This document shows positions 1 through 64,000 of a stretch of DNA of 64,000 bases, one piece after another; the first letter of the stretch is position 1, and each line of letters begins with the position of its first letter. The stretch is from an uncultured delta proteobacterium. GTDB taxonomy: Bacteria > Desulfobacterota > Binatia > UBA9968. The stretch spans positions 125,317 through 189,316 of the forward strand of contig CAVYTU010000016.1 of the NCBI GenBank assembly GCA_963771465.1. The letters run 5' to 3'. The position numbers were made by a program, and so were the translations under genes. Below the pieces are notes generated by a model. It had not been told where the DNA came from and searched no databases. It was given only the letters and a program-made list of their open reading frames with translations.

Positions 1-116
1 ATGCTTCTGGTCATCGTGCGATTCTTGGCAAGCCGTGAAGCTTGTTATACAGTCCGGCCTAGTTCGCGGAACATTTTTTCCGCGCACGGCGCAACAGCCA
101 GGGCAGGGGGATTCGT

Positions 117-1148
117 ATGGAAGTAAAGTCGGTCAAGGAACGGAACACCGAATTGATGATGCATAGCGTCAAGTTCGCCAAAGACGAACAGGCGCGGCGC
201 AAGGGGCAGGAGATTCTTTTCAAATGGCCGGATATCGAGAAGCAACTGGGCGAGCATAAACATATTTACGTCGTCGACGCGCGGCTCGGTTCGAACAATC
301 ACACCCATCGCCTTTGGTACGATGTCATTCCGCCGCACACGGAGGAAGGCCAGGAATGGCGCACCCTCGGCCATCGCCACACAGTAGAAGCGATCATTTA
401 TTTTCTTAAAGGCCACGGCCACAGCATCATCGACGGCGTACGCTACGACTGGGGACCGGGCGATTTGTTGAGCGTGCCGATGTTTTCTTGGCACCGCCAT
501 GTCAACGACGGCGATGAGCCGGTGCTGCGCATCGCGTCGACCACAGGACCGTTGTCATTGGGCTTGGGTCAAGCGGTTTACGAAGACGAACGCTATCCTG
601 AGTTCTGGGTTTATGCTCAGGAAGGCGAGGACGCGCGCAAAACATTGATCCCAGGCGGCGGATCGGCCGAAACCGGCAAGGTGGCCAACAACCGCGCCGC
701 GGAAATGTACGCCGAGCAGGTCGGTTTCGCCATGCACGAAGAACAGCTCAGGCGGAACAGCAAAGTTTTGGTGAAACAGAAAGACCTGGTTTTCGAGCCG
801 ACAGCCATGGGCAACGTCGCTTACGTCGTCGATCCGCGCATCGGTTTTCACAGCAAGGCTCTTGGCGTGGTCATGGCGGAAATACCTCCCGGCAAACGCT
901 CCGGCGCCCATCGGCATCTTTACGATGAAATCGATTTGATCGTCGGCGGCAAGGGCAAAGTGATCGTCGAAGACAAGTCGTTCGATTTCGACACCCTGGA
1001 CGTGCTGTCGATTCCCGTCTTTCAGTGGCATCAATATTTCAACACCGGCACCGAGCCACTGCGCATTCTCGGTATCAACACGCGGCTAGCGATGGACAAT
1101 CTCGGTTTGTCGTTGACGCACCAGGGCGAGAAGGCGGATTATGTCTGA
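117..1148 (+). CDS. Bicupin protein (gentisate 1,2-dioxygenase-like superfamily)
   Basis: Two cupin motifs, GHRHTVEAIIY..GDLLSVPMFSWHRH and AHRHLYDE..DVLSIPVFQWHQY; G-rich RBS-like run upstream. Confidence 0.85.
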   Translation: MEVKSVKERNTELMMHSVKFAKDEQARRKGQEILFKWPDIEKQLGEHKHIYVVDARLGSNNHTHRLWYDVIPPHTEEGQEWRTLGHRHTVEAIIYFLKGHGHSIIDGVRYDWGPGDLLSVPMFSWHRHVNDGDEPVLRIASTTGPLSLGLGQAVYEDERYPEFWVYAQEGEDARKTLIPGGGSAETGKVANNRAAEMYAEQVGFAMHEEQLRRNSKVLVKQKDLVFEPTAMGNVAYVVDPRIGFHSKALGVVMAEIPPGKRSGAHRHLYDEIDLIVGGKGKVIVEDKSFDFDTLDVLSIPVFQWHQYFNTGTEPLRILGINTRLAMDNLGLSLTHQGEKADYV

Positions 1149-1180
1149 GTTGGGCTGCGATTAGATGATAAAACGAAACC

Positions 1181-1225
1181 TGTTCACAGCGTTCAAAATG
1201 TTCACGTCGATCAAAACGTTTTAAG
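1181..1225. repeat. 9-bp-period CGTTCAAnn tandem repeat (family A)
   Basis: TGTTCACAG CGTTCAAAA TGTTCACGT CGATCAAAA CGTTTTAAG. Confidence 0.7.
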
Positions 1226-1240
1226 CTAGGGGAGACTCCG

Positions 1241-2392
1241 GTGGAAGTTAAATTTGGTTTGTTTAGTTGCGATTCCCACGCGCAGTTGGACCGTGACGCG
1301 TGGACCAAGCGGATGTCGAAGGACAAGTGGGGCGATCGGATTCCGCAGATCGTCGAGGTTAACGAGGACGGCAAGACCGTGGACCGATGGATCGTCAACG
1401 GCAAGGTGCGCACTGAATGGGTGTGCAACTGTCCGGCGGCGATGGAAGGCGGCGTGGCGCGCGGTTATTATCCGCGGCGCTGGGAAGAGGTGCCGAAGAT
1501 CGTTTACGATCCGGCCCAGCGCTTGAAAGCGTTGGATGACGATCGCGTCGACGGCGAGGTGCTTTATCCCAACGGCCCGGTGTCGAATTTTGCCTTTCTC
1601 CAAGCCGACGCCGAGTTCGAGCTGGCTTGTGTGCGAGCGTACAACGACGCGCTGGCCGAGTGGCGCGAAGTGAGCGACCGCTATGTTCCCATGGCGATTA
1701 TTCCCTACATGAACGAGATTGACGTAGTTGTCGCCGAAGTCGAGCACGCGGTTAAGCGCGGCCATCGCGGCGTGGTCATGCTCGCCGAGCCGGCTTTCAC
1801 CAAGAAAGGCTTGAAGCGCATGAACGATCCCTACTGGGAACCGCTCTGGGCCTGTTGCCAAGACTTGGGCATTCCCATGCACTGGCATGGTTCGTCCGGC
1901 TTGACTCAGCAGCTGTCTTTGCCGAAGTGGGATGGCTTCTCAAAAAAGGAAATGCATACGGTTTCCACTTCGCGCCTGTGCGCGACGCCGGCGCAGCTGA
2001 TTCCAAACTTGATCTTCTCCGGAATCCTCGACCGCTATCCGCGCCTCAATTGGGCCTGCGCCGAGACCGGGTTCGGTTGGGTTAGTTACGTGCTCGAGGC
2101 GAGCGATCACGAGTGGGAGCAGCGTCAGCTGTGGAAGGAAGGGGTCAAGACAAAACCGAGCGAAGTATTTCGCCGGCAGATCTACGTCGACTTCTGGTAT
2201 GAGAAGGCGGGTATCGAACTGCGCGAGCTAGTCGGCGTCGACAATATTATGTGGGAGTCGGACTATCCGCATATCGCCGCGACCTATCCCAAGTCTTGGA
2301 GTTTCGTCGAAGACTCGCTCGTCGGCGTGCCGGAAGACGAGCGCAAGAAGTTGTGTTATGGCAACGCGATGAGGCTCTACGGGCTTACGTAG
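1241..2392 (+). CDS. Amidohydrolase_2 family protein (type A, intact catalytic motif)
   Basis: SCDSH, HWHG, ETG, WESDYPH and GNAMRLYG motifs; GGGGAG RBS before the GTG start. Confidence 0.92.
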   Translation: MEVKFGLFSCDSHAQLDRDAWTKRMSKDKWGDRIPQIVEVNEDGKTVDRWIVNGKVRTEWVCNCPAAMEGGVARGYYPRRWEEVPKIVYDPAQRLKALDDDRVDGEVLYPNGPVSNFAFLQADAEFELACVRAYNDALAEWREVSDRYVPMAIIPYMNEIDVVVAEVEHAVKRGHRGVVMLAEPAFTKKGLKRMNDPYWEPLWACCQDLGIPMHWHGSSGLTQQLSLPKWDGFSKKEMHTVSTSRLCATPAQLIPNLIFSGILDRYPRLNWACAETGFGWVSYVLEASDHEWEQRQLWKEGVKTKPSEVFRRQIYVDFWYEKAGIELRELVGVDNIMWESDYPHIAATYPKSWSFVEDSLVGVPEDERKKLCYGNAMRLYGLT

Positions 2393-2454
2393 AATCACCA
2401 TGGTGCAACAATCACTAAAGCCGAGCATGACAACCAAAGAGAAGTAACATCACA

Positions 2455-3594
2455 ATGAACAATAGTTTTATCAGCGTCGATGAACATGTCCAGGAACATC
2501 CCGAGGTCTGGATCAAAAGAATGTCGCGGGCCAAGTGGGGTGAGCGGATTCCGCATGTTGAGCACAGTTCAAACGGCGTCGAGAGTTGGGTCGTCGACGG
2601 TCGGAAGATCGATCTAGCCGGCGTCGCCGATTGCGGCGCGGCGATGGCGGATCGGACGCAAAACCCGCAGCGTTGGGCCGACGTGCCGGCGGCGGTCTAT
2701 GATCCGAAGGAACGATTGAAGGCGATGGATGCGGCCGGCATCGATTACGCGGTGCTTTATCCGACCGTCGCCGGCGTCGGCGGACAATCGTTTGGGCGTA
2801 TGGAAGATCGAGAGTTAGAGCTCGCCTGCGTGCAAGCGTACAACGACTGGCTGCTCGAAGAGTGGGGCGGCGCGAGTGAACGATTTGTTTCGCAGTGCAT
2901 CACACCGCTCGGTCCGGTTGACGCCGTCGTCAAAGAAATTCGCCGCTGTGTGGCCAAGGGTCATCGCGGCGTGATTTATCCATCGATCCCCATGGAGCTG
3001 CGCGACGTGCCGCATATCAACGATTCGACCTATGATCCGATCTGGGCGACTTGCCAGGAATTGGCCGTGCCGATCTGTTTTCATGCCGGCGCTTCGAGCC
3101 AGATACAGATTCCCGCTTACGAAGGCTATTCACCGGCGTTGGCGGCGGCGGTTCAGTCGATCACCCGGCCGGCGAGCTCGGTGTCGGTGTTGGTGAATCT
3201 TTTGATCTCGAAAATTCTCATGCGCTTTCCGCAATTGAAAGTCGTACTCGCCGAGAGCGGTCTGGGCTGGGGCGCATACTTGTTGGAGTACACCGATTTT
3301 CAAGCCACCGGCGATCAGTTGCCGCAAAACGGCTACGATCTCATGCCGTCGGAGTTGTTCAAGCGGCAGTGTTACCTGGTCGGCTGGTACGATAAAGCTA
3401 GTTTGCGTGTGCGCCGTTACGTCGGCACGGAAAATATTCTCTGGTCGAGCCAGTTTCCACAGGCGACGTCGACGTGGCCGAAGACTCAGGAAAGTTTAGC
3501 GCAAAGTTTCGAAGGCGTGGATGAAGGCGACAAGCAAAAGATCCTTTGGGAAAACGCGGCGAAGTTATATAAGATTGCCAAGCGTAGAATTTGA
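2455..3594 (+). CDS. Amidohydrolase_2 family protein (type B, catalytic Asp absent)
   Basis: SVDEH, FHAG, ENAAKLY; WSSQFPQ replaces WxxDxPH. Confidence 0.9.
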   Translation: MNNSFISVDEHVQEHPEVWIKRMSRAKWGERIPHVEHSSNGVESWVVDGRKIDLAGVADCGAAMADRTQNPQRWADVPAAVYDPKERLKAMDAAGIDYAVLYPTVAGVGGQSFGRMEDRELELACVQAYNDWLLEEWGGASERFVSQCITPLGPVDAVVKEIRRCVAKGHRGVIYPSIPMELRDVPHINDSTYDPIWATCQELAVPICFHAGASSQIQIPAYEGYSPALAAAVQSITRPASSVSVLVNLLISKILMRFPQLKVVLAESGLGWGAYLLEYTDFQATGDQLPQNGYDLMPSELFKRQCYLVGWYDKASLRVRRYVGTENILWSSQFPQATSTWPKTQESLAQSFEGVDEGDKQKILWENAAKLYKIAKRRI

Positions 3595-3606
3595 GTTGGA
3601 GCGATC

Positions 3607-4287
3607 ATGTCTCATTGGCCTAAAATACGTCCGACCATCGATGCAATGGTCAACCAGCAGTTCGACACGCCGGAATTCAAAAAACTCTTCGCGGTGCCGC
3701 TGACGGCGCAACGGATCAAAGTCTATCAAAACCACATGACTTTCTATGCCAACAACCGGCGCGATTGTTGGGCGTTTGTCGCCGGCAAGGCGCCGCTCGA
3801 CGTCAAGCGCGCCATCTGGGCGCATGAGAAAGACGAGTTGATCCACGACGAGCGCATGGGGCGCGCGCATGTGACGGAGGATGACTTGCAGGCCGGCGAT
3901 GAGTCTTTGTTGGCTCCCGGCGCCAAGGCGGCATACTATGCCTGGCTATATTGCGCACGTGAAAAGCCTTGGCTCGAAGGGCTCGTCTATTCGCATATTC
4001 TCGAGCGGCGCAACAACAACGCCATCGTCAAAGGCGGCGGATTGGTCGAGCGCTGGAAGCGCAAGCAACGGGCCGAGCTGGGTGAAAAAACCGCCGCGAG
4101 GGATTTCCAAACCGAAGTGCACGCCATCGCCGACGAAGATCACTCGGATATCTTCGAGCCGATCTTTGTGCGCCATATCGATAGCGAAGCGGCCGCGCAG
4201 GCGGTGCTGGCGGCAACGCGGGACGGTCTGGTGATCGACCGCGCATTGCGCGGCGCACTGGCGGATGCGATGTTGGCGGTGGAGTGA
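3607..4287 (+). CDS. Heme-oxygenase-like diiron enzyme (CADD/PqqC/TenA fold)
   Basis: HEKDEL..AH, ILE and HAIADEDH (H-x3-D-x2-H) match the CADD-type iron ligand pattern; GGAG RBS. Confidence 0.72.
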   Translation: MSHWPKIRPTIDAMVNQQFDTPEFKKLFAVPLTAQRIKVYQNHMTFYANNRRDCWAFVAGKAPLDVKRAIWAHEKDELIHDERMGRAHVTEDDLQAGDESLLAPGAKAAYYAWLYCAREKPWLEGLVYSHILERRNNNAIVKGGGLVERWKRKQRAELGEKTAARDFQTEVHAIADEDHSDIFEPIFVRHIDSEAAAQAVLAATRDGLVIDRALRGALADAMLAVE

Positions 4288-4437
4288 TTTTTTATGATGG
4301 CATTTGCATTCGAGGTGTTCGATTCCTTTGCCTGGACGGGGAAAGCATCGGATTCGGATGGAGAAGAATGAGATTCGCGTCGTTAAACAATTCGTCAGTA
4401 ACTCAAATAGCACAGCAAAATGAGGAGGAGACTAATC

Positions 4438-5530
4438 ATGGCAGACACACCGGTTAATGCCGAGCAAGAAGTAAAAGAAAGAGTTGCGTACAAGTCGCCC
4501 TACGAGCAGTGGAAGGAAGTCGGAAGGATTGCAGACCTATCGCGGCTTGGCGATCAAAAATCTCTATGAGCTTGAATTGTCGCCGTGGAAGTCGAGCGGC
4601 GCGGGCTCGGCGGCATTCTTGAATTTGGAAGGCACAGGCGGATTCAACGACTCCTACGTCGCGGAAATTCCTCCCGGCAAATCGCTCAAATCGCATCGGC
4701 ATTTGTTCGAGGAAACGATTTACATTCTTAAAGGCCAAGGCGCGACTTCGGTTTGGATCGATCCGGCCAAGAAAGAGACCTTCGAGTGGCAGGAGGGAAG
4801 TTATTTTTCGATTCCGATGAACGCTTGGCATGAGCATCATAATGCTTCGGGCTTGGACTCCGCGCGCTACATCGCCATGACCAGCGCGCCGCGGGTGATC
4901 GATACGTTCAACAACTACGAATTCGTTTTCGACAACCCGTTCGTTTTCAAAGACCGCTACAACTCGGAGGAAGGCTACTTCAAACAAAAAGCGCCGGCAC
5001 AGCAGTGGTCGACTAACTTCGTCGCCGACGTGCGCGTGTGCCAGACTTACTCCGGCGGCTTTGACCGCGGCGGCGGCGCCAAGAGCACGGTGTTTCGCAT
5101 GGTCAATCAGACGGTCAAGTCGCATGTCTCGCTCTGGGGCGTGGGCGCGTACAAGAAGGCGCACCGCCACGGTCCCGGCATTCATGTTCTGATCATCCGA
5201 GGCCACGGCTATTCGATCATGTGGAATGAAGGCAAACCGTGGGAGCGTGTCGAGTGGGGACCGGGCAGCGTGTTCGTGCCGCCGGAAATGTGGTTCCATC
5301 AGCATTTCAACGGCAGCGCCGAGCCGGTGTTTTTCCTCGCCATCGGTTGGGGCAGCGACAAGCCGAAAGCGGGCGGCAAGGCGTACATTTATAAGAGCGT
5401 CAAAGAAGGCGGCGATCAGATCGAGTACGAGGACGAAGACCCGAAAATGCATGCCGAGTTCGAAGTCGCGATGAAGCAAGCCGGCGCGCGCTGCAAGATG
5501 GATTATCATCCTCACTGCACGATGAAGTGA
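4438..5530 (+). CDS. Bicupin protein, frameshift near 4515
   Basis: GAGGAGG RBS before ATG 4438 (MADTPVNAEQEVKERVAYKSPYEQWK), continuing in the 4484 frame; HRHLFEE..WHEH and HRHGPG..WFHQH cupin motifs. Confidence 0.82.
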
Positions 5531-5573
5531 TTTTTCAGTCGATGATCGAAGATCGATGAATCGAGGATGGCTG

Positions 5574-6668
5574 ATGACGCATCAAGAGATTGCGGTCTCA
5601 ATTGCGGTTACCGCTGTTGTTCGTTGACGTGCGTGGCATGTTGTCAGTCGCACAATCGGCGTCCATCGAAGCGCTTTTCAGCGAGATCAACAAGCTGCCG
5701 GCGCCGCAGCGCCAGAAGCGGCTCGAAGACGGCGCGCGCAAAGAGGGCGCGTTTAAATTTTACGGCATCTCCAATGCCGCTCTGCTCGACGCCTACTACC
5801 GCCGGTTTCATGCAAACGATATCCGTTCATTAAAGCTGAGTTCTGGCGCGGCAGCGGCAACAAGTTGGTGTTTCGCACATTGACCGAACATCGCGCCGGT
5901 CAGTTGGATACCGACGCGGTGTTGGTCGGCACGGAAAACGTTATGACGCTCAAGCGCTCGGGCATCTGGGCGCGCTACCATTCGCCGGAGTCGGTAAATT
6001 TCGCCAAAGAGTTCACGGATAAGGACGGCTACTGGCATGCCGATAGTTTGGGCGTATCGACGCTCGCTTACAATACCAAGCTGGTCAGGAAAGAAGAGGC
6101 GCCGAAGGGATACGACGATCTCTTCGAGCCAAGTGGAAGGGCAGCTCTTTCCATCGACATGGAACCCGAGCGGGCGTTGATGGGCTGGTTGACCGCCTGG
6201 GGCGAGCAGAAAACTCGCGCCTTTGTCGAGAGATTGATTAAACATGGCGCCGTCGTACGGCGCGGCCACACTTTGCAAGCGCAACTGATGTGTGCCGGCG
6301 AGTTCAAAGTCGCCGTGGAGATATATCCCGACGGGATTTTGCGCATGAAGCAAGACGGCTGTCCGGCGGCGATCTGGTTTTTCCCAACCCGACGCCGGCG
6401 CATATCAGCGGCGCCATCGGCATCTACGTCAACACCTCGCGTCCCCACGCCGCGGCGCTTATTCATCGACTTCATGAAGTCGGCCGAAGGCGCGAAAATA
6501 CTCGCGTCGACCGGCCGACTCTCAGGCCGCAAAGGCGTCAAGTCGTTGTATGACGATCTCAATAATCTCGAAGAACGCGGCATTCCGCTGCTGGTCGTCG
6601 GACCCGAGCAGTCCGAGCTGGTGGCGAAGCCAATGGAACGAATCATGAAAGATATTCTCGTACCGTAG
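5574..6668 (+). CDS. ABC-type extracellular solute-binding protein (Fe/thiamine/AfuA-like), several frameshifts
   Basis: Pieces in different frames (QRQKRLEDGARKEG, TEHRAGQLDTDAV, AYNTKLV..APKGYDDL, RPHAAALxIDF) are homologous to the intact 53839-54906 gene. Confidence 0.75.
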
Positions 6669-6762
6669 CTCGTGTCGTGTCCGTGACTCGTGGTCGTCGG
6701 ATCACGAGGTTTGTGCAAAGGCGCGGAGAACGCCAAGTGACCAATTAGCCAACTTTATGTGA

Positions 6763-6849
6763 TTTTCACCACGAAGGACACGAAGAGCACGAAGTGCGGA
6801 AAATAATTATCCGAACCCTTCGTGTCCTTCGTGCTCTTCGTGGTGAAAA
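6763..6849. repeat. Inverted repeat with 9-bp-period CACGAAG arms
   Basis: TTTTCACCACGAAGGACACGAAGAGCACGAAG, 23-nt spacer, CTTCGTGTCCTTCGTGCTCTTCGTGGTGAAAA. Confidence 0.9.
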
Positions 6850-6888
6850 ATCGATCTGCGCTAAGACGATCGAGGAGGAACCGTTTCG

Positions 6889-8052
6889 ATGTCCCGTCGG
6901 TACGCTTATTTTTCCGCTGACAGCCACTTCGAACGGCTACCGGAAACGTGGACGCACCGGGTGCCCGCGAAGTATCGCGACCGCGCGCCGCGACGGATCA
7001 AGCTTGCCGACGGGCGAGACGCCATTATCGAGGAGGGCCAGCCGCTCGAATATCGCGGGACCAATTTGTTTGCCGGAAAAGGCGCCGAGAATTTCAATCC
7101 GACGCATCTCGACTTTGAAAACGCGGTCGGCGCCGGCTCGCCGCAACAACGATTGCAGGAACAAGATGCCGACGGCATCGACGGCGAGCTATTGTTCGCC
7201 AGCGAGGCGCGCAACACCAAGATCAAAGACCGGGACGCGTTTATGGCCATCGTTCAGGCTTTCAACGATTACTTCATCGAGGAATATTGCGCCGTCGATC
7301 GCGACCGGTTGATCGGCGTGGCGGTTATGCCTGACATCGGCGCGGAGGAAAACGTCGCCGAAATGAAACGCTGCAAGGAAAAAGGTTTCAAAGCGGTGCG
7401 CCTGCATACTTTTCCCAGCGGCAAGAGTTTTCCGACGCCGGAAGATGACAACTTCTGGGCCGCGGCGCTCGAACTCGACATGCCCGTGACGATCCACACG
7501 TCGTTTCCGCGCCGGACCGATGAGCGCGACGTTTACTTGATGAAATATCCGAAAGATCCCCAGGGTGAAGACCGGCCATTCGATTTTCTCCAGCGCCTGG
7601 CGCGCCAAGGCATCTATCATTGCGGCGCGGTGGAAGCGACACAGTTGATCTTCACCGGTGTGTTCGACCGCTTTCCCAAGCTGCAAGTCTTTTGGGCGGA
7701 GAACAACATCGGTTGGATTCCTTACTTCTACCAGCAGATCGATCAGACCTATAAAGTGAACCGCCATTGGGCCGACAAGCTGCTCGGCCTGCCCAAACTC
7801 AAGAAACTGCCGAGCGAATATTTGCGCGAGCATGCTCACTGGGGGGTCTTCGACGATCCCATCGGCATCGAACTGCGCCATAGGGTCGGCGTCGACCGAG
7901 TCATGTGGTCGACCGACTTCCCGCACATCGTCACGCGCTGGCCAAAATCTCTGGAACTGATGGAAGAACAGTTCGCCGGCGTGCCTGAGAATGAGAAACA
8001 GGCGATGGTGGCGGGAAACGCGGTGAAGTTTTTTCATCTCGACGCCGCGTAA
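6889..8052 (+). CDS. Amidohydrolase_2 family protein
   Basis: SADSH, TIHT, WSTDFPH and GNAVKFF motifs; GAGGAGG RBS. Confidence 0.92.
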   Translation: MSRRYAYFSADSHFERLPETWTHRVPAKYRDRAPRRIKLADGRDAIIEEGQPLEYRGTNLFAGKGAENFNPTHLDFENAVGAGSPQQRLQEQDADGIDGELLFASEARNTKIKDRDAFMAIVQAFNDYFIEEYCAVDRDRLIGVAVMPDIGAEENVAEMKRCKEKGFKAVRLHTFPSGKSFPTPEDDNFWAAALELDMPVTIHTSFPRRTDERDVYLMKYPKDPQGEDRPFDFLQRLARQGIYHCGAVEATQLIFTGVFDRFPKLQVFWAENNIGWIPYFYQQIDQTYKVNRHWADKLLGLPKLKKLPSEYLREHAHWGVFDDPIGIELRHRVGVDRVMWSTDFPHIVTRWPKSLELMEEQFAGVPENEKQAMVAGNAVKFFHLDAA

Positions 8053-8065
8053 GAGTTTCGGAATG

Positions 8066-8093
8066 TCTCGCGCAAAGGCGCAACGCAGCCAAG
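8066..8093. repeat. CGCAAAG-type short periodic repeat (family C)
   Basis: TCTCGCGCAAAGGCG is shared with 18039-18053; related motifs occur at 10561 and 61551-61609. Confidence 0.55.
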
Positions 8094-8135
8094 TTCGCCA
8101 GCAGTTTTCCCTCCATGTGATGGATAATTAACATC

Positions 8136-9098
8136 GTGAATCTGGCACCGGCAATTTTGCTCTTCCTTCTTGTGTTTGTCTCAACCGTCGACGCGCGTAA
8201 GGTTTCCGTCGGCGTGCCGGTGCTCGATGTCACCATGAGCCCGTTGTTCATTGCCAAGGATCGCGGCTATTTCCAGAAGGAAGGGCTCGAAGTCGATCTC
8301 GTGCTCATGCGCGGCGGCGTGAGCAATCAGGCGCTGATTGCGGGTGGAGTCGAGTTTTCCACGGTGCCGACGGCCGGTCTGCAGGCGGCGCTGCAAGGCG
8401 CTCCGCTCAAGGTTATCTTCAGCGCATACCTCAAGCCGATATTTTGGCTCTATGCCCGTCCCGAAGTGCGCAATGTGAAGGATCTCACTGGCAAGAAAGT
8501 GGCGGTATCGAGTCTCGGCGCGGCAGGCGACGCGGCGTTGCGCGAGCTGTTTAAGAAAAACGGCATGGACGAAAATCGCGATGTGGCGATCCTTGCCATC
8601 GGCACCACGGCGACGCGACTGAGCGCACTGTCAAGCAACGTCGTCGACGCGGCGATGATGACATTCCCGCACAATATCACCGCCGCGGAGCAGGGCTTTC
8701 GCGAGCTGGTGTCATTCATCGCGTCGGACATCATTCAGCTTCAAGGCACTATCGTGGCGCGCGATCAGTTGCTGCAAAACGATCCTGTCCTGGTTGATAA
8801 ATTCTTGCGCGCGACGATCAAAGGGTTCATTTCATACACGGCCAATCGCGGCGGCGCGGTGTCGGTGCTGGCGAGGAATGTAAAAACTACTGAAGAGCTG
8901 GCGGCGAGGATCTACGATCTGGTGCGGCCGGCGGTCGCGCCTGAAGGTCTATTGAGTGAAGATTTGCAAAAACGGGTGATGATGCCGCTGTTGGAACGCA
9001 TTGGGCGCAAGGAATTGCCGGCGCTGAACCGCTATTTCGACTTCAGCATGACGCGAAAAATCAATGCGGAGCTGAAGACGGAGGGATGGAGGCCGTGA
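8136..9098 (+). CDS. NMT1/THI5/SsuA-like ABC substrate-binding protein
   Basis: Signal peptide; IAKDRGYFQKEGLEV and DLTGKKVAVS motifs. Confidence 0.9.
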   Translation: MNLAPAILLFLLVFVSTVDARKVSVGVPVLDVTMSPLFIAKDRGYFQKEGLEVDLVLMRGGVSNQALIAGGVEFSTVPTAGLQAALQGAPLKVIFSAYLKPIFWLYARPEVRNVKDLTGKKVAVSSLGAAGDAALRELFKKNGMDENRDVAILAIGTTATRLSALSSNVVDAAMMTFPHNITAAEQGFRELVSFIASDIIQLQGTIVARDQLLQNDPVLVDKFLRATIKGFISYTANRGGAVSVLARNVKTTEELAARIYDLVRPAVAPEGLLSEDLQKRVMMPLLERIGRKELPALNRYFDFSMTRKINAELKTEGWRP

Positions 9099-9104
9099 AT
9101 TAGG

Positions 9105-9131
9105 AGTTCAAATCGTTCAAGCAGTTCAATT
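9105..9131. repeat. Family A 9-bp repeat
   Basis: AGTTCAAAT CGTTCAAGC AGTTCAATT. Confidence 0.7.
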
Positions 9132-9136
9132 TCGAT

Positions 9137-9172
9137 CTCCTCGCCCGCTCGCGGGAGTGGGCAGGATGAAGG
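9137..9172. repeat. REP-like palindrome between convergent genes
   Basis: CTCCTCGCCCGCTCGCGGGAGTGGGCAGGATGAAGG contains a CCCGC-TC-GCGGG hairpin. Confidence 0.5.
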
Positions 9173-10456
9173 TCAGTGCTGCGAAGCCAATAGCTTCTCT
9201 TTCCAGTAACTCTGCCAGTCCGACCGGTCGGTGATCACTTCGGAAACCACCGTCAAATGAGGAAAGCGATTCGCTGCTTCATTGCGGATCGTATGCGGCG
9301 CTTCTTTGCCGGCTTCGACGTCGCGTATCGCGCGCAGCACTTGGCGGCGTGCGGCGATGATGGCGCGGTCGCTCGAACCTAAGAATTCTTGACTGCGGTC
9401 GGCGATCTCGCCGCAGCCTTCGACGATCGCGGTGTCTTGCACGTTAAAAATTCGCCCCATGCCCGAGAAACTCCAGCTCTTCATCGATTCGCGGTCTTGC
9501 AGGTAACGATTCGCCTTGTTGCGCTTGGGCCTGTGGTCGGGTGTCAGCTCGTCGAGGATTTCCTGGTTGCGGCGAATGTCCTTTTCTTCCATCGGCGCGC
9601 TGCGGCGAAAAACGACGTCATAGCGCCAGTGGTGCGTGTCATCGATGGGTACGTGGCAATAAAGATTGTAGCCGTCGCCGGACATGGGCCCTGGGATCGT
9701 CGCCATGTTGGGCAAGATGAAATTGGTGACCCGGAAAAAGATTTGACCTTCCTCAGTATTCCGAAGCGAAAAAATACGCACGCCGTAATCCGTCTCTTCG
9801 GCTTCGATCTCCGGTGCGACGTCGACTTCATAAAGCGCCAGCGGCAGTTTGCCGTCGCTGCCTTTGACCGTGCGTTTCAAATTCTCTGGCACATTGGCTT
9901 GGCGGTGCAGATAAGAGACGTGGCTCGGATCGAGATTGCCCTCGTTGCCCTGGAAGTAATTGCACTCGTGAAAAATCTTCGTCACCAGCACGTGGCCGGC
10001 CGGCGCGAGGAACGGTTCGTAGTTGGGAAAAAGCGGCGGTTCGCCCGGTCCCAAGTAAGCGAAGATAATTCCGGCGTGCTCCTGACAAGGATAAGCCGGA
10101 TGGCGAACTTTCTCGCAAAAGCTTTTACCGGGCGCTTCGCAAGGTTGTTCGAGGCAGTTGCCGTGCCGGTCGTAAAGCCAGCCATGGTAGAGGCAGCGCA
10201 AACCGCCATTCTCAACTCGGCCATAACTTAGATCGGCGCGCCGGTGCGAACAGTGTAGACCGAGCAAGCCAAGCTGGCCTTGGCCGTCGCGAAACAAGAC
10301 GAGTTCTTCGCTCAAGATGCGTACCGGCAGCGGCGCGCCGTTGTCTGGCAACTCTTCAGCAAGCGCCACTGGCTGCCAGTAGCGGCGCAGCAAATTTCCG
10401 CCCGGTGTGCCCGGGCCGGTACGGGTGATCAGATCGTTTTCTTCTCGGGATAGCAT
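9173..10456 (-). CDS. Rieske non-heme iron oxygenase alpha subunit (phthalate 4,5-dioxygenase/LigX-like)
   Basis: CSHR..CLYHGW Rieske motif; NLDPSHVSYLH mononuclear Fe motif; MLSREEN start as in the 35016 paralog. Confidence 0.92.
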   Translation of the reverse strand: MLSREENDLITRTGPGTPGGNLLRRYWQPVALAEELPDNGAPLPVRILSEELVLFRDGQGQLGLLGLHCSHRRADLSYGRVENGGLRCLYHGWLYDRHGNCLEQPCEAPGKSFCEKVRHPAYPCQEHAGIIFAYLGPGEPPLFPNYEPFLAPAGHVLVTKIFHECNYFQGNEGNLDPSHVSYLHRQANVPENLKRTVKGSDGKLPLALYEVDVAPEIEAEETDYGVRIFSLRNTEEGQIFFRVTNFILPNMATIPGPMSGDGYNLYCHVPIDDTHHWRYDVVFRRSAPMEEKDIRRNQEILDELTPDHRPKRNKANRYLQDRESMKSWSFSGMGRIFNVQDTAIVEGCGEIADRSQEFLGSSDRAIIAARRQVLRAIRDVEAGKEAPHTIRNEAANRFPHLTVVSEVITDRSDWQSYWKEKLLASQH

Positions 10457-10660
10457 CTTACAATTTTGGATTGTGCCAGCGGCGCCGCCTTTGGATTGTC
10501 GTCCTAGTTTTATCATCTTCAGTCCGCGGTCGGCAATCGATGCTTACGAGACTCGGCCAATTTGACCGCAAAGAACTCAAAGGAGGCAAAGTCAGCGGCG
10601 GGGTTGCGAATCTGCGACAACTTCATCTATAGAGTGGGTCGAGTACGGTGGAGGTGAGCA

Positions 10661-11372
10661 ATGGCCAGCAGTTGGGAAAGTGTCAACGTCGATAACAGCA
10701 AAATGCCGCTCCATGTGAGCATACCGGAGACTGATCGAACGGTGCCCGGCCTCGTCGTCGTGCATGGAAAATCTGGTTTAGAAAATTTTATCAAGGATAC
10801 GACGCGTCTGTTCGCGCAGCTCGGTTACGCCGCGGTGGCGCCAAATCTCTATCACCGCGACGGTTCGGACTGTAAGGACGATGAGCGACATGCGCAAATC
10901 GCGTTTGCGCGATCCATCGATCATTAGAGATATCGAAGGCGCGGTCGGCTATCTCAAAAATCACAAACAAGTCGACAGCGGTAAGTTAGGCATCGTCGGC
11001 TTCTGCATGGGCGGTCGCATCGTCTATATGATGTCGGCGGCGAGCAAGGATTTGAAAGCGGGAGTGATCTTTTACGGCGGCGGCACGATGGTACCGTTCG
11101 GTGAAGGGCCATCGCCGTTCGATCGCACGCGTGAGATCAATTGCCCGATCCAAGGCCACTTCGGCGCCGATGATCAGAATCCATCACCGGCGGATGTGCG
11201 CAAGCTCGACGGGGAGCTGACGAAATTCGGCAAAGTGCATGAGTTCCACAGCTACGCCGGCGCTGCACACGCATTTGTGAATACGGGGTCGAGCAATTAC
11301 CGGCCGCATGCCGCGGCGTCATCATGGCCAAAAGCAATGGAGTTTTTTAGCAGACATTTGGTCGGGGAGTAG
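10661..11372 (+). CDS. Dienelactone hydrolase family protein, frameshift near 10885
   Basis: GGAGG RBS; AVAPNLYHR in one frame, GIVGFCMGG / GADD / AAHAF in the next. Confidence 0.85.
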
Positions 11373-11485
11373 GAGAACGTTCAATTTAAATACGGCACCA
11401 GAAATAGACCAATCGACCTATTTTCTCGGGTTGACATCATCAAACTAGTTGGCGCAAATAGGGCGCATAACACAAGGAGGTTTCT

Positions 11486-11924
11486 ATGGGACAGTTAAAA
11501 ATTGAAGGCGTTACGCACTGGTCGATACCGGTGAACAATTTGGACGAGTCGGAGAAGTTTTATGGCGATCTGCTCGGGTTGAAGCATCTTGGGCGGCTCG
11601 GCAACTCCGGCATGTCTTGCTTCAACGTCGGCGATCACAACATTTTACTCTGTCAGCGGTCGGCTGAGCGTGGATAAGTCGCATGTTGAAGATGCGAACG
11701 TGCACCATTCCTTCACGGTAACGCCAGACACTCTAGTGCAGGCATGCAAGGTTTTTTCCGAGAAGAAAATTCCCATCGACCGGCTTTATTACCGCGCCAA
11801 GGGATTTTTTACGGGGAGAGAACTTTATTTCTTCGATCCGAGCGGCAACCGTTTAGAATTGCGCGATCCAACTTGGAAGGCGGGCATGCCGGAGCAGACG
11901 TTCGAGGAGCTGGCGAAGTCTTAA
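11486..11924 (+). CDS. VOC/glyoxalase family protein, frameshift near 11665
   Basis: AAGGAGG RBS; THWSIPVNNLDESEKFYGDLLG followed by HHSF..YFFDPSGNRLE. Confidence 0.85.
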
Positions 11925-11934
11925 ATCCTGCCTT

Positions 11935-11997
11935 GCTTGAAACGAATGGAGCGGCTTGAACGATTTGAACCGTTGGAACGGCCAAATCGTTCAAGCC
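11935..11997. repeat. Family A repeat on the minus strand forming a perfect 15-bp hairpin; possible bidirectional terminator
   Basis: GGCTTGAACGATTTG (11953-11967) pairs with CAAATCGTTCAAGCC (11983-11997); lies between convergent genes. Confidence 0.8.
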
Positions 11998-12023
11998 TAT
12001 TTCATTGGAAAGATTTGCTGCGG

Positions 12024-12863
12024 CTATTTTTTTAGCACCGGAACGCCCGGTAGTTTGGTTTTCTCGTCGTAGTACTCTTGAGAAAACTCCGGTTTACGGC
12101 GCTCGGCGAATGCTGCCGATCCTTCGTCGTAGGCTTTGCTGCTGCGCAGGTGGGCGTAAAATTCACGGTGAATTTCGAAGCCTTTTTCCCAGCCCTGAAT
12201 CCCGTAGAGCAGCTTGTCTTCGACGAACTCCATTGTGTGCTCGGCAATCAGCCTGCCGTTGCGATTGATCGTCGTGGCGAGCTCGATGCAATCGTCAAGT
12301 AACTTGTCTGGTGCGCAGATCTTTTGCACAAGTCCTAAGCGAAAGGCGGTGTCAGCGTCGCAGAATTGGCCGGTGAGCGCGAACCAATAGCCCCATCCCG
12401 TGGGAATCTGGCATATATAACTCGGCCAGGCTGCTAAGTGCGACCAGCGCACTTCGCCGCAGCCAAATTTCGCCGCCGGCACGCAATAACGGATATGGCA
12501 GGCGAGCGCCAAGCCAAAACCACCGCCGACGGCGTAACCGTTGATTGCGGCGATGATCGGCTTGTGCATCTGCAGCGAGCGCGTGTTCGAATAGGGCCGT
12601 GGGCCGGAGCGTGGGCCGGTCATTTCACCGCGGGCGAAGGCGATGTTTTCTTTCAAGTCGCCGCCGGAGCAGAATGCGTCGGCAGTGCCGGTGAGGATGA
12701 TCGTCCAAACGTCATCGTCATCCTTGGCTTTGTGCCACGCTTCGTCGAGCGCCCAGTAGAGATCGCGGCTGATCGAGTTTTTCTTCTCCGGCCGATTGAG
12801 CCGGATGATCGCGATATGCGGATCGCGTTTTTCGTATACGCACAGGGGTCCTGGTTCTGCCAT
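12024..12863 (-). CDS. Enoyl-CoA hydratase/isomerase (crotonase) family protein
   Basis: LNRPEKKN, AFCSGGDL and KPIIAAINGYAVGGG motifs; GGAGGAGG RBS. Confidence 0.92.
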   Translation of the reverse strand: MAEPGPLCVYEKRDPHIAIIRLNRPEKKNSISRDLYWALDEAWHKAKDDDDVWTIILTGTADAFCSGGDLKENIAFARGEMTGPRSGPRPYSNTRSLQMHKPIIAAINGYAVGGGFGLALACHIRYCVPAAKFGCGEVRWSHLAAWPSYICQIPTGWGYWFALTGQFCDADTAFRLGLVQKICAPDKLLDDCIELATTINRNGRLIAEHTMEFVEDKLLYGIQGWEKGFEIHREFYAHLRSSKAYDEGSAAFAERRKPEFSQEYYDEKTKLPGVPVLKK

Positions 12864-12877
12864 TGTTCCTCCTCCTA

Positions 12878-12972
12878 GAAATGGAAAATTGAAAATGGAA
12901 AATTGAAAATGTTAGAACCCAATTCGGCGTAGATTTCTTTAATTATCAATTCTCAATTTTCATTTTTCAATT
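12878..12972. repeat. Inverted repeat with 7-bp-period arms (GAAAAT[G/T])n ... (AATT[C/T/A]TC)n
   Basis: GAAATG GAAAATT GAAAATG GAAAATT GAAAATG ... AATTATC AATTCTC AATTTTC ATTTTTC AATT; AT-rich island inside an operon. Confidence 0.88.
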
Positions 12973-12973
12973 A

Positions 12974-14182
12974 TTAATAAAGCACTTTCTCTTCATCCAA
13001 CTTTTTGATCTCTTCATTACTTAGGCCGAGCAAGTTGCGCGCGATCTCATGGGTGTGCTCGCCCATGAGCGGCGCAACGCCGCGCACTTTGCCGGGCGTC
13101 AATGACATGCGCATCGGCACGTTCTCCGTGACCATGTCGCCGCCTTCGGGCTCGTTCATATGCACCAGAAAACCGGTGGCGGCGTACTGCTTGTCGTTTT
13201 TAAACTGGTCTTCAACGTCCTGCACGACAGCGGCGCAAACATCGACGCCTTGGACCAACTCCATCACTTCGTACGGATCGTGCTCGATCGTCCAGCTCGT
13301 CACCCATTTGTCCAACGCTTCTTTGTGACGCACGCGCCCGAGATGCGTGGCGAACTTTGCGTCGCGCTTGGAGCCTGATTTTTCAACTAACGTGGCGAAG
13401 CGCTCCCACTCCTCGTCGTTGTAGACCGCGATCACACACCAGCGGTCGTCGCCTTTGCATTGATACGGGCCGTAGGGCGCGGCGATGAGGCTGCGATTGC
13501 CTTCGGGTTTGGGTTCACGCTTGTTGACGTTGTATTCAAGATACTTTGGGCCGAGGATCGATGCGCCGATTTCTTGTTGCGCGCTGTCGATCCACTGGCC
13601 GCGGCCGGTTTTTTTACGCTCCATCAACGCCAGCACGACGCCGAACGCGCCGGTCACGCCGCCCATGAAATCGGGGTGCTGCGTGCGCGGCTCGGCGGTG
13701 GCCGTAGTGGCGCCGGGATAATTCCATAAATAAGTCGTCGCCATGGTGTTGCCGACGTTGGGACCGTAGGTGAGATCGGCGGCGTGCGGACCGGTGCAGC
13801 CCATGCCTTTGACGCGGATCAAAATGATTCGCGGATTGATCAATTGCAGATCGGGCCAGTCGAGGCCCCATTTTTCTAAAATGCCCAAGCCAAAGTTTTC
13901 CACCAGCACGTCGGATTTTTTTGCCAGCTCTTTTACCAGTTCGCGGCCCTTCGGTGTTTGCATGTTGACCGTGAACGATTTTTTGCCGCGCTGGAGTTTC
14001 ATGAAGTCAGGCTTTTTGTTCCACAGCTTGGGATCCTCGCCGCGATGGCCGTCACCGCGCAGACGAGTCTCGCAACGAATCACTTCGGCGCCAAACTCAC
14101 ACAACACGCGCGCCACGGTCGGTCCGGCGGCGCCGGTGGTAAGCTCGATAACGCGAATGCCTTCAAGGGGTAGCTTGCTCAT
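12974..14182 (-). CDS. Class III CoA-transferase (CaiB/BaiF; BbsF-like, catalytic Asp present)
   Basis: PLEGIRVIEL, GKKS, DVLVENF, HPDFMGG and APLMGEH motifs. Confidence 0.92.
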   Translation of the reverse strand: MSKLPLEGIRVIELTTGAAGPTVARVLCEFGAEVIRCETRLRGDGHRGEDPKLWNKKPDFMKLQRGKKSFTVNMQTPKGRELVKELAKKSDVLVENFGLGILEKWGLDWPDLQLINPRIILIRVKGMGCTGPHAADLTYGPNVGNTMATTYLWNYPGATTATAEPRTQHPDFMGGVTGAFGVVLALMERKKTGRGQWIDSAQQEIGASILGPKYLEYNVNKREPKPEGNRSLIAAPYGPYQCKGDDRWCVIAVYNDEEWERFATLVEKSGSKRDAKFATHLGRVRHKEALDKWVTSWTIEHDPYEVMELVQGVDVCAAVVQDVEDQFKNDKQYAATGFLVHMNEPEGGDMVTENVPMRMSLTPGKVRGVAPLMGEHTHEIARNLLGLSNEEIKKLDEEKVLY

Positions 14183-14274
14183 ATGAATTCTTTCCTACTT
14201 TGTTTTACCTTTAAGTATTGCAGTGAAGGAGTGTCGGGAATAGCTATTCCGCGGTATTCCATCACTCATTCTTC

Positions 14275-15480
14275 TCAGATCACTCCTTCGGCGCGCAGCG
14301 CGACGAGATCGTCGTTGTTCATGCCGAGATCGCCGATGAAAACTTCTTGGTTATGCTCACCGAGCAGCGGCGCGGCGCGGTGGATGGCGCCGGGAGTTTC
14401 CATCAGGCGCGGCACGACGCCGAACTGTTTATACTTGCCGATCACCGGATGCTCCATATCGACAAACAGCCCGCGCGCTTTGGTTTGCTCCATCTCGATA
14501 AATTCGCCGGCCGTATTAATTGGCGTAACGGCGATACGGCGCTTTTGGCCTTGTTCGTAAAGTTCTTCTTTGGTGTGGCGCGCGCAGAACTCGGCGATGG
14601 CGCCGACGACGATTTCCGGATGCTTGCGCCGGAACGCCATCTTTTCGAACTCCGGCCCGGCGATGGATGCCGGCTTGCCCATCCAGTCGACCAGGCGGCG
14701 CCACTGTTCGATGGGGATGATGAAGATGCGCGCGTAGCCGTTCTTGGTTTGATACGGGTCGTAGAGGTCGGTCTCTTCGCCTTTGCGTGACGCGCGCGCC
14801 GGCTTTTCGCCGGTGTATCCGAAGTTGGGGATAAAATAGCCGGCGATGTGGCCGCCACATTCGTGCATCGACACGTCGATGTGTTGGCCTTTGCCGCTTT
14901 CCAGCCGGTGATAAAGCGCGACGGCGATGCCGAACGCTCCGTAAGTCGATGCCATGCCGTAAGCGATTTCTCCAGGCGGTTGCAGCGGCGGCTCGCCCGG
15001 TTCGCCGGCGAGATAGAGCAGGTTGCCCAGTGCGATGCCCGCCATGTCGTTGGCTTTGTAATCTTTCCACGGACCGCTCTGGCCGAAGGGCGTGATCGAG
15101 GCGACAATCAGCGCCGGATTGACGGCGCTCAAGTCTTGATAGGTAAGCCGCAACTCTTGCGCCCGCGACGGTCGATACGTTTCGATGACGACATCCGCTT
15201 TCTTACACAACTCGAGCAAGATCGCGCGGCCGTCGGGTTTTTCCACATCGAGGGTAATGCCACGCTTGTTGGTGTTGAAGTGAAGGAAGTAGAGACTTTT
15301 CTCCGGGTGCGGCGCGTCGTCTTTGAACGGCGGGATGCGGCGCGATTCGTCGCCTGACGGCGCTTCGACTTTGATCACGTCGGCGCCCATGTCGGCGAGC
15401 AGTTTGGTGCAGTGCAAGCTCAGCGGCCCGCCGAGATCGAGCACGCGGTAGCCGGTTAACGGTCCTGATGGAGTTGGCAT
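14275..15480 (-). CDS. Class III CoA-transferase (BbsE-like, catalytic Asp replaced)
   Basis: LADMGADVIKVE, NTNKRGITLD, APLLGEHN; GEIAYGMAS lies at the Asp position. Confidence 0.92.
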   Translation of the reverse strand: MPTPSGPLTGYRVLDLGGPLSLHCTKLLADMGADVIKVEAPSGDESRRIPPFKDDAPHPEKSLYFLHFNTNKRGITLDVEKPDGRAILLELCKKADVVIETYRPSRAQELRLTYQDLSAVNPALIVASITPFGQSGPWKDYKANDMAGIALGNLLYLAGEPGEPPLQPPGEIAYGMASTYGAFGIAVALYHRLESGKGQHIDVSMHECGGHIAGYFIPNFGYTGEKPARASRKGEETDLYDPYQTKNGYARIFIIPIEQWRRLVDWMGKPASIAGPEFEKMAFRRKHPEIVVGAIAEFCARHTKEELYEQGQKRRIAVTPINTAGEFIEMEQTKARGLFVDMEHPVIGKYKQFGVVPRLMETPGAIHRAAPLLGEHNQEVFIGDLGMNNDDLVALRAEGVI

Positions 15481-15519
15481 GAAATTCCTCGACTGAAATT
15501 GACAATGTATTCGACGAGA

Positions 15520-15548
15520 TTCTTACTTGGATAAAAGATTTGTGTCAA
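15520..15548 (-). promoter_or_regulatory. Putative sigma70 promoter for the CoA-transferase operon
   Basis: Minus strand TTGACA-N17-TAAGAA about 40 nt upstream of ATG 15480. Confidence 0.4.
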
Positions 15549-15825
15549 GGCACGTGCACGCAGTGTTGCGTTTTGGGTCTCCAGATTTGCGTTTGGACTT
15601 TGGTGCGCGGTAAGGACGCAAACAAACTGTCGCGGCGACCGGCCGGTCGTCGTTACAAATCGCGCCTTTAATTAACGATTATCTACCGTGATGAAATTTT
15701 CAATTTACAAGCGGGCGCAATCTTAGTAAGTATCGGAGCGGTGAACGATCGGCGCCGCTCGAAGGGCACAGTCTCTTCGTACTCGGTGACGATCACCTGC
15801 TAACCTCAAGCTTGGACGCCAATAT

Positions 15826-16890
15826 ATGCTCACGTTAAGGCGATCGCGCCTTCTGCACGGACCGGCAACAGTTATATTTGCGCTTTTGTTGTTGATAGAA
15901 AGTCCAACTCTTTTCGCGCAGACATCGTTCTTTGAAGGCAAAACCGTCAGAATCATCGTCGGTTACCCGGCTGGAACCACGCACGATGCCTGGGCGAGGC
16001 TTATAGCCCTGTACATGAAGAAGCACATAGCGGGCAACCCTGATTTCATCGTTCAGTCGATGCCGGGCGCGGGCTCCTTAGTGGCGGCCAACTATATTTA
16101 TGGCATCGCGAAACCGGACGGGCTCACGCTTGCTACCTTCAATGCGGCGCTCTATTTCGAGCAACTGATCGGGCGCAAGGAGGCACAATTCGATTGGCCG
16201 AAAATGACGTGGATCGGCAGCTCCACACCGGCGACCCGATTGTTTTACATTCGCGCCGACTCGCCCTACGCGGCTATCCCGGAGCTGCGCAAAGCGGCCG
16301 ATCCGCCCAAGTGCGGCACCGCGGGACGCGGCACCACCGGTTATATTTTGCCGAAACTGTTTGAGGAATCGCTGGGGCTGAAACTTGCCATCGTCAGCGG
16401 TTATCCGGGCGGAGTAGAAGTCGATTTAGCCATTGAGAAGGGCGAGATCCAGTGCAATTCAACTTCGTTGTCGGTGTTTTTCGGACGCGAGCCATTTCAC
16501 ACTTGGCGCAAGAAAAACTTTGTTCGCGTGCTGATTCAAACCGGCCGCAGGCGCGATAGCCGGTTGCCCGAGGTGCCGACGATTTTCGAGCTGATGGACC
16601 AATACAAGACACTGGAAGAAAGCCGCCGTTTAACCAACGTGTTCCTCGATGCCGGCCGATTCGGCTCTTGGCCGATTGTCGCTTCCCCCGGGGTTGCTGC
16701 CGATCGCGTGAAAACACTCCGCGACGCTTTCGCGAAGGCCGCCAACGATCCTGCGTTGCTGGCCGAAGCTAACAAGAAACAGTTGGAAGTCGAACCGATT
16801 CGGGGCGAGGAGCTTGACCTGCTGGCGAAGGAAGTCATGGCCCAGCCAAAGGAAGTGATCGAGCGGATGAAAGAGCTGTTAGGTAATTAA
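15826..16890 (+). CDS. TctC/Bug tripartite tricarboxylate transporter substrate-binding protein
   Basis: Signal peptide; FFEGKTVRIIVGYPAG, MPGAGS and AKPDGLT motifs. Confidence 0.9.
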   Translation: MLTLRRSRLLHGPATVIFALLLLIESPTLFAQTSFFEGKTVRIIVGYPAGTTHDAWARLIALYMKKHIAGNPDFIVQSMPGAGSLVAANYIYGIAKPDGLTLATFNAALYFEQLIGRKEAQFDWPKMTWIGSSTPATRLFYIRADSPYAAIPELRKAADPPKCGTAGRGTTGYILPKLFEESLGLKLAIVSGYPGGVEVDLAIEKGEIQCNSTSLSVFFGREPFHTWRKKNFVRVLIQTGRRRDSRLPEVPTIFELMDQYKTLEESRRLTNVFLDAGRFGSWPIVASPGVAADRVKTLRDAFAKAANDPALLAEANKKQLEVEPIRGEELDLLAKEVMAQPKEVIERMKELLGN

Positions 16891-16999
16891 AGACGACGCC
16901 ATAGTCTCAAAAGTTTGTTATAGGGTCGACAAACGTGTAACCGCCGCCCAGGAATGAAAGTTGGCTTCGAGACGCCAGCCTATGGCCGCCTGAAAATTT

Positions 17000-17992
17000 A
17001 TGCAAAACGCTCTTGCCCGCGCATTGGTTGTCACGGCAATTCTGTTCACTGTATCTCGCGGATCGGTTTGTGCCGCCGACAAGTTGCGTGTCGCCTACGT
17101 CAGTCCGAGCGTCTCTTTGTCGCTGCCGTGGGTCGCTAAGGAGCTGGGGATTTAGCGAAGCATGATTTGTTTGCCGAGATTCTTCTCATCACCGGCAGCC
17201 CGCGTTTGGTTCAGTCTTTGATCGCCGGCGACGTCGATGTCGTATTCGCCGGCGTCACCGCGATCACTCGCGCACGGCTGCGCGGCGCGGAGGTTTCGAT
17301 CCTCGGCGCCGCGGCCAATCTTTCCAGTCAGAAGTTGATGGTGAGCAGGAACTCGAAAATACGCCGGCTCGAGGAGGTGAAAGGCGCGGCCGTCGGCGTG
17401 TCGCAATTTGGCTCCGAAGCCGACACCTTTACACGCAACGCGCTGGCGACGGTCGGACTGCGACCGGATCGGGACGTAACGTTTCTGCAACTCGGCGGCC
17501 ATCCGCAGGTCGCCGCCGCCATGGCCGCGGGGAAACTGGAAGTCGGCGCCCTCGCTGGACTGGTGGCGCTCACTGCTGAGCGCGCCGGCGGGCGGCTGCT
17601 GACCAGCGCGGTCCAGCTGAAGATTCTATCGCCCTCCGGGACTTTCGCGACTACGCGCGGTTATATTCAGCGCAAAAGAAGCGTTGTCGATCGGCTGATG
17701 CGCTCCTTCGCCGAAGCCGTGCATTATCTCAAAACCAACCGCAGCGGCTCGATCCGCTTTGCTGCAAAAATATTTTGGCGGCTTGAACGCGGAAGAGGCT
17801 GCGTATCTGTATGACGAACAAGTCGATCTTTTAGAACGAGTGCCCGCGCCGAATGAAAAGGCGCTTCAAGCCGTGCTCGAGCGCGAGAACGATGCGAAAT
17901 TGAAAACCATGTCACCGGCGGATTTCATCGACGCGAGCTTTTTTCGTGAGATTGAAAAGAGCGGCTTGATTGAGCAACTGTATCGGAAGTAG
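17000..17992 (+). CDS. NMT1/SsuA-like substrate-binding protein, frameshifts near 17152 and 17760
   Basis: MQNALARALVVTAILF..AADKLRVAYVSPS..WVAKELGI joins ORF 17167, then ORF 17759 (..EKSGLIEQLYRK). Confidence 0.8.
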
Positions 17993-18111
17993 AGTTGGCG
18001 ATGGAGCGTCGGGCACAAAGACGATGAACCAACGATTATCTCGCGCAAAGGCGTAAAGGTAGAAGCATCGTCGAACAGTAACCGGGCTTTGAAACAGAAG
18101 GGAGAAAAACA

Positions 18112-18474
18112 ATGGCACGCATTCGACACATCGCATTGCTGACAAAGGATACCGAAAAACTGGCCGGGTTTTATAAGGCGTCTTTCGGTCTCGGTGAGGT
18201 CGCTCGCAGCGGTGAAGCCAGCGAGCATGGCCAGGCGATTTATCTGTCCGACGGCCATATCAATTTGGCGATTCTTCCGGCGCACAACCGGCGCGAGGGG
18301 ATCTACCATTTCGGCATGGAAGTAGAAAACGTCAAAGGTGCGACGGAAATCGCGCTCGCCGCAGGCGCCACCGGCGGCACCGCCAATCTCCCCCGTGATG
18401 GACGTTTCGCCGAAACGTTTGTGCTCGATCCGGTGGGCACCCGTGTCGATCTATCGCTGGGATGGAAGGTGTAA
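18112..18474 (+). CDS. VOC/glyoxalase family protein
   Basis: IRHIAL, LSDGHINLAIL, YHFGMEV, DPVGTRVDLS; GGAG RBS. Confidence 0.9.
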   Translation: MARIRHIALLTKDTEKLAGFYKASFGLGEVARSGEASEHGQAIYLSDGHINLAILPAHNRREGIYHFGMEVENVKGATEIALAAGATGGTANLPRDGRFAETFVLDPVGTRVDLSLGWKV

Positions 18475-18593
18475 AGCGATCATCAAGATTCTCCTTACCA
18501 ACGGCGCTGTACGTGCGCGCGAGCTGGCAGTTTGTCGCACAACAATTTTGCGCGGATCGCAGCTTATCCGTTGACTGCTTATAAGGAGGGATT

Positions 18594-18959
18594 ATGTCGA
18601 TCAAGCTGAATCACACAATTGTGCCGGCCAAGGACAAAGATGCTGCGGCGCGATTCTTCGCCAAGATTTTTGGCCTCAAATACGATGGACCGATGGGTCA
18701 TTTTGCGCCGGTGCGGGTCAACGAAGAGCTGACGCTCGACTTCGATGACGCCGAGTCCTTCGAGTCGCATCATTATGCGTTTCACGTTAGCGATGACGAA
18801 TTCGATGCGATCTTCCAGCGTATCCAGGAAGCCGGCATTACCTGGGGCAGCGAGCCTCGGAGTCCGACGAACGGCCAATTGAATACGCGCAAGGGCGGCC
18901 GCGGCGTCTACTTTCACGGTCCCGACGGTCACTTGCTCGAACTGCTCACACGCGCTTGA
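18594..18959 (+). CDS. VOC/glyoxalase family protein
   Basis: LNHTIV, HYAFHV, GRGVYFHGPDGHLLE; AAGGAGG RBS. Confidence 0.92.
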   Translation: MSIKLNHTIVPAKDKDAAARFFAKIFGLKYDGPMGHFAPVRVNEELTLDFDDAESFESHHYAFHVSDDEFDAIFQRIQEAGITWGSEPRSPTNGQLNTRKGGRGVYFHGPDGHLLELLTRA

Positions 18960-19201
18960 GCGAACCGAATAATCAAACTCGCATCCCTCGAAGAAGTTGG
19001 CTCTCCGCTTCGCGTTTTCGAGCAATCGTTTCACACCGAGCTGAACATCACTGTCTTAGTAACGGCGGTGCCAACATGGATTTTTGACTTACCTATCTGA
19101 TTGGGCCCTTTACAAATCAAGCCGAGGCGATAGACTTCACGCTTTCCACATTCGGATTTTGCTTTGCCGTGCTCCGGGTTTTGTTTCTCAAGGAGGACGT
19201 T

Positions 19202-20065
19202 ATGACGAAAGCGAAATTAACGCTTAGCCTGTTGCTGGCGACGTTGATTCTTGGCGGCACGGTCTTGGGGCAGGAATTGGACGGGACGCTGAAGAAGATT
19301 AAAACGTCGGGCACACTTAACCTTGGCTATCGCGAGGCGGCGCCGCCATTTTCTTTCCCGGGACCAGACCGGCAGCCGGTAGGCTATTCCGTTGACCTCT
19401 GTACGCATGTCGCGGGCGCGATTCAAAAACAACTCGGAGTCAGTCTCAAACTCAATTGGGTGCCGGTCACGGCCGAGAATCGAATTGATATGGTGGCGCA
19501 GGGGAAAGTCGATATCGAATGCGGCACGACCACCGCTAGCCTTTCGCGTCAGGAGCGAGTGGACTTCAGCCTGATGACTTTTGTCGACGGCGGCGGCTTG
19601 CTGACCAAGTCGGACTTGAATCTCCGCGCCATGGCCGATCTTGCCGACAAGCGCGTCGCGGTGATCCCCGGGACGACCACGGAGACTGCGCTGACAAAGT
19701 TTTTAAAAGAGGAGTTCGTTACGGTTCAGTTGGTCCGCGTCAAAGACCATTTGGAGGGGCGCGGCGCCGTCGAGAAGGGCTTGGCCGAAGCTTTCGCGTC
19801 CGACAGGGGAATCTTGATCGGGCTCGTCATAACGGCGAAGGAACCGTCGAGCTTTACCATACCGAATATTCTGTTCTCATTTGAGCCTTATGGATTCATG
19901 GTGCCGCGCAACGACGCGGCGTTCCGCCTCGCTGTCAATCGGGCGCTGGCCGAGCTCTATCGCTCAGGTGGCGTATTGCAGCTCTACGAGCGCTGGTTTG
20001 GCGCACTCGGCAAGCCGAGCCCGGCACTTCAGGCCATGTATCTTCTCAATGCGCTGCCCGAATAA
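19202..20065 (+). CDS. Amino acid ABC transporter substrate-binding protein (GltI-like)
   Basis: TLKKIKTSG..GYREAAPPFS, GYSVDLC, VDIECG, EPYG; AAGGAGG RBS. Confidence 0.9.
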   Translation: MTKAKLTLSLLLATLILGGTVLGQELDGTLKKIKTSGTLNLGYREAAPPFSFPGPDRQPVGYSVDLCTHVAGAIQKQLGVSLKLNWVPVTAENRIDMVAQGKVDIECGTTTASLSRQERVDFSLMTFVDGGGLLTKSDLNLRAMADLADKRVAVIPGTTTETALTKFLKEEFVTVQLVRVKDHLEGRGAVEKGLAEAFASDRGILIGLVITAKEPSSFTIPNILFSFEPYGFMVPRNDAAFRLAVNRALAELYRSGGVLQLYERWFGALGKPSPALQAMYLLNALPE

Positions 20066-20112
20066 GGAATGGCGCTCTCGGCAAAATTTTTTGAAGCAAA
20101 AGGCAAAATCCT

Positions 20113-21027
20113 ATGAGCTGGCAATCGGCTGAAGAGCCTGAAGCAAAGACTCCAACGGGCTGCAAGGCGTTGGAGACCGTCATCGTGCCGCGTCCCCGCG
20201 ACATCGGCGGGTTTGAAGTTCGCCGCGTGCTGCCGTCTGCGGAGCGGCGCAGCGTCGGGCCGTTTGTATTCTTCGACCAGATGGGACCTGCCGAGCTCGC
20301 GCCCGGCGCCGGCATCGACGTGCGGCCTCATCCGCACATCGGTCTTGCAACGGTGACCTATTTGTTTGCCGGCTCGATCGTTCATCGCGACAGTCTGGGC
20401 AGCGTGCAGACTATCGAGCCCGGCGCGGTCAATTGGATGACCGCTGGGCGCGGCATCGTTCACTCCGAACGTTCCGACACGGAACTCAGAAAACAACGGC
20501 AAGAACTCTACGGCATACAGATCTGGGTGGCGCTCCCTAAGCGGCACGAGGAAACCGATCCCGACTTCGCGCATTACGCCGCCGCATCATTGCCTGTGAT
20601 CGAGGGCGAAGAAAAAACAGTCCGCCTCATCGCCGGTTCGCTCTACGGCAAGGCGTCGCCGGTGAAAACTTTGTCGGCGCTGTTTTATGCCGACGCGACG
20701 TTACGACCGGGCGCATCGCTTGCGCTGGATAACGAGCACGATGAACGAGCGATTTATCTTCTCGAAGGAACGGTCGAGATCGCCGGGCAGGCTTTCGAGC
20801 CAGGACGGCTTTTAGTTTTTTCGTCCGGCGATTCGATCACAATCAAAGCAACTTCGGCGACTCGGTTGCTATTGCTGGGCGGCGAGCCGCTCGACGGTCG
20901 GCGCTATCTCTGGTGGAACTTTGTTTCAAGCTCGCGCGAGCGCATCGAGCAGGCCAAGGCCGACTGGAAAGCCGGACGCTTCGCGCCGGTCCCCGGCGAA
21001 GTCGAGTTTATTCCGCTGCCGGAATAA
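20113..21027 (+). CDS. Pirin family protein
   Basis: [34 protein letters not shown] and WWNFVSS motifs. Confidence 0.95.
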
Positions 21028-21217
21028 CCGAGATGCTGTGTCAGGCTATATTGGCTTTGGTCAATTCCGATTAGCGGTGAAGAACTTTGTCTGATTTAGA
21101 CCTCAGTCAAAACGTGTCCCGATCAGATGGCGGAATCTCGCCGAATTAGCCTTGTTACCCACGCCTAACAATTTTCCTACGTTGACTTGAAGGATTCGCC
21201 GGCATAGAAAGAGTTCG

Positions 21218-21463
21218 ATGTGTTTCTCTAGAAACACAAAATGGCGCGCCATGCCGATTATTCTTCAAGAAGCTATTTCTGCGTCTATTGGTCAGGCGCT
21301 GCAGCCCCGAGTTTTCGATCCATTCGAAGATCGTCTTCCCATAAAAGCCAGTAAATTGGTGGCGTTTGCAGATCTAATTCCGGGGGCTGCATTTCACCGC
21401 GGTTTTAAGTCGTTCAGAATGAAACGGTTGGGATTTTCCTGGAAAAATTTACCAGCCTATTGA
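21218..21463 (+). CDS. Hypothetical protein (doubtful)
   Basis: Short ORF immediately after TTGACT-N17-TAGAAA (21182-21210); no recognisable motif. Confidence 0.25.
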   Translation: MCFSRNTKWRAMPIILQEAISASIGQALQPRVFDPFEDRLPIKASKLVAFADLIPGAAFHRGFKSFRMKRLGFSWKNLPAY

Positions 21464-21907
21464 TCTGCAGGGCGTATCCATTATCGATCGCCAGCAAACT
21501 CAGGTTCCTTATCAGCGTCCTGTAGATGCTGCTCGTTTGATCCGTGCTCCGCCCCTTTTATAGCTCGTCTAAATTCCAGAATTTCGCGATTTGATCGACG
21601 CGAATTCACCAACCGACTTACCGCCCAACGAAGCTATTGGCAGGGACCGAATCAAAACCCTTTCGCTGTCGCGACTGTGTTAGGCCGCGGGGCCGTACGG
21701 GTTTCAGGAGCGAAGATGTTTGGAATATCGTCGGATGTGTAGATCGTGGTTTTTTTCGCGGCTGTCTTCGCGGGTATCATCATCTGGGTTAATTGGATGT
21801 GACCTTATTTTGGACTTCCCACGGGCTGCGACCGACCCAAGGACAGTCCGTCAAGTGAGCGCCGAAAAAATCACTGGATCGTCTACGTAGCTAACAGGAG
21901 AGAGCCG

Positions 21908-22228
21908 ATGGCTATATTTGATGTGGCGCAGATAACGCGTCGGGGGATCGATTTTATCATCGTGCCTCTGCACGCCAATTTTGAGTTTAAATCGCAGCAG
22001 GAGAAATATGCGACGGTCGCTAGACTTCATTCGGCCGCAGACTACGGAGGATTGCGCGGGATCGTCGTTCCGGTCTGGGCATCACGGAGCGGCAAGATGA
22101 AGAGTCTCGCGCAAGCTCCATACCGCGCTATTCTCCGCAGCATCGATCTTGAATTTGTTTCCCATAACATCAACCAAGAGATCGATGTTGGGGAGGTTCC
22201 AGCCTCCATCGAACATTCAGCTTCGTAG
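21908..22228 (+). CDS. Small hypothetical protein
   Basis: AGGAG RBS; protein-like alpha/beta pattern. Confidence 0.7.
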   Translation: MAIFDVAQITRRGIDFIIVPLHANFEFKSQQEKYATVARLHSAADYGGLRGIVVPVWASRSGKMKSLAQAPYRAILRSIDLEFVSHNINQEIDVGEVPASIEHSAS

Positions 22229-22337
22229 AATTGCTGGCTGGGGTTGGCGTGATGGGCGCATTCTGAACTGTTCCTTGGTGGGACGGTGTGTGATAAATAC
22301 CGGAAGCATATCGGGTCGTGGAATCACGGGATAAACT

Positions 22338-23072
22338 ATGGTTTCACCGTCAATATGTTTCGCTCTCGCGCCGACGGGCAAGCTGCGCGTCGGTATCAAC
22401 TACGGCAATCCAGTATTGGCGACGCGCGATGGCGCTAGCGGTGAGCTGCGCGGCGTTGCGGTGGATTTGGCGCATGAGCTCGGCCGTAGAACCGAGTTGC
22501 CGGTCGACATCGTCTCGTTCGAATCCGCCGGCAAGATGTTCGATGCGGCGAAATCCGGCGCTTGGGACGTGGCGTTTCTCGCCGTCGACCCCGGGCGCGC
22601 CAATGAAATCGATTTCACCGCGCCCTACGTCGAAATCGAGGGAACCTATCTGATTCCCGCCGGCGCGCCGTTTCACACCGTTGCCGATGTCGATCACGAC
22701 GGCGTGCGCGTCGGCGTGTCGGGCAAGAGCGCGTACGATTTGTTTTTGACCCGCAATTTGCAGCGCGCTCAAATCGTTCGGGCACAGAGTCCTGAGTCGG
22801 CGCTCGATTTGATTCTTTCAGCCAAAGTGGATGTGCTCGCCGGCGTGAGGCAAACTTTAGTCGCGCATTCAGCCAAGCTTCCCGGATCGCGCGTTTTCGA
22901 AGATCGTTTCATGGCGATCGGTCAGGCGCTCGGCATCGTCAAAGGCCGCGGCGAAGCTGTGAAATATTTGCGCGAGTTCATCGAAGATGTGAAAGCATCC
23001 GGCTTCGTTGCGCGCGCGCTTGAAAAGAGCGGCGTGCGCGGCGTCTCGATCCCGGTGATGGTAATAGACTGA
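22338..23072 (+). CDS. SBP family 3 (polar amino acid-type) binding-fold protein, no clear signal peptide
   Basis: LAPTGKLRVGIN, GVAVDLA, WDVAFLA and IDFTAPY motifs. Confidence 0.88.
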   Translation: MVSPSICFALAPTGKLRVGINYGNPVLATRDGASGELRGVAVDLAHELGRRTELPVDIVSFESAGKMFDAAKSGAWDVAFLAVDPGRANEIDFTAPYVEIEGTYLIPAGAPFHTVADVDHDGVRVGVSGKSAYDLFLTRNLQRAQIVRAQSPESALDLILSAKVDVLAGVRQTLVAHSAKLPGSRVFEDRFMAIGQALGIVKGRGEAVKYLREFIEDVKASGFVARALEKSGVRGVSIPVMVID

Positions 23073-23185
23073 GTGCGGGTTCGGCGGCGGCGCGTCCCGC
23101 CGTCCGCTGCCAGCGGTTGTTAGGTGGCAACGGGCAGATGCATGCGGCTGCGATCACTCCGCTGGCTAAGTGCCGTGAAGTTTTC

Positions 23186-23371
23186 TCAGTGATCTTTGTT
23201 GCTGCGGGTGGGTTGGTGGATCATTTCTTTCTTCAACTCATTGCGAACGCGATCCAGCCTTTTTTGAAACCATGAATCGGTCACTGGTCGAAAGACTCGG
23301 GCAACGAGATCCTTCTCGTCATACAAACCACCATTGACCGTGGTTTGTTCGAAGATCCGACGCCAGTCCAT
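23186..23371 (-). CDS. Small hypothetical protein
   Basis: TAAGGAG RBS 7 nt upstream of the ATG on the minus strand. Confidence 0.55.
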   Translation of the reverse strand: MDWRRIFEQTTVNGGLYDEKDLVARVFRPVTDSWFQKRLDRVRNELKKEMIHQPTRSNKDH

Positions 23372-23657
23372 AATGTGTTCTCCTTATCTCTCTACTCTTG
23401 ACTCTATGGGAACTCTTTACTACCGATGGCATTTCGAAATTAAGCGAGTTGAGAGTGACCGGCGAAACGCGATGGGTAGGCTTTCTTATAAGGACCGCCC
23501 TATGTTTGTCAAACTCGGCAAGACAGTGAAACTACCTCGATCGAACACGGCCAATTGGAGTTCTGCGAGATGATCGATGCGGGTCCCGGCGAGTCACGGA
23601 TAAAAACCACCGGCGCGAGAACTTACCCGTCATACATCAGTAGATAAGGACGCAGTC

Positions 23658-24659
23658 ATGGCAATCCGGCGTTTAATGATTTACGGGGGAGTTTTGCTTG
23701 CCCTCGGTGGTTCATCGGCAATCATGGCCCAAGAGAAAAAACTCGATCGCATTCGTGTCGGCGGCGGCTCGGCCTCGGCGGCGCAAATGTCGATCTGGTT
23801 CGCCAAGGAAGGAAACTACTATGACAAGCATGGCTTGAATGTCGAGGTGATCAGCATTCCCGGCAGTTCGCTGGCGATTCAAGCGATGCTATCCGGCGAG
23901 CTGCCGATCATTCAAGCCGGCGGCGCGGGACCCATCCAAGCCGCGCTTTCAGGGACCGATACGGTGATTCTCGCGACCATCGTGAAAAAATTTAACTGGT
24001 GGATTTTCGGCCAAGCGGGCATTGCCCGCATGGAAGACCTGAAAGGCAAGGTTTTCGGCACGACGCGCTTTGGCACACAGTCCGACCTCGCTTCGCGTAT
24101 CGCGCTGCGCAAGGCGGGCCTTGAACCGGATCGCGACGTGACCATGATTCAGACCGGCGGACCGGCGGAAACGGTGATGGCGATGGCGACGGGCAAGGTG
24201 CATGCGGCGGCGATCAGTCCGCCGGCGACGCTGCAAGCGAAACGCTTCAAGCTCAAGGAGCTGATGGATTTGACCACGCTCGATGTCGAGTATCACGTCA
24301 ACGGCGTGGTGACGACGCGGCGCTATTTGAAGTCCAACGAGGACATCGTGCGGCGCTTTTTGCGCGCCTATATCGAAGGTGCGGTGCGCGCTATGAGGGA
24401 TCGCGCGTTCGCGATCAAGACCATGGGCAAATATTTTCGCACCGACGACAAAGAGGTGCTCGACGAAACCTACGAGCTGAGCATCAAGAGCGGCTTTACC
24501 GTGCCGCCCTATCCAGCGGGAATTCCGGCGTTACTGCAAGATCTAGAAAGAACGATGCCTAAGGCCAAAGGCGCGAAGCCGGACGACTTCATCGACAACC
24601 GTCTGGTGCGTGAGCTGGATCAGAGTGGATTTGTAAAAGCCTTGCTGGCTGGCAAATAG
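23658..24659 (+). CDS. NMT1/SsuA-like substrate-binding protein
   Basis: Signal peptide; AKEGNYYDKHGL, DLKGKVFG and ELDQSGFV motifs. Confidence 0.9.
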   Translation: MAIRRLMIYGGVLLALGGSSAIMAQEKKLDRIRVGGGSASAAQMSIWFAKEGNYYDKHGLNVEVISIPGSSLAIQAMLSGELPIIQAGGAGPIQAALSGTDTVILATIVKKFNWWIFGQAGIARMEDLKGKVFGTTRFGTQSDLASRIALRKAGLEPDRDVTMIQTGGPAETVMAMATGKVHAAAISPPATLQAKRFKLKELMDLTTLDVEYHVNGVVTTRRYLKSNEDIVRRFLRAYIEGAVRAMRDRAFAIKTMGKYFRTDDKEVLDETYELSIKSGFTVPPYPAGIPALLQDLERTMPKAKGAKPDDFIDNRLVRELDQSGFVKALLAGK

Positions 24660-24820
24660 TTGCGAAGTCGAGAAGACTATTCGCGATCTCGCTCTTGTCA
24701 ATTGTGAATTGCCGAGCTTCCGATAAAAATTATTGGTCACTTTAGAGCTGCCAGGCAGTTTCATTGACAATAAATCCCAGGGAAACAGACGATCCGAATG
24801 TGATAATCGACACATAGATA

Positions 24821-24871
24821 ATGAAGCGAATCGAGTAGAGCGGGTTCATTAAGGCTGTTTATAAGAAGTGA
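24821..24871 (+). pseudogene. 3' remnant of an NMT1-type SBP paralog
   Basis: Translates MKRIE*SGFIKAVYKK*, compared with the C-terminus MKKIDDSGFIRALYKK* of 24987-26027; TATAAGAAGTGACGG is shared. Confidence 0.7.
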
Positions 24872-24986
24872 CGGTGGATCGAGCCGATCATTGCTCCCGT
24901 TATTTGATCGGCCGAGGCGGCTCGCGGCGAATTTTCATCCGCGTTGATGCGCGGTTCGCATAGATTCCATTGACACTAAACTGCGA

Positions 24987-26027
24987 GTGATAACGGCAAG
25001 GAGTTTATTTCGTTTGGCATCGCTTTATGTTTCAGATTTTCGTTTTCTTGGATTTTTCAGCGCTTCATGCTTGTTTTGCAGCAGTCATGTTTACGCGGCG
25101 GCGCGGCTTGAGCCGTTGACCGTCGGTTATTCCAATATCACTGCGACTTATGCGCCGCTTTGGCTCGCCGTCGACGAACACGTCGGCATCAAGCACGGCT
25201 TGGAGCTGAAGGCGATTTACGCCGGCCGGGTGCGGCCGCAACAGTTGCTCGCCACCGGCGAGGTGCCGATCGTGGTGGCCTCAGGAACCGGCACCATGAC
25301 GTCGCACATCGTCGGGATCAAAGATCAGGTATTGGTGGCGACGATCACAAGCAAAATCGGCACGTCGCTATTCGCCAAGGCGGAGGTCAAGAGCGTCGAA
25401 GACTTGAAGGGCAAAACCATTGCTACAGGGCGGCCGGCGGCATTCTTGGACGCGACGGTGCGCTATGTGTTGCGCAGCAAGTTCAATCTGGTTCCCGACC
25501 GCGATGTGAAGTTGCTGCCCACCGGCGAACCGTATTTGGGATTGCAGGCGTTGGAGCGGGGCGTGGTCGATGCGGCGGCTATGTCGATCCCGCACTTGTT
25601 CATTGCACGCAAGGCTGGTTTCAAGGAGTTGGTCAGTTTCGACAAGCTCGGCCTTGAATATCCCTACACCAGCGTGGTGGTGCTGCGCCAAACCATTGCC
25701 AAGAATCCCGAGCTGGTGGAAAAATTTGTCAAATGTCTGGTCGAAGGCATTTACATTTTCAAAACCAACAAAGCCAAAGCGCTGATGGCTTTGCGCCGTT
25801 ACATGAAAGGCGCCGACGAAGACATTCTTGAAGAATCGTATCAGCACACGCGCGCCACCATCGACGAGGCGCCGCATCCTTCGCTGCAAGTGGTCAAGGT
25901 TGGTTTGGAAATGCTATCGCTGCAATATCCGCAGGCGAAGCAAACCGATGCGAACCTGATTATCGAGCCATCGTTCATGAAAAAGATCGACGACAGCGGC
26001 TTTATCCGGGCGCTGTATAAGAAGTGA
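24987..26027 (+). CDS. NMT1/SsuA-like substrate-binding protein
   Basis: VGYSNITATYAPLW, DLKGKTIA, PDRDV and DDSGFI motifs; start codon uncertain. Confidence 0.88.
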   Translation: MITARSLFRLASLYVSDFRFLGFFSASCLFCSSHVYAAARLEPLTVGYSNITATYAPLWLAVDEHVGIKHGLELKAIYAGRVRPQQLLATGEVPIVVASGTGTMTSHIVGIKDQVLVATITSKIGTSLFAKAEVKSVEDLKGKTIATGRPAAFLDATVRYVLRSKFNLVPDRDVKLLPTGEPYLGLQALERGVVDAAAMSIPHLFIARKAGFKELVSFDKLGLEYPYTSVVVLRQTIAKNPELVEKFVKCLVEGIYIFKTNKAKALMALRRYMKGADEDILEESYQHTRATIDEAPHPSLQVVKVGLEMLSLQYPQAKQTDANLIIEPSFMKKIDDSGFIRALYKK

Positions 26028-26119
26028 CGGGTGCAAGTGGTGATGCAAAGTGCGATCGAGAGCGAAAATTCTTAGAGGAGTTTCGTAGCTATTTGGGTAA
26101 ATAGGGCGAGGGTGAAAAA

Positions 26120-26513
26120 ATGGCCAAAGCAACCGACCAATCCAAAACGGGATACGTGACCATCGCCACAGTGCGGCGTCGCGCCGAGGCGAGTCAAATC
26201 GTCAACAAGCTGCAATCGGCGGGCATCGAGAGCTTGGTGACCGCGGAGCGCGCGTCGGAATCAGCGTCGGCTAAATATCGTTGGTTCTACGGCGTAAAAG
26301 TCCAGGTGAGCCGTTCGGATGTGTCGCGCGCTTTGCAAACATTGCAGTTGTCGCGAGCAGAGCAGGATCAAAGCGCGCCACAGCCAGCGCAAGAGCGAGA
26401 ATGCAGCGGGCATCTCGCATTTCCAATTAAAGCTTGATAGCTGGCAGGAAGCGGCGATCGCAATCGGCGTCATCATTGCGGTTGCAGCTTTTCTAGCTCT
26501 ATGGCTATTTTAA
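26120..26513 (+). CDS. DUF2007-like (PII-like fold) protein with C-terminal TM helix, frameshift near 26400
   Basis: EASQIVNKLQSAGIES..GVKVQVSRSDVSRA; a TM tail AAIAIGVIIAVAAFLALWLF lies in the adjacent frame. Confidence 0.65.
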
Positions 26514-26559
26514 ACGATTAAGATTAATTCAACGGAGTTCCGAAGAAAGGGGAGACGAC

Positions 26560-27599
26560 ATGCTAGACGGTAAATTGAGGATCGCGCCGACTTGTTATCA
26601 CATGCTGCACCAAGTGCCGGTGCGGGCGGCGCATGAGATGAATTATTTTTACGACGAGGGGCTCAAGACCGCTGACGGTAGTTTGGCGTATGAGCTGCTC
26701 ACCGATTCCATGGTGCCTTTCGGTTTGGAGAAGCTCGGCATCTCGCAAGCGATGAAAGAAAAATCGGTGGATATCGCGCTCGACGTGCAGTCGCGGACGA
26801 TTTTCTACCAGCGCGCCCGCGGCGCCGATCTTTACATCATCGCCGGCTGGCGCAATCAGCACACCAACGTTTGGGTCGGCCCGCCGCATATCAAGTCGTT
26901 GCAGGACCTCAAAGGCAAGCGCGTCGGCATCAGCGACTTTAACAGCATTCGCCACTGGGCGATCCAGATCCAACTGGTTAAAGCCGGCTTAAATCTGGAG
27001 AAGGACGTCGAATGGGTGCGCCTCGGCGTCAATTCGCAGCTCCACAAAGACGCGATCCGCGCCGGCCGCGTTGAATGCGCGCCGGTACCGCCCTGGTATG
27101 CCGAAGATTTGATCGCGGAAGGGTGCAATGTGTTGGTATCGCCGGCCGATCAATATCCCGATGGCCGGCCGGAAAGAGTCATCGTTTCTACCGGGCGTAT
27201 CCTCGAGGAGCGGCCGGATATGGTCAAAGCATTTCTAAGAGGTTTGGTCCGCTCTTACTGGTTCGTGCGCGATGTGCCGAAGAATTACGAATATCTCGTC
27301 AATCTGGAAAAACGCGTTCGCTTGACCAGTCCGGACCCAGAAGAACGTAAAGTCCAAGCACCGCGCTCGCTACGCGATCTGGAAGCGATGCCGTTTCCCC
27401 TCGACGGTAGAGCGAGCGGTTTTGAAGACATGCTCAAAGAAGAAGAAAAGCTCGGCGAGCTTAACTACGAGGTCCCGCCAATCAAGGACGTGGTCGCGCA
27501 GGATTTGGTCGACGAGGCGTTTAAAGAATTGCGTTCGCGCAAAGAGCTCGACGAAGAGTTTCAGCGCTGAAGAAAGCCGAGGCGCGCTGGGGATATTAG
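26560..27599 (+). CDS. NMT1/THI5/DszB-fold protein without signal peptide (1-nt frameshift near 27567)
   Basis: GGGGAG RBS; IKSLQDLKGKRVGI and ERPDMVKAFLRG motifs; probable tail LKKAEARWGY*. Confidence 0.82.
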
Positions 27600-27637
27600 T
27601 CGGCGCTGATGCGCGGGTTTTGACAAAGGAAAAGACG

Positions 27638-28678
27638 ATGAAGAAAATCGCCTTCGCACATTTGTTCTTCTTGGTATTTCTCGGCGGGCTGCTGGCGGCT
27701 TCGTCGCTATACGCTCAGGCAGGGAAAGATTTCTTCGAGGGCAAGACGATGTCGTATCTGGTCGGTTCGACGGCTGGTGGCGGCAGTGATGTCACCGCCC
27801 GGCTCGTTGGCCGCCATTTGGAACGGCATATTCCGGGCAAGCCGCGCATCGATATAATCAATAAGCCCGGTGCCGGAGGATTGATCGCGGCCAATGAGCT
27901 GTACAATTTGCGCAAGCCTGACGGTTTGAGCTTTGTCGCCGTCAATGTAAGCGCGCTCTTCGCGATTGCGAGCGGGAACGATGCGATCAAATTCGATTTG
28001 ACGAAGTTTATCTGGATCGGCCAAGCCTTCGACGACACTCAAACACTGTTAATGCGAACATCGACGCCCTACACCAGCTTCGAGGCGATCCGCAAAGCGA
28101 ACAAGGAAGGCAAGCTGCCGAAGATGGGCGCGCAATCGCTCGATCACACGAGCAACGTCGTGGTCAAGATCGTCGGCCATATTCTCGGCTTGGACTTTCT
28201 CGTTATCCCTGGATACCCCGGCACGCCGCAAATCTTGCTCGATATCGAACGCGGTGCCCTCGATGGCCGGGCATTCAGTACGGGTTCGTTTTTCGCTACC
28301 AGACGCGAGTGGCTAAAGACCGGCTTCATCAAACCCCTGGTTACCTCAGGGAAGGAGCGCGATAAGCGTTTGCCCGGCGTACCGAGCATCGAAGAGATCG
28401 CGCCGGCCGGCAGCAAGGGGTTGCTCTCGGCGCTCTATTCATCGCAGGATTTATCGCGCTCGCTGGCTTTGCCGCCGGGTACGCCGCCGGACCGAGTGAA
28501 GGTTTTGCGCGATGCTTTCGTCAGGATGACCAAAGATGAGATGTTCCTCAAAGAAGCCGATAAAATGGGCTTGGAGATAAGTTTGATTCGCGGCGAAGAC
28601 ATGAACCGAGACATCGAGGCTACCGTGCGCGACAAGCGGCTCATGGAAATGTATAAGACGATTACCGAGGTGAAGTAG
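27638..28678 (+). CDS. TctC/Bug family substrate-binding protein (tandem copy 1)
   Basis: MKK signal peptide; FFEGKT..GSTAGGG, KPGAGG and KPDG motifs. Confidence 0.9.
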   Translation: MKKIAFAHLFFLVFLGGLLAASSLYAQAGKDFFEGKTMSYLVGSTAGGGSDVTARLVGRHLERHIPGKPRIDIINKPGAGGLIAANELYNLRKPDGLSFVAVNVSALFAIASGNDAIKFDLTKFIWIGQAFDDTQTLLMRTSTPYTSFEAIRKANKEGKLPKMGAQSLDHTSNVVVKIVGHILGLDFLVIPGYPGTPQILLDIERGALDGRAFSTGSFFATRREWLKTGFIKPLVTSGKERDKRLPGVPSIEEIAPAGSKGLLSALYSSQDLSRSLALPPGTPPDRVKVLRDAFVRMTKDEMFLKEADKMGLEISLIRGEDMNRDIEATVRDKRLMEMYKTITEVK

Positions 28679-28753
28679 CAACGAGATAGAGGTCGGAAGT
28701 CGGTTGTCGCGCAGGGGTTGTCGTTGAACGCGGTGGGAAAGGATTAGATTTTG

Positions 28754-29800
28754 ATGAGAGTTAGTTTTTTGCCAAAGAGTTATAACTGGGTTGTTGCGTT
28801 CTTCAGTGTTTTGCTCGGCGCTGCGCCGGTCCAGGCCCAGGGAGCGAAAAATTTCTACGAGGGGAAGGTTATTTCCTACTACGTCGGGTCAACCGCCGGC
28901 GGCGGCAACGACATTACGTCCAGGCATATAGCGCGCCACTTTGAGCGCTATATACCTGGTAAGCCGCGTATCGATATCATCAACAAGCCGGGGGCCGGCG
29001 GTTTGATCGCCATGAATGAACTTTACAATTTACGCAAGCCCGACGGCCTCAGCATGGTCTCGGTCAATCCTAGCAGCCTATTTGCGTCGGCCGGAGGGGA
29101 CGAAGCGATTAAATTTCAATTACAGAAATTCATCTGGGTGGGGCAAGCGTTTGACGACGCCCAGACCCTTTTTGTTCGATCAGCGACGCCCTACACTAGT
29201 TTTGATGCGATCAGAAAGGCCAACAAGGAAGGCAAGCAGCCGAAGATGGGCGCACAGTCACTCGACCATCCGAGCAGCGTCGTCGTCAGGATGGTCGGCT
29301 ACATCCTCGGCTTGGACTTCCACGTGATTCCCGGTTATCCAGGCACGCCGCAGATATTGCTCGAGATCGAACGCGGCGCGTTGGACGGACGGGCGTTTAG
29401 CACGGGGTCGCTGTTCGCAACCAAGCGCGATTGGCTTAAATCCGGTTACATTAAAACCCTCGTAACCTCGAAGAAAGTTCGCGATACGCGTTTGCCAGAT
29501 GTGCCGAGCATTGACGAGATTGCACCGGCTGGCAGCAAGGGTTTGCTCGCCGCGATGTACGCGTCGCAGAATCTTTCCCGCTCCGTGGCGATGAATCCCG
29601 GAGTGCCGGCGGACCGGGTGAATATAATGCGCGATGCCTTTGCGGCGATGACCAAGGATGAGCAATTCATTAAAGAGTCTGAGAAAATGGGTCTGGAGAT
29701 CGGCATGATTCGCGGCGAAGAGATGAACCGGGACATCGAAGCGACCATGCGCGACAAGCGGTTGATGGACATGTATAAACAAATTACGACAGTGAAATAA
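28754..29800 (+). CDS. TctC/Bug family substrate-binding protein (tandem copy 2)
   Basis: Long stretches identical to copy 1, such as IPGKPRIDIINKPGAGGLIA and ERGALDGRAFSTGS. Confidence 0.9.
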   Translation: MRVSFLPKSYNWVVAFFSVLLGAAPVQAQGAKNFYEGKVISYYVGSTAGGGNDITSRHIARHFERYIPGKPRIDIINKPGAGGLIAMNELYNLRKPDGLSMVSVNPSSLFASAGGDEAIKFQLQKFIWVGQAFDDAQTLFVRSATPYTSFDAIRKANKEGKQPKMGAQSLDHPSSVVVRMVGYILGLDFHVIPGYPGTPQILLEIERGALDGRAFSTGSLFATKRDWLKSGYIKTLVTSKKVRDTRLPDVPSIDEIAPAGSKGLLAAMYASQNLSRSVAMNPGVPADRVNIMRDAFAAMTKDEQFIKESEKMGLEIGMIRGEEMNRDIEATMRDKRLMDMYKQITTVK

Positions 29801-29904
29801 GAAATTTAAAACTGAAAAGGAAAAAATTAAGAATTCAAAATTCAATTTGCAGCGGAGGTCACCCCTGACTGTCGGCAATTTTCACTTTGAATTTTTAACT
29901 TGGA
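29801..29904. repeat. AT-rich inverted repeat with about 7-bp-period arms
   Basis: AAATTAAGAATTCAAAATTCAATTTGC ... GCAATTTTCACTTTGAATTTTTAAC. Confidence 0.7.
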
Positions 29905-31350
29905 ATGAACAACGTGGATTCTCTCGCCATTCTGATCGATTTCGGCAGCACCTTTACCAAAGTTACAGCGGTCGATTTGTCCAATGCGCAAGTCCTGGGC
30001 CGCAGTCAAGCGCCGTCCACCGTGCTGACGGACGTGCGCGAAGGATTGCTGCAAGGGTTACAAAGCTTGCATGAACGCCATTCGGTGTTTCGCACCGTGC
30101 CCAAAGACCTGAGCGTGCTCGACGGCCACGTCGTGCTCGCCTCGAGCAGCGCGGCGGGCGGATTGCGCATCGTCGTCGTCGGCAATGTGCCCGGTTTGAC
30201 GGTGGAAGCGGCAAATCAAGCCGCGCTCGGCGCGGGCGCGAAAATCGTCGGCTCGTCGTCGTTTAAATTAACCGACGCCAAGAGCAAGGAAGTTGAAACG
30301 CTGCGGCCCGATATGATTCTCCTCACCGGCGGCGTCGATGGCGGCGACTCGGAGACCATTCTCCACAACGCGCGCACTCTGGCACATTCGCCTCTCGACG
30401 TGCCCATCGTCGTCGGCGGCAATCGTGCCGCGGTGGACGAAGTCGTCGGTGTTCTCAAACAAGCCGGTAAGGAAGTTCGCCTCGTCGACAACGTCATGCC
30501 CAAGGCCGGCACCCTCGCGGTGGAATCAGCGCGCGAAGCGATCCGCGAACTTTTTATGGAACGCATTACCCACGCCAAGGGACTCGACGCGCTTCAGGGG
30601 ACCGTCCCGGTGGTGTTGCCGACGCCGATGGCGGTGATTCAAGGCGTGCGCCTCGGCGCCGATGGCACGGCAGCTGAAAAAGGTTGGGGCGACATGTTGC
30701 TTGTCGACGTCGGCGGCGCGACGACCGACGTTCATTCCATCGGCTACGGGCATCCGGCCGGCGAGAACGTCATCGCGCAGGGATTGGCCGAGCCCTACGC
30801 CAAGCGCACAGTGGAAGGCGATCTTGGCATTCGCTTCAATGCGGCGACGATCGTCGCCCGCGTGGGTTTGGAAAAGCTCACTGAAGATTTGCGCCGTGAT
30901 TTTCGCAACGTCGCAGTGGAGAGCGAACAGCTTGGCGCCTACATTGAATTAATCGGTAGTGAGACCGGTACCGTGCCGCAAGAGCCGTGGCATCTTGCGG
31001 CTGACGCGGTATTGGCGCGCACCGCAGTCGATCTCGCGGTGGACCGACACGTCGGTCGGCGTGAAAGAATCGTCGCCCGCGAGGGCGAAACGTGGGTGCA
31101 CTCGGGCAAGGACATGCGCGACACGCACACGTTGATCGGCACCGGCGGCGTGTTCGTACACAATCCTCATGCCACCTATATTCTTACGCAGCAGCCGAAC
31201 CCCGATGATCGCGTCCAACCGCTGCGGCCGCGCGATCCAAATAGATTTTTGGATGCTACTTATCAACTGTACGCCGTCGGCTTGCTCTCCGAGAGCCGTC
31301 CCGACGTGGCGTTCAAGTTGTTTCAGCGCTACGTCACTCCGGTGGGTTGA
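29905..31350 (+). CDS. glmL: Glutamate/methylaspartate mutase accessory protein GlmL (MutL), ASKHA ATPase reactivase
   Basis: IDFGSTFTK, SSSAAGGL, ALGAGA, LTGGVDGG, VDVGGATTDVHS, KRTVEGDLG and IGTGG motifs. Confidence 0.88.
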   Translation: MNNVDSLAILIDFGSTFTKVTAVDLSNAQVLGRSQAPSTVLTDVREGLLQGLQSLHERHSVFRTVPKDLSVLDGHVVLASSSAAGGLRIVVVGNVPGLTVEAANQAALGAGAKIVGSSSFKLTDAKSKEVETLRPDMILLTGGVDGGDSETILHNARTLAHSPLDVPIVVGGNRAAVDEVVGVLKQAGKEVRLVDNVMPKAGTLAVESAREAIRELFMERITHAKGLDALQGTVPVVLPTPMAVIQGVRLGADGTAAEKGWGDMLLVDVGGATTDVHSIGYGHPAGENVIAQGLAEPYAKRTVEGDLGIRFNAATIVARVGLEKLTEDLRRDFRNVAVESEQLGAYIELIGSETGTVPQEPWHLAADAVLARTAVDLAVDRHVGRRERIVAREGETWVHSGKDMRDTHTLIGTGGVFVHNPHATYILTQQPNPDDRVQPLRPRDPNRFLDATYQLYAVGLLSESRPDVAFKLFQRYVTPVG

Positions 31351-31415
31351 CTGCGAATTCGTAGCGCCAGTGAATTTGGCTTTTCCGGCGCAACTCTTCG
31401 CGGCTGCCTTTCGCC

Positions 31416-32291
31416 TTAACTGACCCGCGCCGCGACTTCCGCTAACCGTTCCAGTTGATCCAGATCTTCGGCGCACGGACGCAGGATGAATTCATTGACG
31501 CCCATGCCGGCTTGGCGTTTGATCGATTCCTGCACCGCTTCTGGGGAAGCTGGCAGCGACAGCAAACGCTTCGCGGCGAGTTCCGGATTGTAACCGTAAT
31601 TGTGGTTAATGTATTTGGCGGCTTGATCTTGCGCATTTGGCCCAAGGGCGAAATAACTGGCACCGACCCAGCGTGGTTGGCCTTGGCGCTGGTTGTCTTG
31701 CCACGATTGTAAGATGTCGCGCCACATTTTTTGCATCGCTTGCGGCTCGCCGCCTCCCGGCGCCATGTAGCCGTCGCCCCATTTGCCAATACGCGTTGCG
31801 ATCGCCGGCACGTAGCCGCCGATAAGCATTTCCGGACCGCCATGCCGGAATGCCGGAGGTCCGATCGGACCGGTGTTGTTCGACAACGCTTCTCCACCCC
31901 ACAGACGGCGCAGCAGGGCGAACTGTTCTTCCGAACGCCGGCCGCGTCGATGAAAATTCTCGCCGGCGGCGAGGTAGTCATTTTTACGCACACCGATGCC
32001 GACACCAAGGGTCAGCCGTCCCGCGGAGAGCGTGTCGACGGTCGCGGCTTGTCTGGCGAGCAGCGTCGTTTCTCTAGTCGGTCCGATGATGACGCTGGTC
32101 ATCAGTCTTATCCGACTAGTCGCGCCCGCCGCCATGGCGAGCAGCGCAAGCGGCTCGAGCGCTTGCGAAACGACTCGGTCGGTAACGACGAGACTAGAAA
32201 ACGGACCTCGTTCGGCGCGGGTGATCCATTCGAGCATTAACTCGCTGGTCGCTGACGCGATCCGGCTGGGTAATCCAAGTGCGATTCGCAT
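31416..32291 (-). CDS. LLM-class flavin-dependent oxidoreductase
   Basis: AGATSRIRL, ATVDTLSAGRLTLGVGIG and RGRRSEE motifs; GGAGG RBS. Confidence 0.9.
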   Translation of the reverse strand: MRIALGLPSRIASATSELMLEWITRAERGPFSSLVVTDRVVSQALEPLALLAMAAGATSRIRLMTSVIIGPTRETTLLARQAATVDTLSAGRLTLGVGIGVRKNDYLAAGENFHRRGRRSEEQFALLRRLWGGEALSNNTGPIGPPAFRHGGPEMLIGGYVPAIATRIGKWGDGYMAPGGGEPQAMQKMWRDILQSWQDNQRQGQPRWVGASYFALGPNAQDQAAKYINHNYGYNPELAAKRLLSLPASPEAVQESIKRQAGMGVNEFILRPCAEDLDQLERLAEVAARVS

Positions 32292-32396
32292 GAAGCCTCC
32301 GATATTTTTAACGGTGCGCCGACCTGAAGCGATTTTCAATCTCTATGGTAGATTTCCCACAGCTCGTTGCGTTAAGTGAATTGCCTATCCGAAGTC

Positions 32397-32474
32397 CGTC
32401 ATTCCCGCATGCTTTAAGCGGGAATCCAGGCGGGGCCGGATCTGGACCGCCGATAAAAACATTCGGGGGTGACG
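32397..32474. repeat. REP-like inverted doublet (GTCATTCCC family)
   Basis: CGTCATTCCCGC-ATGCTTTAA-GCGGGAATCCAG ... CTGGACC..GGTGACG. Confidence 0.75.
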
Positions 32475-32600
32475 CCTTTAAGAAAGTCTCATCGCTGATA
32501 TCGCGTAGCTTGCTGCGGCGTTGTTCATCTGCGCGACGTCGTCAATTATCTTGCCACGAATGGCCGAATCCTATAAAGAACATGGCTTCTGGAGATTACA

Positions 32601-33575
32601 ATGAATCGTCGCTACTTGGGTTTCATCATATCGGCATTTTTTCAACGGCTTTCTTTACCGGGGCTGCTGTTCGGCTCGCTGTTGTTGGCCAATCTTCTGC
32701 TGGGCGACGGCGCGCTCGCGCAGGTGGGAAGCAAGAGTGATTCGCGCGCCATCGTATTAGGGCTGATTTCCGAGGTCAATCAGTCGGCCCTCGAAGCACA
32801 GTTTCGCGACTTCGTCCGCTACGTTGCCCGCCGGCTAGCGATGGGACCGGAAAGCGACGCCAAAGTGATCATTGCCCCGACGGCTTTCGAGCTGGTTAAA
32901 CATTTGGAGCAGCGGCGCGTCGACTTTTACATGGAGAGCGCTTATCCGACGTACACGATTAACTATGTCCACAACGCCGGCAAAACATTGCTCCGGCGTT
33001 GGAAGGGCGGCGTAGCTGAGTACCAAAGCCTGATCATCACCAAACGCGACAGCGGCGTGAAGGGGCTCGCCGACTTGCGCGGTAAGACGATGATCTTCGA
33101 AGATCCCGGCTCGACTTCTGGGTATCTCATGCCGAAACTATTCCTCGCGCGCAACGGCTTTAAACTCGCCGAGAAGCGCGGCTTCGACGCCAACGCGTCG
33201 CCGGCGGATATCACCTATACGTTTGCAAATTCTCGACGCAAGCTGCTTGAGTCGGTACTCAACAAACAAGTCGCCGCCGGCGCCATCAGCGACGACGACT
33301 ACGCTAGACTCGATGGCGCGAGCAAGTCCGACATCGCGGTGCTGGCGCAGACCGAAAGGTTGCCGCGCCATCTGGTGTCGGTGCGCGCCGATCTATCACA
33401 GCAAACCGTGGCTCGGCTGCATGATATTTTGATCGCGATACACGACGACCCGGAAGGGCAAAAGATTCTCAAAAAAACCGATCAGACGACGAAGTTTGAC
33501 CGGCTACCCGGAGGCGAAGAAGCCTTACGCAAGCGGCTGTTGGATAGTTTTTTCTCCCCTGAACGGGCGAAGTAA
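32601..33575 (+). CDS. PhnD/PtxB-like phosphate/phosphite/phosphonate substrate-binding protein
   Basis: YQSLII, DLRGKT..EDPGSTSGYLMP motifs; GGAG RBS. Confidence 0.88.
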   Translation: MNRRYLGFIISAFFQRLSLPGLLFGSLLLANLLLGDGALAQVGSKSDSRAIVLGLISEVNQSALEAQFRDFVRYVARRLAMGPESDAKVIIAPTAFELVKHLEQRRVDFYMESAYPTYTINYVHNAGKTLLRRWKGGVAEYQSLIITKRDSGVKGLADLRGKTMIFEDPGSTSGYLMPKLFLARNGFKLAEKRGFDANASPADITYTFANSRRKLLESVLNKQVAAGAISDDDYARLDGASKSDIAVLAQTERLPRHLVSVRADLSQQTVARLHDILIAIHDDPEGQKILKKTDQTTKFDRLPGGEEALRKRLLDSFFSPERAK

Positions 33576-33632
33576 TCCCCCACCGGCCAATAAAACGGCA
33601 AAGGTGGCGCGCATCCCGATTGAATGGATCGC

Positions 33633-33821
33633 TTAGGGGACCAGCGCGAGGGCTAACTCAAGAACATTCCGGGCGTGGAGGATGCCTTTGCGAAAGCGTT
33701 CTTTGGCGGCCTTTTCGCTGTTGTCATCGCCGTGGGCCATGGTGAATTCGTTAAAGAAAACTTTATACAGCGTTTCCACGGTGTCGCCGTGAGCGCGCTT
33801 GATCAGATCCTGTTCGCTCAT
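33633..33821 (-). CDS. Small helical hypothetical protein
   Basis: AAGGAGG RBS; downstream of the Rieske gene on the same strand. Confidence 0.7.
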   Translation of the reverse strand: MSEQDLIKRAHGDTVETLYKVFFNEFTMAHGDDNSEKAAKERFRKGILHARNVLELALALVP

Positions 33822-33882
33822 CTGTTCTTCCTCCTTCTTTGGCTATTTGGGTGCGCGAAAGTGCGCATCGATCGCTTATCGT

Positions 33883-35016
33883 TCAACCCAGCGCGTCGAT
33901 CTCCGCCATGCTGGCGTCGAAAGTGATCCGTTCATTCTGCTCCGGCTGGCGCAGCGTCCAGAAGGGATCTTTGCCGGCGCGCACGGCTTCTATCGATTCC
34001 AAAATTAAATTGCGCAGCAAGATGACGCCTTCGTCGGCGGCGCCGAGGTGTTCTTTGCTGCGGTCGTAGATGTCGCCTTGGCTTTCCTGGGCGACGCGGT
34101 CTTGATCATGCGAGGCGATGCCCCACCAGCCGTCGTCAACGCGCGTATAAACTCCCGGCTTGTCGTCTTCGAAGCCGATGGTTTTTTGCACCAGCGGGTT
34201 GCCTCGCTCGGCTTCCGTGTAGGGTGTGAAGCGCAGCCAAAATGTCGTCGTCTTGGTGTCGTCCGTCGGCACGCGAAAACGAATCGCATGATCGGGGATG
34301 CGCCCTTTGCGCGCGGTGGTGTGGCGCGTGTGCGAGGGAAAGACCCAGTGCGAATGTTTCGGCTTGGACACCCCCGGCACGTGCATAGTGATCTTGGCGC
34401 CGTAGGCGGTTTTCTCCCAGCCGATCTCCGGCCGCTTGAGCGCCATATGCGGATATTCCGGCGCGTGCAGGGCGACCAGGTGAGTTTGGTCTACCGAGTT
34501 CTCCGCGCGCTGAAGCCAATTGCAATATTCCGTGCCGGCACCGATGACGCGTTCGCCGTTTTCTTCAAGCAGCAAATCATAGCGCGGCATGAGCGGCGCG
34601 GGATCGGGGCCGATGTAAGCGAAGATGAAACCGCCGAGTTCTTGAACTTTGTACGCCGGGTGTTTGATGCGGTCCTTGAACGTGCTGTCGGCTGGTTCCG
34701 CCGGCTGATCCAAACACTTGCCGCTAATATCATAGAGCCAGCCGTGATAGCAGCAGCGAATGCCTTGCGCTTCCACCCGGCCGAATTCCAACGACGTGCC
34801 GCGATGCGAACAGTGCAAATCGACCATGCCAAGCCGCCCACGGCCGTCGCGAAAGAGAACAAAATCCTCGCCGAGCAGTTTAGCGCGGACGGGTCTGCCT
34901 TCGACTTTTACATGTTCGGTGAATCCCACCGGCCACCAGTAACGGCGCAACATTTCGCCGGCCGGCGTGCCGGGGCTCACTCTTGTTATGATTTGGTTTT
35001 CTTCGCGCGATAGCAT
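33883..35016 (-). CDS. Rieske oxygenase alpha subunit
   Basis: CSHRG..CCYHGW, ENSVDQTHLVALH and DQDRVAQESQG motifs. Confidence 0.92.
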   Translation of the reverse strand: MLSREENQIITRVSPGTPAGEMLRRYWWPVGFTEHVKVEGRPVRAKLLGEDFVLFRDGRGRLGMVDLHCSHRGTSLEFGRVEAQGIRCCYHGWLYDISGKCLDQPAEPADSTFKDRIKHPAYKVQELGGFIFAYIGPDPAPLMPRYDLLLEENGERVIGAGTEYCNWLQRAENSVDQTHLVALHAPEYPHMALKRPEIGWEKTAYGAKITMHVPGVSKPKHSHWVFPSHTRHTTARKGRIPDHAIRFRVPTDDTKTTTFWLRFTPYTEAERGNPLVQKTIGFEDDKPGVYTRVDDGWWGIASHDQDRVAQESQGDIYDRSKEHLGAADEGVILLRNLILESIEAVRAGKDPFWTLRQPEQNERITFDASMAEIDALG

Positions 35017-35029
35017 CCCACTTGCTCCC

Positions 35030-35092
35030 TGTTCAAAACGTTCAAATCGTTCAAGCCGTTCAAAACGTTCGAGTAGGTCGATTCGTTCAAGA
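35030..35092. repeat. Family A 9-bp tandem repeat, 7 units
   Basis: TGTTCAAAA CGTTCAAAT CGTTCAAGC CGTTCAAAA CGTTCGAGT AGGTCGATT CGTTCAAGA. Confidence 0.88.
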
Positions 35093-35097
35093 CGATA

Positions 35098-36189
35098 TCA
35101 TGACCCTTTGAGGATCTTCGCCAACTCTTCCTTGAACTGTAACCCTTCGGCGTCCTCGTTCTTGAGATAATAACTGATGGAAAGCTTTGGCTCTTGCACG
35201 GACACTTTGTTCTCGCGCAAATACTTTTGCATCAGCGTGCCCTCGACCAGGTGCGAGCTGCGCGATTCATGCTTCTGAATAATCGCTTGGGCGTCCTGAG
35301 TTGCCATGAAGGCGCAGAAGAGTTTGGCCAGGTTGGGATGGACGGCGCTTTTCGGCGTGCTCAGTTGGAAATAGTCGGTGTTGATCGGCGTCACGCCGGG
35401 GACGGCGACCAAGGGCGCGCCTTTGGCTTGCCACGTCCACATGGCGCCGAGGGAATCGCCGAGGTTCGCCATGATCGGAAACTCGCCGCTAACGATCCGT
35501 TCTTCTTCGCTGTAGCGCAGCCGGCCGCCGCTGATGGCGACCAGTTTGCGCGTGAAGTCTTTGACTTTTTCCGTGCCCCAGACCAGCGACAACTCGGCGA
35601 GCCAAGCGACGTAGGGTGGAATCGCGATCTTGCCGGCCCACGCCGGACTCAACTTTGGATCGATCAGATCGGCGTAGTTCTTCGGCGTTTTGTCTTTCGG
35701 GATCAGGTTGCTGTTGTAGATGATGCCATTGGGCGAGGTGTAAACGAGCACCGCTTCATTGGGAAATATTTCCATCTCTTTGGTCACCCAGGGAAACAGC
35801 CCTGCATAGTTGACCCTTTCCAGGGTATTTTCCTTGTGCATCAACGCTTGGTGCGACTGCGAGCCGAGGAAAATATCAGACGATGCTTTGCGGCCGGATT
35901 TAATTTCGGTGATATGGCGCGCCGCGCGCGCATTCATGTCCGGGCCGGCCGCGAAATTGATTTTGGCTTTCAAACCGAAGCGTTTGTTAAACGCCGCTTC
36001 CAGATCGGCGAGTCCTTTGCGTCCGCCAAAGGTCTGCGCGCCGGCGACGAAGGTAATCTCGTCTTCGTTCTTCGCCGCTGCGATCAGCGACTGCATGGTC
36101 TCGGCGGCGCTCAAGTAGGAGGCGCTCAATAGGATTAGCGAAAGTAGTGCGAAGCTCACTGGGAAAACTCTGGTGAGGGATTGCTTCAT
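35098..36189 (-). CDS. Extracellular solute-binding protein (Fe/thiamine/AfuA-like)
   Basis: Signal peptide; LIAAAKNE, IIYNSNL..PKNYADLIDPK and AVHPNLAKLF motifs; GGAGG RBS. Confidence 0.88.
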   Translation of the reverse strand: MKQSLTRVFPVSFALLSLILLSASYLSAAETMQSLIAAAKNEDEITFVAGAQTFGGRKGLADLEAAFNKRFGLKAKINFAAGPDMNARAARHITEIKSGRKASSDIFLGSQSHQALMHKENTLERVNYAGLFPWVTKEMEIFPNEAVLVYTSPNGIIYNSNLIPKDKTPKNYADLIDPKLSPAWAGKIAIPPYVAWLAELSLVWGTEKVKDFTRKLVAISGGRLRYSEEERIVSGEFPIMANLGDSLGAMWTWQAKGAPLVAVPGVTPINTDYFQLSTPKSAVHPNLAKLFCAFMATQDAQAIIQKHESRSSHLVEGTLMQKYLRENKVSVQEPKLSISYYLKNEDAEGLQFKEELAKILKGS

Positions 36190-36247
36190 ACCAACCTCCG
36201 AAGTGTGGCCGTTCAAAGATTCACGCCTTGAGTCAGGCGCGTGCCAT

Positions 36248-36339
36248 TTCGTCATTCCCGCGAACGCGGGAATCTAGACTTTCTTACTTGCAGGTCAAGT
36301 CGAACGAACCTGGATGCCGGCGTTCGCCGGCATGACGAA
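36248..36339. repeat. REP-like inverted doublet (GTCATTCCC family)
   Basis: TTCGTCATTCCCGCGAACGCGGGAATCTAG ... CTGGATGCCGGCGTTCGCCGGCATGACGAA. Confidence 0.88.
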
Positions 36340-36370
36340 TTGGAAAAATTCGCGATTAACAAAACATTTA

Positions 36371-37525
36371 TTACGCCACCTGGATTTCGCCGGGTACAAT
36401 CGTGATCATCTTGTTCTTTTCCGGATCGCGGACGACGCCGACGGGGTCCTGGCCGTTCTGCACGGCGTCGATGGATTCCTTGAACATGCGCCTGAGCAAG
36501 ATCACGCCTTCGTCCGAAACGCCGAGGTGTTCGCCGCTGCGGTCGAAGATCGGGCCTTGGCTTTCCTGGGCGCAGCGGTCCTGATCGCCGCGGGCGATCC
36601 AGCCGGTTTCTTGGTCCCAACGATACTTGCCGAGAATACTGTCGCCTAAACCTTCCGCTTGCTGGTCTTTGGGCATTTTCGCCGTGACTTTGCCGTCGAC
36701 GATGGGCGCGAAATAGAGCGTGAAGTGCATGGTATTCGTATCGTCCACCGGCACGCGCCAGCGCAGCGCCTCGTAGCCTTCGTGGGTCGCGGCGAAGGCG
36801 GCGGGATGATCTTCGTTCAAGTGGTAACCGACCTTGTTCATGTTGGGAAATAGGAAAAAACTCTTGGTCATGAACGAACCTTCGGCGACCGTGCGCGTGA
36901 ACGTCGCTTTGATGCCAAATTCGAAGGCATCGGAGGTGAGCTTCTCATCGCTCCAATCGCGCGTCTTGGGCGTGCGGTGCAGCCATTTGAAATGATGTTG
37001 ATCGACGCTGTTTTCCACCGTCTGCAAAAAGTTGCAGTGCATCACCCGTCCGGCCAGCGCGCGCACGCCGTCTTGGCGCACCATGACATCCCAGCGCGGC
37101 AACAGCGGCGCGGGCTCGGGGCCGAGGTAGGCGAAGAGGATGCCGCCAAGCTCTTCGAGTTTGTACGCTTTCTGCTTAATGCGGTCTTTGTAAGTGCTGT
37201 CCGGCGGCTCACCGGGCATCTGGAGAATTTTCCCGTCGACGTCGTAGAGCCAACCATGATAGCAGCAGCGTAGTCCGCCGTCTTCGATGTGGCCGAATTC
37301 GAGCGATGTGCCGCGGTGCGAGCAGCGCAGCGTGAGTAAACCGAGCTTGCCATGATCGTCGCGGAACATGACCAAGTCTTCGCCGAGCAGTCGGCGCCGA
37401 ATCGGCCGGCCTTTGAATTCGCTGGCGAACCCGATGGGATGCCAGTAGCGGCGCATCATTTCGCCGCCCGGCGTGCCGGGGCCGACGTGGGTGATCAGTT
37501 CGTTTTCGGCGACGCTGACGGACAT
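36371..37525 (-). CDS. Rieske oxygenase alpha subunit
   Basis: CSHRG..CCYHGW, ENSVDQHHFKWLH and DQDRCAQESQG motifs. Confidence 0.92.
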   Translation of the reverse strand: MSVSVAENELITHVGPGTPGGEMMRRYWHPIGFASEFKGRPIRRRLLGEDLVMFRDDHGKLGLLTLRCSHRGTSLEFGHIEDGGLRCCYHGWLYDVDGKILQMPGEPPDSTYKDRIKQKAYKLEELGGILFAYLGPEPAPLLPRWDVMVRQDGVRALAGRVMHCNFLQTVENSVDQHHFKWLHRTPKTRDWSDEKLTSDAFEFGIKATFTRTVAEGSFMTKSFFLFPNMNKVGYHLNEDHPAAFAATHEGYEALRWRVPVDDTNTMHFTLYFAPIVDGKVTAKMPKDQQAEGLGDSILGKYRWDQETGWIARGDQDRCAQESQGPIFDRSGEHLGVSDEGVILLRRMFKESIDAVQNGQDPVGVVRDPEKNKMITIVPGEIQVA

Positions 37526-37550
37526 GGCTGCGCTCTTAATTCATAAATCA

Positions 37551-37633
37551 GTCATACCGGCGAAAGCCGGTATCCAGATTGTAGTTAGTGGGGATGGGTT
37601 CGAAACCTGGATTTCGGCATGCGCCGGAATGAC
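37551..37633. repeat. REP-like inverted doublet (GTCAT family)
   Basis: GTCATACCGGCGAAAGCCGGTATCCAG ... CTGGATTTCGGCATGCGCCGGAATGAC. Confidence 0.88.
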
Positions 37634-37673
37634 GGAACGAAAATTTGAAGAAGTCTTTACGTGTTCGATGCAT

Positions 37674-38435
37674 CTAGTGGATTCCCTTTCGTTCCAAAAA
37701 TGCTTTGAAACCTTCGCGCGGCGAGTTGGCTTTCATCTTGCCTTTGCGCGCGTTGTGCTCGGCGTCGAAGCGTTCGCGATACTGGCTGCCCACACAGTCG
37801 TCGAGCAGCATCTTGATGCCCTGCACCATGCGCGGGTCGTTTTCGCTGATCAGTTTCGCCATGGCGATCGAGACGGCAAGTAATTCGCCACTCGGGACAA
37901 CTTGATTGAGCAGACCGATGCGCTCGGCTTCTTCAGCTCTGATCGGACGGCCGGTGTAGAGCAGCTCTTTGGCCTTTGGCAGGCCGACCACCAGCGGCAG
38001 CGACCAGGTAGAATTCGCTCGGCCATATTTGGCGGCGAGAAACTGGATTTCCGTGTTCTCGCAGCCGATGCGGATATCGAGCATGGTCGTTAACTGCGCG
38101 CCGGCGCCGTAAGCGATGCCGTTGATCGCGCCGATGATCGGTTTGGCAAAGGTCGCCAGATGCCAATTCATCTCGCGCCGCTTATCGCTGCGCGCGGCCA
38201 TCTCTTCGGGCGTCGATTTGACCATCTGCATGATGTCGCCGCCGGCGGAAAAGGCGCGCGGCCCGGCGCCGGTGAGAACGACACAGTTCACTTCGCTGTC
38301 GGTTTCTATCTTGCTCAACTCTTCGTCGAGTTCGGCGGCGAGCTCGTAGCTCATGGCGTTAAGTTTTTCCGGCCGGTTCAATGTGACAATCGCGACTTTG
38401 TCGCTGCGCTCAGTAAGAATGTTTTGATAGCTCAT
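37674..38435 (-). CDS. Enoyl-CoA hydratase/isomerase family protein
   Basis: TLNRPEKLNA, AFSAGGDI, KPIIGAINGIAYGAG and AKELLYTG motifs; AAGGAG RBS. Confidence 0.92.
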   Translation of the reverse strand: MSYQNILTERSDKVAIVTLNRPEKLNAMSYELAAELDEELSKIETDSEVNCVVLTGAGPRAFSAGGDIMQMVKSTPEEMAARSDKRREMNWHLATFAKPIIGAINGIAYGAGAQLTTMLDIRIGCENTEIQFLAAKYGRANSTWSLPLVVGLPKAKELLYTGRPIRAEEAERIGLLNQVVPSGELLAVSIAMAKLISENDPRMVQGIKMLLDDCVGSQYRERFDAEHNARKGKMKANSPREGFKAFLERKGIH

Positions 38436-38494
38436 ATTTGTCTCCTTCGTTGCCGGGCATTACAACAGAAAGCCGAAAAGATGGAAAGAGGACA

Positions 38495-38604
38495 TCGATG
38501 CGAGATCGAGACAAAGATAGAGACTGGAGAGTTGAGATAGGGACCGTCGGCTCCCAATCCCCTCAATCTCAAATCTCTATCTCGATTCTCGATCTTATTT
38601 CTCA
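38495..38604. repeat. Inverted repeat with GAGAT/ATCTC periodic arms
   Basis: GAGATCGAGACAAAGATAGAGACTGGAGAGTTGAGAT ... CTCAATCTCAAATCTCTATCTCGATTCTCGATCTT. Confidence 0.72.
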
Positions 38605-39386
38605 TTAGGCGCGCACCGGCTCGTAAACTATCGCTTGCTTCACCGCGGCGTCGATCTGTGTGGCCATGGGATTTTTTTATTTCTTCGGCGATATGGCCGA
38701 TGGCGCCGAGGGTGCGGCCGACTAACGCGAAGGCTTTGCTGATTTGCCACGGGTAACCCATGTCGAGAGCAATGGCAGCGATGGCGCCAGTAACGTTTAC
38801 GGGAATCAAGCGTTTACGTCTCTCACTGGAGAGTTTCGACAGGTGCTGGATTAGCTCGCAGTACTTTCCATAGACGCCGGTGTCTTTGGCGATATTGAAC
38901 AACGTCTCGGCACGCGGGTCGCCTTCGGCGTGAGTTCTATGGCCAATGCCCGGCATGCGCTGTTTGCGGGTGGTGTAGTCGTCGATAATTTTTGTCGCGA
39001 TCTCATCGTAGGCAGGATTCTGCGTGTCGGTGGGCAGGGCGTCGACGAGCATTTTTGCCGACCATTCCGACGATCCTAGGTGCACACTGCCGGCACCGCA
39101 CAGCGCCGCGGCGACCGCGGCTTGCATCGCTTCCGGCGCGCAGTGATAAATTAAACGCGCGGCGATGACGTGGGACACCATGCCATGCTCGACCAGTATG
39201 ATCATCAGCGCGTCGAGCATCTTCGCTTCATTGGCGGTCGGCAGTCGGCCGCGTAGTATGAGCGAGGTCATATCGGTAAACGTGATCTTGCCGACCACTT
39301 CCTTTTTCAAATCGTAGCCGCGCACGAGGATGCGGTGCAGCTCTGCATTTGCCGATACCGGTGACAAGCTTCGCTGGTTCTGACAT
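38605..39386 (-). CDS. Citryl-CoA lyase / citrate synthase-fold lyase, two homopolymer frameshifts
   Basis: GGAGG RBS; VRGYDL, LVEHG, GSVHLG, PGIGH..DPR and PVNVTGA motifs; indels at A/T runs near 39349 and 38672. Confidence 0.85.
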
Positions 39387-39524
39387 TTTCTTTTCCTCCA
39401 CAGAATAAGATGTGCTGGCTTGGATATAGGCCAGGCGGCCCGCGGCGGTCAACCGCGGTTGGTTTATTTCCCCAAATTTTCTGCGTAGAATGCGCCGACA
39501 CCAAGATGAGGTAATAAGCTTTCA

Positions 39525-40769
39525 ATGGCTGACTACATCAAGGAACATTACGATTTTCCCCTGACGGCGAAGAGCGAAAACAAACCGCTTAAGGGTGTGC
39601 GCGTGATCGACGCCGGCAATATGGTGGCGGCGCCCTTCGCAACCGTCCTGCTCGCCGATTTCGGCGCCGAGGTGATCAAAATCGAGCATCCGAAATACGG
39701 CGACGGCCAACGCAAGCTCGAGCCGATCATGAACGGCATCCCGCTGTGGTGGAAGTCAGTGTCGCGCAATAAGCGCTGCATCACCCTCGATCTCGGCAAG
39801 CCGGAAGGCGCTGAGATATTTAAGCAGGTCGTCAAAGGCCAGGACGTCATCGTGGAAAATTATCGACCCGGGACGTTTGAGAAATGGGGCATCGGTCCCG
39901 ATGTGATTCGCGCCATCGATCCGCGCATCATTATGCTGCGCATCTCCGGCTTCGGCCAGACCGGGCCATATAGAAATCGCGCCGGTTTTGGCCGTGTCGC
40001 CGAGGCGATGAGCGGGCTGACCAATTTGATCGGCGAGCCTGATGGGCCGCCGATGTCGCCTGGCTATCCGCTCGGCGATCTGATCGCCGGGATATTCGGG
40101 TCGCTGTCGATCATGATGGCGCTCTATCACCGCGATCAGCGCGGCGGCGAGGGACAGGTCATCGATCTGGCGCTGTTCGAGGCGGTGTTTCGCTTTTTAG
40201 ATTTTGACCCGATCCAATACGATCAGATGAAGCTCGTGCATAAGCGCACCGGCAACCGGGTTGCTTACGTCGCGCCGAGCTCCATGTTCAAAACCAAGGA
40301 CGGCAAGTATTTAACTCTGGCCGCGAGCACGCAGAGCGTTTGGCTACGGCTGGCCGAAGCGATCGGGCGCAAAGATATGACCACCGATCCAAAGTTTATC
40401 GACAATTCCGCGCGGGTGGAAAACTCAGTCGAGTGCAACGGTGTCGTCGGCGCCTGGATCGAACAGCATACGCGCGACGAAGTGATCGAGCACTTCGACA
40501 AGCATGGCGTGGCTTACTCCGCCGTCTTCGACATGGAAGACGCCTTCCGCGATATTCAATACCGCGCCCGCGAAGCGATGGTGCGAGTGCCCGATCCCGA
40601 TCTCGGCGAAGCGATCGTGCAAAATGTCGTACCGAAGTTTTCCACTACCCCAGGTTCGGTCGACTTTCTCGGCCGCAAGTTGGGCGAAGACAACGAAGCG
40701 ATCTACTGCGGCGAGTTGGGACTCTCCAAGGAGAAACTTCAGGAGCTCAAAGCCGCTGGGATTATTTAA
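39525..40769 (+). CDS. Class III CoA-transferase (formyl-CoA transferase-like)
   Basis: LADFGAEVIKIE, RNKR, ENYRPG, SGFGQTGPY and PLGDLIAG (catalytic Asp). Confidence 0.93.
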   Translation: MADYIKEHYDFPLTAKSENKPLKGVRVIDAGNMVAAPFATVLLADFGAEVIKIEHPKYGDGQRKLEPIMNGIPLWWKSVSRNKRCITLDLGKPEGAEIFKQVVKGQDVIVENYRPGTFEKWGIGPDVIRAIDPRIIMLRISGFGQTGPYRNRAGFGRVAEAMSGLTNLIGEPDGPPMSPGYPLGDLIAGIFGSLSIMMALYHRDQRGGEGQVIDLALFEAVFRFLDFDPIQYDQMKLVHKRTGNRVAYVAPSSMFKTKDGKYLTLAASTQSVWLRLAEAIGRKDMTTDPKFIDNSARVENSVECNGVVGAWIEQHTRDEVIEHFDKHGVAYSAVFDMEDAFRDIQYRAREAMVRVPDPDLGEAIVQNVVPKFSTTPGSVDFLGRKLGEDNEAIYCGELGLSKEKLQELKAAGII

Positions 40770-40927
40770 CCCTTCGGTCTCATTGGGATTATTCTCGTCA
40801 AGCTCACGGTGCGGCGGAACGAGCCGAATCGGCTGGCCCGGATCATTCGCGGTGAAACAGCGATCGAGGCGTAACCCTTCCGGAACGAAGGCAAAGCAGT
40901 TGTACCTTGAACATGCGAACGGGACAG

Positions 40928-40948
40928 GTTGCTGATGACATCAGCAAC
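40928..40948. promoter_or_regulatory. Perfect 21-bp palindrome, candidate operator
   Basis: GTTGCTGATG-A-CATCAGCAAC in the intergenic region upstream of the SBP at 41136. Confidence 0.5.
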
Positions 40949-41135
40949 GAAAAGGTTGACTCTTGTGCGAACGCCGTAAACAAAAATGATACATTCGCGC
41001 CGGTGCCTTCGTTCCTCCAGGGTCACACTTCGATCGACGCACTGTCATTCATTTTCCTCGTAATCCCGGCTAACACTTTCTCGCATCGACCTCGCTGCTT
41101 TTGACTCCCGCGCAATCTCCAGATAGGACAAGCGA

Positions 41136-42128
41136 ATGCGTAGTTGGCTTGCGATAGCGATTGTCGCTCTTTCGTTCGGATCGCTCGGTGCTCAGGAGAA
41201 AAAACTCGAGCGCTTCTTTCTTTCCAATTCCACGCTTTCCGAAAGCCGCGCGCCGCTCTATATCGCTCAGGATCTAAAGCTCTTTGAAAAACACGGCCTT
41301 GGCGCTGAGATCGTCAACATCCGCGGCTCGGCGATCAACAACGCGTCGCTGATGGCGGGTGAGATTCAGATGGCGGTCGCCAACGGCACCATCGCCGTCA
41401 CCGCGGCGGCGCGCGGCGCGCCGGTCGTGATCGTCGCGACCATCGGGCCGACACGCTACAGTTTAGTTTCACGCGCGCTGACTTCCGCGTCACAGTTAAA
41501 AGGCAAGACCATCGGTATCGGCGGTTTCGGCATCGGTGACTATTTCGTGGTCAAACGGCTGCTGCCCAAGCTCGGGTTCAATGCCGAAAAAGACGTGACC
41601 CTGTTGCCGACGGGAACTACGTCGTCCTTCGAGCGCATCAACATGATGCTCAGCGGCAAAGCGGACGCGGTGATGGCGACCCGAAGCAATATCGATCGGG
41701 TCGAGCAGCGCGGCGTGAAGCTCAATATTCTTGCCGGCACGGAAGAACTCGGCGTCGAGGTGTCGGGCGGCGATTTTTTCGTCACGCGGGATTTTTTGCG
41801 AACTAAGCCGCAGCAAGTAAAAGCGGTGTTCCGCGCCTTCGGCGAAGCGGTGCGTATCGGCCGGGAGAATCGTGAAGTGTTTCACCGCGCCATTCGCCGT
41901 TATATGAGAGAGGATAACGCCAAGTTGATCGACAAGTTCTATGACGGCCATTATTACTTCGCGGCAAAACCGCGCACGATGTTTCCCTTGGAAGCAGCGC
42001 TGGATTTGGATATCAAAGACATGCAGGCGAGCATCGCCGAGCTGAAAGGTAAGCGCGCGGCTAATTTTATCGACACGACGGCGCTGCGCGAAGTGGAGAA
42101 GGAAGGGTTTTTTGCTTGGGCGAAATGA
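41136..42128 (+). CDS. NMT1/SsuA-like substrate-binding protein
   Basis: Signal peptide; PLYIAQDLKLFEKHGL, LKGKTIG and EVEKEGF motifs. Confidence 0.9.
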   Translation: MRSWLAIAIVALSFGSLGAQEKKLERFFLSNSTLSESRAPLYIAQDLKLFEKHGLGAEIVNIRGSAINNASLMAGEIQMAVANGTIAVTAAARGAPVVIVATIGPTRYSLVSRALTSASQLKGKTIGIGGFGIGDYFVVKRLLPKLGFNAEKDVTLLPTGTTSSFERINMMLSGKADAVMATRSNIDRVEQRGVKLNILAGTEELGVEVSGGDFFVTRDFLRTKPQQVKAVFRAFGEAVRIGRENREVFHRAIRRYMREDNAKLIDKFYDGHYYFAAKPRTMFPLEAALDLDIKDMQASIAELKGKRAANFIDTTALREVEKEGFFAWAK

Positions 42129-42268
42129 CAGTCGGAACTCTCTTCATCTTTAAGTGTGGGAGGTCCATTCGCTACGAAGGAGCCGAAGGCGATAGTTAAT
42201 TGACAGTAACTGTTGACTGAAGTTAATCTCGCCTGCGTATATATCGTGTCTGCAAACGCAGGATACTT

Positions 42269-43306
42269 ATGTCCTCGAAAAAACGGCTCTACATCGGCAC
42301 GGACTCCGGTCTGACCTTGATGACTCAGGAGGTCTTTGGCTGGGATCATTATCAAGACGTATTGGCGGGCAAATTTGTCCGCGCGATGACCAGCGTGCGC
42401 GGCAAAAATGCCGCGTATGCGTGCGTTACTCGCGAAGGTTTGTATGCGACCTGGGACGGCGGCGAGTCCTGGCGACTGGCGCTGCCCGGCAATGTTCATT
42501 CGGTGGGGGTCGATCCCAACGATTCGCAAGTTGTTTATGCCGGCACCGAGCCGGTGAGTTTATTTCGGTCGCCCGACGGCGGTCATAGTTGGGCGGAATT
42601 AAGCGCGCTGAAGAATCAGCCGGAGAGCGTCAAAGAGAAATGGTGGTTTCCGCAATATCCTCATGAAAGCCACGTGCTATCGATTTATGTCGACGGGCGT
42701 GACCCGCGGGTGCTGTGCGTTGGTCTCGAACATGGCGGTATCCTGCGTTCCACCGACAGCGGCGCCCACTGGAAAGATATTTCTCAAGGCATCGAGTATA
42801 TCGACATTCACGCGGTCAAAGGCGATCCCGATCAGGCAGATCTCTACTACGCCGCGACGGCACGCGGCTTTTACCGCAGTGATCAATGTGGCCGCAATTG
42901 GCTGTTTTCCGAGCGCGGCGTCAATCGCAGCTACTTCCACGATCTAGTGGTGCTTCCCGGCGAACCGCCGGCTTTGTTTCTCACCACTGCCAATGGCACG
43001 CCGCCGGCGTGGATACGCAAAGAGAAAGCGCAGTCGGCAATCTTTCGCAGCTTGGATCACGGCGCGAGCTGGCAGCAATTGAGCGGCGGCTTGCCGGTGA
43101 GCATGGAGCGAATGATTTGGAATCTCGCCGTCGATCCGGACGATCCCGATCATCTTTACGCTGGCACCGGCGAGGCGCAAGGGCAGCGATCTGAGAATGT
43201 TTCGAGCCGAGGCGCCGTGTGGCTGAGCGCGGATCGCGGTGAGCATTGGCGGATAATTTACGAGGGGCCGAATACGATTCGCTCGGTGGCGGTGGGAGTG
43301 GCGTGA
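42269..43306 (+). CDS. BNR/Asp-box beta-propeller protein (WD40/YVTN-like), no signal peptide
   Basis: Repeated SxDGGxSW Asp boxes (TWDGGESW, SPDGGHSW, STDSGAHW, SLDHGASW, SADRGEHW). Confidence 0.88.
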   Translation: MSSKKRLYIGTDSGLTLMTQEVFGWDHYQDVLAGKFVRAMTSVRGKNAAYACVTREGLYATWDGGESWRLALPGNVHSVGVDPNDSQVVYAGTEPVSLFRSPDGGHSWAELSALKNQPESVKEKWWFPQYPHESHVLSIYVDGRDPRVLCVGLEHGGILRSTDSGAHWKDISQGIEYIDIHAVKGDPDQADLYYAATARGFYRSDQCGRNWLFSERGVNRSYFHDLVVLPGEPPALFLTTANGTPPAWIRKEKAQSAIFRSLDHGASWQQLSGGLPVSMERMIWNLAVDPDDPDHLYAGTGEAQGQRSENVSSRGAVWLSADRGEHWRIIYEGPNTIRSVAVGVA

Positions 43307-43396
43307 GGCGGCGGCCAGCTTACCCATTTACATTGACGTGGCTGCTTATTGTAAGTGATATGATAGTGAACGCGTCCCAGCGCGACAATTTAAAGC

Positions 43397-44254
43397 ATGA
43401 GTTTCGGCGCAATCAGCAGTGAGCCTTGGCAACCGCTGGCGGACGATCAATTGAGCTGGTTTCGCGCCGAGCAAAAACTATTTTTGCAGCCGCGGCCGTT
43501 GGAATACAGCTTGGAGATCTACGCCGTGGTGTTCGGCTTGACCTATGCGTTAGAGAGCGTTGAATTTCCGCTCTACGCGGTGCGCTCGCGCTTGATTAAT
43601 GGCCGGGTTTATCTGGCGGCGGTGCCGTCGGCGATGGCGGAAGCTAATCTATCGCAGCGCTTGGCCAACATTCATGACCAGAGCCTGCGTTACACGCGCA
43701 ATGTTCAACGCGTCTGGGAACAGCAGATCAAGCCGGAAGTGGAGCGGTACAATCGCTGGTTCGAGGAGCTGCAAAATTTTGCCGGTGCGTCGGTGGAGCT
43801 TGCCGAATTGGTGCGCCAGCTCAGACGCGCGCGCGCGAACCAGTGGTTCGCCGTCATACGCGGTGTTCTGGTGCCGCGTTTGCTGTTGGAGCAAAACGTT
43901 GCGCAACTGAACGCGGAGACCGCTGCCAGCGCCGGCAAAATTTCCAAGGAGGCGATGGCGTTGACCGGGCGGCGCGGCGGCGAGCTAATCACAACAGCGT
44001 TGATCAAAGCCGGCGAGCGATTGGCCCAGGCCGACGCCATCGCCAAAGCGGAAGACGTATTTTGGCTGGAGTGGAGCGAGCTGCGCGACTTGCTGCGCTG
44101 CAACGAGAATCGTCGTGAGCTGATCGGTCAGCGGCAAAGAGCGGCTTCTAGCGACTCGAATGTGGCGGCGGTGGATTCCTTGGGTCCGCCGCTGGCGGCG
44201 GACGCGCCGCGCATGTATTTGCTTAGAGAAGTTTTGCAACTGTTGGATGAGTGA
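43397..44254 (+). CDS. Hypothetical protein resembling the central helical domain of PEP-utilizing/rifampin-phosphotransferase-type enzymes
   Basis: RSRLINGRVY and AGERLAQADAIAKAEDVFWLEWSELRDLL; no His swivel domain or ATP-grasp domain. Confidence 0.6.
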   Translation: MSFGAISSEPWQPLADDQLSWFRAEQKLFLQPRPLEYSLEIYAVVFGLTYALESVEFPLYAVRSRLINGRVYLAAVPSAMAEANLSQRLANIHDQSLRYTRNVQRVWEQQIKPEVERYNRWFEELQNFAGASVELAELVRQLRRARANQWFAVIRGVLVPRLLLEQNVAQLNAETAASAGKISKEAMALTGRRGGELITTALIKAGERLAQADAIAKAEDVFWLEWSELRDLLRCNENRRELIGQRQRAASSDSNVAAVDSLGPPLAADAPRMYLLREVLQLLDE

Positions 44255-44315
44255 CGCAGTAACCCTGCAGCTTGCGCCGACTGGCGCAATTCAGCCACAA
44301 GAGAATTGGCACCTG

Positions 44316-45440
44316 ATGCAACAGAGATGGCACAGCAGAGAGGCGTTTAACGCCGCGATCATTATTCGCTTCAGATCAAACGCGGTAATCGCGCTTGTCA
44401 TCGACGAGTATGGGTGGCGAGCCGATTCCGTCATTCCGGCGAAAGTTGGAATCCATGGATGGAGCAGAGCGGCAACGTTCGCGTTAGTGCTTCTTCTGCT
44501 GCTGCCAGTCCCGCTTCGCGCCGAAAAAATCCGCACCGTCGTGCCGCAGTCGAGTCTCAATTATCTTTCGGTTTACGTTGCCGAGAGCAAAGGGTACTTC
44601 CAGCGCGAAGGCTTCGATCACGAGACTTTGGTTTTGGCCGGTCCGGTCGCCGCAGCGGCTTTGGTGAGCGGTAACGTCGATTTTGGCGGCGGCGGGGGTA
44701 GCGCCATGCGCGCCGCGGCGAGCGGCGCGCCGCTAAAAGCGATTTTCTTCCAGACCGACAAGGTGACCTCCTACCTGGTGACCGATCCGAGCATCGCAAA
44801 AGCTGCCGACCTCAAGGGAAAAAAAGTTGGCGTGGGCGGCATCGGGTCGAGCCAGGACCGGATGATCCTCGCCTACGTCGAACAAGCCGGACTGGCCGCG
44901 AGCGATATCATCCGCATCAATATGGGAGCCGACGCCAGCCGGCGCATCCTCGCGATCAAGCAAGGAGCGATCAACGCAACCATACTCGATCCGGGCACGC
45001 TGATCTTCGCGGAGCGTGAAGGATTGCGCACACTGGCGTTCCTGGGCGATTTGTTTCCTTTCCCGTTTCAGGCTTTTGCCACCACCGACAAAAAATTGCT
45101 TGAGAATCCCGAGCAGGTGAAACGCTGGTTGCGCGCGATGGTTCAAGCGTTGATGGAAATCCGCGACAATGTCGACGCCGCGGCCGATGTCGCGCTTAAA
45201 CGGCTGCGGATTGGCAGTGTTTCCCGACCGGCGCTGATCGAGGCGATCAAACGCTACAACCGAGCCGTGTCGCCCGGCGTGCCCGGGATTCCATCCGCCG
45301 AGGGAATCAAGAACATCATCGAGTACGAGATTAAACTACCGCTGAAGATTGAAGGCGAATTGGCGGTTGAAAAGGTGATGAACCTCAGAATGATCCAACA
45401 AGTAAAAGCCGAGCTGGAGAAGAAGAAAGGTTTGCGCTGA
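44316..45440 (+). CDS. NMT1/SsuA-like substrate-binding protein (start uncertain)
   Basis: FALVLLLLLPVPLRA signal; VAESKGYFQREG and DLKGKKVGV motifs; a REP-like sequence at 44429-44455 overlaps the 5' end. Confidence 0.85.
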   Translation: MQQRWHSREAFNAAIIIRFRSNAVIALVIDEYGWRADSVIPAKVGIHGWSRAATFALVLLLLLPVPLRAEKIRTVVPQSSLNYLSVYVAESKGYFQREGFDHETLVLAGPVAAAALVSGNVDFGGGGGSAMRAAASGAPLKAIFFQTDKVTSYLVTDPSIAKAADLKGKKVGVGGIGSSQDRMILAYVEQAGLAASDIIRINMGADASRRILAIKQGAINATILDPGTLIFAEREGLRTLAFLGDLFPFPFQAFATTDKKLLENPEQVKRWLRAMVQALMEIRDNVDAAADVALKRLRIGSVSRPALIEAIKRYNRAVSPGVPGIPSAEGIKNIIEYEIKLPLKIEGELAVEKVMNLRMIQQVKAELEKKKGLR

Positions 45441-45454
45441 AGGTTTAAATTATC

Positions 45455-46438
45455 ATGATGACGAAACTTGAGCCGCCGCAGATCCGAGCCACGACTGGCT
45501 TGGAGCTTGCGACGGGAATTTTTGCCAAATGTTCGGATGGGCTGGCCAAACAGCTAAACATTTCACTGACCGCCGGTAAGCGGGAGAGTGGCACCAACGA
45601 ATTTCGCATCGGCATCAACGGCGATATTTACGGCGGCCTGCTGGCGCCGGTCGAAGTCGGCACGCGCAAGGTTGATATCGCGTACATCAATCCGTCGGCG
45701 ATGGTGGCGATGGCTTATCTGGGTAAGGGGATTTACCAGGATAAGCTGCCTCTGCGAGTGCTCGGATGCTTCCCTTCATGGGACCGCATCGCATTAGTGG
45801 TTGATAAAAGTCTCGGCGTGAGATCGCTTTACGATGTCGTCCAGCGTAAGATTCCGTTGCATGTATCGACGCGATTCTCCGGCGTCAACAATGCGACTTA
45901 TTATACTATCGCGACGATTCTTTCGCTTTACGGGTTGAGCTTCGAACAGATCAAGAAGTGGGGCGGGCAGGTGCAAGAGTGCGGCCGGCCGTTCGCACCG
46001 GAGCGCATGAAGGCGCTCGCCAAGCGGTCGATCAACGCCGTATTCGACGAAGGCGTGAGCACCATCGGCGGCTGGCTCGATCTGGCGCTCGACAATGGCT
46101 ATGAGATCATTCCGATCGAACCGGCCATCGTTAGAAAGCTAGAGCAGCTGGGTTACTCCAGAACCGTGCTACCGAAGAAACGTTACCGGCAACTAAAAGA
46201 CGACGCGCTGACCATCGATTTTAGCGGTTGGGCGCTGGTGACGCACAAGTGGCTGCCCAACAACATCGCTTACGCGGCGATCGAAACCATCGACGAGAAG
46301 AAAAAAATGATTCCCGTCGACGACGACCGGCCGATCAACATGCGCGAGTTGTGTAATGGCTCAGAAAAATGTCCGCTGCGCGTGCCGCTCCATCCCGGGG
46401 CGGCGAAGTATTATCGGGAGAAGGGGTATTTGAAATAA
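45455..46438 (+). CDS. TAXI-family TRAP binding-fold protein, no signal peptide
   Basis: LPLRVLG..PSWD, ILSLYGLSF and C-terminal PLHPGAAKYYREKG motifs. Confidence 0.85.
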   Translation: MMTKLEPPQIRATTGLELATGIFAKCSDGLAKQLNISLTAGKRESGTNEFRIGINGDIYGGLLAPVEVGTRKVDIAYINPSAMVAMAYLGKGIYQDKLPLRVLGCFPSWDRIALVVDKSLGVRSLYDVVQRKIPLHVSTRFSGVNNATYYTIATILSLYGLSFEQIKKWGGQVQECGRPFAPERMKALAKRSINAVFDEGVSTIGGWLDLALDNGYEIIPIEPAIVRKLEQLGYSRTVLPKKRYRQLKDDALTIDFSGWALVTHKWLPNNIAYAAIETIDEKKKMIPVDDDRPINMRELCNGSEKCPLRVPLHPGAAKYYREKGYLK

Positions 46439-46503
46439 CCGTGTTCGTGCTCGTGTTTCGTGTTAGGCATTCAACGAGCATGGGTCACGAACACGATCAC
46501 GAA
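46439..46503. repeat. Inverted repeat with 6-bp-period TCGTG/CACGA arms
   Basis: CCGTGT TCGTGC TCGTGT TTCGTGT ... ACGAGCATGGGT CACGAA CACGAT CACGAA; a related motif lies at 6670-6707. Confidence 0.75.
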
Positions 46504-46523
46504 AGTATTTTTTGGAGGTCAAC

Positions 46524-48743
46524 ATGAGCTATCAGGTCGTCGGTCATTCGAGTCCACGGGTCGATAATACCGGCAAAGTCACGGGCGAGGCGCGTTATAC
46601 CGCGGATGTGTTCCTGCCCGGCACCTTGTGGGCGAAAACATTGCGCAGTCCGTATTCACATGCGCGCATTAAGAGCATGGACACTGGGCGCGCGGCCAAG
46701 GCACCGGGAGTGCGCGCGGTGCTGACCGGCAACGACGTGCGCGGCATTATTTATGGCCGGCGTTATTGCGACATTTCCGTGCTGGCGCAGGACAAGGTGC
46801 GCTTCATGGGCGAGCGTGTCGCGGCGATCGCGGCGGATACTTTGGAACAAGCCGAGCATGCGCTGGAACTGATTCAAGTCGACTACGAAGAGCTGCCGGC
46901 GGTGTTCGACCCGATCACGGCGATGCAAGAGGGAGCGCCGATCATTCATCCTGACTTGAACAGCTACAAAGGGCTGCCGGAAAAATTCGCCGGGCCGACC
47001 AATCAGTTCGTGCGCAATCTTTTCACCCGCGGCGATGTGGCGGTGGGGTTCGCCGAGTCCGATCTCATCGTCGAAAATACTTTCACCGTGCCGCGCGTGC
47101 ATCAGGCGTTTCTCGAACCGCACTGCTGTCTGGTTTGGATCGACGAGCATGAACGGATTCAAATGTGGTCGCCGTGCAAAGTGCCCCAGGGGCTCAAAGA
47201 GAGCATGTCCGAGGCGTTCGGTATTCCCAAAGAAAAAATCCGCGTCAATCCGGTGGCGATCGGCGGTGACTTCGGCGGCAAAGGCGCGCCCTTCGACGAG
47301 CCGATCTGTCTGATGCTGGCGCAGCGTACCGGCCGGCCGGTAAAAATGGTGATGGAATATCGCGAGGAATTTATCGCTGGCGCGCCGCGCCACGGCGGCG
47401 TGATTCGGCTTAAGACCGGCGTCAAGCGCGACGGCACGATTGTCGCCCATGAGATGGAAGCTTTTCTCGACGCCGGCGCTTACGGCGGATTTCGTCCGGG
47501 CGCCGTGGTCGGCGGTATCGCACACGGCGCCGGCTGCTATCGCGCCGAGCACGCGCGCATTTCCACGTCCCGCGTCTATACCAACAATCTGCCGGGCGGC
47601 CAGATGCGCGCGCCGGGGGAGCCGCAAGGATTCTTCGCGGCGGAATCGCACATCGATTGTGTCGCGCGCAAAGTTGGCATGGACCCGGCGGCATTTCGCT
47701 TGAAGAATCTAATGCAAGAGGGCGATATCACGCTCACCGGCGGACACTACAAAGCTATCCGAGCCAAAGAGACGCTCACCGCGGCGATGAAGGCGGCGGG
47801 TTACGATGCGCCCAAAGCAAAGAACGTTGGCCGCGGTGTTGCCATGGGCTATCGCGGACCGGGGGGCGGAAATACCGCGCTGAAAATTTCTCTCAACATG
47901 GACGGTTCGATCGTGATTCACACCGGCCTGTTCGAGCAAGGCACCGGCACTTACACCACGATGAGGCAAATCACGGCGGAAGAACTTTCCTGCACGCCAG
48001 AGGAAATTACGATCGACACGCTGGACACCGATGACGGCGCGTCGTTCGATTCCGGTATCGGCGGCAGCCGTGGCACGCGGGTCGCCAGCGGCGCGGCTTA
48101 TACCGCGGCGTGCGACGCGCGGGAAAAGCTATTCGCGCTGGCGGAAAAACTATTAAGGTGGGCGAAGGCGGACATCGCGTTGGCGGGCGGCGAATTACTC
48201 AATAAGAAAACTAATAAACGCATGCGCTGGGACGAATTGCTCACGGGCGTCGGCCGCGCCATCCACGGTGAAGCGGTCAATCGCGATGACGATCATTCGC
48301 CGGTCACCTCCTTCGCGGCTCAGGTTGCCGAAGTTGCTGTCGACCCACAGACCGGCGCGGTGACGCTTAGAAAATTAACTAGCGCGCATGATACCGGTGT
48401 GATCATGAATCCGGTCGGTCATCAAGGACAGATCGACGGCGGCGTCGTACAAGGCGTCGGCTACGGCTTGATCGAATACTTGCCGGTGCAAGACGGCAAA
48501 GTCGAAGTGGCGCACTTCGGCGAATATAAAATCCCCACGGTCAGAGATATCCCGCCGCTCAAAACCGTGCTCTTGCCGAGCGAAAACGGCCTCGGTCCAT
48601 ACAAAGTCAAAGGCATCGGCGAAAATCCGATCTCGCCGGTGGCGCCGGCGATCGCCAACGCCATCGAAGACGCGGTCGGTGTGCGCATACGCGATCTGCC
48701 GGTCACGGCGGAGAAGGTTTACGCGGCGCTGCGCGCTAAGTGA
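46524..48743 (+). CDS. Xanthine dehydrogenase family molybdopterin-binding (large) subunit
   Basis: KVTGEARY, LRSPYSHARI, GGDFGGK, MRAPG, GQIDGG and KGIGE motifs; GGAGG RBS. Confidence 0.93.
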   Translation: MSYQVVGHSSPRVDNTGKVTGEARYTADVFLPGTLWAKTLRSPYSHARIKSMDTGRAAKAPGVRAVLTGNDVRGIIYGRRYCDISVLAQDKVRFMGERVAAIAADTLEQAEHALELIQVDYEELPAVFDPITAMQEGAPIIHPDLNSYKGLPEKFAGPTNQFVRNLFTRGDVAVGFAESDLIVENTFTVPRVHQAFLEPHCCLVWIDEHERIQMWSPCKVPQGLKESMSEAFGIPKEKIRVNPVAIGGDFGGKGAPFDEPICLMLAQRTGRPVKMVMEYREEFIAGAPRHGGVIRLKTGVKRDGTIVAHEMEAFLDAGAYGGFRPGAVVGGIAHGAGCYRAEHARISTSRVYTNNLPGGQMRAPGEPQGFFAAESHIDCVARKVGMDPAAFRLKNLMQEGDITLTGGHYKAIRAKETLTAAMKAAGYDAPKAKNVGRGVAMGYRGPGGGNTALKISLNMDGSIVIHTGLFEQGTGTYTTMRQITAEELSCTPEEITIDTLDTDDGASFDSGIGGSRGTRVASGAAYTAACDAREKLFALAEKLLRWAKADIALAGGELLNKKTNKRMRWDELLTGVGRAIHGEAVNRDDDHSPVTSFAAQVAEVAVDPQTGAVTLRKLTSAHDTGVIMNPVGHQGQIDGGVVQGVGYGLIEYLPVQDGKVEVAHFGEYKIPTVRDIPPLKTVLLPSENGLGPYKVKGIGENPISPVAPAIANAIEDAVGVRIRDLPVTAEKVYAALRAK

Positions 48744-48788
48744 GCCAGTCAGAAGTCATGACGACTTACTGCGTTTAACGGAGACGTA

Positions 48789-50213
48789 ATGGCGTTCGAA
48801 TCGCTTGAAGAATTCATTAACGCGGCGGACAAGGTCGGCGAAGTGCTGCATGTCGATGGCGCCGACTTGGAGTTGGACGTTGGTGGATTGACCGAGCTTA
48901 CGGCCGAGAAAAATGGGCCCATGGTCGTGTTCGATAAGTTTGCCGGATTTCCAGCAGGATTCCGTGTCGCTGCCAATGCCAACCGGACGCTGCGCCGTTT
49001 TGCGCTGGCGATGGGATTGCCGATCGATATTCATCCATTAGAGTTGCTGCGCCGTTGGCGTGACAAGCGCGCCGGCTCCCTGCCTATGGCCGCGCGCGTG
49101 GTGAAAGACGGACCGGTGCTTTCCAACATGCAGCAGGGCGACGCTGTCAACATCGAAAGCTTTCCCGCGCCGCGCTGGCATCCGGGCGACGGCGGGCGCT
49201 ACATCGGTACCCAAGATATGGTCATCCTGCGCGATCCCGAGCAGGGCTGGGTCAACATGGGGTGTTATCGCGCGATGATTCAGCGGCGCGATCGAATTAG
49301 TCTGTGGATCAATCCGCAGAAGCATGGACGAATTCTTGCGCAGAAGTATTGGCGCGACGGCAAAGCGGCGCCGGTCGCCGTCGTGTTTGGCTGCGAGCCG
49401 GTGACATGGATGACGGCGTCGATGTCGCCGCCGTTCGGCACCTCAGAGTACGAACTCGCCGGTGCTTATCGCAACAGTCCGGTAGATGTTGTCGAGTTGC
49501 CGTTAACCAAATTACCGGTGCCGGCACAGTCGGAGATCGCCGTCGAGGGAGAAATCCCGCCGGAGAGCGAAGAGACTGCGATTGAAGGACCGTTCGGCGA
49601 GTGGCCGGGCTACTACACGCATCAAGGACCGGAAGCGGTCGTGCGCATTAAGCGCATTTACTACCGCGACAATCCGATCATCGCCGGCGCGCCGCCGCTC
49701 AGACCGATCAACTGGAGCAACTTTACCAACTACGTGCATCTGTGGGAGCATCTCGAACGGTCCGGTATCACCGATGTCGCCGGCGTGTGGGGATTTTACA
49801 ACGGCTTGCTCACCGTCGTGTCGCTCAAGCAGCGCTACGCCGGCCACGCCAAGCAAGCGCTGATCACCGCAGCGGGCTTTCGCCACGGCGATATGAAGAC
49901 TTATTACGTGACGGTCGACGACGATATCGACCCGACCAATCAGGAAGAAGTGCTGTGGGCGATGTGCACACGCGTCGATCCCACGACAGCGGTCGATGTC
50001 GTGCGTGACGCGTGGACGGCTGACCTCGATCCGCGCGTGTCGCCGGCGCGCCGCGCGGCGGGAGATCTGACAGTTGGTAGAATGCTGATCAACGCGTGCA
50101 AGCCGTTCGCCTGGCGCGATCAGTTCGCCAAGACGAATGTCTTCGGCGCTGAAGATCGCCAGAAACTGCAAGCGAAGTGGGGCGAGTTGTTGGCGACGAT
50201 TGGCAAGAAATGA
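48789..50213 (+). CDS. UbiD-family prFMN-dependent (de)carboxylase
   Basis: DGGRYI, NMGCYR, EGPFGEWPGYY and VDDDIDP..VLWA motifs. Confidence 0.93.
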   Translation: MAFESLEEFINAADKVGEVLHVDGADLELDVGGLTELTAEKNGPMVVFDKFAGFPAGFRVAANANRTLRRFALAMGLPIDIHPLELLRRWRDKRAGSLPMAARVVKDGPVLSNMQQGDAVNIESFPAPRWHPGDGGRYIGTQDMVILRDPEQGWVNMGCYRAMIQRRDRISLWINPQKHGRILAQKYWRDGKAAPVAVVFGCEPVTWMTASMSPPFGTSEYELAGAYRNSPVDVVELPLTKLPVPAQSEIAVEGEIPPESEETAIEGPFGEWPGYYTHQGPEAVVRIKRIYYRDNPIIAGAPPLRPINWSNFTNYVHLWEHLERSGITDVAGVWGFYNGLLTVVSLKQRYAGHAKQALITAAGFRHGDMKTYYVTVDDDIDPTNQEEVLWAMCTRVDPTTAVDVVRDAWTADLDPRVSPARRAAGDLTVGRMLINACKPFAWRDQFAKTNVFGAEDRQKLQAKWGELLATIGKK

Positions 50214-50265
50214 CCGCTTCATTCGGGCGACACACTGTCGTATAGTGAATTTTTTTGGAGGACAA

Positions 50266-51414
50266 ATGGAACTCAAACATAAACTTATTAGCGCCGATTC
50301 CCATGCGGGATTTGACCGCGACGATTTCACCAAGCGCATGTCCGCGAGTAAGTGGGGCGAGCGCATACCGCATATCGTCGAAACGAACAAAAACGGCAAG
50401 CGCGTCGATCGCTGGTCGGTGTACGGCGAGCCGAAGAGCAACGACGTGGCCAATTGCCCGGCGTTGATGGGCGAGCCGTTCCCGACTTATCCGAAACTCT
50501 ACGAAGAGATTCCCAAAGCGTACTACGATCCGCTGGCGCGGCTTAAGATGCTCGATGCCGACGGGGTCGACGCCGAAGTGTTGTTTCCCAACCCTCCCGG
50601 TGGAACTTACTTCGAGCCTGGCGATGTCGAATTCGAACTGGACGTGGTGCGTACCTATAATGACATCCTTGCTGAGTGGTATCGCATCAGTGACCGCTAT
50701 CTGCCATTAGCAGCGGTGCCGTACTTGAGTTCACCGGAAGTGATTAAACGAGAGTTCGAACGCGCCGCGGCGGCGGGTCATCGCGGCGTTAACCTGATGG
50801 GGCAGATGCCCAAAGGTCTGCCGCACATCACTGACCCTTACTGGTACCCGCTTTGGGATGTTTGCCAGGCTTTGGCGTTGCCGATTCATTTTCACGGTTC
50901 GGCTGGGTTGAGCGCAGGCGGATCGGTGCGCAAGTGGAGCGGCTATTCGCATCGTCAGGCCCACTCAGCGCAGACCGCGACGTCGGCGGTGACGCCGGCG
51001 CAGATCGTGCCGCAATTTATTTTTTCTGGGATTACCGAAAAGTTTCCTGGCTTGATCAGTGTGTTTCCCGAAGCCGGCGTCGGCAGCTTGAACTACGTCA
51101 TCGCAACCTGCGATCACGAGTGGGAAAGCCGCCACCTGTGGACCGAAGGCATCACCACGCGGCCTAGCGAGATTGTGCGCCGGCAGATGTACGTGAACTT
51201 TTGGTTTGAGGCCGAAGGCATCAAACTGCGCGATGACATCGGCGTCGATAACATCATGTGGGAGTCGGATTTTCCTCACGTGGCGTCTTACTACCCGCAT
51301 TCTTGGCGCGAGGTCGAGCGCGTCCTCAAAGGCGTCCCGGCAGCGGACCGGCGCAAAATGCAGTATGAGAACGCCGTGCGGCTGTACAGGATCGACGCGG
51401 TTCTACCGGCATAA
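50266..51414 (+). CDS. Amidohydrolase_2 family protein (type A)
   Basis: SADSH, NCPA, FHG and WESDFPH motifs; paralog of 1241-2392; GGAGG RBS. Confidence 0.92.
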   Translation: MELKHKLISADSHAGFDRDDFTKRMSASKWGERIPHIVETNKNGKRVDRWSVYGEPKSNDVANCPALMGEPFPTYPKLYEEIPKAYYDPLARLKMLDADGVDAEVLFPNPPGGTYFEPGDVEFELDVVRTYNDILAEWYRISDRYLPLAAVPYLSSPEVIKREFERAAAAGHRGVNLMGQMPKGLPHITDPYWYPLWDVCQALALPIHFHGSAGLSAGGSVRKWSGYSHRQAHSAQTATSAVTPAQIVPQFIFSGITEKFPGLISVFPEAGVGSLNYVIATCDHEWESRHLWTEGITTRPSEIVRRQMYVNFWFEAEGIKLRDDIGVDNIMWESDFPHVASYYPHSWREVERVLKGVPAADRRKMQYENAVRLYRIDAVLPA

Positions 51415-51447
51415 AGCTAAAAAGGCCGAGGTCTGCACGAATTGATC

Positions 51448-51475
51448 GTAGGGGCGAAAAATTTTCGCCTTTACC
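51448..51475. repeat. GTAG-type REP-like hairpin
   Basis: GTAGGGGCGAAAAATTTTCGCCTTTAC; related candidates at 15627-15656 and 18003-18035. Confidence 0.6.
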
Positions 51476-51523
51476 GCGTATCGTTCGCGCCCGGTGTGAA
51501 TTTTTTTAGAGAGGAAAGTTTGC

Positions 51524-52648
51524 ATGCAATTGAAATACGGTTTCATCAGCGTTGACGATCATGTTCAGGAGACGCCCAACCTGTGGGTCGATCGGCTCAA
51601 GAAAAAGTTTGGCGATCGAGTACCCCATTTGGTCACTGCAAAAGATGGCAGCGAACAGTGGATCTTCAATGGGCAAATGCTCCTCGATGGCCGCGCCGCT
51701 CGGGCCGGAGCATTGATGCCGGATCGCAATGAGGATCCCAAACGCTGGGCCGATGTGCCGGCGCCGGCGTTTACCCCTGCGGAGCGATTGAAAGCGATGG
51801 ATTCGGCCGGCATCGACTATTCGGTGCTTTACCCTACGGTGGCCGGTTTGGCAGGAGAGACTTTCGGCCGCGCGCAAGATTCCGCTTTGGAGATCGCCTG
51901 CGTGCAAACGTATAACGATTGGCTGATTGACGAATGGGCGAGCGTTAGCGAGCGCTTTGTCCCGCAGTGTCTGGTGCCGATCTGGCCGGTGGAAGCGGCC
52001 ATCGCCGAGATTAGGCGCGCGGTGGGCCGCGGTCATCGCGGCGTGATCTTGCCGTCCTTGCCTATGCACCTGCGTGAGGTTCCCCATATCAGCGGACCGG
52101 AATACGACCCGCTCTGGTCGGTGTGCGAAGAGTTGGCCGTGCCGGTCTGTCTCCATGCCGGCGCGTCGCCCGACTTACAGTCGCCGCTGCCGCCGCAGAT
52201 GAAGCCGGCCTTGGCCGCGGCAGTGGATGCGGCGACCAAGCCGGTATCGAGTGTGTTCGTGATTTCGCTTTACTCATTTTCGCGAGTCTTACTGCGCCAT
52301 CCAAAACTGCGCTTGGTGTTGGCCGAGAGCGCGCTCAGTTGGGGCATGCTCTATTTAGAATGGGCCGATCACCAGTTCGAGCATGACGGTCTCGCCCGCG
52401 AGGGTTACGACCTCACGCCGTTGCAAATGTTCAAGCGCCAATGCTTCTTCAATGCCTGGTACGATCCCGTCGCGCCCTTCACCGATTACATTGGCGCCGA
52501 TCGGATTCTCTGGTCGGCCAATCTTCCGCTGGCAAATTCGACTTGGCCGCGCACTCGGGAAACCATCGATCATTGTTTCAAGGGAGTATCGACCGAAGAC
52601 CGCGAAAGAGTGTTGTGGAGAAATGCGGCGGAGCTTTATCGGTTGTGA
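51524..52648 (+). CDS. Amidohydrolase_2 family protein (type B, catalytic Asp absent)
   Basis: SVDDH, LHAG and WSANLPL; paralog of 2455-3594. Confidence 0.9.
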   Translation: MQLKYGFISVDDHVQETPNLWVDRLKKKFGDRVPHLVTAKDGSEQWIFNGQMLLDGRAARAGALMPDRNEDPKRWADVPAPAFTPAERLKAMDSAGIDYSVLYPTVAGLAGETFGRAQDSALEIACVQTYNDWLIDEWASVSERFVPQCLVPIWPVEAAIAEIRRAVGRGHRGVILPSLPMHLREVPHISGPEYDPLWSVCEELAVPVCLHAGASPDLQSPLPPQMKPALAAAVDAATKPVSSVFVISLYSFSRVLLRHPKLRLVLAESALSWGMLYLEWADHQFEHDGLAREGYDLTPLQMFKRQCFFNAWYDPVAPFTDYIGADRILWSANLPLANSTWPRTRETIDHCFKGVSTEDRERVLWRNAAELYRL

Positions 52649-52797
52649 CTCGCTCGGAGAGCAAATGTTCACGGTTGCGTTTTTCCACGACCAGCACCAT
52701 CATTCTTTACGCGCTCTCAAATCGGTTTGACAGGCGGAGAGCATGGATGTAATGCGTTCAGTCAAGATTGAAGTTAACTGCACAGGAGGGCTGATTG

Positions 52798-53193
52798 ATG
52801 GAAAAGGCAAAGACTGATCCGATCATAATCGAGCAAGCAGGAATGCGCATGACCGTCGCTCACCGACAAGGCCTCGGCGGCACCGATGAAGGGCTGAGGT
52901 TCGACATCACGACGGCCGGCGCGGATGACGAGGGAAAACGAATTCTGCGCTTCGATTGCTTTTACAAGAATCCCCATTATCACGTCGGCGCCTCCGGCGG
53001 CGAAGGCGCCGCTCACAAGATGAAAGACGAGGGCGTGGAAGACCCGGTGCGCTGGACCTTGGATCAGCTCAAGACCCGCTTTCCGGCGATGGTCAAACAA
53101 GCCGGGTACGGGGAAATCGCCGAGAAGATTGACCAGCGAGCGATTACCGATCAGCTCACCAAGTTAGAGCAGGAAATAATCGACAAATACTAA
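52798..53193 (+). CDS. Hypothetical protein
   Basis: AGGAGG RBS; LRFDCF..PHYH segment; preceded by TTGACA-N17-TAATGC near 52727. Confidence 0.8.
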   Translation: MEKAKTDPIIIEQAGMRMTVAHRQGLGGTDEGLRFDITTAGADDEGKRILRFDCFYKNPHYHVGASGGEGAAHKMKDEGVEDPVRWTLDQLKTRFPAMVKQAGYGEIAEKIDQRAITDQLTKLEQEIIDKY

Positions 53194-53330
53194 TCGGGCT
53201 TGGGCTCCGGGCCATGAGTTGGCACTTATTGCGAGGTAAAGCGTACACGGCGGAGCCATAACAAACGGCGCGCGACTCACTCGCAACGTTAATGGCCCTT
53301 CTCTGACTGACCACGTGGAGGAGACTGCTT

Positions 53331-53741
53331 ATGAAGATCGACGGTGCATGCCATTGCGGCTACATTACCTACGTCGCGGAAGTCGATCCTGACAAGGCCG
53401 GCATATGCCATTGCACGGATTGTCAGACCTTATCGGGGTCTGCGTTTCGTACGAGTGTCCCCGCGGCAAAGGAAGCGTTTAGCTTATCTGGCGGACAACC
53501 AAAGATTTATGTAAAGACTGCGGAAAGCGGCGGCAAACGCGCCCAAGCGTTCTGCCCCGAGTGCGGCACGCCGATCTATTCGTCAGCGGTGACCGATCCG
53601 CAGATATTCAATCTCCGCGTGGGCACAGCACGCCAGCGAGCCGAGCTCCGGCCAAAGTCACAAGGGTGGTGCCGATCAGCGCGCGACTGGGTAATGGATC
53701 TGCACTCCATACGGCAGTTTGCTCAGTCACGATCCAGTTAG
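53331..53741 (+). CDS. GFA (glutathione-dependent formaldehyde-activating/CENP-V) family protein
   Basis: GACHCG, CHCTDCQ and FCPECG zinc motifs; GGAGG RBS. Confidence 0.93.
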   Translation: MKIDGACHCGYITYVAEVDPDKAGICHCTDCQTLSGSAFRTSVPAAKEAFSLSGGQPKIYVKTAESGGKRAQAFCPECGTPIYSSAVTDPQIFNLRVGTARQRAELRPKSQGWCRSARDWVMDLHSIRQFAQSRSS

Positions 53742-53838
53742 GCCAAACTCAACCAACAAAAAGAGAAAACAGTACCAGGCTTTTGTTGTTGGTTTTTTTC
53801 TAAAACCATGCAGCGAAAATAAAATACCAGAGAAAAAA

Positions 53839-54906
53839 TTATCTTCCCGCCAAAACCCAATCGCGCCAGAGCTTTTCGTATTGAGTGATCTTGTCCATGT
53901 ATTTGGCGGGATCTACGACGATAAATTCAAATCCCTGACGCAGTCGCGGCGGGTCGGGAAGAAGCTCCGGGTGCGTCCCGATGCGGTTGGCATCGTGAAC
54001 CACCTTCTGCCCTCCCTCTTTGCTAAAAAAGAAATCGAGAAAGAGCATCGTAGCGTGGGGATGAGGCGCGTTTTTCGCCAGCGCCGAGACGATGCCTTTA
54101 CCGATGACAGGTTCCAAATTGTTCCAATCCACCGGCGCTCCCTTGGCCATAACCCGGGGATAGTGATGGCTGTAAGCGTTCGGCGAGAGCGGGTCCTCGC
54201 CGGCGACGATCAACTGCGCCATCTGGCTATGGCCGCTTCGGATGCTGGGATTTTGCCCGCCGAGCTTTTGAAAAAAGACTTTACCTTTTTCCTCGCCCCA
54301 ATGCTCCATCAGGCTTATGAACCATTCGGTCTGCTCCCGCTCCAGCGACATCTTGCCCTTCCACTTCGGGTTAAGCAGATCTTCGTATTTCCTGGGCGCT
54401 TCAGCCGGCGGTACCATACGGGTGTTGAAAGCGGACACGATCATCGTCAGCCGGCTCGCCACCCAAAAGCCCTGGGACTGCAGGAAGCGTTTGTCATATT
54501 TCTCCACCGATGGAGTGTAAAAAGCCTGCAGAGTCCCCTTGCGCCGCGGTAACTCCATCTGAAAATCATTGGTATCGATAATATCTGCGATGAAGCGGTT
54601 GGCCTGAAACTCAGTGAGGTAACGCTGTAGCGCGCGCTCAGAGGTCAGGCGAGTGAGCTTGATCTTGACGAATGGGTAGCGCTTCTCGAAAAGCTGCGCG
54701 ACCTGGGAGGAGTCTTCGGTCGAGAGCGAGGTATACCACTCGACCTCACCCTCCTTTCTTGCGCCCGCCTCGATTTTGCTTTGCCGGTCTTTACCCTTGT
54801 AGAGAGATATCTCCGCAACACTCGCCGCCTCTAGCCATGATGAGAGCACCGGGACCGCGATGACAATTACCAGGCATGACAGGAATAGTTTGGCTATTTT
54901 CATCAC
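53839..54906 (-). CDS. Extracellular solute-binding protein (Fe/thiamine/AfuA-like)
   Basis: Signal peptide; GARKEGEVEWYTS, PRKYEDLLNPKWKGK and APHPHA motifs. Confidence 0.9.
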   Translation of the reverse strand: MMKIAKLFLSCLVIVIAVPVLSSWLEAASVAEISLYKGKDRQSKIEAGARKEGEVEWYTSLSTEDSSQVAQLFEKRYPFVKIKLTRLTSERALQRYLTEFQANRFIADIIDTNDFQMELPRRKGTLQAFYTPSVEKYDKRFLQSQGFWVASRLTMIVSAFNTRMVPPAEAPRKYEDLLNPKWKGKMSLEREQTEWFISLMEHWGEEKGKVFFQKLGGQNPSIRSGHSQMAQLIVAGEDPLSPNAYSHHYPRVMAKGAPVDWNNLEPVIGKGIVSALAKNAPHPHATMLFLDFFFSKEGGQKVVHDANRIGTHPELLPDPPRLRQGFEFIVVDPAKYMDKITQYEKLWRDWVLAGR

Positions 54907-55097
54907 GGACCTCCATTCGTTGGGCGTTAGTCACCGAGTTCGGCGCCATTTTTTCTTCACGCAGCTGGCGTCAGTCAGGCCGCAGCGGGTAAACGTCGCG
55001 GCGAATTGCTTGCCACGGCAAATTCGATTAACAGAAAGAAAATCATGAAACGACAAGGCTGCGCTTCCATCTATCTATGAGCAACTCGAGCCTGGTC

Positions 55098-56162
55098 CTA
55101 GCGCGCTGGTAGTGGCGCGGGGCCGGAGAAAACTTTGTACAGCTCGATGGTCTCGGTGTCGCGCGGCGTATCACGGATCGCTTTGGTCAATTCTTCCGGC
55201 ATCATGGGACCGGCCTCTTCGCCGACGATCTTGAGGTGCTCGCGTAGAAACTCGGGATCTTTGAGAGTCTTGCGCATCGCTTCTTGAACGATCTCAACCA
55301 GATCCTTCGGCGTTCCCGGGGGAAATACATAGGGCGAGCCGGTCAGCCGAAATAGGCGCGCCAGGGTTAGCAGCTTGATCTCTTTCTCTGATTTGGCAAA
55401 GCTCTCGATCTCGGGAAGATGGCTGAATTTAAGATACTTGAACCCTTTGGGGACTTCTAAAATGGCGTGAAAATCCATCAGCCCTTTTTCCGCCCAATCG
55501 GGATTGCGCTGCCAGATCGATGTCGCCGTGTTCGCTCTGGCATCGACTTCGCCGCGCACAAGCGCGGTATCCAGCTCGGGCGCCGAGTAGCCTGGGATGA
55601 ACTTGGGGTCTTTCAAGCCGAGGAAATAGGTGAACAACCGCACCGATGTATAGGCGCTATGCCCCACGGTCCTGGCGCCGACTTTCACGCCGGTGGTCGC
55701 TCTAAGTTTTTCCAGATTGTTCAAGCCGGCTTCTTTGCGGGTGTAGAACACATTGTGGCTCGTGCTTTCCGGCGAGCCGAGGTAGATATACTTGTCGACG
55801 TCGTACATCACTCCGCTATCGCGCAATATGCCCATGCCAATGACGGCGCTGCTGAACGCGCCGATGGTAAGTCCGTCGGGTCGGGCAACGCGAGACATAT
55901 GATTGCCCACCTGCCGGCCGCCGCCGCCGTCCATGTACTGGACGAGGATGGCCGGATTGCCAGGGATGTATTTGCGCAGAAACGGCATCACCGCCTTCGC
56001 ACGATTATCGCCAATGCCTCCGGGAGCGGTGCCGGCGATCATGGTGATGGTTTTTCCCTGATAGAATGGCGCTTGCGCGAAACTGCAATCGACAGAAAGT
56101 GTCGCAAGCACGGCCACTGCGCTCAGCGTTGATTTAATGAATGATGAATTAGATGTACTCAC
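55098..56162 (-). CDS. TctC/Bug family substrate-binding protein
   Basis: FYQGKTI, YIPGNP, ARPDGLTI and PPGTPKD motifs; AGGAGG RBS before GTG. Confidence 0.9.
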   Translation of the reverse strand: MSTSNSSFIKSTLSAVAVLATLSVDCSFAQAPFYQGKTITMIAGTAPGGIGDNRAKAVMPFLRKYIPGNPAILVQYMDGGGGRQVGNHMSRVARPDGLTIGAFSSAVIGMGILRDSGVMYDVDKYIYLGSPESTSHNVFYTRKEAGLNNLEKLRATTGVKVGARTVGHSAYTSVRLFTYFLGLKDPKFIPGYSAPELDTALVRGEVDARANTATSIWQRNPDWAEKGLMDFHAILEVPKGFKYLKFSHLPEIESFAKSEKEIKLLTLARLFRLTGSPYVFPPGTPKDLVEIVQEAMRKTLKDPEFLREHLKIVGEEAGPMMPEELTKAIRDTPRDTETIELYKVFSGPAPLPAR

Positions 56163-56320
56163 AGGGGACCTCCTGTTTGTCGTTAGATGACTAGGTGAAA
56201 TTTTTACTACGCCAATCAAGCGACGATGAGCATGATTCCTACTAGCCCAACTCGCGACAAAAGTCGACTCTTATCAGTGAGCTTCATTACGTCTCCATGT
56301 GTGCCATCGACTCATTTTAG

Positions 56321-56350
56321 GTTGACAGCGAGCGCGTCAACGAATACTTT
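56321..56350 (+). promoter_or_regulatory. Putative sigma70 promoter overlapped by a GTTGAC-N9-GTCAAC palindrome
   Basis: TTGACA-N17-TACTTT upstream of the deacylase gene; the inverted repeat covers the -35 box. Confidence 0.45.
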
Positions 56351-56405
56351 CGACCAGAACAACGATGTCTAAGCCGGTGGATTTGCCGGCCGCATAGGAG
56401 GAACG

Positions 56406-58088
56406 ATGGCGTACGATCTGATTTTCAGGAATGGAAAGATTATCGACGGTTCCGGGCTGCCGTGGTTTCACGGTGACGTCGCGGTTAGCGGCGGGCGGAT
56501 CGTTGAGATCGGGCGGATAAGCGGCAAGGCGCATCGGGAGATCGATGCGGACGGGTTGGTGGTCTCTCCCGGCATCATCGACAACCACACGCACTACGAT
56601 GCCCAGGTTACTTGGGACCCGCTTTGTACTTACTCTTGCTATCACGGTATCACCACTGTCGTCATCGGCAACTGTTCTCTAGCGTTGGCGCCGGCGCACC
56701 GGGAAGATCGCGAGAATCTGGCCGGAGTATTATCCCATGTGGAAGCGATCCCGTTGGAAGCGATTCAAGCGGGCGTCACATGGTCATGGGAAACCATTCC
56801 GCAATACCTAGATGCGCTGGATCGGAAGCTTGGAATGAACGTCGCTTCGCTAATCGGTCACTCCGCCGTGCGCCGCTTCGTCATGGGCGAAGCGTCCCAG
56901 GAGCGGCACGCGACTGACGAAGAGATTGCGACGATGAAAGCGATTGTTCGCGAGGGCATCGAGGCCGGCGCTGTGGGCGTGTCCTTCGAGCGCAACATGC
57001 GCCACTTTGACTGGAATGGCCGTCTGGCTCCGTCCAATCTCGCGGCGGACTCAGAGATTCTCGCCGTGGCGGGCGTGGTCGACGAGGTCGGGCGGGGCGT
57101 CATTCAATGTGGCGGCGACCGTAAGCTCGGCGCGGCGGTCGCCAAGAGCACACGTTGCCCGGTCTTCTACGGCAACATCACCCAGCAGGCGATCGCCCCC
57201 GATCGATGGCGCACTCAATTGGACGAAGTCGAAGGTCTCATGCGCCAGGGGCATCGCGCCTACCAGTTCGTCATGCCGCGGCCCGGAGATTTGCGCTACA
57301 CGCTCAAGACGGCGCAACACTTCGACGCTCTGCCGACGTGGAAAAATGTCATGTTACTGCCACTGGAGATGCGCAAAGAAGCTTTCCGCGATCCGGCGAC
57401 CCGTGCGAAGCTGCATTTTGAAGCCGTCGAGACGCCCCGCGATCCCAGTCGCGTGGGCGAATTCACACGCCGCTGGGATTTGCAGTTTGTCTTCAAACCG
57501 GCGCTGGCGAAGAACCAACATTTGAAGGGGAAGAGCGTCGCACAGATCGCACAGGAGCAGAACAAAGACGTGCTCGACACGTTTCTAGAACTCGCCTTGG
57601 AAGAAAATCTGGAGACGGAATTCGAACGGCGCGAAGTCAACTGCGACGAAGCAGCGATGAAAGCCTTGCTCACGAGTCCATACACCGTCGTCGGTCAGTC
57701 GGACGGTGGCGCACATGTAGTTTTTCGCACCGACTACAGTTACTCGACATATCTCTTGTCCCACTGGGTTCGTGAAAAGCAGATTATGTCGCTGGAAGAC
57801 GCGATCCGGAAGCTCACCTTCGTATCAGCATCGCTTTTCGGCTTGTATGACCGCGGTCTAGTACGGCCGGGCATGATGGCAGACCTGATGGTGTTCAATC
57901 CCGATACAATCGCCCCGCTCGAACCGGGTGAAGCCTACGATCTGCCGGGCGGCGCCAAGCGCCGCAAACAACTCGCCACGGGAATCGAATACACTGTGGT
58001 GAATGGTCAAGTGCTACTCGAAAAGGGCGAGCACACCGGCGCTTATCCCGGCAAGGTGGCGCGGAACGCGAGTCCGGTGGGGCTATAG
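56406..58088 (+). CDS. N-acyl-D-amino-acid deacylase family amidohydrolase
   Basis: PGIIDNHTHYDAQ, GNCS, SDGGAH and RGLVRPGMMAD motifs; AGGAGG RBS. Confidence 0.92.
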   Translation: MAYDLIFRNGKIIDGSGLPWFHGDVAVSGGRIVEIGRISGKAHREIDADGLVVSPGIIDNHTHYDAQVTWDPLCTYSCYHGITTVVIGNCSLALAPAHREDRENLAGVLSHVEAIPLEAIQAGVTWSWETIPQYLDALDRKLGMNVASLIGHSAVRRFVMGEASQERHATDEEIATMKAIVREGIEAGAVGVSFERNMRHFDWNGRLAPSNLAADSEILAVAGVVDEVGRGVIQCGGDRKLGAAVAKSTRCPVFYGNITQQAIAPDRWRTQLDEVEGLMRQGHRAYQFVMPRPGDLRYTLKTAQHFDALPTWKNVMLLPLEMRKEAFRDPATRAKLHFEAVETPRDPSRVGEFTRRWDLQFVFKPALAKNQHLKGKSVAQIAQEQNKDVLDTFLELALEENLETEFERREVNCDEAAMKALLTSPYTVVGQSDGGAHVVFRTDYSYSTYLLSHWVREKQIMSLEDAIRKLTFVSASLFGLYDRGLVRPGMMADLMVFNPDTIAPLEPGEAYDLPGGAKRRKQLATGIEYTVVNGQVLLEKGEHTGAYPGKVARNASPVGL

Positions 58089-58235
58089 CTGTAAGCGGAA
58101 TAATCTCGAGGTGAATTTTCAGAAATAGACCCGATCAATGATATATATACGCTCGCTGAGACAGCGTCGACATAACTGGTATCATCTGACAAAGTGTCAA
58201 GCGCAGATCCGCTCAATAAATCATGGAGGACTCCT

Positions 58236-58682
58236 TTGCCTAAACCATTCGTCGTCAAGCCCGAAAACGCTCCGCGACCCTTAACGCTGGTGGGCGAAAA
58301 AATCACCATACTCGCCTCGGGCGCGCAAACCGGCAGCTATGAAATATTCTTGCAAGTGGGGCCCGAAAACAGTGGCCCGCCGCCGCATAACCATCCTTGG
58401 GATGAATCTTTTTATGTCGTCAAGGGCGAGATCGCGTTTGGTATTGACGGCGACGAGATGAGTGCCCTACCGGGCACGCTGGTGCACCTTCCCGCCGGAA
58501 CGACTCATTGGTTCCGGTTTGGTAGAGGCGGTGGCGAAATGATTTCGATGACTTCGCGCGAAGGCGCGTCGCGGATGTTCACCGACCTCGACCGCGAGAT
58601 TTCGCCGGACAAACCGGATTTCGGGAAACTCGTCGAAGTCGGTCGGCGGCATGGATTAGCAGTAATCCCGCCGACGAACTGA
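58236..58682 (+). CDS. Cupin domain protein
   Basis: GPPPHNHPWDESFY..PAGTTHWF; GGAGG RBS before TTG. Confidence 0.88.
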   Translation: MPKPFVVKPENAPRPLTLVGEKITILASGAQTGSYEIFLQVGPENSGPPPHNHPWDESFYVVKGEIAFGIDGDEMSALPGTLVHLPAGTTHWFRFGRGGGEMISMTSREGASRMFTDLDREISPDKPDFGKLVEVGRRHGLAVIPPTN

Positions 58683-58773
58683 GCGCGCGTGTCGCCGGCG
58701 CCGTATTCGTTTGAGATTACGCAGTCTGGCACGGCTAAAGAAATCTTGGCGTTCACAGCACCCCGCTGCTTTA

Positions 58774-59235
58774 TTAACCTCTGAGCACAAAAACGAGCGT
58801 GTACAGGCTCATGCCGATGACGATGAGTGAACCGATCGTAAAAAATACGGCTCTTAGATCATGAGTCTTAGCGGTTCCTAAGGCGTACGAATGCAGCAGT
58901 CGGGAAACAACGTATCCGTACATCAGAGTTTGCGCGGCCCAAAGCGCCGGCTGAGTCAGCGTAAACAAAAAGCTGGCGACTAGAAAGATCGGAATGTTTT
59001 CCATGTCGTTGCGGTGCAAACTTCGTGAACGCTCGACGTAGGGGTTCGGGTTTAGTTGGTCTGGACTGGGATTGGGATTGAAGGGCGTTTTCTTGATGTC
59101 TTCGGGATGCAAGAAGCCGCCATTCACCTTGATCATTCGATAGATGGTTATCCAAGCTTGTAGCATCATTTTCAAGCCCATCAATGACGCCGCGATAACG
59201 TAGGTCTGCAGAACCGGATCCTTGAGATTCATCAC
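58774..59235 (-). CDS. MAPEG family (microsomal GST/PGES-like) membrane protein
   Basis: HPED, VERSRSLHRNDMENI and SRLLHS motifs; hydrophobic helices. Confidence 0.92.
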   Translation of the reverse strand: MMNLKDPVLQTYVIAASLMGLKMMLQAWITIYRMIKVNGGFLHPEDIKKTPFNPNPSPDQLNPNPYVERSRSLHRNDMENIPIFLVASFLFTLTQPALWAAQTLMYGYVVSRLLHSYALGTAKTHDLRAVFFTIGSLIVIGMSLYTLVFVLRG

Positions 59236-59303
59236 AGCAGGAGTTGGAATTTGTAGTTAGAGGCGGGGCGGGTACTTAGTACGATCGTTAGAACATCTCG
59301 GTC

Positions 59304-59370
59304 GAGATTCTTCACTTCGCTCAGAATGACACCGGAGGCGATTATCATCCTGAGCAAGGCGAGGGATCTC
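59304..59370. repeat. REP-like inverted doublet (GTCATTCTGAGC variant)
   Basis: GAGATTCTTCACTTCGCTCAGAATGAC ... ATCATCCTGAGCAAGGCGAGGGATCTC. Confidence 0.78.
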
Positions 59371-59388
59371 GGCCGAGCTTTTTATTCC

Positions 59389-60450
59389 TTACGCCGCTTC
59401 GTCTCTGAATAGACCTAAGCTTTCCAGTACTGGTCGGTCGGTGACGGAAAAAATAATCGCTGGCTCGGTCTTCGACTTGTTCTCGAAATAGTGCCAGTTC
59501 CATGACGGCACGAAGAAGCAATCATGGGCGCCCCAGGCGAGATTTTTGCCGGCGCCTTTCTTTGGCCCGACGTTTGCCAATCCTTCGCCTTGGACGACGT
59601 GATAGATCGTGCTGCTGGTGTGGCGGTGCGCTGTGGTGCTTTCCCCCGGTGGAATCATTTGCACCCAACAGCCGATGGTCGGCATCGTCGGGCCGCCGGT
59701 CAGCGGATGAGCGTATTCCAGCAAGACGCCGTCGTGCGGATTGCGTTCGCCGCTCGCGGCGACTTCATTCAACGCCGCCAGTGTATCGCGCCATTTGTAG
59801 TTGTACGGCAACGCGGCGTTGCTCACGTGGGTCATGCGCGGCCGGATCGCGCCGTATTGATGTTTACAGTATCCGTCGCGTTTGATGATCGGCTGCGCCG
59901 GGCCTTCGCCGTAACTTTCGTGAAAACCGGCGTCCAGGTTGCGGGTGAGATGAGCGTCGAGCACGTCGAGCCAGACGAGGTTGTTTTTACTCGAGTTGAA
60001 ATGATCGTGCCAAGTCCAGTTGGGAGTCAGCACGAGATCGCCGGGTTCCATCAACATTTCTTCGCCTTCGACATTGGTGTAGCCGGTACCGTCGCCCTCG
60101 ACGACGAAGCGCAGCGCTGCCGCCGTGTGCCGGTGGCATTCGGCGCGCTCGCCCGGTTTGACCAATTGAATCGACATCTGCAGCGTGCGCGAAGTTGCTT
60201 TCCTATTTGTCAGCGAAGGATTGACGAGCTGCACTGTGCGTCGGTTGGCCGCATCGCCGATGCCGCCAAGCTTGACGACTTCGCCCGATTCCATGAGACA
60301 AGAGTAGATCACCGACCACGGCCAGAGATGGGGAACAAGATCGGGATTTTGCTCGCGCGATTGCCAATGTCCACTGAGGGAGTGCTCGGCCAAGCGCGCG
60401 TGCAGCGCCAGCAATTCAGGTGTTTCAGGTACAGCATGTGATTCGGCCAT
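59389..60450 (-). CDS. Gentisate 1,2-dioxygenase-like bicupin ring-cleaving dioxygenase
   Basis: RRTVQLVNP, HRHTAAALRFVVEG, TPNWTWHDH, WLDVLD and GGPTMPTI motifs. Confidence 0.9.
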   Translation of the reverse strand: MAESHAVPETPELLALHARLAEHSLSGHWQSREQNPDLVPHLWPWSVIYSCLMESGEVVKLGGIGDAANRRTVQLVNPSLTNRKATSRTLQMSIQLVKPGERAECHRHTAAALRFVVEGDGTGYTNVEGEEMLMEPGDLVLTPNWTWHDHFNSSKNNLVWLDVLDAHLTRNLDAGFHESYGEGPAQPIIKRDGYCKHQYGAIRPRMTHVSNAALPYNYKWRDTLAALNEVAASGERNPHDGVLLEYAHPLTGGPTMPTIGCWVQMIPPGESTTAHRHTSSTIYHVVQGEGLANVGPKKGAGKNLAWGAHDCFFVPSWNWHYFENKSKTEPAIIFSVTDRPVLESLGLFRDEAA

Positions 60451-60637
60451 GGTTTTCTCCTCGGGCGAAATTTAGCGTACTGTAGCGCCACAGCGCGCAA
60501 GCTGTCAACGCGGCAACGGACAAATCGGGTTTCGCACTTCTCGGAAAAACGTCAAGGCACGGCAGCACCGTCGGTTTGACAGTGGGTAGGCCATCGGTTA
60601 CGGTTTGCGAAATAATTTCTCACGAGTGAAATCACGA

Positions 60638-61531
60638 ATGTCGACCGCACCACAAGCCCCGCAATATCGCATCGAAGAATACATCGTCAAAGAGCAGCCG
60701 TTTTACGTGCCCACGTCGGACGAAGTGGAGATTTTCCAGGCGGCGTACCGCCAGCGCGTGCCGGTCCTACTCAAAGGCCCGACCGGCACGGGCAAGACGC
60801 GCTTCGTCGAGTATATGGCGTGGAAACTCGGCCAGCCGTTGACCATCGTCAAAGACGGCGCCACCGGTGCAAATAACGGCGCGTCCGCCAACGGCGCCGT
60901 GCCGCTTATTACGGTGGCCTGTCACGAAGACTTAACCGCGAGCGATCTCGTCGGGCGCTATCTGCTCGACGCCAACGGCACGCGTTGGATCGACGGGCCG
61001 CTCACGCGCGCGGTGAAAGTCGGCGGCATTTGTTATCTCGATGAAGTCGTCGAAGCGCGCAAAGACACCACCGTCATCATTCATCCGCTCACCGATCATC
61101 GGCGCTTGTTGACCATCGACAAGCTCGGTGAGGTGGTCGAAGCGGCGGATAGTTTTTTGCTCGTGGTCTCGTACAATCCCGGTTACCAGAATGTTTTGAA
61201 AGATTTGAAGCACAGCACGCGCCAGCGTTTCGTCGCGCTGGATTTTCAGTTTCCCGACCCGGAGCGCGAAGCGAGAATCATCGCGCACGAGTCTGGCGTT
61301 GACGAAGCCAACGCAGTTCAGCTGGCCAAGCTCGGCCACAAGGTGCGCAATCTGCGCGAGCATGGTTTGAAAGAAGGCGCGAGCACGCGCGTCTTGATCT
61401 ACGCCGGCCGCTTGATCAAAGAAGGCATCGCGCCGCGGCGCGCCTGTCATGTGGCGGTAACTTGGGGCATCACCGACGATGTCCAGGTGCAGCGCAGCCT
61501 GGAAGAAGTCGTCGCAGCAATCTTCCCGTGA
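60638..61531 (+). CDS. CbbQ/NirQ/NorQ family MoxR-type AAA+ ATPase
   Basis: GPTGTGKT Walker A; CHEDLTASDLVGRY, YLDEVVEAR, SYNPGYQ and STRQRF motifs. Confidence 0.95.
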   Translation: MSTAPQAPQYRIEEYIVKEQPFYVPTSDEVEIFQAAYRQRVPVLLKGPTGTGKTRFVEYMAWKLGQPLTIVKDGATGANNGASANGAVPLITVACHEDLTASDLVGRYLLDANGTRWIDGPLTRAVKVGGICYLDEVVEARKDTTVIIHPLTDHRRLLTIDKLGEVVEAADSFLLVVSYNPGYQNVLKDLKHSTRQRFVALDFQFPDPEREARIIAHESGVDEANAVQLAKLGHKVRNLREHGLKEGASTRVLIYAGRLIKEGIAPRRACHVAVTWGITDDVQVQRSLEEVVAAIFP

Positions 61532-61550
61532 ACATGCCAAAGAAAGCATA

Positions 61551-61609
61551 GCCGTAAAGCGCGCAAAGGGATTTGCACTCAGTTCCTATTTTGCGTTCTT
61601 TGCGGTCAA
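61551..61609. repeat. CGCAAAG-type imperfect inverted repeat (family C)
   Basis: GCCGTAAAGCGCGCAAAG ... TTGCGTTCTTTGCGGTCAA; the right arm is nearly the reverse complement of TTGACCGCAAAGAACTCAAA at 10562. Confidence 0.65.
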
Positions 61610-61616
61610 CCATTCC

Positions 61617-63822
61617 ATGTCTGATTCCTCCGCCGTTGAACTAGCGCCGATCCGGGAGATGTTGCGGCTTTATTGCCACGCGCTGACGGAGCGGAGTGTC
61701 GACTTGCAGGATTTGCAGGCGCTGGTCGACAAGAACATCGGCTGGTCAAAAAACGACGTGGCGACCAGCGACGGCGCGGCGATTTTTCTGCCCGGTATAG
61801 TGGAACGGTTCGAAGCGCACGCCGATAATTTCGATTTTCTCAAGGTCATGCTGACGCAGCAGGCCGGCCACATCGAGTTCGGCAGCTTCGATTTCGAGTT
61901 TGACCGGCCGTCGACGCGCTTCAACGATTTACGGCCGAAGCTTGCCCCGCCGCCGGAATATCACGATCACGATCATGGCCACGAAGGCCACCACGAGCAG
62001 GCCGCCGTTACGGAGCTAACGCGGTTTTTTAGATTATTTCCCAATAAGCGCTTGGCGCTGGATATTTTTTCCATCGTCGAAAGCGCGCGCATCGAAGCGC
62101 GCATCATGCACGAATACCGTGGCATCGCGACCGCCTATCGTGAAATGCGCCGGCGCACTTTGGCGTTGCGTCAAGAAATCATCTTTCTGCCGGCGCGCGA
62201 AGCCTTGCTCGAATTCACGATGCGCCTGAGTCTCGGCCAGACGGATGGCGTTCGAGTCCCAAAAAAGCAAAGCAAAATTGCCGGCGACATTCGCACGATG
62301 ATGAGACTCATTGCCGAGAGCGGCGCCACCGTGGAAGACGCCGCGGAGGCGACGCTCAGGATGTATGCGCGTTTGGCAAAGGTGAAGAACGATTATCTCG
62401 ATGAAGACGACTTCGCGATTCTGGATCTGGAACAGAAGAGTTCAAGCCGGTCAAAACATTCAACTCGTTCAAGCCGTTGGAAAGATCAAGAGTCCGAGTT
62501 CCGCGAATCACGGATTGCCCGAACTTCAGGGTCGAGAGCGGGAATATCTTGCGCCCCAGGGCGTGGACTATCGCGGCGATTTTCGACCAGAGCTGGCGCA
62601 GTTGCTGACCCAGGTGCAGGCCAATTCGCGCGAGCAGCGCAAGTCTCTGACCCCGGAAGAGCTCGCCGATCTAGTGCGCAGCCAGCGCACGCCGAAGCCG
62701 CGCGATTCCGACGAAGACGGCGACGAGCAAGACCCGCAGACCAGCCAGATGGTGCAGAATCTGCTGCGTGAGCTCGACAAGCGCGATCCACGCATGCAAA
62801 GCGTGACGCGGCGGCCGTCGCCGCAACATGACGACGACACGGGCCCGTTGTCGGCGACACAGCCGAATACTTTTGTTTACGACGAGTGGGATGAGCGGGC
62901 GAGCAGTTATCGCAGTGACTGGTGCAAAGTTTACGAGAAGACGATGGGCATCGGCGATCTCGCGTTCTACCGCGAGACACTGCTTAGTCATGCGGGACTG
63001 TTGCAGCAGATTCGCCGCGAGTTCGAGCAGGTGGTGCCGGAGATCTATCACAAGGAAAAACGGCTGCCGGACGGTTCGGATCACGACTTGGACTTGGCCA
63101 TCGAGGCGATGACCGATCTGCGCATCGGTGTCAGCCCGTCGGAGAAGATTTTCTGGCGCCAGCACAAGATCGAGCGCGACGTCGCCGTGGCATTCTTGCT
63201 CGATATGAGCGGTTCCACCGGCGAAGCGATCAAGTCCGTGATGTCCGAGACGCCGCCTCTCTCGGGTGCGGGACCGATGGCGGAGCGCATGCAGCGGCGC
63301 ATCATCGATGTGGAAAAAGAAGCGATCGTGCTGATGATGGATTCCCTCGAGGCGATCGGCGACAGCTACGGCGTTTACGGTTTTTCCGGCCATGGCCGCG
63401 ACAACGTCGAGTTCTACGTGATCAAAGATTTTGCCGAGGAGTTCAATCTGGACATCGCCAAGCGCTTTGGCCGCATTGGTCCACTGCATGCTACTCGGAT
63501 GGGACCGGCGATTCGCCACACGACATCGAAGCTGCGCTGGCAGCAAACTCGCTCGAAGTTTCTCTTTCTCATCAGCGACGGCCGGCCGCAGGACCGCGGC
63601 TACTCCCAGGAAGGCGCGGAAAAAGCCTACGCGGTTCAAGACACGCGTATGGCGCTGATCGAAGCACGCCGTGAAGGCATTCATCCATTTTGTTTAACGG
63701 TCGACAAAGAGGGCAATGATTATCTGAGAGCGATGATGGACGACTTCAGCTATGAAGTCCTCGCCGACGTGAGTCTGTTGCCGCGGCGATTGCCGCAACT
63801 CTATAAGAAACTTACGACCTAA
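61617..63822 (+). CDS. CbbO/NorD-type VWA-domain activation protein, frameshift near 62440-62515
   Basis: ESARIE (N-part), YDEWD, LLDMSGST MIDAS, TRMGPAIRH and ISDGRPQD; follows the NorQ-type ATPase. Confidence 0.88.
62439..62483. repeat. Family A 9-bp repeat inside the VWA gene
   Basis: AGTTCAAGC CGGTCAAAA CATTCAACT CGTTCAAGC CGTTGGAAA. Confidence 0.75.
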
Positions 63823-63831
63823 AAATAAGCA

Positions 63832-63867
63832 CGTTGCAATCGTTCAAGCCGTTCAAAACGTTCAAGT
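63832..63867. repeat. Family A 9-bp repeat
   Basis: CGTTGCAAT CGTTCAAGC CGTTCAAAA CGTTCAAGT; 23 nt identical to 35048-35070. Confidence 0.85.
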
Positions 63868-64000
63868 TGTTTCGGAATGATCAACGCGCGAATTGTAACG
63901 TCGTGGTGATATTGGGTAGCCGCGAATCCAACGCCTTTGAGCCCTATGTTTTAAAGAGTCCCATCGGAAACAGATTCTTGGTAACCCGTCTAGCCATTTT

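Follow-up and report, generated by a model that had tools for sequence, protein, structure and literature searches.

Within the window, a 64,000-nucleotide stretch of DNA from an uncultured delta proteobacterium of the Binatia, two adjacent genes of the amidohydrolase family PF04909, here called A and B, occur twice in the same order, and the question that this locus raises is why an intact B gene accompanies A when its product lacks the strand-8 Asp. In ACMSD/LigW-type enzymes of this family, which are homo-oligomers, that Asp is a metal ligand and general base. The amidohydrolase-related oxygenases (AROs), defined by a dinuclear Fe/Mn cofactor and O2-dependent oxidation, form a recently recognised superfamily of which few members have been characterised; to our knowledge AibH1H2 is the single heteromer among them, and the role of its auxiliary subunit is still described as elusive. 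A sequence-only reading of the window had suggested that the pair might encode an obligate heteromeric enzyme with an active alpha and a pseudo-enzyme or specificity beta subunit. From the analysis described below we regard it as probable that A and B are the subunits of a heteromeric PF04909 metalloenzyme with an AibH1H2-like architecture that arose by a tandem duplication of its own, with the chemistry residing in A and a scaffold or specificity role in B.

Two A+B gene pairs in the window

The genes of both pairs and their neighbours are listed in Table 1. All four PF04909 ORFs are intact and score above the curated cut-off of the family (Amidohydro_2, 26.4 bits), with 96.3 bits for A1, 104 for B1, 94.9 for A2 and 107.7 for B2. 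The motifs quoted in the sequence-only reading were all recovered, namely DSHA..DRD..TKRMS..KWG.RIP, NCPA, DHEWE.R.LW and WESD[YF]PH in A, and ISVD[ED]HVQE, LKAMD.AGIDY.VLYPTVAG, WSSQFPQ and WSANLPL in B. Pairwise identity was 52-53% between A1 and A2, 52% between B1 and B2 and 33-39% between A and B. Upstream of the start codons, A2 has GGAGG at a distance of 5 nt from its ATG, an RBS-like GAGAAG lies upstream of the ATG of B1, and GAGAGGAAA precedes that of B2. The AF2 models of A1 and B1 had mean pLDDT values of 79.7 and 86.6, respectively. The two pairs have different gene neighbourhoods, in keeping with the claim that they belong to different operons.

Table 1. Features of the two A+B gene pairs and their surroundings (window coordinates)
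Feature	Coordinates	Strand	Remarks
Bicupin	117..1148	+	Pair 1 context; distant to gentisate and 5-aminosalicylate 1,2-dioxygenases, below family cut-offs
A1, PF04909 protein, 383 aa	1241..2392	+	Strand-8 D-Y-P-H-I-A, without final D/E; candidate catalytic subunit
B1, PF04909 paralog, 379 aa	2455..3594	+	Candidate non-catalytic partner
orf226, conserved 226-aa ORF	3607..4287	+	Pair 1 context; directly 3' of B1
Second cupin protein	4484..5530	+	Pair 1 context; followed by terminator-like hairpin 5734-5752
UbiD-family decarboxylase	48789..50213	+	Pair 2 context; directly upstream of A2
A2, second A-clade gene, 382 aa	50266..51414	+	Strand-8 D-F-P-H-V-A
B2, second B-clade gene, 374 aa	51524..52648	+	Strand-8 N-L-P-L-A-N

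PF04909 is abundant in the host genome, with 138 matches. Of the 123 ORFs that match the family profile, the A and B clades contain only two each, none of the others exceeds about 33% identity to A or B, and both B genes lie directly downstream of an A gene. Given this abundance, the A-B pairing in the host genome exceeds chance.

Metal-ligand positions and relation to known systems

At the AibH2/DitZ-type site, A1 keeps all six ligand positions (D11, H13, H216, E275, D341 and H344), and B1 keeps D9, H11, H210 and E267, with Q333 and Q336 replacing the Asp and His of A. The columns of Asp341 and His344 hold Gln/Gln in B1 and Asn/Leu in B2, so that the loss of both residues from both B copies, read earlier from the letters alone, was borne out. 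An alignment of 32 A sequences showed D, H, H, E, D, P and H in 32/32, the last position of the D-x-P-H-x motif being Ala in 16/32 and Thr in 16/32; in the B alignment D, H, H and E were invariant in 32/32, and the strand-8 positions (32 sequences) read N24/Q6/H1/S1 and L26/Q5/M1, giving a motif N/Q/H/S-x-P-L/Q/M-x-T. Across a wider B set these residues extended to N/Q/H/S/E/K/A and L/Q/M/R/T/S. The strand-8 Asp was missing from 138/138 distinct B-type genes, a count that follows partly from the selection criterion and also from a motif tally. The N-terminal D-x-H on strand 1 was present in 32/32 A and 32/32 B sequences and missing in some other B copies. Further ligand losses were found in B copies reading VRHE (L104), VQRE (L114), ARND (L115, L117) and VQRG (L186); the basal copies L157-L159 and L226 read DHH[A/S/T], and the B-type representative P0127 reads NYRG. 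The ligand-poor B copies all adjoin a complete A, and in some B lineages all six metal ligands are gone while those of A are kept. The description of B as catalytically degenerate thus holds for the lost Asp and His but needs qualifying, since the B proteins of the window keep four of six ligand positions and the last acidic residue of the ARO signature is missing even from A. With these four positions B may, like AibH1, still coordinate one metal, and given their invariance in most lineages some independent activity or metal-dependent function of B is conceivable.

In both sequence and fold, the best matches were the diiron AROs DitZ (8UYR) and PtmU3 (6OMP). DitZ matched B1 with E = 4e-38 and A1 with E = 2.5e-28, PtmU3 matched A1 with E = 6e-33, and the fold of the B1 model matched DitZ with a Z of 41 and PtmU3 with a Z of 38. 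The six direct ligand positions of these two enzymes recur in A, and the PDB table lists neither enzyme with a second distinct partner sequence. Both carry D-x-P-H-x-D/E, whereas A ends in Ala or Thr and B is without the Asp and His. Since this C-terminal motif is part of the published ARO signature (Liu et al., 2026, PMC13154177), neither A nor B conforms to it, and a large D-x-P-H-x-T/A group falls outside the published motif filter; among the full-length representatives closest to B1, 34 read D-P-H-T. Enzymes of the ACMSD/LigW/gamma-resorcylate decarboxylase type share the Pfam family and the TIM-barrel fold (Z about 30) with much weaker sequence matches of E = 1e-8 to 1e-13, and the ACMSD dimer requires an Arg from the neighbouring subunit according to the title of PDB 4IFK. 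The sequence-only reading had framed the pair by ACMSD, LigW and LigJ. This frame was set aside, as among solved structures DitZ, PtmU3 and AibH1H2 come nearest and as both A and B have the D-x-H that the ARO paper describes as lacking from characterised amidohydrolase-fold hydrolases and decarboxylases (PMC13154177).

The same reading had known of no description of such a pair for the family. AibH1H2, the 2-aminoisobutyrate hydroxylase of Rhodococcus wratislaviensis (6M1W, 8FUL-8FUO), is however already published as an alpha2alpha'2 heteromer of two PF04909 paralogs of which one subunit is non-catalytic (PMC7782822; PMC12141560; see also PMC10401708), and the architecture proposed here for A+B is therefore not new. 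Like A+B, AibH1H2 is encoded by adjacent paralogous genes, has one incomplete metal site and carries the N-terminal D-x-H in both subunits, and its fold matches the B1 model with a Z of about 33. The gene order is reversed, the degenerate gene being second in A+B, and unlike AibH1H2 the pair has no nearby genes for a Rieske ferredoxin or a reductase. The non-catalytic AibH subunit keeps the Asp and His of the strand-8 loop and misses the last Asp only; here it is A that fits this description, whereas B has lost more. AibH1 and AibH2 (6m1w chains A, B) match A and B weakly (E = 1e-13 to 9e-4), and these far weaker matches, together with the sister-clade relation of A and B described below, indicate a duplication apparently independent of that of AibH1/AibH2. 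What is new relative to AibH1H2 is this independent duplication, the more degenerate partner, and an A motif, D-x-P-H-x-A/T, that lies outside the published ARO signature.

Co-inheritance of A and B and the predicted complex

The union of our locus sets from public genomes contained 138 distinct B-type genes, 130 of them with informative upstream DNA (at least 1100 nt before B), and an A-type gene was directly upstream in 126 of the 130. In loci found with a B query, A was directly upstream on the same strand in 52/54, the remaining two beginning at the locus edge; in loci found with an A profile, B was directly downstream in 74/78, and the remaining four end at or just after A. A single true exception, L177, carries a B-type gene without A within 3 kb upstream and a Gln_deamidase_2 gene there instead. 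The expectation that B would nearly always follow A directly was thus upheld, and B-type genes commonly occurring without A, which would have spoken against the pair as a unit, were not seen. The two genes are often a few bases apart or overlapping, the estimated B start overlapping the A stop by 4 nt in 11/52 loci. A search for a fused A-B protein gave no match to B1 at E <= 1e-30 among proteins of 665-2000 aa, which is weak evidence. Many soil bacteria carry the pair, the labels of its genomes including Binatota, Chloroflexota, Pseudomonadota and Tectimicrobiota, and A+B is a conserved two-gene module.

In a tree built without AibH1/AibH2 sequences, a branch with support of 100/99 separated A (25 rows) from B (26 rows), the two sister clades together formed one clade (100/96), and the subclades within A mirrored those within B; a quick tree under a mixture model gave the A/B split a support of 99. 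The A-A and B-B distances were correlated with r = 0.97 over 496 pairs, the maximum of 1000 label permutations being 0.42. The A and B genes are thus co-inherited and co-diverge, and the pair behaves as a unit, in line with the earlier suggestion that it was duplicated as a module. Median dN/dS was 0.108 in B and 0.066 in A, with 18 and 16 usable pairs, respectively, out of 28, and mean column identity was 70% for B versus 65% for A; B is under purifying selection.

Modelling of the A-B complex gave ipSAE values of 0.95, 0.95 and 0.94 against 0.00 for the best of three controls; the score sets A+B apart from these controls but does not separate a heteromer from a homomer, and it may in part reflect solved PF04909 homodimers and AibH1H2 that the model had learned. 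The pass mark, which the A-B model reached, was also reached by 58/80 solved complexes and by 2/110 mismatched pairs. The runs shared at least 96% of contacts with a partner pLDDT of at least 92, and the modelled interface is large and pseudo-symmetric, with 194-200 contacts. Its helices, which come after the Glu-ligand strand, are residues 221-260 and 277-302 of A against 216-252 and 269-292 of B, and the A-specific invariant H290-E291-W292 sits in the modelled interface. Inter-protein mutual information (MI) with APC over 115 A-B pairs (Neff about 50) placed A239-B287 and A243-B287, both predicted contacts, among the top pairs, and in 5 of the top 25 pairs both residues were in the modelled interface where about 0.7 would be expected. 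In a search for an AibH1H2-like loop contact, A345 and A348 covaried with B275-287, yet A341-349 lie outside the confident interface residues. Covariation was rejected as evidence of interaction: MI stayed the same after partners had been exchanged among sequences grouped at 70% identity or more, and it therefore represents a clade-level signal that is inseparable from shared ancestry.

Proposed division of labour, alternative readings and gene neighbourhoods

The obligate heteromer proposed earlier is favoured by the adjacency, the mirrored trees, the model and a selected B with site loss, with degeneracy of B understood in the qualified sense given above. In the arrangement that we propose, A and B would assemble through the pseudo-two-fold interface of the modelled helices. 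A would hold the metal centre and perform the chemistry, as its retention of the six direct ligand positions of the DitZ/PtmU3/AibH2 type suggests, while B, because its Asp is changed to Asn or Gln and its His to Leu or Gln, would be unable to form the second metal site and would act as scaffold or specificity subunit. By analogy with AibH1, B may in most lineages keep one structural metal through its D-x-H, His and Glu, some lineages being without ligands. The final D/E, which Hibi et al. link to second-metal binding (PMC7782822), is absent from A, and the A site may therefore be mononuclear, like that of the non-catalytic AibH1. As for the reaction, we lean slightly towards an oxidation that depends on O2, with a transported acid (aromatic or alicyclic) or CoA ester as substrate, over a non-redox decarboxylation, hydration or hydrolysis.

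We are more doubtful of a stronger version, in which A+B constitutes a distinct, obligately heteromeric class outside the ARO signature, the A site, without its seventh (D/E) residue, being competent only with the dead B packed on it, and B perhaps tuning or completing the second metal site or pocket of A in trans. If true, a new cofactor environment would require the pseudo-enzyme subunit, and motif-based ARO censuses would miss the large D-x-P-H-x-T/A group. A+B would in either case represent a second, independently evolved example of the heteromer type after AibH1H2. There are more than 130 natural examples of the pair with a graded loss of auxiliary-subunit ligands, from four of six down to none, which makes the role of the dead subunit testable by comparison, and the occurrence of the pair in a cultured strain, Paraburkholderia sp. 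GAS448, makes genetics and biochemistry feasible.

It appears unlikely that A and B are separate enzymes for consecutive pathway steps, with B active alone, for example as a mononuclear or metal-independent enzyme using D-x-H, His and Glu with Asn or Gln for Asp. Consecutive steps also typically show gene adjacency, and such an enzyme would account for the low dN/dS of B (0.11), for D9, H11, H210 and E267 in 32/32 along with many other invariant residues, and for L177; but the strand-8 residues vary among B copies, so that no alternative catalytic residue is maintained, and several B lineages (ARND, VQRE, VQRG and the NYRG of P0127) have lost the remaining ligands beside a complete A. Strict one-to-one co-divergence across phyla while neighbours change fits subunits better. 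We also think it quite unlikely that B is a non-enzymatic helper that forms no stable complex with A and serves in substrate binding or delivery, as a metal-insertion chaperone or as a regulator that evolved from the enzyme fold. The confident pseudo-symmetric interface and the 4-nt overlaps, which fit equal-dose co-expression, argue against this, as does the closest precedent, in which AibH1 and AibH2 are tightly associated at nearly equal amounts and mutation of the AibH1 metal ligands renders the complex insoluble (PMC7782822; PMC12141560), even though a B that has lost catalytic residues while retaining its fold and a possible ligand pocket, at loci whose wealth of transport-binding proteins suggests many-substrate scavenging, would suit such a helper. 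That the adjacency is a remnant of tandem duplication amid the huge PF04909 expansion, which includes several other tandem pairs, with B now being lost, is very improbable for a B that is as conserved as A at a dN/dS of 0.11, in a pair kept across the phyla named above and with metatranscriptome contigs matching both genes.

Turning to the surroundings of the subunit genes as proposed here, A and B alone were constant in related loci; bicupins, binding proteins, UbiD and acyl-CoA dehydrogenase/hydratase genes varied by lineage. The bicupin upstream of A1 is conserved in Binatia-type loci, and a UbiD neighbour like that of A2 was seen in none of the related loci examined. Neither a reductase gene nor one for a small Rieske ferredoxin, such as low-potential AROs with a redox partner have within a few genes, was detected by Pfam scans beside the pair, be it in the window or in 10 related loci; high-potential AROs are likewise described as largely without a Rieske ferredoxin gene (PMC13154177). 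Contigs from soil metatranscriptomes align with parts of A1, B1 and orf226, one of them (2293-2505) bridging the A1-B1 gap; as contigs cannot prove one continuous transcript and may stem from DNA carry-over, they give a weak hint of A1-B1 transcription. The orf226 product had no Pfam match even at E <= 1, and a PDB match to TenA at E = 0.9 offers a lead that it is possibly haem-oxygenase-like or TenA-like. Both the window and the related loci contain many transport-binding protein genes.

Occurrence and adjacency of the A-B gene pairs

The sequence-only reading had singled out two pairs of adjacent amidohydrolase genes, each an A gene followed by a B gene without the strand-8 Asp and His. Both pairs are real and well past chance, and all the A and B motifs that it had quoted were found in the window sequences. 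The A1 and A2 proteins are 52-53% identical, B1 and B2 52%, and A and B 33-39%, and a plausible ribosome-binding site lies ahead of both B starts. C3, a third PF04909 paralog, shares only ~26-30% identity with A and B, falls in another clade and lacks a B-type partner; in Binatia-type loci it is kept 3-4 kb downstream of A1-B1 at 83-91% identity.

PF04909 genes of the window and other genes discussed in the text
Feature	Position	Strand	Remarks
A1	1241-2392	+	PF04909 (Amidohydro_2); adjoins B1 on the same strand
B1	2455-3594	+	PF04909; directly after A1
orf226	3607-4287	+	226-aa ORF directly after B1
Binding-protein gene	5590-6668	+	between second cupin and C3
C3	6889-8052	+	third PF04909 paralog; strand-8 D-F-P-H-I-V
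Molybdopterin hydroxylase large subunit	46512-48743	+	4-hydroxybenzoyl-CoA reductase/xanthine dehydrogenase-like, below equivalog cut-offs
A2	50266-51414	+	PF04909; adjoins B2 on the same strand; GGAGG precedes start
B2	51524-52648	+	PF04909; directly after A2

The expectation that B sits nearly always directly downstream of A was borne out in public genomes. When B1 was run against one genome per species, counting B-type genes at 52% identity or more, 52 of 54 loci had an A-type gene in the same orientation immediately before B, and in the remaining two (L018, L033) B begins at the locus edge. An A profile found a B-type gene directly downstream in 74/78 loci, the other four (L113, L120, L133, L150) ending at A or just past it. 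The earliest-branching B representative, P0125, used as query yielded 73 further loci, and the basal B types of L157, L158, L159 and L226 likewise sit after a D-P-H-T gene. After removal of duplicates there were 138 distinct B-type genes, 130 of them with 1100 nt or more of sequence ahead of the gene; A was directly upstream in 126 of these 130 informative loci. As for the other four, L054 and L227 are fragmented, L099 has A ~0.9 kb upstream, and L177 is a true exception. The L177 gene (2980-4125; 61% identical to B1, with S-P-L) is the only B found without an upstream A; it is preceded by a Gln_deamidase_2 gene and followed by a gene for a family 5 binding protein, and its bin carries other complete A-B pairs. 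In 11 of 52 loci the B start, as estimated from alignment, overlaps the A stop by 4 nt. By genome label, the pair ranges over Binatota, Chloroflexota, Pseudomonadota, Tectimicrobiota and others, although labels of metagenome bins are unreliable, and some genomes carry three pairs.

Metal-ligand pattern and evolution of A and B

Ligand positions were counted in one alignment of 32 A sequences and another of 32 B sequences, drawn from the window and 30 public loci. In A, D11, H13, H216, E275, D341, P343 and H344 were present in 32/32 sequences, while position 346 was Ala in 16, Thr in 16 and Asp or Glu in none. In B, D9, H11, H210 and E267 were likewise invariant (32/32), the column of Asp341 of A held N (24), Q (6), H (1) or S (1), and that of His344 held L (26), Q (5) or M (1). 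Judged from these alignments, A has all six direct ligand positions yet fails the published signature of the amidohydrolase-related dinuclear oxygenases (AROs) at its last residue, and in B both residues that would form the second metal site are gone. Ligand loss in B goes further in several loci where the A partner is complete, with V-R-H-E (L104), V-Q-R-E (L114), V-Q-R-G (L186) and A-R-N-D (L115, L117; sister L106 is still D-H-H-E) at the four remaining ligand positions. B representative P0127 has N-Y-R-G there, and in the basal types of L157, L158, L159 and L226 the motif is E-P-[L/M/R] and the Glu ligand has become A, S or T.

Maximum-likelihood analysis of 73 proteins in IQ-TREE (LG+G4, careful search; AibH sequences left out) placed 25 A rows on one side of a branch (100/99) and 26 B rows on the other. 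Together they formed one clade (100/96) nested among D-x-P-H-x-T proteins and separate from the D-x-P-H-x-D/E group. A quick tree of 89 rows was concordant, and the A/B split had a support of 99 in a quick C20 mixture-model tree. The branching within A is mirrored by that within B, and pairwise A-A and B-B distances correlated at r = 0.97 (496 pairs), compared with 0.42 for the best of 1000 label permutations. The earlier proposal that the pair was duplicated as a module agrees with this mirroring, and the sequence data fit a single ancient tandem duplication, after which B lost its Asp and His and the two genes were later copied together. Mean column identity was 70% for B and 65% for A, and median dN/dS was 0.108 for B (18/28 pairs usable) and 0.066 for A (16/28), with dS ~1.4 and thus near saturation. 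By these values B is not decaying. That ligands were lost independently and more than once, while B stayed under purifying selection, speaks against catalysis at the metal site as its conserved role.

Predicted complex, precedent and possible chemistry

A model of the A+B complex, built from our own 32-row alignments, gave ipSAE values of 0.95, 0.95 and 0.94, compared with 0.00 for the best of three controls. It had 194-200 contacts, at least 96% of which agreed between runs, and a partner pLDDT of at least 92. The pass mark was reached by 58/80 solved complexes and 2/110 mismatched pairs, counts that are only approximate when alignments are user-supplied. In the model, A 221-260, 277-302 and 320-330 meet B 216-252, 269-292 and 312-322 in a pseudo-symmetric interface that includes H290-E291-W292, an invariant triplet specific to A that forms part of the DHEWE motif. 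The model supports binding of A to B, without separating heteromer from homomer; because AibH1H2 and PF04909 homodimers have been solved, the high score may reflect memory of such complexes. The A1 monomer model was less confident (mean pLDDT 79.7; strand-8 loop 342-349 below 50), which is only a hint that this loop needs metal or a partner. The proposal of a heteromeric pair is well supported by the comparative evidence and the A+B model, although the model leaves heteromer and homomer undistinguished. The best reading is a heteromeric enzyme in which A would bear the metal and carry out catalysis, with B serving for structure or specificity.

The sequence-only reading knew of no such description for the family, but AibH1H2 is a published case of an active subunit with a dead PF04909 paralog. 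According to Hibi et al. (2021, PMC7782822), it is an alpha2alpha'2 heteromer of two paralogs 28% identical, AibH2 being catalytic and AibH1 holding a single metal, and either subunit expressed alone gave no activity. Powell et al. (2023, PMC10401708) confirmed the mono- and dinuclear sites, and according to a 2025 review (PMC12141560), AibH1 ligand mutants rendered the complex insoluble and the AibH2 metal loop is situated at the dimer interface. AibH1 and AibH2 match A and B only weakly, A and B being each other's nearest relatives, from which we infer that the A-B duplication arose independently. Compared with AibH1H2, the A-B pair is a new version of this known architecture, independent in origin and further degenerated. 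Full-text searches outside subscription journals and ARO supplements turned up no account of the A-B pair, the D-x-P-H-x-T/A proteins or the Binatia PF04909 expansion.

The ACMSD/LigW frame adopted earlier gave way to the AROs, a group that includes AibH1H2, with DitZ and PtmU3 as best solved relatives both by sequence and by fold. A PDB sequence search matched DitZ to B1 at E = 4e-38 and to A1 at 2.5e-28, and PtmU3 to A1 at 6e-33 and to B1 at 1.6e-30, followed by 4DZI, SfbO/TruffO and AibH1H2. Structural alignment of the AlphaFold2 model of B1 (mean pLDDT 86.6) gave Z scores of 41 for DitZ, 38 for PtmU3, 34 for 4DZI, 33 for AibH1H2 and about 30-31 for ACMSD-type decarboxylases. Liu et al. (2026, PMC13154177) define AROs by an N-terminal D-x-H together with a C-terminal D-x-P-H-x-D/E, and report that D-x-H is unused by those hydrolases and decarboxylases with this fold that have been characterised.

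The A+B reaction may be O2-dependent. The characterised close relatives are all oxygenases, A has D-x-H and the six ligand positions, and ring-cleavage-type bicupins and a possibly haem-oxygenase-like ORF are among the neighbours. In addition, a neighbouring ferredoxin is usually missing in high-potential AROs (PMC13154177). Against O2 dependence, Pfam scans of the window and 10 related loci found no reductase gene near the pair, and A lacks the residue at the seventh position, one that published work connects with the second metal. The AibH2 ligands are Asp25, His27, His211, Glu265, Asp337 and His340, Asp342 being a second-sphere residue, and the non-catalytic AibH1 keeps Asp328 and His331 and lacks the last Asp only (PMC7782822). 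It is A, not B, whose ligand set matches the description of AibH1, and this likeness is the main reason for caution on the chemistry.

Gene neighbourhoods and the PF04909 expansion

Genes around the A-B pair vary by lineage, with quite different neighbours outside the Binatia type; bicupins, orf226 and C3 join pair 1 only in Binatia-type loci, and a TctC-type binding protein precedes A-B in pair-2-type loci. The orf226 product, 74-94% identical across Binatia-type loci, has no Pfam match. An atlas search grouped it, at a score of 0.95, with haem-oxygenase-like 'iron-containing redox enzyme'/TenA clusters, and a PDB search gave TenA at E = 0.9; the operon may thus encode another O2-related metalloprotein besides A-B. 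Orthologs of the binding-protein gene before C3 are intact and encode 360 aa, but the window copy changes frame near 5809-5815 and so is broken in two, through either a frameshift or an assembly error. The molybdopterin hydroxylase gene has no adjoining FAD or 2Fe-2S subunit genes, and a UbiD-family decarboxylase comes next. The window also holds three LigXa-like Rieske oxygenases, three family III CoA-transferases and ~17 solute-binding-protein genes (NMT1, TctC, TAXI, SBP_bac_3/6/11 and phosphonate-binding types), and no permease family was found among the 49 window ORFs scanned. The cultured Paraburkholderia sp. GAS448 (L214, L216) has two A-B pairs, with D-P-H-x-P in A and N-H-H-E with K-P-M/L in B, each followed by a Ureidogly_lyase-fold gene. 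Its flanking acyl-CoA dehydrogenase, enoyl-CoA hydratase and MaoC-type genes recall, as context only, the terpenoid setting of DitZ.

The 6.9 Mb source genome shows a very large expansion, with 138 PF04909 matches. Genome-wide, 123 ORFs of at least 200 aa matched a profile of the five window PF04909 proteins, and among these the A clade comprised only A1 and A2 and the B clade only B1 and B2. By our own reading of the ligand table, ~38 of the 123 have the canonical ARO motif D-P-H-x-D/E, and many others have D-P-H-x-A/V/N/G. Two further tandem pairs from other subfamilies, possibly with a degenerate partner, lie outside the window (C14:1001298-1003452 and C17:967063-969147; one has an A-Y-P-E gene adjoining a D-Y-P-H gene, the other an N-Y-P-Y gene adjoining a D-Y-G-H gene), so that an active gene with a degenerate neighbour may be a recurring theme within PF04909. 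In Streptomyces spp. (L065-L078), overlapping tandem PF04909 pairs, for example L071 5776-7062 and 7059-8288, have the PtmU3-like D-P-H-x-E in both genes and could possibly form heteromers of two complete subunits.
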